DNA of 64,000 nt from Camelus ferus (Eukaryota), in contig NC_045696.1 in NCBI RefSeq assembly GCF_009834535.1, positions 59,770,001 to 59,834,000 on the forward strand, in the 5' to 3' direction. A program made the translations under genes and the position numbers. Position 1 is the first letter of the stretch, and each line of letters opens with the position of its first letter. Positions 1 to 64,000 of this stretch are shown here, one piece after another. The notes beneath the pieces are model-generated. The model ran no database searches. It saw only the letters and a program-made list of their open reading frames with translations, and was not told the origin of the DNA.

Positions 1-174
1 TCCATTGTTGCCCCCAGGGAGGAAGGGATATGACCTTTCCCCATCCAAAGGGGAACCAAGCCTCACTGTTAAGAAGAACTGCGAACATCTCACTTCTGCA
101 CAGATTTTGGATCTCATTCTCTCACCCGTGTGGTGCCTCCTTCTCTTCCTCTCTACGTAGAGCTGAATTTTTCC

Positions 175-276
175 AAGTGTGGTTTCTCCAGAGAATGTGT
201 TCGAAATGCAGGTTCTTGGCCCCATTGACTCAGAAACTTTAGGGTGGGACCCAGCAGTCTGTGTTTTAACAAGCCC
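175..276. mobile_element. MER5-like hAT-Charlie DNA transposon fragment
   Basis: gaaatgcaggttcttggcccc...ggtgggacccagcagtctgtgttttaacaagccc resembles the MER5A core. Confidence 0.7.
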
Positions 277-1419
277 CCCCCCATATATTTGGCTTCTTTC
301 CTCTCCACCGTCCCCACACCTTCCTCCTCCCTTCCCCTAGCTCCAGCAAAAGTGGCTGTAACCTAAAGCTGCCTGCTTCTCAGGGATTCTGCTTTGAGAA
401 GTGGTGGAGGACCGTCCTGTTCATTTTCACTTGCCAGGCAGGGGCAGAAATTAGGAATCACCTACATCCTTCCTGAGCCCTGCAGCCCCCCGAGGTGAGG
501 AAGGGTGGTTGTGGCATCTTCCTTCCCAGTTAAGACTCCTTCACTTTTATGTTTGTTTTCCTCAGACTCTTAAAGCTAACTATGCTCACTTCAGGAAAAA
601 TCAAAAGTTCTGCAAACAAAAAGACCATAAAAACATAAATTTAGTAGCATCCTAACCACCTAGGAACAACTACTTAACAACTTGATATATTCTTTTTTAT
701 ATGTTTACCCCTGCATTTCCAGGATATTTTTAATGGCTGCAGAGTGTTTCTTTGTAGATAAGACTTGAACTTGACCGTTGTTGGTATTGATTTAATGTAA
801 TGGCTACAAGTTTGGTGGGAAGGGATGAGGAAGAGCCCTGGGTTAAGATACAGATCTTTCCAGAATCAGACTGTACAGACAGATTCTTGTCCTGGAGTTC
901 ACGTGTCTCTGCTCTCTACATCTCAGCTTTCTGGGAGGTATGATTTAGGTAGGGGAGGGGTACAGCTGACCCCTCTCCCTTGTGAGACCAGTGTGCACGG
1001 TGCTGCAGCTGCTGGCTCCACCCCCTCAGCCTTTTCTTGCTTGTGTGGTACTAGGAGTTTCCTCACTCCTAAGGCTTCTAATTGTGCCCTTGTCTCACAA
1101 GCAGATCCAGGATTCTTCTTTTTCTGTTTTTGAGACATGCCTCTGAAGATAGGTCATTTTAAAATTACTGTTATTGGGTAAGACAGCCTTGATTATTTTT
1201 TTTCTGCCTAGCTAAATCATACATAAACATTGGGAAAACATTGGGAAATGCAGATAAATGAACATAAAATCCCATTACCTAGAGAGAGCCGTATTAATAT
1301 TTTGAATATATCCTTTTAATTTTTCCCATGTGTATTTTTTTTCTCGAAATATGATACAGTAGTGTTATAAACTTTTTTCACATACTAAACAACTTCCATG
1401 ACGTTTTCATGGATCCATT

Positions 1420-1608
1420 CAGTGATATGTTGGGGCCAGCCCGGCTTATGTTGGGATTGTTAAATATTAAGGATTCTGAGAGCAGACGATGTGGTAGCTT
1501 GAGATCAGCCAATCAGAGGTAGGAGTATTGATACCGGGGGAGTCACCCGACACCACCAATCAAGGTTTCATGCTTTCTGCGAAGAGCTGGTTTATCAGCA
1601 TACCACTA
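1420..1608. mobile_element. MER63-like hAT DNA transposon
   Basis: Degenerate termini cagtgatatgttgg...tcagcataccacta; internal gattgttaaatatt and ggtagcttgagatcagcc. Confidence 0.65.
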
Positions 1609-2061
1609 GGTTCTCATTTCATCATGTGTAAATATGGCTTGTTTTCATTCTCACCCTCCCTATTTTGGGTTGTTTCTAATTTTGCTAGCAATATTATAAT
1701 AACCATTCTTACAGTTAAGTCTTGGCACACACCCTTAACTTTTTCCTTAGGATAAATTCCTTGAAGTTTCTGAATTAAAAGACATCCCAAATCTCAAGAC
1801 TTCGTTGTTACCAGTTACCCTCAGTTTTACACCTTTGAGAGGAAGAGTGAACTGTTCTTTATTTAAAGGAGATTTATGAGAAACCTCCTCTGGGACCAGG
1901 AATTTCATGTCTCTCCTATTGTTTACTTCTGTTTACATTTTCTGAATTAACTTAATTCTTTTTATGTAAGGAAATACCCTGGCTGAAAGCAATTAGAGTC
2001 TTAGGCTCCATACTGATCTCTGGGGTGTAAAAAATTTATTCTGTAGTTGTTCTGGACTGAG

Positions 2062-2311
2062 AGGCAATATATCGTGATGATTAAGTGCTTGGACTCTGGA
2101 GCCAGAGCAAGTTTGAATCCCAGTTCTGCTACTTACCTGTGTGACTTTGTGCAAGTTACGTAAACTCTTTGCCTCTGTTTCTTCATCTGGAAGAGGGAGA
2201 TGATGATAGAATCTAGTTGCGAGGTTTTTACAAGTCTCAGATTGGTTGACGTATGTAAATCCCTTAGAACTGGCACATGGTGAGTGCTATGTAAGTGTCG
2301 GATTATTATTA
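2062..2311 (+). mobile_element. MIR SINE, near full length
   Basis: ggactctggagccaga, tgtgtgactttgtgcaagttac, gcctctgtttcttcatctg core and tail ending attattatta. Confidence 0.85.
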
Positions 2312-2814
2312 GCATTAATGAGTATATAGAAGTCTCTGTGGAACTGTGCCGACTGTCACACTCAAATGATTTCAGCAGTTCCTTATAGCATGAGAAATTG
2401 AGCTGAACTTTTTTTTTGTATCAATCCCCAAATATTTGAGTACCATGTGGCAGGTGTTAGACTAGCAAACATGGAGAATTTAAGATGTTTCCATGCCCCC
2501 AAGGATCTTGCAATCTAACTTGGGAGCTACCCCGTAAGTGTGAAATGGTAAATAATGACACCCCCCCCCCACAAAGGAATATAGTTGCTGAAGACAATAA
2601 AGGAAAAATGCTTGAAGGTCCTACCTGATTTCTAACTAAAATAATTATGCAGAAGCTGACAGGATCACAGTGACCTGGGGTGATCTAGGAGGACATCTCA
2701 GGAGATGTGGGGTTCTCTCTGGGTCCTAAAGGGGTTTTTAAAGGGCTGAGTATATAGTATGAGCAAAGCAGGGACATGCAGGGCACCACAGAGGAAAGGT
2801 TAGACCTTGCCTTC

Positions 2815-3175
2815 TCCATCTGTGCTAATTCTGCAGCCACTAGCCATTGTGTGGCTATTGAGGACTTGAAATGAGCCTAGTCCAAATGGATATGTACTGT
2901 AAATATAAATTACGTACCAGATTTCAAAGATTTAGTACAAAAAATGTAAAGTAGATCAATAATCTTTATATTGATTACATACTGAAATTACCGTATTTTG
3001 GATATATTAGGTGAAATACAATGTAATAAAATTCATTGCACCCATTTTTACTTTATTGTGACCACTAAAAGATTTTAAATGATATAACATTATATTAAAT
3101 TATATAATTTTATTTTTTATATAATATACGTGGCTCACATTTGTGTCTTGCATTATATATCCTTTGGATGAAGCT
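2815..3175. mobile_element. MER33/MER3-like hAT-Charlie DNA transposon
   Basis: gccactagccattgtgtggctattgag...acttgaaat, ccagatttcaaagatttagtacaaaaaa, tacgtggctcacatt. Confidence 0.7.
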
Positions 3176-4682
3176 GTTTTGGAACTTACAGTCCATGATA
3201 CATTGATGTGCCAGAGTAGAAAGTTTGTAACTCTGTATCCTTTCACCCCATTCCAGGGCCAATCTGAAGGCCGTCCTCGCAGCCCCCTCCATAATTCCAG
3301 GAGGATGGCAGTTGTCTGATGCTTAAAGATGCCCACAGCCTTCTCAGCTGAAACTTTCAAGAAAAGCAGTTATACATTTTCCTTTCTGAGCAGTATATAG
3401 GAAACAAATGGGGCTGAAATCACAAGTTCTGCTCACAGAGCTCAGACTAGCCAGCTTTTAGGAACATAATGAGGGGAAGCCCCGAAAAGAACAGAGAACA
3501 GGAAGAGAGTAACAACGCACTCCCAACTCTAACCCTCAGCTCACTGGCTTCACTCCAGCACTGCCTCTTCACATGACATAAGAAGCGTGGCTGGCCTGCA
3601 TGTCCCCAGGGTCTGAGGGATAAAACAGGGCTGTGTGGCTGGGCGGGGGGAGACTGCTGCTCTGACTGGGGACTGAGGTCCAGAGGAGACACAACTAAGT
3701 GGATACATTCAGCTCCTGCTTGAACTTGGGCAAGTTTCATTTGGTCCTTTAGCTGAATGCCATTTGAGTGATTGTTTCATTCTGAGCAGCAGTTTTCATC
3801 CCATCTTTGTCCTCCTGAAGCATCACTGAGTGACTGGCTGAGGGCAGCCCTTTACAGGCCATTGGAACCATCTCCCTATTTGTCTCGAGAAGGCTTTGTA
3901 TGCACGTATTTGTATGGTTTCATAGAACACTAGAATTTTACAGCATCTCAGAACATAAAGATCTCAGTTTTATCCATGTGAAGAGTACTTGGGAAAAGAG
4001 GAAAGACTTGCTTATACCTTTAGAGAGAAAACAGAGAAATGTAGAACAATCCTGCCCTTATGTTTGGGCAGATGGGGAGGGTAGAAGAATTGGATCAAGT
4101 CTTCCGAGAGATCCAGCTCTTTGGAAGGAATCTAGGGGCCAGGGATCCCAGGGAATCGGAAATCACTCTCGGGTTCCTGAAACTATGTCCTAGCCCCCTG
4201 CTCTAGATTTGCTCCCATGTAAATCTGCCCTACAGTGGCCACCTGCATCCAGTGTTTCTAAAAGTCTAGAGGGATGCTGGGGGAACTTTACCACTCTGAA
4301 ATCATAGCTGGATTCCCAGAACTAGAGCTGAGGACTAGGTGCTACTGATCCTGATGAAATCAGGGTCGACCCCACTGGCCCAAAGTCTCCAAGCAAGGCC
4401 AGGCAATACAGGGACCTTCCTCTGACCTTCCAGACCTGATGTGAAGCCAGGCCTGGATAGCCAGTGTGCTCCAGTCTAATCAGGTTCCCAGGAAGCCTTC
4501 CCAGACAACCCAGGGAGGTCTGTGGCTGCCGCAGTAGTCTGGGGCCTTACCCAAGGTCTCCTGGACTGGTCATCTCTGACTCCTCTGGGACTGGGGGATG
4601 ATTGGAAATCACAGCCCGTGAACAAAATGATGGACATGGCATTGCCCTCATAAATTTACAGTTTAGAGGAGGTAGCAGCACA

Positions 4683-4725
<43 letters not shown>
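4683..4725. repeat. Compound (TC)n(AC)n microsatellite
   Basis: Direct reading. Confidence 0.95.
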
Positions 4726-5990
4726 TATGCAGATCTTTATAAGTGTCCTCAAAGGATGCTATGAGACTATCTCTTGGAGGGGGTGGGGAAGAGGTAGAAT
4801 TTACACTGGGGCAATAGGGACCTTGTCTGAGGAGCTGATTAAGTACCAAAAGTCTTGTTCCTGCCATTCTCCTGGTCCCCAAATGGGTATCGTTTGCATT
4901 CCAGACCACATTTAAAGAGTCTTTCCAAAAGGTTTTGCTTACACATCATGGAAGAACACAAGAAAGTAGAGTAAAAGAAGCATAAAGCCAGACAGCTTTA
5001 TGAAGTTCACGTTTCTGGTACCTTGCCTGAAGCTGGCTTGCTTCCAGTGCTCCTGGGCCTCCATTCTTTGGTCCACAAGCACCTGAGGAAGTTCTGCTGT
5101 GTCCACAAAGGCTCATGGCTGAGGCCCTCTCTTCCTAATGCATGACCTGAGTCCCAGAGAGCTGTCATATTCCTACATATTTTTACACTGGAATCCAGGT
5201 GAAAGGGCCACATTCCCATCCACTATTACTCATTTTTGTCTCCCCGCCACGTTCTAGTTTCTGCTCTGAGGCGCTGCCGCCCACAGCTGCTGCCTCCTGC
5301 AGGGATACGCCCCCAATCATAGGTGGTGACTGGCTTCAGCTGAGTCTGGGTGACTCGGCAACGTTGTAACCTTGACTCTACAACATGAGGGCTATTGTAC
5401 TCAGTGGCCTCTGAGACTTTTCCCAGTTCCCACTCCACAAAGGGATTTAAAAAACAGAGATTTGCTTGGATTCTGTGTGAAAGCAGAAGACCTCAGTAAC
5501 CTTCTGAGGTTTTTTTCAGCCTTTCTAATTTTTAAGTCCCTGTTTCTTTGTGCTTTGGTTTGGAAATTATACCCCACTTCCCAATTTAACTTATGTCCTG
5601 ACCACCAAATAGTGCTTCCATTTGGAGTGTAGTCAGCCAGCTCTCCCAGAGTGTCTGTGGATCTCCTCAAACAGCCAGTTTCCCGGCTCCTGCCCAGTGA
5701 GGGGGTCAGGTCTAAATTTAACTGTGACCTTCTGGTAGCACACGCCAGCGAGGGCTGCAAGAGCATAATCAGAGCTGGCCTGTTCTTGGGTTCTCAGGCA
5801 CACACCTGTGTGTGTAGGAGTTAGAAGAGTAGGTAGGCAAGGCTCCCCAAAGGCCAGGTCAGCCCTTGGGGAACTTCAGGGTGGGGAGAAGTATAGTGAT
5901 CCCAAGTGACTATTGGCGTTTATCCTAGCCTGGCTGGGTCCCCGGGAGAAAAAGTCAGCCAAATTCTCCACCCTCTCGGTTTCCTCCCAC

Positions 5991-6055
5991 TATAAATTAT
6001 CAGTGACGTAACTCACCTGGATTTGTAATTACTATGACTTCCTGCCAAGGTAAGT
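5991..6055 (+). promoter_or_regulatory. Candidate internal promoter and micro first exon (MTSCQ) of a short KALRN isoform
   Basis: TATAAAT 5991-5997, TGACGTAA 6004-6011, actATG 6034, perfect AAG|GTAAGT donor after 6049, phase 1 matching the 30515 acceptor. Confidence 0.4.
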
Positions 6056-9000
6056 GCCACAATTATGTGTTCACTCTTGCCTCTTATTCAAAAGTCACCA
6101 ATCCCACATTTATGGGATACAAGCTGCACACTGTATTGTATAGATTTAAGCCGTTGTTTGGATGTCTGGGATTCAGCTTTTTCTGTATCAGTGTGTATGT
6201 ATCCCTGAGACAGGCCAGAGGCAGTGTCTGTAATTCTGTTGGTGGAATAGCCTTGCCAATTTGTTTATACTAAACATGTGTAAATGTAAAGCATTGAAAT
6301 AGGTTTAGTTTGTAAAATATCACTCATTATAATTTAAGCATACCGCCAGTGTGTATTTATAGTCATGATTAGCATACTGCCCCATAAAATTCGTACATAC
6401 ATTTGTGACATTTTTAGAGTGATATCGGATTATGACTCAGATCGGACAGCCTTATTTTTCTGCTTGATCTCTAACAAACAGAGACAGATTTGGAGAGGCA
6501 CGTTGAGTGCATGTGTCTTTCCGCAATGCCCTAGTTGCAGTTGAGAGGAGAACCAGATCACAGAGCTGCCGGAGCTGGGGTTCCAGCACAGTCTGACAGT
6601 GCCCAGGTTAGTCTCACAACGGGGACTTGGCTACAAAGGAAACATGGGCCATTTTGCTCTCTTGTGCTCATCTGTCATTTTCTGTAAGTAGACGAGAAGG
6701 TTTTGAGGGCAATTCTGTAGCTCAGATCTCTAAGGGAAAAACATGGATTAGCGAGGTTCAGAGTGAGTCCCCGCCCTGGCATTAGCGTTTACTAAGTTAC
6801 GTTAGTCTAGTTACTTAGCTTTTTTATGCTAAGGTCTCCATCCGCACACCTGAGAAAACCCAGGTGTTTATGGGAATGTGTGTGTATCACCTAGTATAGT
6901 CTTGGCGTGCTGGCACATCGAATGCACTCAGTAAATGCTAGCTTATGAACAATACTATTTTTTCTCATTATCAGATACTTCTCTGTCGTGTAGGGCAGTA
7001 GTTTTAGGTGGACCATTCAGTTAGATGGAGGATTATTGGTTATTTTTCAGTTTTCCAGGAAAACAAACTTGTAACTGATTAGGCCTCTAATTGCTGGCCT
7101 TTTGCCCAATTTTTGATCCCTGTTCAAAACAGGTTGCCAGGACTAGGGCTAATTTAGGGGGACACTTTTTCTTAAAGAGATGAAAGGTCTCTTCCCTGCA
7201 CCCAGAGGCCAGTGTGTTGGGTTCCTGAGCAGTTCCTCGGCAGGTCACTACTGAAGACCTTTATATCTCTTTATTAGTTTAGTTTGTGCCGTTACCCTGT
7301 ATTCATGTCCGAAGTTGATCATCTTGGATGTTTTCCTTTAATGACTATAATTATCTGCTGTGCTCTGGTAAATATCTGATCTTCCATTTAAGGCTCAGAA
7401 ATTTCTATTCTCTCATCAGCCACCAGTCAGAGCTTCTTGTATTCAGGAACCATGTTTATCACTTTTAGACAAAAACAAAGAGGCTTAACATTTTGGATAA
7501 ATGTATTATTGGTTAGGGTTAATGACTTTTTCCCATAGTGAAACTCTCATGCCTTCATTTTTGGTGAGAAGGAGGAAGTCAAAAGTCTCCAAAATTGACT
7601 CTCTTTGGGCCTCTCTGTGTCAGGCCATGTGACCATCCTTGACTTTCGATCCCAATGGCCCAAGGAATAAAACATTCCGGCTATTTTAGGACCCACCCCT
7701 GGGGTGGAGGTGGGGCTGGAGATTGAGCTGGGACAGAGTTTCACTCCGCAAAGCTGGGAATCCTGGGGTGCTCTTATGAAGGGGAAGGAAAGAATTGGGT
7801 GCTGGGGAGGCAGCCAGCAGGCATCCTTTCTGTTGACTGTAGGCCTCCTGATCTAATGAGAAATCGTGGTGAGTTTAAGGACAACTGAAGTCCCTCTGCC
7901 TCTTCTGTTGTATGTGCTCAGAGGACGCATGGCCTGCTCGGCTAGAGGAGTGAGGAAGTTGTGTGCAGGGGAGGCCTGACTTGAAGGGTCACTAGGCATA
8001 TTCATCTAAGAAGCTGGGCAAGGGAAAGAGCAGGGGGAAGGGCGTAGGGTCCTGGATGGAAATGATTTACCCGGTGGTACTTCAGAATCCCCTTTGTTCT
8101 TTCCTGGGGAGTCAGTCGACACATTTCACATCTGAGAAGACTGAGGCTCAGACAGATTAAGGGATTTTCTCAAGAGCAGCTGGTTAATGAGTTGAGTTCT
8201 GGTTTCTTCTCAGTATTCTGCTCTCTCTCCCACTTACCCTGCTGCCCAGCGAGGGTCCGATCCCTGTGTCAGGTTCTGTATTTTTTATTACTATAATGGA
8301 ATTTGGAACAGTTCCATTTTGTGTCTCTGAAAAGATGGGGTAGATTAGCAGTTCCAGAAGCAGCTTTTTCTTGAGGGGCTATTACTTTTATTTGCATATA
8401 TAAACCCTGTGCCGCCAAAGCTCTTAGCATAAGCATCGCCTGGCAAACACACACACAGACTTTTATACCCTAAATAGCAGGGGCCTAGAAATGTTTGTCT
8501 ACTTTTGCCAACATCTGACTGATTATCTTTAACCACAGTCACACTTGTTTGTCTCTTAAAATAGAATTGACTCTCCCGGGGAGGCTGTTTCTGGTCGTCA
8601 CAGCCCTCACGGAGCCGTGAGTTCCACCTGCCTGCTCCTGGTAGCTGGGCAGCCCGTGATTGACCGTGATTCATGTCCCTGCACCCTTGTGCTGAAACTC
8701 CTGAGCTCTTCCTTAGGATTCACGGACCTCTCCTAGTGAGAGTGTTAGAGTCACCTCAGGGGCCCACCTGTTGGCTCAAGGAACAGCAAGTTTAACTCTC
8801 CTTGCGATGGCCATCAGCCCTTCCTCCTTCCTGTCCCTGCCTCTGCCCATAGGCCATGCCACTGTGCCGGGATCCACTTCCCCAGAGGAGAGCCACCTCC
8901 AGGCCCAGCTGTGTCTGACCTGTGGGATGGACCCAGCCAGTTTTGGAAATGTAGTATCCCTTCTCTTTGTTCCTCAACATGAATATTAAAAATGTACGTC

Positions 9001-9869
9001 CTGGCTTTGGGAATCTGTCTCAGAGAAAGTCAGTGTTCCCTTCTGCAAGTCTGTCGGGTTCTTTCATTTTAAAGTTGCCTCATTTTGACTTTGAACTTGA
9101 TGAGAGTAAAAGGAGGAGAATGAAGGTGTTTTTAATCTGTTTCCATCTACAAATCGCCCCCAGCCCACTCTCCCCCACCTCCTGGAATAATACATCATAC
9201 CAAGCTAGGGACACCTGCTCTCAGATGGAGCCTGGTGGTCCTCTTTGAGCAGGTCTTTCTCAGAACCATCACCAGGATAAACGAAATGGACAGCATTGGC
9301 TCACACGTGTGATTCTGGGTGGTGTGCTCTGGACTGGGATCCAGGTGGCATGTGGGTGGCAAACACAAAAAAAATGAAGGAAAAAAAATTGTCAAAATTG
9401 CTTTCCCATTTGTCAGGCTTGCTCTCTGATTTGAACAGTGTGTTCTCCACAGAGTCGAGGCATGGGGTCACTAATCAGGCTCTGACAAGAGCCGCTCCTG
9501 GTGCCTCTGTTGGACTGTATTGCTCATCCCGAACCACAGAAGTTGTTTCTGCATAACCTTGTGATTGTAGAATGGAAAGGTGAGGCGCTTAATGGTAGAA
9601 AATAGGTTTGGGAGATGAAGGCTGCAGATGAGCTCATGAAAGCCCTATAAATATTTTTATGATCCTTAAATTATCCCATTAAATAAAGAGAATGAGTACT
9701 GTGCAGTTTCCATTCTATTGGGTTAAAAATAGTTCAGATTTTCCTAACTTGAAATTTGAACTAGAAATTTTTAAATTCATCTTTGTGTGGATAATAGGTG
9801 CATTAAGATTCTTTCACCCCATCTCTACGGTGGTCCTCTGTCCTAATAAGGCTGAAAACTGTATAGATA

Positions 9870-10070
9870 GATTTTAGAGTCATGCATACCTGCCTGAACA
9901 CTGGCTCTGTCATTTACCAGCTCTGCAACCTGCCACATTCTCCTCATCGGTAAAATGGGCATCACAACAGCACCACACACATGCAGTGTTGCAAACGTCA
10001 CACGAGAATGGAAGTAAAATGATGAGCACATTGTACGTTCTCAGTAAGGAACAGCGTATAAGATGTAAAT
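9870..10070 (+). mobile_element. MIR fragment
   Basis: ggctctgtcatttaccagctctgcaacct...tcctcatcggtaaaatgggcat. Confidence 0.65.
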
Positions 10071-10319
10071 GTAGTGGTGTGATAGTAGCACATTGTTGTA
10101 CACTCAAGTGTTTAAAATGGTACATTTTAGGATATATATATTTTAGCACAATAAAAAATTTTTAATTATACCCCTCAAAAGGTAAATATATGTGTGAAAG
10201 AGAGTGATTTATTAACTTGTAAAAGGCTGGAAGGTAGTTTACCAGAAACTGCTACATGGTAGGATTCTGGATGATTTTTTTTTTTTATTCTCATCTGACA
10301 TTGGAATGAGGTAAATTAT

Positions 10320-11000
10320 GTCCTCAAATACCATTATACATAAAAATTCCAGATGGATTTCAGGCAAATGTAATAGGCACTATAAAAGAAGTTAAGACAA
10401 ATGATAGAGTGGGAGAAAATACTTGCAACCTACCTAACAGACAAAAGATGGATACCCAGAATGCATAAAGGATTTTTATAAATCAGTGAGAAAAAAGGCA
10501 ACAATGCAATAGGAAAGTGGGCACAAGTTAAAACGAAGTAGGACTTTCAAAAACAAACCAATAAACTTTTGAAAAGATAATATCAGTAGTAATCAGAGAA
10601 ATACAAATAAAAATAAGATAATTTTTAACCCTTCAGATGAGCAGAATTATTGGTAAGGGGATGGAGAAACAGTCACACACTGGTGGAAATATAAATTGAT
10701 ACAGTCTTTCTGGAGGGCCATTCTGCAGAATCTTATAAAAACTGAACATGTGTGTGTCTTTTGACATACTTCTGGAAGTACACCCTGAAAAGTTCTCTCT
10801 TTGTCCCAGGCAGTTTTTGTCAAGTGGCAGTTTTTGTTAATAGCTAACAAGAAGATGGACAGTAGCATGATTTCCTGTAGGGGATTGGTTGTGGTACAGT
10901 TTTAGTGTGGAATTCTAGGCAATCGTCTAAAACAAACAAAAATGAAAACACAGACCTGGGGAGATCTCCCACTTATTAAATTAAAAAAATTAAAACAGTC
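10320..11000 (+). mobile_element. Ancient L1M (L1MC/ME-like) ORF2 3' end and UTR fragment
   Basis: gagtgggagaaaatacttgcaacc, agtaatcagagaaatacaaataaaa, cacactggtggaaatataaattgatacagtctttctggagggc; boundaries approximate. Confidence 0.65.
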
Positions 11001-13069
11001 AAATCTATAGCGTGAACTGCTTTGGGTAAGAACAAACTGTATACACGTGTGTGTATCTGAGAGTTAACATGTGAAACAGCTACGGTTACCTCCAGGCAGG
11101 AGATGGAGTTGGGTTTGGGAGGAATAGCTGGGAAGGACTTAGGGCTGGAGGACGTTTTACCCTATAGTCCTCTAAGGTATTATTTGACATTTCAGAAGCA
11201 TGTGTTTATGTGTGATGGACTTTTAAAATAGTATGTATTTATAACATAATTTGGAGAACATAGGAAAAATTAAGGAAAACATCTCCTGTAATCCTAGACA
11301 CACTTTGGATTCTTACCTTTTTTTTTTTCTATAGGTACTATATATAGATCAGAGCTGGTTCAGTTTTTAAACTCAACATTGTATTCTGCTTCTTTCACTA
11401 AATATTGACTAAGCATTTCCCCAGTTTTACAAATTCATAATCTCTCATGCTACTTTTAAATGTTATAAATTCACACAGTTTAAGGCCCAAGAATAGATGG
11501 CAGGATTTTCAAGGGCCATGATGAGCAGGAACCTGGAGGCTGAGCCCCGGCCCTGTGTGCCCAGTGCGAGTGGCAAGTGGAAGGCAGCTGATTCGGGTCC
11601 AAGGGCTTGTTCGCGGGAGTCTGCAGAAGCCCTGCAGCATCCTGCCTGGCCTCTCACCTTCTCTCGTGGTGATTAACAACCTTACGGTCTTGCTTTTCCT
11701 CAGCTCTGGTTCCCACTCTGACTTCTGGGAACTGCCTCCTCTGCTGTGGGCCTGCCTGAGAATCACGATCAAAGTGCAGAACATGAAATGTTGCCCCCCC
11801 CGAAATCATGGCACCTGAAAGTCAGCTTAGAACGCAGACTTCAGTCTTCTGTATCCCTGAGTTTTAAAGGTGAAAGGGCTGGTAAAGAGGATGTAGAGTT
11901 GTTCTCCCATTTGACAGATTGGTAAGATGGGGATTTGTCTGAGACCGTGAAGCAAGTTAGCAGTAAAGCTAGGACCCTCCCCCTGGGATTCTTGGCGTGG
12001 CCAAGGGCTCTTTTCACTGTACTGCACTTTCCCTCTCTGAGGGAGTGGGGGGCCTGGGGCCTGGCCTAGGACCGTAGGGTGCCGTGAAAGGGGCCCAAGC
12101 AGCATTCAGGCTGCCTGGAATCCTGAGACTTACCCAGAGGGACTGTGAGCTGAAGAAGGGTCATCTGGGCTCAAGTTTCGGTTCATTCATTCAGCAAATA
12201 CCCTGGTCTAACACATGCACAAAGAGGGGGGGTAAACTTTCTAAAGTGAAAGGTGGCGTTATGGTGGGTAGATTACAGAAACGTTTCATTTTTCTTCTAT
12301 TTTTTCCTACAATGACTAAAAGTTACTTTTGAAAGCTTGACTTTTTAAGTCTTCTTGTTCATCTAAGCATTTTTATTTGTTGAAGTCACGATATAGTTCA
12401 TAACTTTGAAGAGAGAAACGGGTGGAAAATTTATAAACCAGATAAGTCCTCTCGTGATGTGAGTCTGGTTGTTCTGGGGTCTCCACCTTGAGTTCGTGGA
12501 AGGCCTACGTGTGCCGTGCCCCTCACGCATGCACACTTGTCATGTGTGTCTGTGAGTGTGTGTGGGCCTGCACCTGCCGGGATCCGCTCCTGCATCTGCG
12601 ACTGGTGAGGAGCAGCAGGTTTTATAGAAGGCAATGAGGGGACTGGAGCTGCTCAGAAGGAAGTGTGTTCTCCCTTTGCTGCTGTCCTGTGAGAGAAAGC
12701 GAGAGAGCTCATACACCAGCTGACTCACAGCACCGCAGTCTGACGGCTCAGGATCTCAGGATGGGGCTGGCCTGTCTCCCAGGCCTTAGGCCCCTGGGGC
12801 ATTGCTGTATGACAACACAATGCTGTTGATTGTCATTTAACAATCATATAACAAGTTACTGTTACATAATAACCTTTCACTATTTAAGTATTATGTTCTC
12901 AGAGGTAGGTATTGGTTATCCCCATTTTACAGACAGGAAACCAAGGCTCAGAAAGGTTAAGAGGTAGAGCCCAAGGTCAGGTCTCAAGGTCAGATCCCGA
13001 GGTCATCTCACTCCACCACTTGACTCCTGTATTTAACTGTGCTTACACAGACAGGCACCTTGGCTTCCT

Positions 13070-14010
13070 TTTCATTCATTTACTATTTAGAACATATTTA
13101 TTGAGCACTTCCTGTGAAATCTTTTTTCAACGAATGAGAGTTTATTGAGGGTTGTAATTCTCTGTGTCAGCCACTCTTCTAGATGGTGGAAGCACAACGG
13201 TGAACAAAAGCGGAGAAAAATTCCCTGCTGTCATGGAGCTGATAGTCGAGTGAGGGGAGTAAGAGAGACAGATAATTAGTTCTATAGTAGGTGTTTTTTA
13301 ATGCAGTGTATTCATAGAAAATTTCGAGGTTCAGTGAGGCCAACAGGTCAGGAGTGATTACCACTGAAAAGATCTTCTATTACTCATAGTTCCCATGAGG
13401 AAGGAAGCGCATCCCACAGGGCCACAGGTGGAAACACTGAGGGTGGTTGCAGGGAGGGTGAAGGAACTCGGGGCCTAAAGCCTTTAAGAGGTGAGTCAGG
13501 GTAATCACGTTTAGGATGAACTAGTTTGGATAATTTCAGCAGGCTCTGGAGCTCAGGGGCCATCCCCAGTGGGCTGGTTTCCTGACCCTGGGATGATTAG
13601 GGCAAGTAGATAGTGGCCCGAAATGAGAGCCTGATAAAGAAGTTGGTTGGCAGTATAGACTCTGGCTTGATAGGTTTGCATATGAAAGGCACAAGCGGAA
13701 GCAAGTTGTTTGCCACCTCTAGGAATCAGCTGGCCCTGAGAGGGGCTTTTTCTCCAGGGTCAGCAGGACTCCAGATACCACAGCATCAGAATACAGAACA
13801 CTAAGAGACATGGTTAGATGGCAGTAAGTGCTGCAGGGAAAGTAAAAGAGAAAGGGAATAGAGAGTGTCCGTGTGGAAGGGTGGGATGCTGCACTTTTAA
13901 ATAGAGTGCAGGAAAAACTGGGAAAGTAGCATTTCAGTAAGACCTGAAGGCAGAGAGGGAATGAACCATGTGGGATCTGGGGAAGAACTTTCTAGGCAGG
14001 GAGATCAGTA
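13070..14010 (-). mobile_element. L2 3' fragment interrupted by a MER74 LTR
   Basis: ttcattcatttact...catatttattgagcactt tail; ccctgctgtcatggagctgatagtcgagtgagggga; L2 resumes at ~13817. Confidence 0.65.
13292..13816 (-). mobile_element. MER74-like ERVL solo LTR
   Basis: Reverse complement reads taaccatg...ctgaccctggaga...cctttcatatgcaaacc...gccctaatcatcccaggg...gctgaaattatccaaactag...ctcctgacctgttggcctcac...aaaca, matching my recall of MER74A. Confidence 0.75.
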
Positions 14011-14369
14011 ACTTTAGAGGTAGGAGCCATTGATAACATCACCTAAGTGTGCATCAACATGCCCTAGACCATGGCAGGAAGAATAGAACAGAGATCAGTT
14101 AGGCGTCACAAGCTGATAGCAGGAAGGGGTGGGGTGCCTTAGGTGTGTGAGCTGAATATGGAGTGTTTTGTCCAGAAACCAGATTTGAATATCTTGATAT
14201 TCCCCATTTATCCATATTTGGTAAGATACTTCTCCCCAAATCTTTTTGAAGAAAAGTTGATTCTTAGTGGAAAGGTGATTCTAATCCATAATAAATTTAT
14301 CCGACAATACAACATGGACCAATCAGAAGTGAAAGATTATCAATTAAAGTAAATCATGTCTTATCATCA

Positions 14370-14920
14370 ATCCCTCCAGTGATTTCCCATTTGGATTTAG
14401 GATAAAGTTCCAACTCTCTGCCATGGCCTGCAAGCCTCGGAATCTAGCCACTGCCCACCTTTCCAACTTCATTTTGCATCTGTCCACCCACCAACCATGC
14501 TCCAACCTCAGGAACTTCCCCCAGATAACCTGAGCATCCCAAACTCCTTTCTGCCTTAGGAGTTCTGCACAGGCTGTGCCCTTGGCATGAGGCCTTCCTC
14601 CTATCTTCCCACAGCTGGTTCCCTCTTATCATTCAGGTCTCGGCTTACTTCTCAGAGACTATCACCAGCTGCTCACTCTGAAGAAGTTATACAGACCATC
14701 TCTAGCTCAGTAGCCAGTTTAATTCTCTACATGCTGATCAACTGCTTTGGAAATTTTTCTAACTCATTTATTAGTTTATTATCTGACCCCACTTCCACCT
14801 CAACTAGAATGTCAACTTCCTGATGTCAGGGACTTTGTCTCCCTCACTGCTGGAGCCCAGCATCGGGAATAGCACTGAGCATGTGGACAGCATTCAGTAG
14901 ACATTTGTTGAGTGAATGAA
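14370..14920 (+). mobile_element. L2 3' end
   Basis: ctagaatgtcaacttcctgatgtcagggactttgtct...cattcagtagacatttgttgagtgaatgaa. Confidence 0.75.
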
Positions 14921-15201
14921 TAATAATACAGTATCTTCAGATATAAATGGATCCTACAGGACCCAGCACTTAAGGAATAAAAGAGCCGTCTAATGTGGCA
15001 GGGTCTAGGCAGTCTTCTAGGAAAGAGGTGTTCTTGTGGAAATAGTGATTCCAATATACACAATACTAATTGTGTGTTTTTCTTGCAAAGGATGTCTCCA
15101 GGGTTTCTGTGGCGCTGGGTGATATCTCACCCCAGTCTTTGCCGATCATGTCACGGAGGGCTCTGCTTTAGTAATGAGGAGATGGCCTTGTCACTGTTGG
15201 G

Positions 15202-15423
15202 CAGGCATGGCAGACTAGCAGCCCTCGGGCCTCTGGTCCCAGGTGTATAGCATTTGGCAGCAGAGTGTTTGGATTCTGTCTTAAAACATGAATATGAATG
15301 TCTTTAGCAGACCTGCACTCTCCATTTGGCCATTCCATGCCACTCCTGATTGTCCAGTATCCAGACTCTTCTCATGTTTACTTCCTTGTTAATCCCTGAG
15401 GACACCTGAGCTTCGACCCCCTG
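15202..15423. mobile_element. MER58C/MER102-like hAT-Charlie element
   Basis: Reverse complement begins cagggggtcgaagctc, contains gacaatcaggagtgg...tggagagtgca...taaagacattca and ends ggcccgagggctgctagtctgcc. Confidence 0.6.
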
Positions 15424-16164
15424 CCCTGTGTGACTTAGTGCACAGTTCTCTAGCAGCCCAGTGGGCACTTTGGATGTTTTTCTTGGCTGAAGAGAAGTTG
15501 GAATACTACTGGTAAGTCTCTAGAACCAGCTCATGGCTGGAGGACAAGGAGTCAGCTTGTCTCACCTGTCCCAAAGGCAGGGAATGCTTGCTAACGGGAG
15601 TGTCTGGTTGCAATTATGCAAGTAACTTACACAGTGTTTTTAGAAAGGGACCCTTCCAGGGTCCCCTCAGTATCATCCCAACCCAGTCTCTCTACCCAGC
15701 CCTTCCTGTGTTCTAGGGGCCAGCTGAGGTTCTCACTAATTATTCTCTCATCACCTACTTGCCATTTCTCCCACATTTAACTCTCTTAAATCAGACTTGT
15801 GAGACAGGAAATGCCTCACTGTCTACCAGTATCTTAGAATCATGTTTCCATTTTTTCATCTGGCCTTTTCAGCTGGTCAGCTTTCATACTCAAGACTAAA
15901 GCAAGCATCATTCTTTGTCATGATGATATTTCTGTATTTATTAGTAAAATATTGTGAGTAATTAACAGAGCTGGTCAGAATTTTATGCCTCCCCCAAAAC
16001 CTCCAATACCATTTTCAGTGACAATTTCAAAATCTATAGGAGGACGTCCTGAATTGTATACAAGCCTGACCCCGGGTTAGCTTTCAGAATCCCCATTTAG
16101 CAACTTTTACACAGAAACTTCAACTTTACTGATTTTGGAAACCCACAGGCTAAAATCAATTTTA

Positions 16165-16894
16165 TTCTTTTTTTTTTTAATTGAAGTACAGTCAGTTACA
16201 ATGTATCAGTTTCTGGTGTACAGCGTAATGTCCCAGTCATGCATATACATACATACATTCGTTTTCATATTGTTTTTCATTAAAGGTTATTATAAGTTAT
16301 TGAATATAGTTCCCTGTGCTATACAGAAGAAATTTGTTGGGTTTTTAAATCTATTTTTATATATAATGGCTAATATTTATAAATCTCAAACTTCCAAATT
16401 TACTCCTTCCCAGCCCTTTCCCCTGGTAACCATGAGGTTGTTCACTATGTCTGTGAGTCTGTTTCTGTTTTGTAGGTGAGTTCATTAGTGTCCTCCTTTT
16501 TTTTTTTTTTTTTTCTTTTTTTAGGTTCCACATGTGAGTGATATAATATAGTACTTTTCTTTCTCTTTCTGGCTTACTTCACTTAGAATGACGATTTCCA
16601 GTATAGCACAGGGAAATATACACAAAATGTTATGATAACTCACAGAGAAAAAATGTGACAATGAGTGTGTATATGTCCATGAATGACTGAAAAATTGTGC
16701 TGAACACTGGAATTTGACACAACATTGTAAAATGATTATAAATCAATAAAAAATGTTAAAAAAAAAAAAAGGATGATTTCCAGGTCAATCCATGTTGCTG
16801 CAAATGTCATTATTTTATTCTTTTAATGGCTGAGTAGTATTCCATTGTATAAATAAACCACAACTTCTTCATCCAGTCATCTGTTGATGGAGAC
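16165..16894 (-). mobile_element. 5'-truncated L1 3' UTR, host of a nested L1
   Basis: Poly-T then ttgaagtacagtcagttaca...ggctgagtagtattccattgtata; probable TSD aatcaatttta (16154-16164) / aatcaacttta (16895-16905). Confidence 0.9.
16602..16770 (+). mobile_element. Short younger L1 3' end nested in the opposite-strand L1
   Basis: tatagcacagggaaatatacacaa...aatcaataaa...poly-A; TSD gacgatttccag (16590-16601) / gatgatttccag (16772-16783). Confidence 0.88.
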
Positions 16895-17199
16895 AATCAA
16901 CTTTAAATAGCAAGTCAAATAAAGCACAACCTACCAAAATTTGACAAAATCTAATTCTAGCCTTTAGCATAATCACTGTTTTCACTATACATTGTTCAAT
17001 CTGTTTTCAAGGTAATGGAAAATTATTCTATCATATTTATGATCAGGAAATCATTTCATGAGTGGAATTGGGTGTTTTACACATGATTAGGTTCAAACAT
17101 CATTTACAGTTGATTTGTAGCAGAATTTTAAAACACCAGGACTAAGCATATATGCAGTTTAACTTGATGGATCAGAAAATTTGCCCATAACAGATACCA

Positions 17200-17722
17200 C
17201 CATGACCAGGGGATCAACGTTAACATCACTAAAACTGGATCAAATTGTTATTATGTGCCTCCTGATACAGCACATCATGTTCAGGGGTATTCTTGCCAAA
17301 AATGCACATTCTCAATCTAATATTAAGGAAACATCCAGCAAACCCAAACTGAGGAAATATTCTACAAAATAACTGTCTTGTATTTATACTGTACTGATAA
17401 AAGATGTCCAAGTCATGAAAGACGTGGCCTTTTTCTATAAAGGATATTACAGGAGTGATTGGCAATTAAATTCCTGATTTTGCTAGTTATGCTGTGGTTA
17501 TGTAAGAGAACACCTTTGTTTTTAGGGAACATACACCGAACTATTTAGGGGTAAAGGGGTATCTTCTTTTTAACTTATTCTCAGTTTAGAAAGAGACAGA
17601 GAAAAGGAAAAGCAAGTGGTAAAATGTTCATATTTGGGAAATCTGGGTGAAGGAGATGTAAGAATTCTTTGTACAAATCTTGCAGCTTTTCTCTAGATCT
17701 GAAATTATGTCGAAATAAAAAA
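17200..17722 (+). mobile_element. L1MC4-like 3' UTR fragment
   Basis: caaacccaaactgaggaaatattctacaaaataactg; gtggttatgtaagagaa; gggaaatctgggtgaagga...aattctttgtac. Confidence 0.75.
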
Positions 17723-18639
17723 TTATTAAGAATTTATGCCAGTGGCATCATACTCATGAATGTATCGCCAGGTTGATGGGGATGGGAAAAACCCAGACGG
17801 TGGATTTTCCCGGCCACGTGTGCCCTCAGTGTCAATCTGTGCTCTGCGTCCAAAGAGGCCAGGGAGGACCACAAGGCCACCGCTGCAGGAAGAACACAGA
17901 GCGGGGAAAGCAGAAGGAGAGAGCCTGGGCTTGGTTGGGAGGCCCAGACCGAATGCAGTCTTGTTTCTCTGCTGCTTTTTTCCAAGCCAGGTAGCAAGGA
18001 CCTAGAGGAAAACTCACTCAGCACAGGTCCTCGGGAGAAACAGGGCCAGGCTAAGACTGTAGGGTCTCAAACTACATTAAGTCCTGGAGACACTAAATCT
18101 TACACTTTCTTTCCTACCTCACACACCAAAAAATGTAGATTCCTTAAAAAAAAAAAAGGCCGAAAACAGAAGTCATTGACCACCAGTCACCTGTTTCTTC
18201 CTCCAGATAAGCAGTTTCCTCCCTTTCTTCTTCCCTTGTGTTCCCTTCCCTCGGAGAGTTTCCATTGTGACATTTTCAGTTAAGTAGCACTTAATCACAG
18301 TCTTAAATGTTCCAGTGGCACCCAGCTTAACTCTTTCCCTCTGCCTCTGTAATCAAGGCTGGCATGGTTACCTCTGGTTAAGATTACTACTGAACGGCAC
18401 ATTATGAGTTAAATCCAGGTCAGGCTCCCTACTGGCTCCCCGGTACTCTAATGTGATAGCACATAGCCAAAAATAACTGACCTGGACAGCAACTTACCTC
18501 CTACTTTGGTGTTCATAAAAAGTTTTGAGTTTGACTGTCAACCCTGTGTCAGGATACCATCCTCAGGAGTCTGATTCACCTTTTGTGTTCCAGACTGAGA
18601 TGGAGTAATAGCCAAGATCGATGTTAACCATACTGCTTT

Positions 18640-18800
18640 CTGCAGCATATTAATAGAATTTGGTAAATACTCACTTTGGAGAGTCGTCATCTACCAGAGC
18701 ATGTTAATTAGCATATTAAAGGTTCCTAGAAGTCCTGCAGAAAAGAAACAGGTCACTTCCTTTAACCCATCTTAATTGACTGGGCAACACTTAGAACATC
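18640..18800. mobile_element. MER103C-like hAT-Charlie fragment
   Basis: attagcatattaaaggttcctagaagtcctgcag is a characteristic stretch. Confidence 0.65.
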
Positions 18801-19268
18801 TTAAGGGACAGGAAGCCCTAGCCTATACTGATAGTCACTTTGCTGAGTTTAAGAGATGACAGCCTCAACGACATTGACTTTTTCTTAGAGGTCTCTGGAC
18901 CTAAAAATAGATGCCAGTGATTTCTCTTGATTTGTGCTTAGCTATTCATCACCAGCCATTTAATGAGCTCCTCTATGACTGAAGAGCTTGTGCTGGGATA
19001 CAAAGATGGGGGACGTCTCTGTCCTCAAGGACTTCCCTTAGAGTTAGGGAAGTAAAGTACATAAACAAGCATTTATCAGTGCCAAATGAATGGCACAAGA
19101 TGTGCTCCCAGAGAAATAGGAGAAGATGATGGGCTTAGTCTTCTTAGAAGCCCTAGGCAGGCTTTAGATAAGCAGAGAGGCTGCAGAATGGTTTGAGTGA
19201 TGGGAATCACAATATGGGTGGTGCAGTCAACTGAATAATTAGACTAAAGTGGATGGTTCATATAGAAT

Positions 19269-19452
19269 AGTGGTTTCCAAACTTTAGCATACATCTCCAA
19301 TTACTTGGAGGGCTTGTTAGAACAGAGTGCTGGGCCACCCCCATAGTTTCTCATCTGGTAGCCCTGGAGCAGGACCTAAGACTCTGCATCTCTCACAAGT
19401 GCCCAGACGATGCTTACATTGCTGGTGTGGGAACCACAGCTTGAGAACTTTG
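19269..19452. mobile_element. MER5A DNA transposon, near full length, within L2-like sequence
   Basis: agtggtttccaaactttagcatacat...ttggagggcttgtt...gctggtgtgggaaccacagcttgagaac. Confidence 0.8.
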
Positions 19453-20193
19453 GGTTATCAAAGAATGGACGCTCATGCGGCTGGAAAGGTGAGCTCCGGC
19501 TTGATCATGGAGCAGTTTAAATGGCAAGCTGACAAGTTAGATTTTGTTGATCAAGTTTTAAACAGTGACTTGCACATAGCAATAGGATTGTTCTGGTAAC
19601 AGAGATATAGCAAATGGGGAAGAGAAAAGGACTAGCTGCAAAGAGACCAATTTGGAGGTTGTTACGTAGTTAGAGCAAGTGGATTTAAAAGCTCCGAATT
19701 AGGGCAGTGACAGCAGGAATGGAAAGAAAAATATCCTTTCAGAAATCTTTGTGAACGAAGACTCTGCCTACAGGAGAGAAAAACTGCAAGAGAGCCTTGG
19801 TCATTCTCTGAGGGAGAATGCAGTTATATGCAGTAATGTGTATAATGTTATTTTGAGGCTTTGTGTGTATTACTGGAGCTGAACTGGTTTATGTTCACAC
19901 AGTGCGAAAAGCGGAGAATGTTACCATGTAAGGTAATAGAGTAAACTGTCTTAGAGAGCTTACATTTAACCTACCTGAGGGCTTATTTGAAGGCCTATGA
20001 GAAAACTCTGATGTGGATAGATCTTGGACTCAGGCGTGGCCCTATTTTACCAGGAAAATTTGGCTTCCCGGCCAGGCATGGAGCTTGGGAGGGTGGCCTG
20101 CAGGGAGATGAAGCCAGAAGAAGACGCCCTCCCCAGCCTTGAAACTTCAGGTGCCGTGAGTCGTGATTAAGACCTCCCTGTGTTCATGATATC

Positions 20194-20339
20194 TTTTTTT
20201 TTTTAATTTTAATCTTTATTTTTTGAGGGGTGGATAATTAGATTGATTGATTGATTGATCTTAATGGAGGTACTGGGGATATCACCCAGGACCTCATGCA
20301 TGCTAAGCACGTGCTCTACTACTGAGCTGTGCCCTCCCC
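20194..20339 (-). mobile_element. tRNA(Ala)-derived SINE, camelid vic-1 type
   Basis: Reverse complement GGGGAGGGCACAGCTCAGTAGTAGAGCACGTGCTTAGCATGCATGAGGTCCTGGGTGATATCCCCAGTACCTCC, then (AATC)n and an A-rich tail. Confidence 0.85.
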
Positions 20340-23300
20340 GTCAGAAGCCTTTTAGGAGAGTTCCCTACTCCACAGTTGAGAAGAAACGTGCATTTCCTCT
20401 GCAGAGGCTGTGGACAAGTCTGAGAGCATGAAATGGGTGTATACAGAGGGAAAAAGTATCGGGACTGTTTACTCTGGGAAGAGCAGCAGAGCTGCTTTCA
20501 CTGCCTTTTGCCTGATCTGATAGGTCAAGTTTCAGATTCTACCCCTGGAATAGAGAGAGAGACTTTTTAGCTCTTAACTTCCAAAGCCAGCTAGAGGGAA
20601 TAGTGAATCAGTGACATCAGTGTGACAACATCAGCGTCACAGCAATGGCCTTGCAAGTTTAGAACGTGCTTCTCTGGGGTGACGGGGCAGACTGACTCAG
20701 TGCCCTTTGAGGTGTCTCCTCTCTCCGTCTCTGACTCAGAGAGAGGATTAAACAGGGGAAACTGAGGCTAAGGAGACCTGAGGACAAGCAGTGGGAAACT
20801 TTATCATTTTAACCCTCTGCATCCAATGGCATCCTTACCGAAGTCAAAGCAGGGAGGGTGAGGACAGGACCCTGAAGGAGCCAGCAGTAGTTGATGGAGA
20901 TCTGGACTGAGTTAGAACAGAATTCCAAAGGGTTCATCTAGATTAAAGCCAGAGGTGCTGACTTTTCACCCCTATGGAGATTGTTTTGTCTTTTGAAGAA
21001 GATCCTGATAGAAAGAGCTCATGTCCCAAAAGGCTCTGAAGATGAAAAGGATTCCTGCCCTGTGTGGCTCCCACCAGATTTAGAATCATCCCTGTGGTTC
21101 AGACCTCTGTGCACATGCTACCAAACAGGAACAGGAGTATAGGGAAGAGAAGGGGACCAATGAGTAGAAATGAAGTAAGATATATCCCAGTGCAATGTGC
21201 CTTTAAGGCTTAGAGTGGCCCTTCATTTTGTACTCTTAGTTTAATGGGAAAAACCAGACACAGATATTATAAATCAGAGATTTACATGTTCAGAAGTGTA
21301 TTGAAAAACACATGAAGCCTGAGTAGAGTGGTGAGGTAAGGAATGGTGGGTTGGCAGAGGACTCACTGGAGAAGAAATTCCTGAACTAAGTGTGTAAAAG
21401 CTATGGCTTAGTGAGCAGGAGGCAGAGGCTTGCGTTCTGCCTTTGAGAATTGAAACTCAAATTCATTCTCCCATAAGAGATGGAGGAAGGAACATCCTGA
21501 GTTAAGATGTTTGCCAGGTTTAGTCTAACATTATGGTACGAGCAATTGCAAGGGCAAGTTTCCTAGTGATAAGAAACAGTGTTTCTGGACCAGGCTGATT
21601 CTCTGCCTCCCCCATATCCTGCTGCTGTCACCACAGCAACTTTCTTCCAGCACCAAGTGGCCCAGACATCGAGAAGGCCAACCAAAGGGGTTTCCGGGAT
21701 GCCAGCCAAGCCAGGAACTGGTGTTGTGTAGCCTGAGGACCTCAGCTGAATGTGCAACTAGGAGACTGGCTTTGCTAAGCATTCCGCTAAAAGACCTGCC
21801 AGAGCCATTAGTACATCACACAAGACGTACTGATACTTGCTGGAGGTTTGGTGCTCTGTAGTTGAATTTGTGGATTTATTACCCAGAGAATTTTCACCGT
21901 TGACCTTGCCATGATACACCCTTCTCCATATAAGCAATTTCCAGTGTGAAGAAAATGTATATATGATACTTCTATGATTTTGTATTAAGTAAATTAGTTA
22001 TAGAAAGCCAAAGGAAACAGGAATGTTTGAGTATATAAACTCTGCAGACAGATGTATTGAAATGCATTTGCCTTATGTAGCTCAAGCCTTGGGAAGCAAT
22101 AAGGATGAGTTTACAATTATTCCTGTATCATAGGAGCTAAAGCAAGACAGAAGAACAGGAGGTTAAAAGACTCTTCCTTAAATATCTAGTGGGTTTTAGG
22201 AACCTATGATTTCTTCTGATTTCAGCTCTTGGAGTCAATGCTTCCAATTCAATATTACAGTGAATACCAGGGAGACTTTTATAGCCCTATTATATCCATC
22301 TGGATGATGGGTAGTGAAGTATGATTAATACAGAACAACTAGACCCCGTATCTTTTAGCAATTACATAATACAGTATGTGAAAGACATGCCTTTGGCATG
22401 CGATTGAATAGCATCACTGAACTCCAGAAAAGTGGATTAAAATGAGTTTCCCTTCTTGAGTTGTGCCCCTGAAGCCAGTAAGGAAAATGATGGGCGAACC
22501 CAGTGAGCTACGCGTCTGGGGCACTCTTAATCTACCCAGTGCCGTCCGCACCTGTGTGTACTCTCTGGGCTATGAGTCTAGCCCTTATAAGGACACTGTT
22601 CCTGGTCTTTGGGGATATTAAACCCACAAAACTAATAGAATTGTCTTCCCATTTTGTCTAGGAGATGTGGTCCTTCTTTACTTTCAACTCACTTTGAGAT
22701 CAGTGGACAGAAAGCTGAACTAGTATTTTGTGATTAGAAAAATAGTAGATGACAGCCCTGTGGATGCAGCTGTAAGGCATTTGCCACATGCTAAATTTGC
22801 ATTCCTTGATGACTTGTACACAATGTATTCTGCTTTCCGAATTGTTTTGCAAATTTTACACTAAACTAAAAAGAGTAGAAGCCTTTTTTTTTAGGTGTAA
22901 CGTAAAAGTGAAATAAATAGGAGCTGAACCTTTTTAAAAAAAGGGATTGAATTATAAATAAGCAAAAGTTCTAGTATATTCATCTGCTACCCATGTTGTA
23001 CATAAATATCTTGTATTCTGATTGCTAATGAAAGGCTACCCAGGTAAAAGAATGTTCGACATGGACAGTGGGCTTATTAGGAGGTGTTCGGTGTGTAAAC
23101 GCTCATGAGCTTTATTCCAGTTTTCATCTTCATGTCAGGCAGACAACTCTTATCTCCTGTGCTGCTTAGAAACATGCTGCTGTAATTAAAACACCTGAAA
23201 TCATGGAGCCTTTGTCTCAAGGCTTAGGCTAATAGTATTGACATGTTTATTCTAACCCCATGATGGTATCTGAGACCCTAATATCAACAGCTGTTCAATT

Positions 23301-23729
23301 GCCTCATCACCAGGCCCATCAGAAGCTCCCATTCTGAGGGATACCCTGTAGATAAAGAGGCAACTGTCATCTCCGGGAAATAATGTGTGCTGCCTAAACT
23401 TCCAAATGGTGGGAGAGGTGGACACCAATGACCTGGTAGCCCAAGGATGTGACTGCCTTATTCTGGGATGAGATTTCAGTCATTGTGTGTAGGAGTGGTT
23501 ACTGGAAGTGGGGATGGAAATGACACAGAACGGCAACTTGTAGCATTAAGTTTTTCCTTGTTTTCATGAGGCATGGAACTTTGAAGCTAAAAAATGGCCT
23601 TAAATTATCTAGTATAACCTTTAGAAGAACACAGAGACAGAGTGAAGGAACATACAGAATAAATTTCAGAGTCGTGAAATTAGGGGAGATAGCTATGGTT
23701 TTATTTTTATTTAACTTAGATGGTACTTC

Positions 23730-23905
23730 CAGTGGAACTAGACACTTATAAGCACTTCACAAATATTAACTTCTTAATCCTAATAACCCTGTAGGGTAGA
23801 TACTAATATTCATTCAATGATGAGAAAACCAAGATATACAGAGATCAGGTAACTGGCTGAGAGTCACAGAGCTAGCCAGTGGTAGAGCGAGACTTTGAAT
23901 GCATT
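23730..23905 (-). mobile_element. MIR SINE
   Basis: ttaatcctaataaccctgtagggtagatacta...gatgagaaaaccaagat...gtcacagagctagccagtggtagagc. Confidence 0.75.
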
Positions 23906-24979
23906 CTGTCTAATCTGTCCATTTTGTAGATGAAGAAACAGGAGACCTGAGTGTCTGTCCACTGCTGCCGCCTCTGTCATAATCCACTGAGTCAGCACCA
24001 GTGGATTATTCTTGGATCATATAATCAAGGCAGGAAAATTATACCACCAAAGTTTCTCTTTTAGTCAACATGAACAAAAATATCATTAAGAGATGAATGT
24101 TGGCACCAAGAATTCTCTAGTCATTGGCAAAGCTTTGGAACGTGTTCTATGACCATGCATCATGTCGTCTTTTCTCAAATATTAAGAAAGTGGGCATTTC
24201 AGAGAGGTGGCTTGGGAATTGGAGGAAGTAGGGATGAAAAATAGTATGGTAGTCTGCTGGTGGATGAGAGTTTATCGTTTGTTGGCTATTTAGATTTTCT
24301 TGATTTCATTAGTATCTTCATATTCCCATGACCAATCAAGTAAGCTTATCCCTCTCAGTCTTTGAAGTAGGACCTTCAACCTCATAGGTTACCTGTCATG
24401 TTTCCTATTTTTCCAGTTTGTGGCTGAGAACTGAACTGTAGGATGCATTTCCTATTGATCTAGAGGCACTGGTTTTTACCTTTTTATTTCTTCTTGAAAC
24501 ATTCTGCTTCATCCCAATTTCCTCCTTTGAAGTAGGTGTTTTTGGTTAGGAAGGGCACATTTAATTTTTTCCAGAGGAAAGTTATATACTAATGTGCATA
24601 ATGAAGCACCTAGGAGAATTCAGGAGGACGAGAACTTTTGTACACGATTGGTGGGAGTAAATCAGAGAGCAGTTGGCAGTACCTAGTGAGGTTGGTGGTG
24701 TGTATATGCTAAAACCCAGTGGTTCCACCTTGAAACAGATGCTTTAGAGTTGAGAGCAGGACTACTCAATATGCTATCTGCAGATGGTGAAGGTTTGTGA
24801 GTTGTGCTTCTAGTCCACAGTGAGGCAAGTACAGAAAAAGAGAGCAAGCTTTTAGAGGCTTTTACAGCAATTTGATGTTCCATAACATCCGCCAGTGTGA
24901 CTTTGTATTTTATAAAGGCATTGGCCCAAAACAGATTGGAAATAAGAAAAATGGGTCCTTTACCACAGGGAGTTTGGGA

Positions 24980-25530
24980 AGTATTGCCCTAGAGGAATTC
25001 TCACACATATGCAAAGAGACCTATACAGGGTTACGTATACTGCCTCTGTGTGTGTGTGTGTGTGTGTGTGTTTAACAACCTAAATGTCCCTTGTTAGGAA
25101 AATGTATTATAAATATCACAATATGTCCTATGAGAGAATATTATTCAACACTTAAAATGAATGAACTATATCAGCATGTGTGAACATGAACAATTCTAAG
25201 TCATTTTGAATAAAAGAGCAAGTGCAAAATGATACCTACATTATAATTATATATATAAATATAAAATACAAAGTAATACTATATTTGCATGTGAAGTAAA
25301 TGTCTAACAACATGGACAGGAAAGCTGCACACCAAGTTCAGAAGAGAATTTAACTCTGGGAAGGAAAAATGGGGGATGAGATTGAGAATGAGTGAAAAAA
25401 AATTAAAAGGCTTTAACTACAGCTATAATCTTTTATTTCTTTTTTAAAAAGCTAAGCAAATGTGGCAGAAATGTTGCATTTATCTTATCTAGGTGGTGGG
25501 TACCTGGATGTTACACTTTTTCTATATTTC
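24980..25530 (+). mobile_element. Ancient L1ME-like 3' fragment containing (TG)12 at 25047-25070
   Basis: acaacctaaatgtcc, gaatattattcaacacttaaaatgaatgaacta, tctaggtggtgggtacctggatgtt. Confidence 0.65.
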
Positions 25531-25987
25531 TATCTCAAAAATATCCCGTAGTAAAGTTAGCCTCAGAATATGATTTTTTTCTGATCAAGAAGCAAGTTGA
25601 ACATGCCAGAACATCCAAAGAACTTTATTCCCTGAAGGATCCAGGGACACATTTATCTTCCCAGTGACTTAAAACCAGATATCAGCCTTATGGGCAGTTT
25701 TTATGCCTCAGGGTTACAGAGTAAGCCTTGGTTCAGAACCCTGGAGAGATGTAACAATGCCTGGATTCTGGTCCTAGCTTCATGACTGACTAATTTGTGA
25801 CCATGGATTTCCCATATACAAGCTTTCTTCGCCTTATCTGTAAAAATTAGTGAGACTGAGATTATTTTCAGCATGGAGATTTTATAACATGTAAATTATA
25901 TATAAATGTATATTTGAAATGTTACATAGACTAGCGACTTGATGTTCCTTTTTATAATAATTACAGAGGCTAAAAGAATATATGAAA

Positions 25988-27825
25988 ATTGCATCCAGAA
26001 AATAAAATACTTAGAAATAAATCTGACCAAGGAAGTGAGACTTTTATGTGGAAAACTACAAAACACTGTCTAAGGAAATTAAATGTGATTTAAAGAAATG
26101 GAAAGATAGTCCCATGCTCTTGGATTGGAAGAATTAATATTGTTAAATGGCCATACTACCCAAAGCAATCTACAGATTTAATGTGATGCTTATCAAATTA
26201 CCCAGGACATTTTTCACTGAACTAGAACAAATAATCCTAAAGTGTATATGGAATCACAAAAGACCCAGAATTGGCAAAGCAATACTGAAGAAAAAGAATG
26301 AAGCTGGAGGAATAACCCTCCCAGACTTAAGACAATACTACAGAGCTACAGTAATCAAAACAGCATGGTATTGGTACAAAAACAGACATAGTATCAGTGG
26401 AACAGAATAGAGAGCCTAGAAGTAAATCCATGAACTTTGGGTCAATTAATCTTTGACAAAGGAGGCAAGAACATGCAATGGAGTAAATACAGTTTGTTCA
26501 GCAAATGGTGTTGGGAAAACTGGACAGCTGCATGTAAATCAATGAAGTTAGAATACTCCCTCACACCATACACAAAAATAAACTCAAAATGGCTTAAAGA
26601 CTTAAACATAAGACAAGACACTGTAAACCTCTTAGAAGAAAACATAGGCAAAACATTCTCTGACATAAATCTCAGCAATGTTCTCCTAGGGCAGTCTACC
26701 CAGGCAATAGAAATAAAAGCAAAAATTAATAAATGAGACCTAATTAAACTTACAAGCTTTTGCACAGCAAAGGAAACCATAAACAAAACAAAAAGACAAC
26801 TGGAATGGGAGAAAATATTTACAAAAGATGAGACTGACAAGGGCTTGACTTCCAGAATATATAAACAACTCATACAACTTAGTAAGAAACAAACAACTAA
26901 ATCCAAAAATGGGCAGAAGACCTAAACAAGCAATTCTCCAGTGAAGAACTACAAATGGCCAATAGGCACATGAAAAAATGCTCAATATCGCTAACTATCA
27001 GAGAAATGCAAATCAAAACTACAGTGAGGTATCACCTCACACCAGTCAGAATGGCCATCATTCAAAAGTCCACAAATGATAAATGCTGGAGAGGGTGTGG
27101 AGAAAAGGGAACACTCCTGCACTGTTGGTGGGAATGTAGTTTGGTGCAGACATTATGGAAAACAGCATGGAGATTCCTTAAAAGATTAAAAATAGACTTA
27201 CCATATGATCCAGCAATCCCACTCCTGAGCATGTATCCAGAGGGAACCTTAATTCAAAAAGATTCATGTACCCCAATGTTCATAGCAGCACTATTTACAA
27301 TAGCCAAGATATAGAAACATCCTAAATGTCCATCAACAGATGACTGGATAAAGAAGATGTGGTATATTTATACAATGGAATACTACTCAGCCATAAAAAA
27401 GAATAAAATAATACCATTTGCAGCAACATGAATGGACTTGGAGATTGCCATTCTAAGTGAAGTAAGCCAGAAAGAGAAAGAAAAATATCATATGATATCA
27501 CCTATATGTAGAATCTTAAAAAAAGGAAAAAAGACAAACTTATTTACAAAACAGAAACAGACTCACAGACATAGAAAACAAACTTACGGTCACCAGGAGC
27601 GGAAGGGGTGGGAAGGGATAAATTGGGAGTTTGAGATTTGCAGATACTAATATATATAAAATAGATAAACAACAAGTTTATACTGTATAGCATAGGGAAC
27701 TATATTTAATATCTTGTAACTTAAGGTAAAAAAGAATATGAAAACAAATATATGTATGTTCATGTATGACTGAAGCTGTACACCAGAAACTGACCCAACA
27801 TTGTAAACTGACTATACTTCAATAA

Positions 27826-27826
<1 letters not shown>
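25988..27826 (+). mobile_element. ~1.8 kb 5'-truncated L1 (ORF2 C-terminal part plus 3' UTR), disrupted by stops and frameshifts
   Basis: ORF pieces [39 protein letters not shown] (ORF2p Cys-rich domain); AATAAA 27821-27826; decayed TSD aaaagaatatatgaaa (25972-25987) / aagagaatacatggaa (27872-27887). Confidence 0.95.

Positions 27827-27870
<44 letters not shown>
27826..27870. repeat. (TA)n(CA)n microsatellite at the L1 tail
   Basis: Direct reading, immediately after the L1 poly(A) signal. Confidence 0.9.
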
Positions 27871-30098
27871 AAAGAGAATACATGGAATAAACAGATGTAG
27901 GAATAGATTAAATATATGTGCAGTGGAGTCAGATCTGGGTTTTAATCTTGCCTCTCTGCCACTTACCAACGATGACCCTTGGTTTCCTGGAGGACTATTT
28001 CCTAAGATAATAATCTTACTACATAGTACCTATCCCAGCTTGGGAAGATTTAATAAGATAACAGTATTACTGTTGTTGTTGTTACAAATTAGTCAATTAA
28101 CTGTTGTGCCTGGAAAGGTACTAGAATAAATTCTCAAACAGCTCATTGCAGCCGTCTTCCAAAAATGGGATGAACCTAACATGCCAGTTACTCTTTAGAG
28201 TCGCAATGAACTAAGCACACATTTTCTGGACTAAATGATGGCACGTTCTTTTGTAACCGTGCATCCAAAATAATTTAGAAATGGCCCTGTCTCAGTACAG
28301 GACCCTAACGAGATGATGCATTACAGCTTGCTTCCAGCTCTTGAATGCTCTTTCGCGTGGGCTGTGGGTGGATGGCCCTAATTGTTTACACAGAATAAAC
28401 CTGAAACAACAAAACTAAGATTGTAACTCTTGATTTTCAATTGTACTTTATGATATGTACGCTTGCCATTAATTTGTACCGAATGTACCAAAGCAGGACC
28501 AGATGACCGAAAAGAAGAATGATCAGTCAAAATTTGCACTGGTAAATCTCAAAACCAGGCTATGGAACAGAAAATTTGGGCAGTCATCCTTCTTGCTTAG
28601 TAACACAAGGCACAGTTAATGTGGCTGGGCCTCTAGCTCTGCTGTCACGACACATGCTGATAAAGCTACATTTTGAAGGCTTGGATTTAAGAGAGCCTTG
28701 TGATACCACAGGGGCCTGGTGACTGAAATCTTCTGCAGCTTATCAGCAGAAAGATAAGAGAAGCCCTGGTTCCACCACCAGTGCGGTGGAGATGTTTATC
28801 ACTCAGTCTTCTGAGAACAGGAGTCTGACCCATGCCAAACACTTCAGAAATAATGTCAACATACTCAAGACATAGCCAGCACAGAGTTCTCCGAGATAAG
28901 ATTACCACTTTGTCCTTAAAGGGATACCAGCCAAGTCAGTCGATCCCCAAATATTCCCTTAGCAGAGCAACCCTGTGAGTTATCCTTCATCCCAGGGGAC
29001 TTGGGGAGCTCAATTTTTATAACACTACATGCAAATATTCTGCTGTTGTTTTCCAAAGTATGCACAAGACTCTAGCCATATCTAAGAGAGTTTCCACAGG
29101 GGCAAGAGCCTGAGCTTGGTTCCTCCAAAATCAGCCAGTTGTAGAAGCTGGAGGCAGCTCTCTGATTGGCAAAAGCATTTATCCATCTTATTTCAAGATT
29201 TTGTTTCTAGTGTATTGGCTATGTCTAGCCCTAGGGCTTCCAAGGCCGGGTTAGACCTCTAGTTGGGGTCTAGGATGAAGTCATTTTAGAAAAAGATGAT
29301 TTAATCTTAGATGAGTAGGTGTAAAAAGCCTCTGTGATAATTTGTTCAAATACCTCGTCATACGGTTTAACTATCAATATGCAAACTGGCACCGGGGCGA
29401 CAGGGCCCATCACGGGTTGAGCTGAAGCTGGTCAGGTCTTCTCCCAAGACCTTTTTGGCAATGAGAAGAAATAGCATAAGAGAGACAACCCATGTTTGAT
29501 ATGTCATCCAGACACTAACCATATCTCTTCCTGCTCTGAAACGCTTCACATTGATTGCTTTGTCCTCCCAGTGCACAGTCCTAGTGTGGCCTTCAGGATT
29601 CCAGTCCCTTGTGCCCAGGGCTGTGCTGTATGTAGTTACCGGATTAATTAAAAACCTACAGACAAAAGCCCTTTCTCTTGTGGCTTTTTTCAGTAGAATC
29701 TCACACTGAAGTTCATACTCCTCCAGTTCACTATTAAATGTTTTCACTATTCTTTCTATCCAGTGTCTCCTCCTCTGTTCATCTTTATTTCATTCAAAGG
29801 ATCTACTTAAGGGCTGTGCTAACTTGTTCTTCCATTTTTCCTGCCTCTGTGCTTTCGTTCCCACTGTCTCCACTTTTGGAATTCCTTCTCCCTTCTCTTC
29901 TACTTGGACACATCTCTTCCATTAAACCTTTTCAGACCAGCCCTGCCAACACTGATCTGACCCTCCTCTGAACTCTGCTTCCTTATCTTCTAGGTCTGTG
30001 CCAGGCCTTTGGCAATTAATCACATACCGCTCTGGGGGCTTATCTTTATTTTGCATGTTCTGTCTTACTCTTTTGCTGTTCTCTTTCTTTCCCTGCCC

Positions 30099-30113
30099 CT
30101 CTCTCTGTCTCTG

Positions 30114-30177
<64 letters not shown>

Positions 30178-30180
30178 TGT
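30099..30180. repeat. Compound (TCTCTG)n(TC)n(TG)n microsatellite ~335 nt upstream of the 30515 exon
   Basis: Direct reading. Confidence 0.93.
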
Positions 30181-30514
30181 TTCTGTAGCTAGATAAGGGG
30201 CCTATGAAAATAAAGCCTGCGTCTTACACATCTTCAGAATATTCATAGGTGCTCCATGACGTTGCTTTTGGTTGATGGTTCTTGCTTGGGATGATGGGAT
30301 TTAGTCCATGAAGGATGAAGTCTTTGTCTTCTGCCCACTGAGTGACTGTCAGTTGTTACCTCCCAGAGAGGGTTTCCTTGACCGGGATCTGCAGTTGGCC
30401 CCGCCATCCTGCCCTGTGTCCTGGCTTCCTGAGGATGGAGCTGCCTTACTCGCAGGCTGGCAACCTGCCTTAACTGCCCCTGACACGGCTATGTCTTCTG
30501 TTCTTTTCCCTCAG

Positions 30515-30798
30515 ATGCATATTCTCATTCCTCAAGTGAAAACGGAGGCAAGTCCGAGTCTGTGGCCAACCTGCAGTCCCAGCCCTCCCTGAACTCCATC
30601 CACAGTTCCCCTGGTCCCAAGCGCTCTACCAACACCCTGAAGAAGTGGCTGACGAGTCCCGTGCGTCGGCTCAACAGCGGGAAAGCCGATGGAAACATCA
30701 AGAAGCAGAAGAAAGTACGAGATGGTCGGAAGAGCTTTGACCTGGGATCGCCCAAGCCTGGGGATGAGACGACCCCTCAGGGAGACAGCGCTGACGAG
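30515..30798 (+). CDS. KALRN: KALRN exon, post-SH3 linker: (D)AYSHSSSENGGKSESVANLQSQPSLNSIHSSPGPKRSTNTLKKWLTSPVRRLNSGKADGNIKKQKKVRDGRKSFDLGSPKPGDETTPQGDSADE
   Basis: Acceptor ttcttttccctcag|AT (phase 1), donor GAG|gtactc; 284 nt; in frame with ORF 30562-30978. Confidence 0.95.
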
Positions 30799-32007
30799 GT
30801 ACTCACCCGAGGCCCTGGTGCCTGCCGTCAGGGAGGGGCTCCGACATACCTCCTCCTGGAGCCCTGGCAGGAACCCTCCCCTGGGTTTGTAACTAGCCAG
30901 TCTCTCGTTCCCAGGAGTTGGTCTTCTTGGGCCTGGGTGATCTTTGCATTCTCAAGACCTTGCCAGTCTGCTTTGTGACCCACTTAGAGACTAACCAGCA
31001 CCAGGATATCCAGCGGATAGGCACCATTTTGCCACATTTGGAGACAGGGGCTTGGGCCCATGGGGTGCCAGCTGGCCACCAAGTCCCCAGACTCTGTTAG
31101 AGACTACACAAACCCTGCTGGGCCTGTTTAGAATAAGAATAAAAGGATGGAGATCGTTTCACTTGGAAAACAGATGGCTGTATTGGGAGATTAGGGCTGT
31201 TTTTGAGTATCTTGAGCAGTACCATATATAAAAGGGGGTAGATAATTCCTGGTTGCTCCAGAAGGGAGAATTATGATTAATAGGTGAAGGTTTGCAGTAG
31301 GCAAGGTTTCAGCTGAGAGAGGGAAGTTTACCAGGTGAACGGTGGGGCGGTTCATCAAGTGATGAAACAGGCCTTCCTGAGAACAAATGAACACCCATCC
31401 TGGAAGGGTGTCAGGCCGTCCTCACACGATGGTCTGAGAGACCTGTGTTAGCCGAGAGGCCACACTGAACAACAGCCTCTTACATCCCTTCCAAAGCTGA
31501 GGTTCTGTGATCAAAATATAGTGGCTATGTTTTGGTTGGGGAATGAGATAACTGTTTTATCTGGCAAACTAACCTACTCTAGTCACCGACGCGGCCAAGA
31601 AATTCTTCCTAATGTGTAACCAGAGTCTCTTTGTAAATTTACTCTGTCTGCCTTTTGTAACTCTGAAAGTAGGCAGGAGAGCCTGGTGATATCTAAACTG
31701 TGGTTTAATAGTCCTTCGAAAACTAAAAAAGTTAGTTTCTCTCTGACCGCTCTTTCAGCTTTCTCTTTTCCTGCCTAATCAGTAAGGTTTCCTGTGTGTG
31801 TGTGGTTTCCCCCGTCTGGTCCTCACTGTCCTTTGAGATGAGCAGGTGAGCCCATTCCACAGAGGAGCACACTGAAGCCGAGAAAATAGGAGTGTGTTAA
31901 GAGAGGAGGGTAGCTTATAATGTTACTTCTTAAAACACCCCAAGTCCTGAACCAACTGGCATCTTTAACTGTAGGAAACAGTGACTAATGCTGCTCTTTT
32001 GTTCTAG

Positions 32008-32112
32008 AAGAGCAAGAAGGGGTGGGGTGAAGATGAGCCAGATGAAGAGTCACACACCCCCCTCCCTCCGCCTATGAAGATCTTTGACAACGACCCCACG
32101 CAGGACGAGATG
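32008..32112 (+). CDS. KALRN: KALRN exon: KSKKGWGEDEPDEESHTPLPPPMKIFDNDPTQDEM
   Basis: Acceptor ctcttttgttctag|AAG (tandem TAGAAG), donor ATG|gtagga; 105 nt, phase 0/0. Confidence 0.95.
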
Positions 32113-34954
32113 GTAGGACTTTTTCGCTTTCTCACTTGGAAAAGCAGTGTGTAAATCACGGGATTTCGTTGTGGGTGTGTGGTGGGGGTAGTGACACTCT
32201 CTCTCCCGTGTTACCTCTTACACCACGTGGGCCCGAAGCAATGCACATTCCGTCTGTATTTGGTAGGGGTCCCCCATCCCTGGAGGTCTGACTTCAGTCC
32301 GCACAGTGGAGGGGTGTGTGTAGAATTCGCAAAGTGGAAATCTGCCTAGTATCTCGCCCTGTTGATGGAGGGTAATGGCTCTGTCTTTGGAAGCAGCAGA
32401 TCCAAAAAAAAAAAAAAAAAAAGACCTGTTTATCTCAAAAAGGAATCTGAGGTGCTTCAAGGTCATGATCATTTTGGTGTACCTGACTGTTCAACCTATG
32501 TTTCAGTAATTCTTTTCCTTACACACAACTCTGAGATCCAAATCACAGCAACCTCCAGCCAAGCCCAGTGCTGTTAAAATTCTGCAACCACAGCGTGAGG
32601 GATGGAGATGCTGCTAAGGGGCAGCTGTTGTCAAAGACTGCCAACCTGATATACCAGGTTGCCCCAGTTGTTTGATTTGCAAAATCCCTTGCTCACTGGT
32701 GTCTGAGACGCGAACATCCACCAAGCCTCTAAGCGCAGGGTGATCATCTCGATTGTTCTGGAACAGAGACTCAGGTTGGATGTGCTTCAGGTACTGGCTG
32801 AGGCTCGGTCAGGTCCCTGCTTTCATTGTGTGCCCCGTCACCGGCCTTCCTCACCAAGCACGCTCCCACTTCATCGTGCTTCTCCTGCCTCCTCTCAGTG
32901 TTGCTGTCCCAGTGGACACTGGAGGCTGAAGTGGTGATTTCAGTTTTTGATGGTCCTTTGCATTTGCTTTCCAGAGTGCTGTTTTATTGGGTTGGTGGTG
33001 GTGATTAGCCATCCCTCCAGGGTCTCCTGATGCTCTCCAGTGCTCTGCCCTGCAGTCGGCAGCCCCTTCAGGGCAGGGAGCAAACCTTTACACCACCACC
33101 CGGATACAATTCGGAAAGTATTGTGTGCAGATGCTTCGGTGTTCCTGGTGATATCCCAGGCCTTGCTTTAATTCTCCCTGCTTCGCGTTTGGATCGGTAG
33201 TGCCCAGACATTGGTTAAGGCCTTGCAATGTGCTAAGCTAGTGGGACATTGTCTAGGGACAGGCCCATGACTAAGAATGGTCACCGCCCTGCTCTGTGAC
33301 TCACCCAGGAGAAACACACAGGTGTGGCCCTTTGTAAGATGATGTTGGTGGCCCTGGTCTCCAGGGCCAGCTCTGACTCTGGACTGATGGGAAGCAAAGT
33401 AGCAGGCAGCATGGCATGGTGCCCATCCAGGATTCCCAGGGGTGGAAATGCCTGTGCTTCGCCTTGAGATGGGAACCAGAACCTACTTACTGTGTTCCCA
33501 GAGGCCTCCTGTGAGATGTTTTAGAAACAGTGTTAGTGTGTGGGGGGAGCAGGGCGCTCAGGTCGCATTATCTGCCACCCCACACAGCCCTCCACGTGGC
33601 AGTGCCAGCTTGCACGAGATAAGTAGAGGTCACGAACCCTTCCCCTCGAATTCCCTCAAACACAATTTGTTTTGGGGAAAGGATGTTATGTTGTTTCTGG
33701 ATAATTTTTAACAGAATGTGGACTTACCCTCGGACGTTTGTGTAACCCTGGAAAAGGGTTAGAGCAGGTGGCATTAGCCCCATTTTAGACACCTTAGCCT
33801 CCACGGTCCTGCTGTTTAATTTCTGAATGTTTCTTTTTCTGGAATATTTGGGAGTGGGATGAGCTTCAGAGATTCTAGCAAACGGAGTTGGATTTATTAA
33901 AATAATTTTTACCACTATGTTAAAAGAGTTTTTAAAAGATCGCCCATTCTCACGTACGATAGATTCCCCTCATTTGCTTCCATTTGTTCATATGCGTGTA
34001 TGTTTTATTTTTATAATTATAATATGCATATGCTGTGTTCAAAATCCTATAGTTTTAATGTTTATAAAGTTAAATATTAGTAATGTTTAGTATTTCCTAA
34101 AATCTTATTAGTTTTACCTTCAGAACTATAATTTCAATAGCCAAGGTATTAAAATTATTTCACTTACTTGATGTATTTGATGTAATCTGCTTGACCAGCC
34201 TGTCTGGGGATATCCAAGGTTGTTGACTCTAGGTAATTCGGCTACAAATCACTCGGTGTATACAGCATTTGTTCTTTTGACTTCTGTCCTTGGAATAAGT
34301 TCCCGGGGTAAGATTACTAGATCAAAGTGTAGATAACCTGCATTTCCCAACAGACTTCAGCTCTTTTCCTGTGTTCCCCAGGAGAGAGTGTTGCTCTCGC
34401 TCTCTGTTAATTACATTTATTTGATTTTTTTGGCCCATCTCAGAAGCAAAGACCTAAAGTGAGTCTTAGATTAGACAACAAGAAGCTTCCTTTTTGAAGT
34501 TCTTCCCCTTAAGGGACAAATCTGAAGCCTGAGCCCAGCCAGGCCAGTCAGCTCACCACTCCCACAGTCACTAGCCCATGCGGCCTGGGCTCCGGGAACA
34601 CCATTGCCCTCCGCCTTGAAGTGCAGGGCAGGGAGAAGCTCACACGTGCATGTAGGGTTAACCATTTCTCCCCCGAGTTTCTTCTCAGGTATGAGAAGGA
34701 AGGAAAAAAAATACCATCCCTCAGTGAGCTGGAATCCCCAGACCACTGAATGGACAGGCACCTGGGCCAGTCCTTAACTGCTGGTGTTGGGGGTGGGGGG
34801 AAGGAAGGCCCTGGGCTGGAGCCCTGTTTCACTGTGAATGGGATGGTCCCCGGTTGCTCCAGCGTGAGACACACAAGTCCTGCTAAAGCCCTTTATTACT
34901 TCCAAGTGTTTCAGTTTGGGGGCCTTACCAGGAAGAGCTGTGTTTGTGGAGGAG

Positions 34955-34960
34955 CGTGTG

Positions 34961-34993
<33 letters not shown>

Positions 34994-35050
34994 TGTGTGT
35001 GTGTGTGTCTGTGTTTGTGTCTGTGCGTGTCTGTGTGTGTCTGTGTGTGT
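34955..35050. repeat. Imperfect (GT)n tract
   Basis: Direct reading. Confidence 0.92.
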
Positions 35051-35502
35051 TGGGGGGGCAGTTTCTCGTCTACAAGTGCCCTGCCCCTAGAATTTCTACT
35101 TGACACACGATGACAATCTATATTTACCATCTTCATCTAAGTAGAGCAAGGACAATTTCTCTTCTTTGGACACAGCCGAGGAGGCTAGGCCTGTTGACCG
35201 CCCGTTTCCTGGAATGCCAGTGGGCAGCCCTGTAGTGGCCAGTCCTGTCACACACCGCCCCCCCCCCAGCCCCTGTTGCTGTCAGTGGGTGCAGCCCTTC
35301 CCTGTTGGCCTCCTGGGAACTCAGTGACCCCTCCCTCAGCTCCTCTGGAGGCCTGGCTAGGGAGAGCCTCGACCCACCCCTGCTCCGCTCCTGGCCAGAA
35401 CTCCTGACAAGGGGTCAGACAGACTAGCCCCACACCCTCACTACCCCCCACCTTCTTCAATCATCTCTTCCCTCTAATCATAGAGCTTTGCTTCCCTTGC
35501 CT

Positions 35503-35542
35503 GCCTTGAGCTTTGGACTTGCGCCTTGAGCTTTGGACTTGC
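35503..35542. repeat. Perfect 20-bp tandem duplication GCCTTGAGCTTTGGACTTGC x2
   Basis: 35503-35522 is identical to 35523-35542. Confidence 0.95.
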
Positions 35543-35613
35543 GTGTGGCTTCCTAATTGCTATTCTGCATTCCTCGCTAATCTGCTTTTCCTTTGCTGCT
35601 CAATGTCTTGCAG

Positions 35614-35709
35614 TCCTCCTCTTTGCTAGCAGCCCGGCAGGCTTCCACCGAAGTACCGACTGCTGCAGACCTTGTCAGTGCAATAGAACAGTTGGTCAAA
35701 AGCAAGCTG
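35614..35709 (+). CDS. KALRN: KALRN exon, symmetric and probably a cassette: SSSLLAARQASTEVPTAADLVSAIEQLVKSKL
   Basis: Acceptor gtcttgcag|TCC, donor CTG|gtaagt; 96 nt, phase 0/0. Confidence 0.93.
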
Positions 35710-36367
35710 GTAAGTGGGGTCCTGGAGGCAGTTCTGTGTGTCTCACCTCCATGCGGCTCCCGGGGCCTTACATCTCTCTGCCATGGTCTCCTTTGCACCT
35801 TTCCTCATTTCTCCTATAGGATTGTTTCCAGCTAACGATGGTTTCTAAAAAGCTGCACCCCAAAGTCCTTTTTGGCTTTGTTTGAGAATGGGCGTGGGCA
35901 ATTAACAGGTCCTTTTGGGATTGTGACATTGATGAAAGGTGAAAAGTATCCAAGACAAAACAGCCTCCCTGTAAGCCTGGTCCCCTGGCCAACAGGGAAA
36001 TGGACTGATGTGTGTCTGGTTAGCCCTGGAGCTAACTATGCTGCTGAGACACAGAACATGGATTGGATCTTTGAAAACACTGGATTATTTGGATAGTTTT
36101 ATTGGGGGACCTCAGATAGTTTTCTAGCTCGCAAAGTCTTGCAAAAGTAGATTGCTGATTATAAAGGGGAATGGGCTAAAGTATGCAGACACCTCGTCAC
36201 AAGAAATTAATGGAGATGGTGCATGTCCCCATCATGAGAGTATGCCACTGAAAACCGGTCTAGCTTGTGACGGTCTCATGGACCAGTCAGACCGTTGGAG
36301 AGAAGTTATGGGTCTGAGCTCATTTAGGGTTTCGGCATAATGCTGGTGAAAGAGCTCCTTTCTGGTG

Positions 36368-37239
36368 TTTTCTTTTTTAACATTTTTTTAACTTTATGAA
36401 TTTATTTTACAATATCATATTTTTAAATTGAAGTATAGTTGATGTATAATATTACATGTTCCAGGTATACAATATAGTGATTCACGATTTTTAAAGGTTA
36501 TACTCCATTTATAGTTATTATAAAATGTTGGCTGTATTCCCCATGCTGTGCAGTACATCCTTGTAGCTTATTTTATACCTGATAGTTTGTCCCTCTGAAT
36601 CCTCCACCTCCATCTTGCCCCTTCCCCTCCCCTCTCCCCACTGGTGACCACTAGTTCCATCTGTGAGTCTGTTTCTTTTCTGTTATATTCACTAGTTTGT
36701 TGCATTTTTTCAGATTCCACATGTAAGTGACATCTTACAGTATTTGTCTTTCTTTGTCTGAATTATTTCACTTAGCATAATGCCCTCCAAGACCATCCAT
36801 GCTGTACACCAGAAACTAATACAATATTTTAAATCAACTGTACAGCAATTAAAAAGCAAAGCAAACAGACAACCCATTTAAAATATGGGTAGAAGAACTG
36901 AAGAGACATTTTTCCAAGAGGAAATGCAGATGGCCAACAGGAACGTGAAAAATTTCTCAACATCACTAATATCAGGGAAATGAAAACCAAAATCACAATG
37001 AGACACCATCTCACACCTGTCAGAATGGCCATTATCAAAAAGAATATAAATAACAAATGTTGGCAAGGATGTGGGGAAAAGGGAAACCTTGTACACTGTT
37101 GGTGGGAATGTAAATTGGTGCAACCACTATGGAAAACAGTATGGAGGTTTCTCAAAGACCTAAAAATAGAACCACCATATGGCTCAGCAATTCCACTCCT
37201 GGGCATATATCCAAGAAAAAAAAAAAATTAATTCAAAAG
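36368..37239. mobile_element. Rearranged L1: antisense 3' UTR (to ~36800), short sense 3'-end piece (36801-36855), sense ORF2 C-terminal piece (to ~37239)
   Basis: T-rich tail at left; ORF 36980-37231 encodes [29 protein letters not shown]; candidate TSD gagctcctttct (36352) / gagctcattttt (37240). Confidence 0.88.
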
Positions 37240-38039
37240 GAGCTCATTTTTTGGATAGCTTGTTTGAGTAGGACTGTTCTTCTACTCCCATATTTTCACT
37301 CCCATATTTTAAGTGTATCACTACAGGATGACAATTTGAAGCATTTTCCTTTCCTTTGCTATCATCCATGTTACTCATTTGGTTTTTCCTGCAACTCTCA
37401 TTAGGATAAATGTGCTTCCGCCAGACTTCTGTTGGGCAGTCCTGTTAATCAGCACCATTTAAACCCTTCTCCACTTGGTCCAAGAATTAAAGGAAAGTGG
37501 TGGATGCTCTCTGGGGAAGGCTGCCTGATAATAATTTTGATTACAGTAACTCCCTTTTCAAATATCCCAACTTACAGAGTACCAATGAAATTTAACACAT
37601 ACGGCTTTCTTCTTCTCTTTCTAATTTTCCTTCCTAATTAAAAAAAAATTAGCTGATATTTTAGTGCTAGTGTCAAACTCCTGAAGGTTGGTTTTCCCAC
37701 CATCTCTGCCTGTCTCAAGGGTGGGAGTTGAGTGCTCTTGTGGGCACTACCTTGACTTTTCAAAGCCCATCTCCCTGATCACTCTTCACTTACTTGCCTT
37801 TTCTCTCCACCCTGATCCATACGTCCTCTTCATTCTCCAGATAACCATTCAAATTTTTTTCCTTAAAAAATCATCTGTTTATTTGCATTTTCTCTTTCAC
37901 CACCTGGGCAAGGGCCCTGACCTCATGCCCAGAGTAGCTGTTGCTTAATCCTTCTCCACCCTCATCTGCCTCCCAGCCTCACTCCATCATTGCCTCCCTC
38001 CTCAGTGAGGGCTCCCTGCCTCCTTCTTGCCGGTATAAG

Positions 38040-38281
38040 CAGTGGTCTCCAGTGTGGGGGCACCTTGAGGTATGCAAGATGGGTTTTTGAGGTGCTGAAG
38101 GAAAACATTAGAATCTCTTTAACTCATCATTTTTAAGTGGTTTTGTATATCTTTTATTATGTGCATAATGATAACACAGGAGTACAGAAATTAATTTATA
38201 AATAAGTTGCATGTTTTGGGAGTGCATGATCAAAATTGGGTTTACTAATTAAAGTATATAATCAGAGTTTGGAGAGCCCTG
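38040..38281. mobile_element. hAT-Charlie-type non-autonomous DNA transposon
   Basis: Termini cagtggtctcca...tttggagagccctg around an AT-rich interior. Confidence 0.55.
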
Positions 38282-39439
38282 TCCCATGGGAAAAGTCCAC
38301 AGTTACCCAGGAGTCTCATGTTTTGAAGTCTATTCTCCAAACTACATTTGCAACACCCACGTATGATTCTGGCAGAGGGACTCTGCTCCAACCAAATTGG
38401 TTTCTTCACTATCCCCCAACATGCGTTTGGCTTTCCTTCACCCTTATGTCTGTTCATACCACCCTACTTGCCTGGAATGTTCTTCCTCTTATTTTGGCTT
38501 ATCTAAAACACAATAGCCCTTCAGGGTCCCACTCAGATCCCATTTCTGCACAGGGCTTTCCCTGACCAGCCCAGACGAGATCTCTTCTGCAGTCCCACAG
38601 CAGTTTCTGTGTAAGCCACCAACTGCCCGGGACAGCTCTTAGACAGTCCCGTTGTGTTATTTGTTAAAATATCTTCATCTTTTCATTTGCAGCTTACCTC
38701 TGCAGCTAAACGATGAGTCATTTAGGACTTCATTTTCTCCTCCTTGTATTAGTGTGCACAAATCTTTGACATTTACATCAGTGAACACTTGTTTCCAAAA
38801 ATCTGTATTTTTTCATGTTTTGGGTTACCTTTTTCCTACTACTGCTGTTTACGTTAGCCTGTCAGGAGCCTCTACAGGCCTCGAGTTTGTGTGATCAGTG
38901 TTAAACATGTGAGTGAAGATGCTCAGAAGCCCCATAAGAGCAAGGGTCCCAGAGGAGAGGGAGTGTAGGGGGGTGTTGGAATTGATCGGCCCTGTAACAG
39001 GCTCTCAGCAAATAGCTTTTGGATGAATGGTCTTCCTGTGGTGATCTTACCGTAATAAGGGCTTTAACATCTTCCACCAAGAGCTGCTTTTTGAGGACTT
39101 GCAGTGAGCCCAGAATTACAGAGATTTCTTTGGCCAAACACATAAAACCAAGCCTATGCCACGGAAAGAAATGAGAGGGCAGTGGTTTGGTTTCTCAGAA
39201 GCTTCTAACCAAAATTTGATCCTTTCTCCTTTCCTCTACTTTCTCTTTCTCCTCATCCCAGTCCGTAGCCACTGTGGGGTAGCGAGGGAGCACCAGGAGG
39301 TGGTTGTTACCTCAGCCGTATTTGAGAATTCTGAGTTGCATCTTCACCCCACAAGACTGATATGCCCATCCCTCGTGAGCTTGTTAACTTAGGAGAAGAA
39401 AAAATCTAGGGCCCATAAAAGTTCTGGCGTTTTTATTTG

Positions 39440-39900
39440 ACTGTAAGTACAATAGTGTGCCAGCTGCCAAAACAGCCAGTGCGGCCATCATAGGCTGGGC
39501 TGATGACAGTGCAACGTACGGGTTGAGGGGAGTAACGGCCCCATTGTACTCAGAGCTCTTCAGACCACACCTGTCGTGAGTTGTGTGTGAGTCATGTGTT
39601 AGGTTCTGAATGCAGCATTCTAAAATGTTCTTGAACTCAACAGAAGGGCCCTGGAGGAGGTAACCAATATCATGTGGTCCATGTTATTTAAAGGAAAGTT
39701 GAAGACACCAAACTGAAGTATGGGGAGGAGTTAGGAGAGAGAAGACACACAAGAGCTGTCTTCCAAAAACTGAGCATTACTAGGGGAAGGAAGGGCTGGT
39801 CTCATTCTTGGTGGCTCCACAGGACAGAACCTGTGCGTGGAAGTTAGTTCAATATAAGAAGAACTAATAAGGTCATTCCCAATTTACAGAGTCTGGAAAT
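39440..39900 (+). mobile_element. CR1/L3 LINE fragment
   Basis: gctgccaaaacagccagtgcg...ccccattgtactcagagctcttcagaccacacctg...gttaggttctg resembles the CR1 RT 3' region. Confidence 0.65.
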
Positions 39901-42324
39901 GTTACAGGAGCATCTGGTATACTTGGACTTCTGTATCTAAGGCTTAGATTCTTTGTGCTTTCTTTTTTGGTTGCTCAAGAGATGGCACCAAATTCTGTAG
40001 TTAGAATTCATTTGGCGCCCCCCCCCCCCCGCCCTAAAGCCATGAGATCCTTTGTGTCCCTGAGTCCCAAAGCTGCCCTTGGTGCTTTATGGTCACATGA
40101 TCATACCAATACTATGGCCTCGAGGAGCTGTGACCTCTGCTGCTGGAGAGCTGCTGTTAGGGAACCAGAGCAGGTGCTCCCCACTCACCTGCAGTGCAGA
40201 TAAAACCCCAAGACTCCCCCAGAAACTCTTGGCGAGTCCCTCTAGACATGAATGGACACTTCTGAGTTTTCACCTGCCAACCCTGGTCTTTAATCAATGT
40301 TTTATTTACCAAGAGAGCAGCTCCACCCACCTCCCCCCAAATAGAGCTAAAATACTTCTTCTAGTTTTGTATTAAGGGATTGTCTTCAAGCCAGGAATAA
40401 GGACTCCCCCTGCTTTTCCTGTGTGCTTTTTAATAAAGCTTTTCCTGGACATACGGGGTGCTGGTGGTGCTGATGGTATTGAGTGTGTAAGGACTCAGAA
40501 GACCTAGGTGTTGGTCCTGCCTCTACTATTTACTGTGTAGCCCTGGGCAAGTTTCTTAGTCAGCTTGAGTCTCTCACTTATCAACAGTGATGTTTTGTCC
40601 ACCTGGGTCTAATCTCAAGAGAGTTACGGTGATGACCGAGTAAGGTGTGAATGTGCTTTGTTAGCTTGATAAGTGAGCATCCCACACATGTTAGCTCTTA
40701 GCCGCCTCATTTGCATTGTGAAGGGCAGGGAAAGGCAACCTTGTCATTCTTTATCTTCCGTAATCACACCTGGGGCACAGGGACACAGTATTTGTCAGTC
40801 AATAGATCAGTGAATGGGTGACTGTTGTAGGGTAATAGCTTAACAATCTATATGATTTGGTTTTATTCCTCAAGCTTGAGGAGCAAGAGCTTCCTGGTCA
40901 TGTGAGAGCCTACAGTGCCTCTGAAAAGCCCAGGATTCCACCTGCTTGAGATGAAAGACTGAGCTCCTAGAAAGAAAGCCTCCTGCCGGAGCTCTTGTCT
41001 TCAGGTGGCACATTGCAGTAGTTCATTGGGCTCAGGATGACACTGATAGACCCTTGGCTGATAATCTTCTGTTTTCAGGAAAGCGACCGATCAAGGCTGA
41101 GCTCTTGGTTGGTCTACCTGGTAGCCTGGCATCCTGAGAATTAGTCCTGCCTGCTTCAAGCAAAGCTTCCTGCCCTCTGGTTCCTGCCCTACTTTGATAG
41201 CATTTCCCTCCCTAGGTCCCCCTGGTGGGCCACAGAACATGGCGAGGGCCAGGCTGCGCTTGTGTGTGCGCTTTGCTCTCCTCTAGATGAATCAGCTTGC
41301 TTCATCAGACATGAGACAGCGTTAGCAGAGGTTCACAGTCCAGATAGGGGGTAATGACGGCCCCATCATATCCGTTGTGGAGGTGTGTGCTTTCAGGAAC
41401 TGGTTCCTCTGGCATCCCTCTGTGGAAGACATTCCTGAGCTAGTTGAAAGAGAATAGTTTGGATTTCCACCACAAAGGTTTAACCCCAAGTCACAAACCT
41501 GAAATGTCATTTGCCTGGAAAATCCAGACTTCAGTTTTTCTACTGTAAAATGTCTTTTCCTACTCCTATCCCCAATTTGCCTGGGAATGACTGAGCTCTA
41601 ATACTTTTTGTTGGAGGATTTTATACTAATTTTTATAAAAGGGTGGGGCAGCTTGGAGGCTGGTGTGGTAGGTGGTGCTGGACCAGCTCCCTTACCTGTT
41701 ATTTTATCAGATGAACTTTGACCTCTCCCCAAGAATTTCATTTAGAATTCTGTTGAGTTTCATTCACTAAATTCTTGGATTCCTGCTATGTGCTAGTCCT
41801 ACCAGCACAGAACCTTCCTTAATGGAGCTCACAGTGTAGGGTTAATGCTCACAATCCTTTCCTGCCTGGACTGTTGCAACCATTTCCTCCCTCATTTCAG
41901 TCTCACATCTCTTTATGTGACTACCAGAGGGATCTTGCTTTTCTTTCATTTTTTTCCTTTTTTAAAAAAAAAAACTTTAATAGTTCTTTTCTGACTAATA
42001 AAAGCATTAGATGCTCATTCAAGAAAAATTGGAACAATAAGAGTTTAAACACAAATAATCTCCTAACATCATCTAGATACATTCAGTGTTAAAATTTAGA
42101 TGTATTTTCTCCTAGACCCTTTTTAAAATAATGTAGTTAATCACAGAGTATATAAAATTTAAGTCCTATTTTCCTTTACTGTCATATCTGAGCTATTTTC
42201 CCAAGTCATGAAAAGCTCTTAGGAGCATTCAGACTGATCTTTCTAAAACTTAAATTCAATCATGTTAACTTCCTTGCTTAAAATTCTCCCATCATTGGTC
42301 TTAGAAAGTAAAGTCTCTACTTCT

Positions 42325-42412
42325 CTTTTTTTTTCTTTAATTGAAGTATGTTTGATTTACAATCTTGTGTTTAGGTGTAGAGCATAGTGATTCAGGGAAT
42401 TTTGCAGATTAT
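42325..42412 (-). mobile_element. Very short L1 3' end inserted in an L2
   Basis: Poly-T then ttaattgaagtatgtttgatttacaatcttgtgtttaggtgtagagcatagtgattcag. Confidence 0.75.
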
Positions 42413-42419
42413 GTATGCT

Positions 42420-42965
42420 ACACACAGGGCTCCTTGTGATCTGATCCCTGTGTACTTCTTCAGGGTTATCTGTTTCACTCCCTACCTCTTCTCTCCCTAG
42501 TACCCACTCCCTGCAACTGATATAACACAGTTACTTGCCAGTCCCTCACTCCTCCCACTTCACAGGCTATACCCTACCTACACCAGGCAGCTTTCAGCTT
42601 CCCCAGGCTGCCCTATGCAGTTTCACAACTTGATCCTTTACTCTCAGTGCTGCTTCTGCCTGGAACATCCTCCCACTGGTGTATCCAGTGAAATCCTTTC
42701 CACTTCTCAATCCTCAGTTCAAGCACTGCCCCTTCCATTAAGCCTTTCCCTTCCTGCCCCACCCCACCATAAAGCTGCGTGCCCCTTTTATTCATCCCCC
42801 ACAGTACCCTCCTGTCTAGAAGAATGCCCATTGTAACTTGGATTATGGTGGGCAGGGAACCATATCTTATCCATCTTCATTTCTCCAGCAGTTTGCAAAT
42901 ATTCAGCATGTTGTAGAAGCACAATAAATGTTTGCCTGAGTACAAACAAATGATCGGTCAAATGA
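42420..42965 (+). mobile_element. L2 3' fragment
   Basis: cttctgcctggaacatcctccc...aagcctttccct...caataaatgtttgcctgagtacaaacaaatga. Confidence 0.6.
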
Positions 42966-45623
42966 ATGCTGTTCACAGGGTGTGTAAAGGGCGCTTCTGG
43001 GAGCCCAGAGGAAGGGCATTTTATGGGTACGTGATCCAAGATCGAGCTGACAGGCAACGTGTTCTTTTTTTTATTGTGGGGACAGCCTTCCTCCATACTT
43101 AATATGGTTTTTTGAATTCTGTTTGCATTTCTGTTCCCTGACCTCGCATCGGCTGTAGGAGCACCCATTGGCAACATTTACTGCTTCCTCCTTTGTACAC
43201 CTATTCCTTTGTCTTCTGAGACTGCTGTGGCCCTGAATCCCAGACAGGGCAGAAGTCCTCCCTGTGGCTGCCCAGCTCACCACTCATCCACCAGCCACCT
43301 TGTACCCCCCACCAGGAGCAGCACAGACAGTTGCAGGTCAACCCTACTTAACTTGGCTGGAACCCCGTGTCCCAACTCTAGCCCAGGCAGCGAGGTCCTC
43401 AGAGGGAATCACTTTTGAATTATTGTAAGTATTTATAGCCAGTGCCACTATTTGAGACAGATCACCCAGCATACAGCTTAATCAAACCCTGTATTTCCCT
43501 CTTCTTCTCTCACTGCCTTGCCTTCCTCAGCTCCATCCCAGAGACTCTTTCCCCAGATATAACTTGGGCTCCTTTGCCCATAACAGGTCAGGCAGGAGAA
43601 GATGGAACATATTTCCTCGTGTGACACCTTGGACTTTCCAGGTGTCCTTCATTCTGTAGAAGAGACGAGAGCAGAGCAGCCAAGCGGGATGGTCCCCAGG
43701 AGGGCCTTGCAGCAGACATGTGAGCCTGTTTCCCAGGCCTTGCAGCCAGCACCCTGCCAGCCAACAGGCTGCAGAACAAAGGCTGGAACAGGACAGTGGG
43801 GACAGGGGGAGGGGAAGTAAAAGGCATGTAATCAGATCAGTCACCAGCTGAGTCCATCTGGGTCCATCTGGGGAGCCTGTCCCTGGTGATGGCACTAGGG
43901 GACATGGCACATGTCGTTGGAAAGCCCATCTGTCCGGTGGCTTGTCAAGCCTCAGCACCAGACACTCATTTCCTTAATCACTGGCTACAGATCCTGAATC
44001 TGTAAATTTAGCTAAACTCTTCTTGACCTTTCTGTATTTTTAGCCTGTGCTCCTTCTCTGGAGGACAACTTCCATGGTTGATTACTTGTTCTGTGAAATA
44101 CCTTTATGTCAAGTTTAAAGAAAGCTCTCAAGCTTGAAGACCCTGTCCTCTTAATTCTAGTGTCTAGTGTTGATACCACATTCATGTTCGGTTCTCGGAA
44201 CATTCTGTTGATTTGGGGGTGGAGTTGGGGAAAAGAAAGTTGACATCTCTTCACGGCTTTAAGTTTTTCAGCCTCCAGTTCTAATACTCTCCACCTGTTT
44301 CATGTAATGGCCACTGGTCACCTCATGCACTTTATGTATCCTGGACTTTTCCTGCCTCTATTCAGCCCATGTTGAAATACAGCAGCTAAGCGAGTGACAG
44401 GTACTCCAAATATGGGCTTTTTAAGACCATGCCCAAGCCATTTGTTCCTGCTGCCTTTGGGGGCACTTCTTGATCTTTGTGACTTTAACCTTAGGACTGA
44501 TCAGAGTCTTCAAAGACTATTGACGTAAAGCCTTTCCTTTTCCTGCAGCAGCTGCAGTAGACAAGTATCTTGTATAGATGGTTTGGATTACTCTTCCATA
44601 TTTTATTTACAGTTGCCCACCTTGACCTTGATCTCTGGTCTTACTGTTTGCCCACATTGCTTCTGCCAATTTGCGTAATGAAATGCTAAGCATCGCTGTG
44701 TGATCTTTCTTCCACGGCACTTGTAAAAATGTTAAGATTGACCCCATTTTTGAGCATCCTTATTGTTAACAGTTTCATCCGTGGGAACGGTGGGGGAAAC
44801 TCAGCATTGTAGAGCATTTCTTATTTTTCAAAGGGTTTTACAACTGTTGTCTCTGTCTATTCCTTCACAGTCTATAGAAAGGAGAGACCCAGTTTGCAAA
44901 TTAAGAAAAATTGAAACATAGAACAATTTTAGCTGTCTCACTTAAGATGATCCAGGGGTTAGCAGCTGCAGATGCTAGTCCCTGGATTAGAATCCTTTAC
45001 CCTTAGCTCTTTCTAGAGTAACATATTAATCCCTTTAACTTGCTTCTCAGTCCTGCAACACCTTAATTAAATGATGAAAGAAATTAATGAATGAAAGAAG
45101 GCCCTTGGTAGATAACCTTAGCAAAGATGTTTTTAGAAAAGGGTAAATAAATCTCTTCACCTTTTCTTATCCACATCTCATTGGCCTCTTCACAGAAAAT
45201 TGTAGCTGATTTTACCAAACAAATTCTCCTATCACTACCCTCCCTTTATCAATTTGCATTTGCTGGTCCTACAACTAATTTTCTTTTCTAACTGCTTGTT
45301 TGGTGTAGAATTGCGATGATTAGCTTTACCTCTGGAGCTCTTACCCAGAGATCAATCACTTTGATAATGTTCGTTATGTCTGGGAAATTAGCAGCCCATT
45401 AGGCCAAGTACATCCTGACTGCCTGAGAAGGCGGCGGCTCTGGGCTCCCTGCCGCAGGAAGATGGGCGTCTCTGGTCTCCTGGTGCCTCACTGAGGTTCG
45501 GTGAGAACAGCCTTGATTACTGATCTACCATATTGGCTGTGGCTAGGCTGGGGAGGGCACGAGGGCTTCCAGATGACTTTCTAGCGTACACTTCTGTAAG
45601 GCTATTTATTCTTCTCTTTTCAG

Positions 45624-45754
45624 AGTCTAGAAGGAGGCTCATACCGGGGAAGTTTGAAAGACCCCACAGGCTGCCTGAACGAGGGTACGACCCCGTCCAC
45701 ACCTCCTAGAAACCTGGAAGAAGAACAGAAAGCCAAGGCCCTGAGAGGCAGGAT
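45624..45754 (+). CDS. KALRN: KALRN exon: SLEGGSYRGSLKDPTGCLNEGTTPSTPPRNLEEEQKAKALRGR(M)
   Basis: Acceptor cttctcttttcag|AGT, donor AT|gtgagt; 131 nt, phase 0/2. Confidence 0.94.
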
Positions 45755-46297
45755 GTGAGTGGCTTCCCCAGACTCCAGCCTGGTGCGCGTCGTGCGAGCG
45801 GTGGACAAGGGGCAAGGGTCCTGGCAAGTCTGGGGAGAATGAGAGATTCCCCACACTGTGTTTCCATTGATACCATTCATTCTAAGTAAAGGTGACCTAG
45901 GCCTGTACAGTGTGGCGTTGATCAACAAGGAGCTCCTGTGGCACTGACTTTAAGAAATTTCATCTGAAATATTTTCTGTGAAATAGGGGCTATTACTCAC
46001 AAAGTGTGGTTGTAACCAAGGTCTGTTAGAAATGTCAAACCTACTGATAAAAAGAAAACAACAAGGCTCAAGGGACTCTGGGACCATTACTGTGGCCCCA
46101 TATCGAAGAATCCGTGGTAGAAGGTTGGATGGAGTTTCATCCATCAGGATGCGTTTCCCCACATACAGGAAAGTAATGTATGGAGCTGTTGTGCTACCAG
46201 GCCGGGTTCTACCTCCAGCCCTTCTCCAGAGGTTTTATTTATTGGGGAAAAAAAAAAAACCTTTTTATGTGGTGACCCTTTTTTTTTGCAGCCCAAG

Positions 46298-46665
46298 TTT
46301 TTAAAATTGAGATACAGTTGATGTACAATATTAGTTATAGGTGTACAACATAGTAATTCACAATTTTTAAAGGTCATACTCCATTTATAGCTATTATAAA
46401 AGAGTAGCTATAATTCCCGCATGTTGTACGATATGTCCTTGTAGCTTATTTCTTTTATACATAATAGTTTGTACTTCTTAATCCCCTCCCCCTATCTTGC
46501 CCCTCCTCCCTTCCCACTCCCCACTGGTAACCACTGGTTTATTCTCTATATCTGTGAGTCTGTTTTCTTTTTGTTATATTCAGTAGTTTGTTGTATTTTT
46601 TTTAGAGTCCACATGTAAGTGATAATCATACAGTTTTTGTCTTTCTCTGTCCGACTTATTTCACT
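46298..46665 (-). mobile_element. L1 3' UTR fragment
   Basis: aattgagatacagttgatgtacaatatt...ccccactggtaaccact...tagagtccacatgtaagtgataatcatacag. Confidence 0.88.
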
Positions 46666-47919
46666 GTGGGCTGAGTTCCAGGAAAACCTCTTTACTCTTT
46701 GAATGGTTAGGGGTGGATACCTTTGACGCTGCAGTCCGTTTCACAAAAACCCATATGTTATGCAAGGTTTGAGTCATCTACCCTGATGTGAAGTCAATCG
46801 TCTATCAATTGGTTTGACCAAGAAGATAGCAGATACCATTCATGCATAACCACAATCCTTCTGAAACTTCAGTTTTCTTGTTTAGGGTTTGACTCTGTTG
46901 GAAGCAGAGCTGCTGATGAGTCTTGAACATAGTTGGATGTGTGAGAGGTTATAGACGCAGTGAGAACAGCATAGGCAGGCATAAAATTTTCCTCCCGGTT
47001 GCTAATTAGCCTCCCCTTCTCCCTTTAGCCTGGTCGTAGACATGAAGATTAGCACAAATAAATGAGATCAGGTCCTTCTGTTGCCTAGAGATGAGTTACC
47101 ATTTATGACTGTTTCCTAGGAAACATCATAGCCAGGGCCTGGCCCCCGAGCAGGGCTGCCATCTCTTAGTGGAGATGAGCAAGTGCATGTAAGCTCTCCG
47201 ATTCCATATTTACCCCCTTAACTTTATGAGTGCTCAGGGGAACCCCAAGAATAGAATAGAGGCAAGGAAATATCTTCTCCAAAGGGAAATTTCTCAGGAC
47301 TTGTACAAAGCTGGTTCTCCTTAGCTTTTCAGGTTGTTTTTACACAGATGAGGAAGAGTTGGAGCTGATGCTCCAGTCTTGTCAAGCCAAAGCAAAACTT
47401 AGATCAGGAAGGTGAAAGCTGATAGTCACAGGGGTGACCTCTGAGGCAACAGGATGGTCCTTGGCAAAGCCCATCACTAATCTTGTAAATGGGGCTAGGA
47501 ATAGTCATTGAAGCCATTGTTTTACTTCCAGACGTAATACTGTCCACTTTTGCTCCAACAGGCAGAAGTTTGTTGCCTCTTTTATCCACTTGACTCTCTT
47601 CCTTCTTCTCATTCTCTCCCCCAACCTCACATCTCTGCACATCCCGAGCTGTCCTGAAAATCCAGCCCTTAGGATGACTCATGCCTCTTACTGTATACTG
47701 CCCTTATTCTCCCCTGCTGTATTTTATGGCCATGATGAAAGAGAAAATGTGCCAGTGTTTAACTGTAAATCCTATGTGGGACTGGAGGCTAGAGAACAGA
47801 GACTCAGTCCAGTAAATGTCAAAGGGTTAAATGGGAGATCCATGGAGAAAAGATGAAAACAGGGTTATTTGTCCAGGAGAAGAAAGAAGCTGAGAATGGA
47901 CTCAATTGTCCTCAAATTT

Positions 47920-48280
47920 TAGTCACTCATTTATTTAACAGATATTTGTTGAATACCTATTATGTACCAAGAGCTTGGAATACATCAGTGAATGAAACAA
48001 ACAATACCAACAAAAGAAAAGTCCGTGTTCTCATGGCCAGTTCACATTCTAATGGGAGAGGTCATCCAGTAAACAAAATATAAAATAGATCATGTAGTAT
48101 GTTAGAAGCTGGAAAAAAGAAAAAAATAGTAAAGGAGGTCAGGAGTATGGATGAGGCTAGTTGTAGTTTTAAATGGTTCTGACATTCGCACAAAGAACAA
48201 GAGGAGGTTAGGAACTGGCCTTTAGCCATGGAGGAAAAGTACTCTCAGCACAGGGAACAGCCAATACAAAGGCTCTAAGA
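47920..48280 (-). mobile_element. L2 3' fragment
   Basis: cactcatttatttaacagatatttgttgaatacctattatgtaccaa...gggaacagccaatacaaaggctctaag. Confidence 0.7.
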
Positions 48281-50141
48281 GATTTTCTGTGTAAGACCAG
48301 CCATTCCCTACCATTGTGAGGGGATAGGGGTCAGAAGTAGGTCTGACCTGTAGTTGGACCAAAGAATAATATTTACTTTGTCAATAATTTTTATTAATAA
48401 GAAATGAATATGAAAAAAATGCCTGATTATCAGCTCAGTTGATTTGGCAGTTAATTGTGCACTGCCTTGAGATGCATGTAGTTTAAATCTTCTGTGTGCC
48501 TTTTCAGAGTATCTTTTAATGTGTCATTATCTTCCCAAGTATTTCATCCGCTTTTCAAGGGAGGAGATGCTTGGTCCACTGGCAGCACCTAGTCCAGTCC
48601 CCTTCCCTGGAGGCTGGAAAGCCTAGGACAGCCTTCAGTGTCAGCAGGTACCTTAGGATAAAAATAACGTCTGGAGGCAGAGAGCTGGATTCATCTCCAG
48701 AAGGCCCTTCTAGCCCCAAATTCCCACTCTAACTTTCCTGTGGGTTTTCTTTTACCACTTTCTCCCAAGCGGTAATTGGACCATGCTAAAGATATATTTA
48801 AATGCTTTTATTTGGCCTTGCCAGTTCCTTCCTGTGGCCTAAAACACATAATTGTGTGTGTTAGAGAGAGGGAACTGGTTGGAAGTGCTGGACTTGCTGA
48901 TAAAGAGGCATGTGTTCCCCTTGCCTCCTCCCCATCGCCCGAGGCCCCAGACAGCAGGGAGTTGGTGGCTTCTCTGTGCTGTATGCAACAAGAATTTCAG
49001 ATGAATTGCTTCTTGGGTTCAGAATGGCTACCACCCTTATTCTGGGGCCCCTCTTTGGCATCCCAGAACTTGATCCCTTCTGCCACTTGGGCCAAAAATG
49101 CAGTTGTGTGGCTGCAGGCAAAACTCTTTTAAACTTAGGTAGTACAAGGCAGACTCTAGGAAGCCGGCTACAGCTACCCTGCCCCTGTGCACAGTCACAT
49201 GTGTTTTCTGTCCAGCTTTTTACGGGGTTTGATACTCCAGAGAGCCAGTCTGAGTGGCTCAACCAGGCAGCGGGCGACAGTGAGAGCAGAGACTTGGGAC
49301 TCTGGTACAAGTGGGTTCCGATCCCAGCCCTGCTTCTCACGTAGTCACCTTGGGAAGCACTGCCTCAGTGTCTGCATCGGACAGGGCTGATGATCCTCAC
49401 CTCCTCCGCAGCTTGAGGAAGCCCGGACAGGGTAACTGGCACAAAGAGGAGGAAATCATTAACAAGAAAGTAAATGTCCTTGTAGTGGTTAAATCGCACA
49501 ACTGGTGGGGTGGGGAGGTGGCCGTGTTGAAAGTGCTGATTAGGGAATGTCTGTGGTCAGTCTTTCCGGCCTTGACTGGGGATTTTGCAGGCCAGTTACC
49601 ATGGACACCTATCTGAATAATTGTAGCTTCTATATCTTAAATGCCTGACTTGATGTCAGTGTCTCTGAGACCCAAAGGTTGCTTGTCAAATAAATGTCTT
49701 TCTCTTCTTGTTAAGCAAAGAATGGAGCTGACTTGGAGGAGGAAAAGCCTCCTGCTGACCCCTTGGCCTCGAAGCTTTCATAGCTCAGTCTTGCCAAAGC
49801 GGCTGTTATTCCTTCTGCCTTGTGTCTGTGCAACTGTTCAGTTATAGGTGAGGGAGGAGGCAGCATAAAGAGTAGAAAGATGAATGCTGGGCTGTAAGCA
49901 TCGTTCTTCGTCTGGCTCTTGGGTGCTGTCTGGGAAAGCCCTCTCGGTCTCAGTGCCCCCAGCTCCTCACCGGGGGCCCCTCATGCAGGGACCACCGGCC
50001 AGCACCTCCCCTGGGGTGCCTGGTGTGGGGTTTGGGTGGTCTTGTCAGAGAGGCACCAAACTAACTTCCCCGTGAACTTTAGTGTGAAGACCTAACTTCA
50101 CAACGAAAAGGAACCCTCATTGTTCTTGATCTCCTGCTCAG

Positions 50142-50208
50142 GTTCGTCCTGAATGAGTTGGTACAGACAGAGAAAGACTACGTCAAGGATCTGGGGATTG
50201 TGGTGGAG
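50142..50208 (+). CDS. KALRN: KALRN exon, start of DH2 domain: (M)FVLNELVQTEKDYVKDLGIVVE
   Basis: Acceptor ctcctgctcag|G, donor GAG|gtgagt; 67 nt, phase 2/0; DH CR1 motif ELVQTEKDYV. Confidence 0.96.
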
Positions 50209-51676
50209 GTGAGTGGATGGCTCAGGGTGGGTCCATGGTCACCCAACCAGGGGCATATTGGGCCATACCTGGGCCCTGAGGGGTTTTAACGTGATGGGAT
50301 GTATTTCACTCTCCCTGGGTATTTGCAGAAATGAAACTAAAAATGGTAATAGATCAAATAAAATATGTAGGTAAGTTTTTTTTCTTTTCCCCTTAAACTA
50401 TTAGAAGAGGTTTAGAGACAGGTAGGGCCCAAAATGTTTCAGCTTCTTGGTTAGACCTGAATCCATTTCACCTTATTTTAGGTGACCAAGTTATTGTCTC
50501 CAAAACTGTTCAATGGTATTTAACATATATACACACATATATATATACATATAACCATATATGTAAGAGTATATATGTATATATGTATATATATTCTTCA
50601 CAGCTATGAGCCACCATGGACACTAAGCAGGTCAAGCAGATCACTCTTAGTAAAACCTTGGGGCTTATATGTTTCCTTAGATTTTAAGGAGAGCATTATT
50701 GATAGCAAGGGGACAGACAAAGAAGAAACCACCAATAAGGCAAGATTAGCAGGTCCACAGGTAAGAGTCCACTTGGAAGTAAATAAAACAGCTCTCTCCA
50801 TAGGGGTTTACTTTAGGGGGACTTAGACACTTGGATGAGAAAGTCTAAGAAAGTAAATGGATAATTTAGATGGCTTAGCTCTGCTGTTAATCACCTTAAA
50901 TGAAAGGATGTGAAGTCTGAAAAGTGAATGCCGGATAGCTAAATCACCTGCTGGTTCCTTACATTTGGTCGACAAGTCCCCATCTTATGAAACCTGCTGA
51001 TTTAGGGGTTTGTATTTGCCTATCCTGAGCCTTGGATAAACAGGCTAACCTGGCATAGAGAGGACTTGAATTTTAACTTATGGAATCCTCTTCTCCAAGG
51101 TAGGATGGGGGCGGCTAGAGGTGCAGCAGCCTCCACATGCAGTCCAACCTAGGAAGGGAGGGCTTGGGAATCTGGAGACCGAGATCCAGGGAAGTCAGAC
51201 ATCACTGGTGTGACATAAGACCAATTATGTAATTCCCCATGCACTGGCTCTCTTATCTGTCAGATGGGGGTAAATGCTGTCTGTACAACCTCACAACTTG
51301 ATTTTAAAGGTGAAATGAAATTATATATGATAGCATTTTACAGAATCTCAAGTAGTCACATATTGAGACTTATTTCTAAGTCAGACATACCTAGTTTTGA
51401 GCCTTTAAAGACGTAATTCAGTAGGATTGGGAGACTGGAGAGGAACAGACAACTGTTTCTTCTTTGTCCTGCTTTCTGAAGGGGACTGGAGACAGAGGGA
51501 CCCAGAACTTCGTAAAAGTTTTGTCTGTCACTCTGCACAAGGGTGAAGTCCTGGTTGAGTGGTGAGAAACTGCAGAAGCCCTGGCCCTCGTGCTCACACA
51601 GAGGGTGGGCTTCCACGGGGCTGCAGGGCATTTTCCTCCTGAAAATGCTATACTCACCATTGTCTCTGCCCTGCAG

Positions 51677-51780
51677 GGCTTCATGAAGAGAATAGAAGAG
51701 AAGGGTGTCCCTGAGGACATGCGAGGAAAGGATAAAATCGTGTTTGGAAATATTCACCAGATTTACGACTGGCATAAGGA
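51677..51780 (+). CDS. KALRN: KALRN exon, DH2: [34 protein letters not shown](D)
   Basis: Acceptor ccctgcag|GGC, donor GA|gtaagt; 104 nt, phase 0/2; FGNI motif. Confidence 0.96.
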
Positions 51781-51962
51781 GTAAGTGCTGTGTTGCCCTG
51801 AGGACCAGGCTGTCCTGGGGATCCAGGACTCCACCGCCCTCCTCAGGCTTCTGACCTTAGGGGTGGGATTTGGGGAGAGACTTCCATCATTTACCTCTTC
51901 ATTGAGAAATAATAGGATTCTGAAGGATGCGGTTTCCTTCTCTTACCTCCATCCTCTTTTAG

Positions 51963-52032
51963 TGTTTTCCTGGCTGAACTGGAAAAATGTATCCAGGAGC
52001 AAGACAGATTGGCACAGCTCTTTATTAAATAT
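51963..52032 (+). CDS. KALRN: KALRN exon, DH2: (D)VFLAELEKCIQEQDRLAQLFIKY
   Basis: Acceptor cctcttttag|T, donor TAT|gtgagt; 70 nt, phase 2/0. Confidence 0.95.
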
Positions 52033-52360
52033 GTGAGTGTTTCCTTGCAGCCCCTCCCGTCCCCTTCCCCCCGGGCTCATTTACATGCATTTTACAGTTC
52101 CTTCTCCCCTCTGCTCTTCCTTCTCCTCCCTCTCTGAGTTACTAGGTGGGGGAGGGGGTTCTTTTTTACTTTCCTGGCAGTCTGGGAGACAGGCTCTTGC
52201 CCACTGTTTTTACTCTTCCATCCTTGATATTTAACCACCTGGGTGCGTCCCTGCAGCGTGGGCCATATCTTTGTGCTTGCCTCAGTGTGTAGACCAGCAC
52301 AGCATTCTGACTGAGTGCTGGGCAGGAGATGCCTGAGCGCCTGTCCCTCTGCCTTTGCAG

Positions 52361-52447
52361 GAGCGGAAGCTTCACATCTATGTGTGGTACTGCCAGAATA
52401 AGCCGCGCTCCGAGTACATCGTTGCCGAGTATGACTCTTACTTCGAA
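52361..52447 (+). CDS. KALRN: KALRN exon, DH2: [29 protein letters not shown]
   Basis: Acceptor gcctttgcag|GAG, donor GAA|gtaagc; 87 nt; YCxNKP motif. Confidence 0.96.
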
Positions 52448-53272
52448 GTAAGCTGCTCAGGCTTGGCTGAACCAGGGCGGGGTTGGGAAACTCCGGCCAA
52501 GATCGCCACATTCAGAAACTCCAGCCTGTCATCCATCCACAGATGCCCCCGCTCAGCACTGTCCACCCCTTCTGGACAGGGACGGTGGCCTCAACAGAGC
52601 CATTAGCTTCTTACCAAGTTCTCATGAGCACCTTGGTGGAGAGGAGCGGAGCTGGCCGGCGCGGGGACTGCTTGTCGCGCCTGCTCGTGCATGAGGCCTC
52701 TGTAACACGGGGGCTGCTTCAGAAGCTGCGGGCCTCCTTCCGGGTCCCAGGAGCTGGCTGTGCCCACACTCTTCCTCACCGGTCCCTGGAGACTTGCTAA
52801 GGACCCTCACCTCGTAGCCTCTGCTCCCGGTCCCAGAGGTCTGGCAAGCACCTCAGAGTATTTCCTTTGCTGGAGGAGAGGCAACATCGTTACTTGGAGA
52901 GAGCCCTCGACTGAGCATTTGCAGATCTGAGTTGAGGGCCCAGCCCGTGGGATTGTTTGTGTCTTAGGGGAGGGAAGCCCTTCTTTCCTGACTTGGCCCT
53001 GGAGTGGGATGGAGAACAGAAAACCCATTCCAGCTTGTCCCTGGGACTGGGGTGAGGACACAGGGTGTGACATCTCGACATGTAAGGAGGAGATGGTGAG
53101 GGGTGCTCTGTGTTGGTAATAACAAATGAGCAGTTGGGTAGGCCATTCCACACAAGATTCTAAAACTTTACTGGCAATCACAGAGACCTGCCTTCCTTGC
53201 CTTTGAACCCTGATCCAGAGCATCCCACTTCTTTGGTCCCTTTTTTCCTCACGTAGCTCCCTTGTGTTCCAG

Positions 53273-53365
53273 GAGGTGAAACAGGAGATAAATCAGAGGC
53301 TGACACTTAGCGACTTCCTTATCAAGCCCATTCAGAGAATAACAAAATATCAGCTGCTCCTCAAG
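53273..53365 (+). CDS. KALRN: KALRN exon, DH2: [31 protein letters not shown]
   Basis: Acceptor ttgtgttccag|GAG, donor AAG|gtaaga; 93 nt; DH CR3 signature [15 protein letters not shown]. Confidence 0.97.
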
Positions 53366-54145
53366 GTAAGAGGGCTGTGAGCCTGGCTCAGGGCCAGAGA
53401 AGGGGCTTCGTCAGGCCTGAGTTAGGGAGCAGGTCAGCGTGGGGATCTGTCTCCACACTTTTCCTGTGAACTAGTTGGGGGCGTGTGTAGGTTTTTGCCT
53501 TACCTGCTGGTTATTTTGTGTCAGCTTTGCCCCCAAATAAATTGCATGGCTCTTATTCTTGCCTTGAAGGTTGGTTGTCACCTGATTTTCTTTTTTCCAA
53601 TTCACATTCTTATTTTGTTGCCATCACTGACTTGGCACCTTTAAAAAATAAAAAGTAAAAATAATAAGAGCATAAAATCAGAGTGGACTACGAGGAGAAG
53701 GGAAAGGAAAGGCAAGGCCCTAGAAACCGTAGATGAGTAATACCTACAATGTGATCGTATTTTACTTCCTAAAATCGTTTAATTTGACTTGTCTTCGAGA
53801 AATCTGAGGCAAGTGGGCGAGGGATTTAACTGTCCTTTCTCCCATTCCTTCTTGTCATCGTCCCCCTTTCGACCCTATTCACACACTTTCTCTCCCCTTC
53901 GCCCCTCCCCCCCTTCCCATAGCTTTGAATCTTTGACTGTTCTGGGGGGTTTTCTCTGTGTTACGATGTTCGCTGTGACCCATAACGTCGTATCTCAGCC
54001 ACTACAAAGCATTGCCATCTCTGTTAGGAGGGAAAGTCTTCTGGGTGTTGTCTTGGTTTTCATGACGTTAGGTTTTTAATAGTGCTCTCTTTTCCTAACT
54101 GATTTCTCCCTCCCCTCACCCTTGCCTGCTTCCCCCACTCACTAG

Positions 54146-54196
54146 GACTTCCTGAGATACAGCGAGAAGGCTGGTCTGGAGTGTTCAGATATCGAG
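54146..54196 (+). CDS. KALRN: KALRN exon, DH2: DFLRYSEKAGLECSDIE
   Basis: Acceptor ccccactcactag|GAC, donor GAG|gtgagt; 51 nt. Confidence 0.95.
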
Positions 54197-55063
54197 GTGA
54201 GTTTTCTGCTTGGAATGCCGGCGGTTCTTAGAGACATTATTGGATGTCTGCCTCTAAAAGGGAAAGATACTGTCAGGGTGACCGAGGGTCCAGGCTGACT
54301 TCTCTCAGACAGCAAGAGCCCCTTGCAAATAGCTGCTTAGCAGGATGAGGACTGGTGAGTAATAAAGAACACATTGAGTGTTTTTCTAGAACTCGAGGAT
54401 TCGATCCTGAGCCAGACCAGAGCAAGCCCTGCCGGTGTTCTCCATGGCTCTCAGTGACTTGTGGTGGGAAAGGGTGGTATTTGAGCCCTCTAATATCCTT
54501 AAGGATTGGGTGCTTCACTGTGCAGTTTTATCCATGAATCCAGGTACAATTTGGGTCGAACATATAAATTATTCCATTTTCACTCCCTCCTCTGCCCCTG
54601 AGGATTACTCCCTAAGTGAAGTCCTTTAAGACAATGTCACCAGGGGGATTATTTTAAGCCAGAGAGGTCCCAGACCATTCTGGCGGGTTATCTTAGGTTA
54701 AAACCTGTTATGTTTCACAAGTGAGGCTAAGCTGTTGCCTGAGCAGCCAGGAAGCAACAAAGAAAGAAAATGCAAGAAGGAAAGGAAATTGATAATCAAG
54801 AGTGGAAAGGTAGGGAAAAGATGGTCTGGATAGCATCCTCCCCACATGTGGTCACTGATTCACGAGGAGCCCCTGTAGATAACCAACGTCTCCCCAACCT
54901 AGAACAGAAAACCCCTCCCTCCTCTGAAGTGGGCAGCAGGGACCGGTGTCCTTTCCTAGGATCGACGAGCCACTGGGAGGCCCCTGTCTACTGGCATGGA
55001 GCTGCCCTGAGCCCCTGCCCGAGGGCTGCTCCCTGTCCTGACCGCTGTTGTTCTTTCCCACAG

Positions 55064-55141
55064 AAAGCAGTGGAGTTAATGTGCCTTGTTCCAAAACGCT
55101 GCAATGATATGATGAACCTGGGACGCCTGCAGGGCTTCGAG
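55064..55141 (+). CDS. KALRN: KALRN exon, DH2-PH2 junction: KAVELMCLVPKRCNDMMNLGRLQGFE
   Basis: Acceptor ttctttcccacag|AAA, donor GAG|gtgagc; 78 nt. Confidence 0.96.
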
Positions 55142-55680
55142 GTGAGCCCTTAAGAAGGCTTCTTAGCCCTCTGTCTTCGGGGCCACAGGAGCCCAGGTGG
55201 TGGGGCAGCTTCCCTTTGAAGCCCCATGCCCGCCCTCCCGGCCTCCTTCACTCACCACCTACGCCTTTGTGCCCGGGCCCCTCTGGTTCACATCCTATTT
55301 AGGATGTCCAGTGATAGGGCAGTCATGGGAAGTCAACCAAGCTGGAGTCAGAATTCCAGTGGGACTGGAAAGACTCTGAATTCTTTCTAACCGTGAACCT
55401 GCCGATGACCTCTTCCCTTTTCTTTCTTGCTTGAAAAATGCTGGGAATGTGAGGGAGAGCAGGACACTGATGGAAGCAGAACCAGAGGGAAATTGTAAAA
55501 CCACCCCCCTTTTTTCTGAGAGGGTGGTTCTAGTAAGCAGATCTGTATAGTGGCTGGCTATTTAGTTAAACGAATATTTAAAGCTCTAAAACATCACAGT
55601 GCACATTTCTCTTCTCTGAAGAGGAGAACCAAGTTTTGCGGGAGACAGCTAGGTGTACCCAGGATTTCGGATTCAGTGAA

Positions 55681-56105
55681 TATGCTAGTGTGCTTGGGCC
55701 GCCATAACCATGTACCACAGACTGGGTGGCTTGAACAACAGAAATTTATCATCTCACGTTTCCAGAAGCTCGAAGTCCAAAATCAAGGTGTGGGCAAGGG
55801 TGGTTCTTTCTGAGTGCTGTGAGGAAAGGGTGGATTCAGGCCTCTCTCCTCAGCTTGTCTTCATGTTCGCCTGGTGTTCTTCCTGCATCTTCACATCGTC
55901 TTCCCTCTGTACACATCTCTGTGTCCAAGTTTCCCTCTTTTCTAAGGACACCGGTCATATTTGATAAGGGCACACCATAGTGACCTCACTGGAACTTGAT
56001 TCCCTTTGTAAAGACTCTACCTTTCAATAAGGTCACATTCTGAGGTACTAGGGGTTAAAACTTCAACATATGAATTGGAGAAGGGATACACTTCAACTCA
56101 TAACA
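55681..56105 (-). mobile_element. MLT1 (MaLR, MLT1B/C-like) solo LTR with 5-bp TSD
   Basis: gccataac...accacagactgggtggcttgaacaacagaaatttat...aataaggtcacattctgaggtactaggggtta...cataaca; TSD GTGAA at 55676-55680 and 56106-56110. Confidence 0.9.
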
Positions 56106-58285
56106 GTGAACCTTTGAAGGGCACGTTGACTTTCCTAATTTAAACTTAATAAGTGCCTATTATTAGTTTATATCCAAACTCCATTTATTAACTAATCATA
56201 ATCTATTTCAAATATTAATATGATATAATAGGAACTGACACAGTTATTGGTTGGTGCTTAATTGTTGTCGAACCCCTTAGAGAAAGATGTGGCTCTTCTG
56301 ATCCTGTTTCCCAGTAATCCTGCAACCTAAGATGTCATTCCTTTCTGGAGAAGAGGGATTTGGTGGGGTGGAGGTGGGGGGCTAAGCTAGAATAGAGAGA
56401 ATAGACTAGACTTAAGGCAGACTAGTGCGTAAGTAATTTGAGGGAAAGCTATATTCAGGATTGGGTTAATGGGTTGGTTTCATGATCTTGAGCCAAATTC
56501 TTTGGTCCTTTTTGCCCTTCCAGCCCTTTCTGGTGTCCCTGTCAGACTTCCCTTGCTCTCTTGTGACCAGGAACTATATGGAGGGTCTTTTTCGCTATTC
56601 ATTCTTTCACAGGTTCCTGTTCTCCACAGTAGACTGCAGCATTTAAGAGCAGGGTCACACTGCAGAAATACACCCCGAGTTCTCACTTGGTGTCTCTTTA
56701 GTCACACTAGATGAAGTTTTTACCCTTGTTCTCTTGGAATTACACTAGATCTGAGGCTATTCTGCACAGGCCAAGTAATTCCTTTTGCTCTTAGTCCTTG
56801 ATGTCCAATGTTTCTCTGAGTTGGAGTCTCACTTGCCTTTCTCTTGGTCTCTGGAGGAGCTGACCGCTGACAGGAGGAACAGCGTCTGATGTGCTGTCTG
56901 ACCCAAGTCAGACTTCACAGGAGCTGTGTGCGTGCATCCATGGAAGGCCACCACAGGAGTGTGGAATGATTTTATCTTTTAAATCAAGCCCCACCATCTC
57001 CTTTTTTCATCAAATCCCAGAGAATCTGCTTTGTATTCCTTCAGCTCATTGGGAAAAACCGTGAACATACTTCAATTCCTTCTGAGGTCCATGGTTTTGA
57101 GCCTGGGAGAAGTTAGCCCCTTCACTCACATTCTCTCCTTTTAAATCCTCTAGCTTTCCCTTTAGCATTGGCAGGGCTTTAACTCATGGGTCAGGCTCTT
57201 ACGTAAAATTAGTAGAGCTTTTAGAGCTGGTCACTGGCTTAATATTAACCAAGGTAGAGATAAGCCTGTTTGGCTGCTGACCTTGACCCAGAGGGCAGGT
57301 GTTTCTCAGGAACAAAAAAGGAAACTGACTTATGTGTTGGGTGATGTTTGCAGTAAGGTGCAGAGAACAGTCCACATTTGCACTAAAGGGCAAGAGTTAT
57401 CACCTGAGAGTACAGCTCAGAGGAGGCCCTCTGGCCACTGTCTCAGACATAAGCATCTTCTTGTTGTGGACAGTAGGAAAAGCAAGGCTCTCCAGTAGCA
57501 TCTGTGAAGACTTGCTGGGTTAGGCTATATTCCCTCTGAAGATGTGAAGGTGTCTCTGAGAATCTGTTTAGAACTGGCAAACCAAATAGGCTCCACCTCC
57601 TAGGCTGGGTGTCCAGTGGTCTGGTAACTGGAGGCATTTTAAGGAGGATTACAGGACCCAGAAAAATATCCATCAGCTTATAAAATATGGGCACCTGTCT
57701 GTGGTACCTCAATTGGACCCATTGCTCTGCAGCAGGAAACTAAGACTGCAGAATTTCCCTATCCTGAAATAATAGAAAAGCGGGGCCCAACTCATCTGAT
57801 TTTTCGTGGTCCTGCCTCCATCACCTCCCTTGGCCACAGGTTGGTCTAGGTTCATGGCTGTGGGAGCCTCCCGGGTCCAGCCCGTGCTGCAAGGGCCAGA
57901 CAGCCACACTTCTCAGAGCTCCGAGGACGGAGAGGCCACTTCAGCCCCAGGGCTCCTTTTAATAAAAAACAAGAAGGGCCAGGATAATTCCTGAGCGTCT
58001 TTTCGGCTAAGAATTTTACCTTCCTTCTGGCGTCTTCCTGGAGTTGCTTCTTAGTGGTTCCATCGCCTTCTTTCCCTTCCCTCCAGGGCCCTGTGTGAAC
58101 AGGAAGGTGGCCACAGTCTGCCCTAGATGACTGGGTGGGTCCTGATTCAATCTCTTACTAGAACTTGAGGCTTTCGCTGTGAGGTCTGTTGTCCATGTCC
58201 CCAGAGGGGGAGGTTTTGCAACCCAGAGGGCTGTAGTGGTCTCCCCATTTTGCACTTAATTCACCCTGGCCCTCCTTTCCATCAG

Positions 58286-58471
58286 GGCACCTTGACCGCT
58301 CAGGGCAAGCTGCTCCAGCAGGACACCTTCTACGTGATTGAGCTGGATGCGGGCATGCCGTCCCGGACCAAGGAGAGGCGTGTGTTCCTCTTTGAGCAAA
58401 TTGTCATCTTCAGTGAACTGCTCAGGAAGGGATCCCTCACCCCGGGTTACATGTTCAAAAGGAGCATCAAG
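58286..58471 (+). CDS. KALRN: KALRN exon, PH2: GTLTAQGKLLQQDTFYVIELDAGMPSRTKERRVFLFEQIVIFSELLRKGSLTPGYMFKRSIK
   Basis: Acceptor cctttccatcag|GGC, donor AAG|gtgagg; 186 nt; ERRVFLFEQ motif. Confidence 0.97.
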
Positions 58472-58842
58472 GTGAGGATCCCAGTGGGGGTGAGCGGGGA
58501 CATGGAGGAGCCACACTGGGGGAGCCACTTCCCCAGGACAGAGGCACTGGCATCATGAGTGAGGATCCAGAACATTGAAGATCTTTCTGCCTAGTGACCT
58601 CTGGGCTTGGAGGTCGAATATCTGTGAGAAGGGTCAGGCTGAGTGCCAGCCTCTAACGTGATCCTACAGGTTCTCCAAGAGCGTATCATTCACTCAAAGA
58701 AACCAAAGTGTTTAAGCTATTAGATCCAGAGCGAATTTTTGGAAACATGTCCTGAAATAAAAACTTGGAGGAATTGTAATATGTTGTTGATTTTTTTTTG
58801 AATCACTTAGATATAAAAAAGAGGCAACTTGGTTTCTTCCAG

Positions 58843-59014
58843 ATGAATTACTTGGTCCTGGAAGAGAACGTGGACAATGACCCCTGCAAGTTTGCACTCA
58901 TGAACCGGGAGACTTCGGAGAGGGTCATTCTGCAAGCCGCCAATGCTGACATCCAGCAGGCCTGGGTGCAGGACATCAACCAAGTCTTAGAAACACAGCG
59001 AGACTTCTTAAATG
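58843..59014 (+). CDS. KALRN: KALRN exon, PH2 end: MNYLVLEENVDNDPCKFALMNRETSERVILQAANADIQQAWVQDINQVLETQRDFLN(A)
   Basis: Acceptor gtttcttccag|ATG, donor AATG|gtgggt; 172 nt, phase 0/1; conserved PH C-terminal helix Trp. Confidence 0.96.
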
Positions 59015-59390
59015 GTGGGTACTGGGCCTGGCTTCTAGCCAAGCCATTTCAGGGCACCCCACACCTCTGAGCCTCCTTGGGTCTGGGCTCGCAGTAAGTT
59101 CTGAGCCCCGATCACATTTATGTGATCTGAAAGCTCGGTAGCTTTCAGAAACACTTTTGTTTAGAAATTTTCTGAACCTGAATATGCAAGTGGACAGACG
59201 GGGCATGATAAAGAAATCCATCTTTTCAGAAGAAAGGGTGATCTCTCGTAGCCTCGACATAGGGGATGTGCCTTGTGGCCTCCACTATCGGCAGGTAATA
59301 ATTGGGGCAAAAGTCTGAAATGGGCACACCCTCTTTGTCTCAGGGGCCAGCTATCAATGACGTATATTTTTCCATTTGGTAACTAATGGC

Positions 59391-60060
59391 TGGTAATCTC
59401 CTAGGTTGTCTAGTGTTATCTAGAGATAACTAGGGGTTTGGCAGATCAGCTCAAATCCCTTTTTCTCCCAACAGATAGGATTGCTAACTCTCAATTTCAC
59501 TAATACCTTGAAACTTCCCAGAACAAACTGACCCGGTTACAGAGACAGGGATGAACTCTGTGGACCTGCAGGAGCACTGTGTGGCCATATGTGCTCACAC
59601 GTTGGCACGCACGTGTCCACCCGTGGGTGGGTCACTTCTTGTTATCTAGAATCTGGATTCTCTCAAATGATGCAGATAGAGCACTTGCTGGGTGTCTGGC
59701 ACAAAACTGAATGCTGTGGGGAAAGATTAAAGGTGACACACTCATTGGGGACGTTGGGCAGGTAGCGGAGTTTCTCTGGGCTTCAGTTGGCTCTTTTGTG
59801 AAAAGGAGAAACGATCTACTCTGCCCCCGGCGGGCAGGTGCCATGGAGTTGCAGCAGCTCTGGAAACAGGAAAACAGGGCACACATCCCATAGAGAGCGT
59901 CAGTCTCTGTGTAATTGTCAGTTTGTTCCGGAAACTTTTAAGGTTATTACCGAAATTGAGAGTTCGCAATCACCTCTGTTGGGAGCAAAAGGGGATTTGA
60001 GCTGATCTGCCAAACCCCCAGTTATCTCCAGATAACACTAGACAACCTGGAAGATGACCA
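59391..60060. repeat. Long imperfect inverted repeat, arms 59391-59546 and 59903-60060, ~356-bp spacer
   Basis: Manual alignment of arm 1 to the reverse complement of arm 2 gives ~22 mismatches and 2 gaps in ~158 columns, with a 27-bp perfect core GGGGTTTGGCAGATCAGCTCAAATCCC. Confidence 0.95.
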
Positions 60061-60589
60061 GGTATCAATGTGGGCCACGGTGAGGGACCTAACACATTGT
60101 GTTTATTTTAAAGCAAATAAAAAGAGATTGTGTAGCAGGATGCTTTGACTTTTTAAAATAGAACATGAGACTTCAAAGCCATTACACACTTAATGGAGAG
60201 TATTTTGGGACCATGCCCCTGATCGCCCAACTGTAAAACAGTTTGGTGAAAAAAAATAAACCAAGTAATCTCTAGGGTTCTTTCTCATTCTAAACTGTCT
60301 AAAATTAACCACAAGCCAGGCCCTGAGGGATTGTAATGAAAGTTGTATATAGTTTACACTTTCTGAGTATACAACTTTTGAATTAACGCTTGTGTGGATA
60401 AAGTAATTTTAAGCAAAAATATGTGCATATAAAATATATTCAGCAAAATGCATCCTATTGGTTAGGAATTTCTGATAGATTCTAAGCTGGAATGAGGTTT
60501 TTAAAAGTTCATTAATTCAGAACAAAGGAAAAATAAGGTAGGACAATAAACCGAAACCGGAAACAATTAATGGCTAATGTAAGTGAGTA

Positions 60590-60830
60590 AAATAATGGCT
60601 CCCATGTACTGAGTCCTTTCTCTGGGGGAGGCACGATGCTAATCATTTCACAGTATTATCACACTTAGTCCTCTCATCAACCTGGGAAGCTAAATACTAT
60701 CATCCTGTATTTTTCAAATGAGGAAAAGGAGTATCAGGGAAGTTAATAAACTTGTCCAAAGTTGCAAAAATAGTGGTTGATAGAACAAGAGCTTGAACCC
60801 AGAACTGGATGACTTGAAATTAGACTCTTA
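60590..60830 (-). mobile_element. MIR SINE
   Basis: ttagtcctctcatcaacctgggaag...caaatgaggaaa...gaagttaataaacttgtccaaagt. Confidence 0.7.
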
Positions 60831-61679
60831 CCCACAAAACTGTAGTGGTCAGGCCACTTTTGTCAATGAGACAAAGTGCGAAACAGGATCAGATGTAAGA
60901 CAGTGTGTCCATCAGCCAGATACAGACCCTGTCAGAAGATGCACGGCTTTCCTGATCCTAAGACCTAAGTTATGAAGATTGAGGCGGGTAGAAGAGTGGA
61001 GGCTCCCTATAGTGCTTATTTTAGAAGACATGCTATTTTCAAGCACGTTAGCCCAGCCATTGCATGTAATCAGGTAATGCCCCAGTTCTATACGATGGGC
61101 ATTGGTTCATCAGATCCGCTCGCTACGGCCTGCGTCACAACCCTCTGCCGTCTACTTAATACTTGGAACTGCGCTTCTTGGGCATAGTCAGTGATTCAGA
61201 CTTTTTATGGTTCCAAGAGACCTTTCACCTAATAACAGTGAATTATGGAGCTATTACTGAGCTAGCATATCAGAACCTAAATATTGAATGCTCTCCAAGG
61301 AGAAAAGTTGAGGTCTGGCTGGAGCCTATCCCATACCTTGACACACTCAAAAGAAGGATGTGATGATGGACTGGGGCCAGGCTTTTACTTATAGACACAT
61401 GTGCAGCCCACTCAGAGCCAACCTTTTCCTCCTGAGGCCTCAAATAGAAAGGAAATGTTGACCGTATCTTGAGTCCTATTGAAGTACATACCTGTTACTA
61501 TAGAGATAGCCTTATAATTGAAAACTGTCTGGGTCCCAGCCATTAAACCAATTAAATATTTGCTACAGCGAACACCAGTAGAAACAGCATAATCAGGCCA
61601 GCCCTGAAGTCACTGTTGGAGAATTTGACCTGTGTGGCTTTTGCCTGGCTGTACCTCTTTAGTACTCAGACCTTGGAAC

Positions 61680-62525
61680 TTTATCTTAAACTCAGTAAAA
61701 CAAAGCTCACATCTTTCCCTTCAAAGCAGCTTTTCTTCTGTCTCCTGAGTTCCATTGACCACTGTTCTCTCAGTCTCCAAACCCGAGCAGCCCTCGATTC
61801 TCGCCAGCTTTCCCGTCTAGGCTGTGTCAGTCTTATCTCCCGCTGGAGCCCTGGCCACACCGCACCCGCTCCGCATTCCCACGGCTCTGCTCTGGGTCAC
61901 CCAGGGCCTCTCCTCTGTTACTATCTCATGCCTCCTAATGACCCTCGCCGGTCCCTCCTCCCACCTGCTACAAGGTTAATGTCCTTCAGGCGCACCCTGG
62001 TGAGATCTGGTGAGAGCGCCTGGATTTCAAACATTCAGGTTCACTTAATTCAGTCACTTGTCATGATCTTCAGAATTAAATCAGACTCATTAGCCTGGCT
62101 TTCTAAATCTTTTAACCATGGCACCTCCAACCTCCTTAACCTGTCTCATCTTCCCTCCCTCTGCAGAGACCCATAGCCCTGTGCTCCAGGGAATCTGACT
62201 CCATCCTGTTCCCCAGACCTGCTTCACACTTGCTTCCTTCCTGCGAGCCTGCATGTCAGGGCCTGAGGGCTGGCGGTTTCTGAAGCTCTTTATTACCACC
62301 ACCGCCTTTCCCTGTGTCCACCACACACACACATCCCACAGAGCCCTCTCTCCCTTCTTTTGTACAACACTTGCCCCTCACACATGGCACCATTTTGTTT
62401 GTGCATTTTCATCACTTAGACAAAACTAAGAAGAGTTCTCAGTAGAATATACATCCCTTAAAAACAAGGGCAGTATCTTCCTCACACATCCTCACTCTTG
62501 CACAAAACCTGTACCTCATAAATGT
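61680..62525 (+). mobile_element. Degraded L2 fragment(s)
   Basis: ttaaactcagtaaaacaaagctc...cttcagaattaaatcagactcattagcctggc...ctcataaatg. Confidence 0.5.
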
Positions 62526-62581
62526 CCAAGTCCTTGGGGGATTTCCAGAGCTTGGAGTAACAGTCTGCTCTTACCCTGCAG

Positions 62582-62820
62582 CACTGCAGTCACCCATTGA
62601 GTACCAGCGGAAAGAAAGGAGCACAGCCGTGATGCGGTCCCAGCCTGCCAGGGCTCCCCAAGCCAGCCCCAGGCCCTACTCCTCTGCCCCCGTGGGCTCC
62701 GAGAAGCCCCCAAAGGGCTCCAGCTATAACCCGCCTCTGCCACCCCTGAAGATATCTACCTCCAATGGCAGTCCGGGGTTTGACTACCACCAGGCTGGGG
62801 ACAAGTTTGAGGCCAGCAAG
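62582..62820 (+). CDS. KALRN: KALRN exon: (A)LQSPIEYQRKERSTAVMRSQPARAPQASPRPYSSAPVGSEKPPKGSSYNPPLPPLKISTSNGSPGFDYHQAGDKFEASK
   Basis: Acceptor ttaccctgcag|CA, donor AAG|gtaagt; 239 nt, phase 1/0; ALQSPIEYQR is the PH extension shared by the Trio/kalirin/p63RhoGEF family. Confidence 0.96.
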
Positions 62821-62895
62821 GTAAGTGACAGCCCAATACTGCCACTCTCACCACCTTAAGGGCGCAGCCTCTGCCTACTTTAGGAAGTAGTATTT

Positions 62896-63516
62896 TGTTT
62901 TTAATTTATTTTTAATTGAAGTATAGTCAGTTTACAGTGTGGTGTCAATTTCTGGTGTGCAGCGTAATGTCCCAATCATACATACACGTACATATATTCG
63001 TTTTCATATGGTTTTTCATTATATGTTACTACAAGGTATTGAATATAGTTCCCTGTACTATATAGTATAAACTTGTTGTTTATTTTATATATAGTAGTTA
63101 GTATCTGCAAATCAACTCCCAGTTTATCCTTTCCCACCCTCTTCACTCCTGGTAACCATAAGTTTGTTTTCTATGTCTGTTGAGTCTGTTTCTGTTTTGT
63201 AAATAAGTTCATTGATGTATTTTTTTTTTTATGATTCCATATATAAGTGATATCATATGGTATTTTTCTTTCTCTTTCTGGCTTACTTCACTTAGAATGA
63301 CAATCTCCAGGTCCATCCATGTTGCTGCAAATGGCATTATTTTATTCTTTTTTATGGCTGACTAGTATCCCATTGTATAAATATACCAACTTCTTTATCC
63401 AGTCATCTATCAATAGACATTTAGGTTGTTTCCATGTCTTGTGCTATTGTATATAGTGCTGCTGTGAACATTGTGGTGCGTGTATCTTTTCAAATTAGAG
63501 TTTCCCCTGGATATAC
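62896..63516 (-). mobile_element. 5'-truncated L1 3' end, 75 nt downstream of the 62820 donor
   Basis: ttgaagtatagtcagtttacagtg...tatagtgctgctgtgaacattg; probable TSD aggaagtagtattt (62882-62895) / aggaagtagcatct (63517-63530). Confidence 0.92.
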
Positions 63517-64000
63517 AGGAAGTAGCATCTTTTTATGCGATCATTTTAGCAGGAATAGCCCACTAAATTCAGACTAGTCTCGATAATTTCTCTTCCTTCT
63601 CCTGCAAATTGAGCTAGTTTGACCAGTTCCCCCTGCTTCAGACACTCCGTGTTAAAGGGCTGTTGTCATCTGCAGAAATGCCATGCAAATAGAAGGTAAT
63701 ATTGTAGTGGCAGTTATAATATATAGCACATCACAGCACATCCATGTGGTGTGGATCATCTAAAAGTCACAACTCCAAGGTTTGACGTCTTGAAGAGATT
63801 GCCCTTTCTAAGAACAAGCTGCTCAAGTGAGCTCACAGTTACTCACCACCTGTGAGCTGTTGCGTCCAGGGGCAGTTGTTCATCGATGTGTGAATGGGAG
63901 AAGCTAGCCTTAGATTAAACATTTATCACAGATCAGCCGCAGTTCAAGCATAACCATGAGGATAGTCATCAGTGTGACTGTAGGTCCAGTCTACACAGCT

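Follow-up and report, generated by a model that had tools for sequence, protein, structure and literature searches.

In Camelus ferus an intron of the KALRN gene contains a long single-copy inverted repeat, which is real and locally unusual. On balance, it is probable that the repeat arose long ago, when a piece of ordinary intron DNA was duplicated locally in inverted orientation, and that its transcript would form a predicted 157-bp duplex, edited by ADAR as a by-product and likely without a selected role. The repeat lies in a window of 64,000 nucleotides (the whole stretch of DNA analysed; all positions are counted from its first letter) and consists of a left arm at 59390-59546 (plus strand), a spacer of 356 nt at 59547-59902 and a right arm at 59903-60061 (minus strand), which is the reverse complement of the left one; weak inward extensions reach 59563 and 59888, respectively. 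The first-pass annotation of this DNA had offered two explanations, a functional editing/splicing hairpin or the inverted ends of a DNA transposon or foldback element. Local inverted duplication of unique DNA, absent from that list, is now the likeliest option.

KALRN is a nerve-cell (synaptic) gene that is linked to schizophrenia. The assignment of the repeat to one of its introns was upheld by tblastn searches with two kalirins, which traced a run of exons on the plus strand along the window, and by the identity of the exon at 62582-62820 to mammalian kalirins. The kalirin alignment stops at the 5' splice site ATG/GTGGGT (59012-59020, plus strand), which closes the last exon before the intron. 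The intron (59015-62581, plus strand, 3567 nt) begins with GT at 59015 and ends with AG at 62581, between the exon that finishes in RDFLN and the one containing ALQSPIEYQR. The latter (62582-62820, plus strand, starting LQSPIEYQRKERS) shares 89-97% identity with its 36 top matches, the named ones among them being mammalian kalirins; a PDB search with this exon gave no match. The donor was found, as annotated, 376 nt before position 59391. It agrees with the consensus at seven of nine positions, inside the range of 5-9 covered by 12 best-guess donors of the window, and therefore its description as weak is not supported. If the donor is read through (59015-59071), the kalirin frame stays open for 19 codons and then reaches a stop. 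Another donor-like sequence, ACG/GTGAGG at 60077-60085, lies 19 nt past the right arm and also matches seven of nine consensus positions (-8.8 kcal/mol with U1).

Alignment of 59390-59546 with the reverse complement of 59903-60061 gave 135 identical columns out of 159 (85%), and the local alignment extending inward to 59563/59888 gave 146 out of 172. The outermost 75 nt are 92% complementary and the longest perfect runs measure 27 and 19 nt, in agreement with the pairing of about 85% between 59391-59546 and 59903-60060, the outer identity of about 92% and the two perfect runs that had been described previously. Divergence between the arms amounts to K2P 0.156 (11 transitions and 11 transversions over 157 sites), with 0.076 in the outer 85 columns vs 0.259 in the inner part. 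This gradient has p = 0.004 at a hand-picked cut and p = 0.10 and 0.11 by permutation; being not significant after correction, it was discarded as proof of conversion or selection. The inner arm shows 10 transversions vs 6 transitions, an excess that seems odd for simple drift. Both arms consist of a pair of short imperfect palindromes (approximately 59415-59430 and 59433-59459 in the left one), and each arm alone folds weakly (-34 and -44 kcal/mol).

An assembly artefact was rejected because the arms differ by 15% and sequencing runs carry the sequence: all 119 sampled words were contained in 14 DNA or unlabelled runs, of which 5 (from 3 studies) are not marked as a possible source. In the 264 kb around the site there are eight inverted pairs no more than 5 kb apart at E 1e-6 or better, and the KALRN pair is the strongest of them and the only one with an arm that matches its partner alone. 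At similar cuts, a sample of 40 stretches of 10 kb, drawn at random from 10 other contigs and all searched, yielded four inverted pairs in total, each present in 9-30 copies in the sample, and no stretch contained a single-copy inverted repeat of this kind.

Based on searches of the camel's own genome, the entire repeat, the arms taken singly and the spacer match at the KALRN locus only. A 24-mer with up to two mismatches had two genome hits, the two arms themselves; a 22-mer with two mismatches had three, and an 18-mer with one mismatch had four, vs eight for its control. The copy-number check that the annotation had recommended recovered both arms and no third copy. A looser 22-mer pattern produced 71 hits vs 10 for a control, whose count is probably lowered by the CG that it contains. 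The multi-copy family that this excess might suggest was rejected: at the 28 of 69 non-self loci that were compared, the flanks are 24-27% identical to the arm, the level of chance, and share nothing among themselves. A profile of both arms over 664 kb reached a best E of 0.84. The statement that the arms resemble no SINE or LINE of the window was likewise borne out, with no match as dispersed copies in the 664 kb and none to the SINE profile described below. All these counts are lower bounds, as the genome search skips common words and scores the best candidates only; it is seed-based, and therefore a very old low-copy family could be missed. The sole metagenome hit, considered as an orthologue, was dismissed as a chance match of 23 nt.

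The spacer is unique sequence with a single genome hit and without significant residual symmetry; its halves score 9 against each other vs a shuffle mean of 8.6, and no symmetry was found in the outer flanks either. An 11-mer of the left arm (59414-59424) recurs directly at 59640-59650 in the spacer, probably by chance (a few percent). The spacer contains a decayed fragment of an old high-copy SINE (59748-59814, plus strand; 16.6 bits, E 7e-6), compared with 2.1 bits for the best of 200 shuffled spacers. The profile was grown from a repeat at 60631-60806 and trained on 141 copies elsewhere, the spacer fragment being held out. Hence the earlier statement on SINEs and LINEs holds for the arms and had missed this fragment in the spacer. 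The repeat at 60631-60806 (minus strand) is a well-kept copy of the same family, which we take to be MIR-type, with 100.8 bits and in the orientation opposite to that of the spacer fragment. Copies of the family differ by 32% from the majority sequence and by 47% on pairwise average (minimum 26% among 7360 pairs). From this comparison with the K2P of 0.156, the spacer SINE appears far older than the arms unless these were kept alike; therefore the arms are either much younger than the spacer, or equally old and homogenised. Arms younger than the spacer are what a local duplication predicts.

Both the alignment and the own-genome searches agree with the copying of neighbouring unique sequence as its reverse complement. 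During replication or repair, the polymerase may have changed strand (a fold-back or template switch), run backwards for about 160-170 nt and then resumed. Afterwards the arms would have drifted apart, the outer part perhaps being re-copied later. If neutral sites change at about 2.2e-9 per year, a K2P of 0.156 corresponds to roughly 35 million years, which would place the event inside the camel lineage, with a wide error. We infer a template-switch origin from the present-day arms.

Template switching has been reported to give rise to inverted repeats, to homogenise them and to enlarge them (10.1101/2023.04.19.537475; PMC13100816). Its products share with the KALRN repeat the intronic reverse-complement copy of neighbouring unique sequence, presumably made in one step, and later switches can raise the likeness between parts of the arms. 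Examples described in these sources are smaller, of 28 and up to 83 nt (10.1101/2023.04.19.537475) and with arms of 10-48 bp in yeast (PMC13100816), vs 157-nt arms and a 356-nt spacer here. Among the systems compared, template-switch products are nevertheless what the repeat resembles best, though these examples are several times shorter.

Folding of 59380-60070, the check proposed with the first description of the repeat, gave -356.2 kcal/mol on the plus strand compared with -213.5 +/- 5.2 for 20 shuffles (z -27); the minus strand is nearly as stable (-337.5 vs -191.0 kcal/mol, z -25). The predicted arm duplex has -217 kcal/mol, 139 of the 157 left-arm bases paired, a longest uninterrupted helix of 32 bp and 90 adenosines. 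Two of these, A59422 and A59432 (plus strand), are predicted ADAR-favoured sites, located in UAG and facing C60029 and C60019, as had been noted; A59422 has an unpaired probability of 1.0 within the helix. In human, 4,597 edited non-repetitive dsRNAs were counted, with medians of 144 bp, 30 bp of continuous helix, -184.8 kcal/mol, 87.5% paired and a 509-nt loop, compared with 75 bp, 14 bp, -44.6 kcal/mol, 75.2% and 1407 nt for the unedited ones (PMC11838218). The KALRN duplex resembles the edited class defined by dsRNAscan in its arms of about 150 bp, with about 88% paired, a longest helix of about 30 bp and a spacer of a few hundred nt, and differs from it in being known here from the sequence and predicted fold (PMC11838218). 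As it is close to the edited class and far from the unedited one, editing in ADAR-expressing cells is likely, in the form of passive ADAR editing. The earlier proposal of an ADAR-editable pre-mRNA duplex is thus supported as far as the predicted fold and this likeness reach. The nascent KALRN transcript would form the duplex, ADAR may act on many of the 90 adenosines, and splicing would remove the intron for degradation as usual. Four RNA runs from two reproductive-tract studies contain 0.73-0.80 of the sampled words, which may stem from transcripts of either strand or from carried-over DNA; two further RNA runs, with a share of 0.12-0.13, were set aside as no evidence.

Selection on the RNA would be expected to leave its mark on the differences between the arms. 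On the sense strand, the 22 substitutions comprise 7 A:C, 4 G:U and 11 transversions. The G:U wobbles that had been pointed out do exist, but as a minority (4 of 22, against 7 A:C and 11 transversions), and there is no G:U bias on the transcribed strand (4 vs 7, p = 0.55; small numbers). Three of the seven A:C sites lie in UAG, which is not predicted by the neutral model and speaks against the duplication if all three count (p = 0.005), one of them sitting in a 3x3 loop; for the two clean sites p is about 0.05, and these were picked after the fact. The clean sites would fit ordinary C-to-T change. Read on the appropriate strand, the outer differences at 59402, 59422 and 59432 are all CCAG vs CTAG, and two further differences are CG vs CA; both sets may be explained by ordinary C-to-T change in the left arm, a presumed direction. 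Based on the absence of a G:U bias (p = 0.55) and the weakness of the UAG sites (p about 0.05), the functional-hairpin alternative is left with no positive evidence, nor does the repeat look selected as RNA.

Inverted SINE pairs, of the inverted Alu type, are known intronic ADAR substrates. Like them, the KALRN repeat would give a long intronic duplex, imperfect and accessible to promiscuous editing; unlike them, its arms are not dispersed repeats and the sole SINE piece lies in the loop. The editing-complementary sequences of recoding sites, e.g., the GRIA2 Q/R site, form an intronic duplex with an exon. The similarities with the KALRN repeat are an intronic duplex downstream of an exon, a neuronal gene and A:C mismatches; in contrast, both KALRN arms are intronic, with no pairing to any exon of the window. 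A self-BLAST of 59300-60200 against the whole window matched the arms only, and therefore, with both arms intronic and no exon pairing, codon recoding is impossible. LIRBase contains 4.59 million long inverted repeats in 208 vertebrate genomes, which also have two arms and a loop able to yield a long hairpin RNA; in comparison, the KALRN repeat falls far short of the vertebrate median of 7426 nt and is not made of adjacent transposon copies (PMC8728187).

A literature search found no paper on the KALRN inverted repeat; supplementary tables beyond those searched may list the human locus. Neither the main text nor one supplementary file of PMC11838218 contains KALRN, the supplements of PMC12695637, as far as accessible, gave no match to it and the accessible part of PMC3765493 holds nothing relevant to the repeat. 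KALRN editing has been reported at gene level only, in human brain (10.1101/485086; supplement of PMC9704047). In mouse, the 21 examined of the 42 Kalrn editing rows of PMC6724681 fall at chr16:34.49-34.54 Mb, not in the intron of the repeat; by the coordinates in PMC9844340, this is the 5' end of the gene. As a by-product, the KALRN duplex would add one to the thousands of long duplexes of non-repetitive sequence that a mammalian genome contains, and the repeat would serve chiefly as a clean example for dating the rise and decay of such repeats.

An unlikely alternative, though the one that survives best, is that the repeat is a selected RNA switch in which the duplex hides an acceptor-like site at 59474; opening would permit splicing to 59475 and 3'-end formation at AATAAA 60116. 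The products would be a kalirin that stops nine residues past the PH domain of the second GEF, by appending DRIANSQFH and then a stop according to the translation, or a stop-carrying poison exon, and editing of the AG would destroy the acceptor. The acceptor-like stretch (59457-59474, plus strand; a pyrimidine run followed by CAG) has 15 pyrimidines out of 20 vs 13 at the true acceptor, ranking joint fourth of the 127 YAG sites of the intron. It is predicted to be fully paired and buried in the duplex, with an unpaired probability of at most 0.002, and the best-kept part of the duplex covers the start of its pyrimidine run. The candidate poly(A) signal, the first AATAAA of the intron (60116-60121, plus strand), lies 55 nt past the right arm; an earlier ATTAAA is located at 59726, inside the spacer. 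In addition, KALRN uses several alternative 3'-terminal exons (PMC3048553). Against this, at least 12 other YAG sites of the intron reach the pyrimidine count of the true acceptor, a crude measure, and the intron contains four AATAAA and four ATTAAA; such sites are therefore cheap. Of all acceptor-like sites in the intron, the richest in pyrimidines (18/20, CAG at 62166) is located at 62140-62175, with 73 nt free of AG; it precedes the true acceptor by 415 nt and lies in what presumably is an L2 remnant.

The lack of a G:U bias on the sense strand also argues against a selected switch, as do the protein data. The motif that opens exon 62582-62820 is present in 118 of 120 proteins, and in 105 of these 118 kalirins FLNA is joined directly to LQSP; the other 13 have a different sequence before the motif, never the peptide predicted from the arm. 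None of the 118 carries that peptide as an insert, a search to which an isoform ending at this point is invisible. KALRN is absent from the eight supplementary files of a list of human NMD events (PMC7347940). The candidate end was also considered as the known Kal9 3'-UTR. This was rejected because GEF2 is encoded by exons 39-47 whereas the end specific to Kal9 comes after exon 51 (PMC3048553), and because a transcript that reads through the donor meets a stop after 19 codons. With the Kal9 end behind exon 51, an end at 59474/60116 is therefore not the known one. If true, the acceptor and poly(A) switch would be simple to probe by minigene.

About as improbable, and if anything slightly more so, is that the repeat is what remains of a DNA transposon, ancient and of low copy number, whose long terminal inverted repeats were homogenised by arm-to-arm conversion or selection and which received the SINE later. 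The arm-spacer-arm layout fits a transposon, with inverted ends of 157-159 nt, the outer arm is more alike than the inner one (K2P 0.076 vs 0.259) and very old families escape seed-based searches. Still, no own-genome search detected a third copy, and a target-site duplication was not found: only 4-mers are common to 59360-59400 and 60050-60095, where one of 2-3 nt or a decayed one is still possible. Two of the 13 stop-to-stop frames of the spacer and arms were searched and had no homologue, a weak test of a coding remnant. Moreover, arms older than the SINE should differ by about 47%, so that strong extra homogenisation would be needed, and the identity gradient that might reveal it is not significant (p 0.10-0.11). 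The repeat fails the two defining features of such elements that were tested, copies and a target-site duplication, and does not look like a transposon; the transposon or foldback-element branch of the first-pass annotation is weakened accordingly by these two results and by the host SINE remnant in the spacer.

A combined scenario, quite improbable, connects the preferred local duplication with splicing control as a lineage-specific RNA lock on kalirin isoform choice. Here a one-step inverted duplication would have buried the acceptor at 59474 upstream of the poly(A) signal at 60116; were the duplex unwound or lost, the kalirin made would terminate directly behind the RhoA-GEF domain and lack the second SH3, Ig, FnIII and kinase domains, and ADAR editing of the acceptor A would lock the site off. 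If acceptor and poly(A) control were true, a replication slip would have created an isoform switch in a schizophrenia-linked synaptic gene.

It is very unlikely that the stem serves as a source of small RNAs (miRNA or hairpin siRNA). The 32-bp uninterrupted helix would be available for cutting and young intronic stems can turn into miRNA genes, but the 356-nt spacer is unlike the apical loop of a pri-miRNA, for which a 35-bp stem and a short unstructured loop are preferred (10.1101/2023.04.19.537475). A scan of 58000-62000 with Rfam gave no family near the gathering score and two sub-threshold matches outside the repeat. Least credible of all is a fossil of ADAR-edited RNA copied back into DNA, with the arm differences as fixed edits: three differences do read (U/C)AG to (U/C)GG in the right arm on the minus strand (60029, 60019, 59929), but only 11 of the 22 substitutions are transitions, these split 7:4 between strands (p = 0.55), and a donor copy, a poly(A) tail and a target-site duplication were not found.

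Besides the KALRN repeat, the window contains a pair of 3' fragments at 62890-63513 and 27234-27833, which we assume to be L1-like, in opposite orientation and 84% identical by BLAST. Their K2P of 0.11 is near the 0.156 of the arms, and more L1-like copies are located at about 16.2-16.9, 36.4-37.2 and 46.3-46.7 kb.
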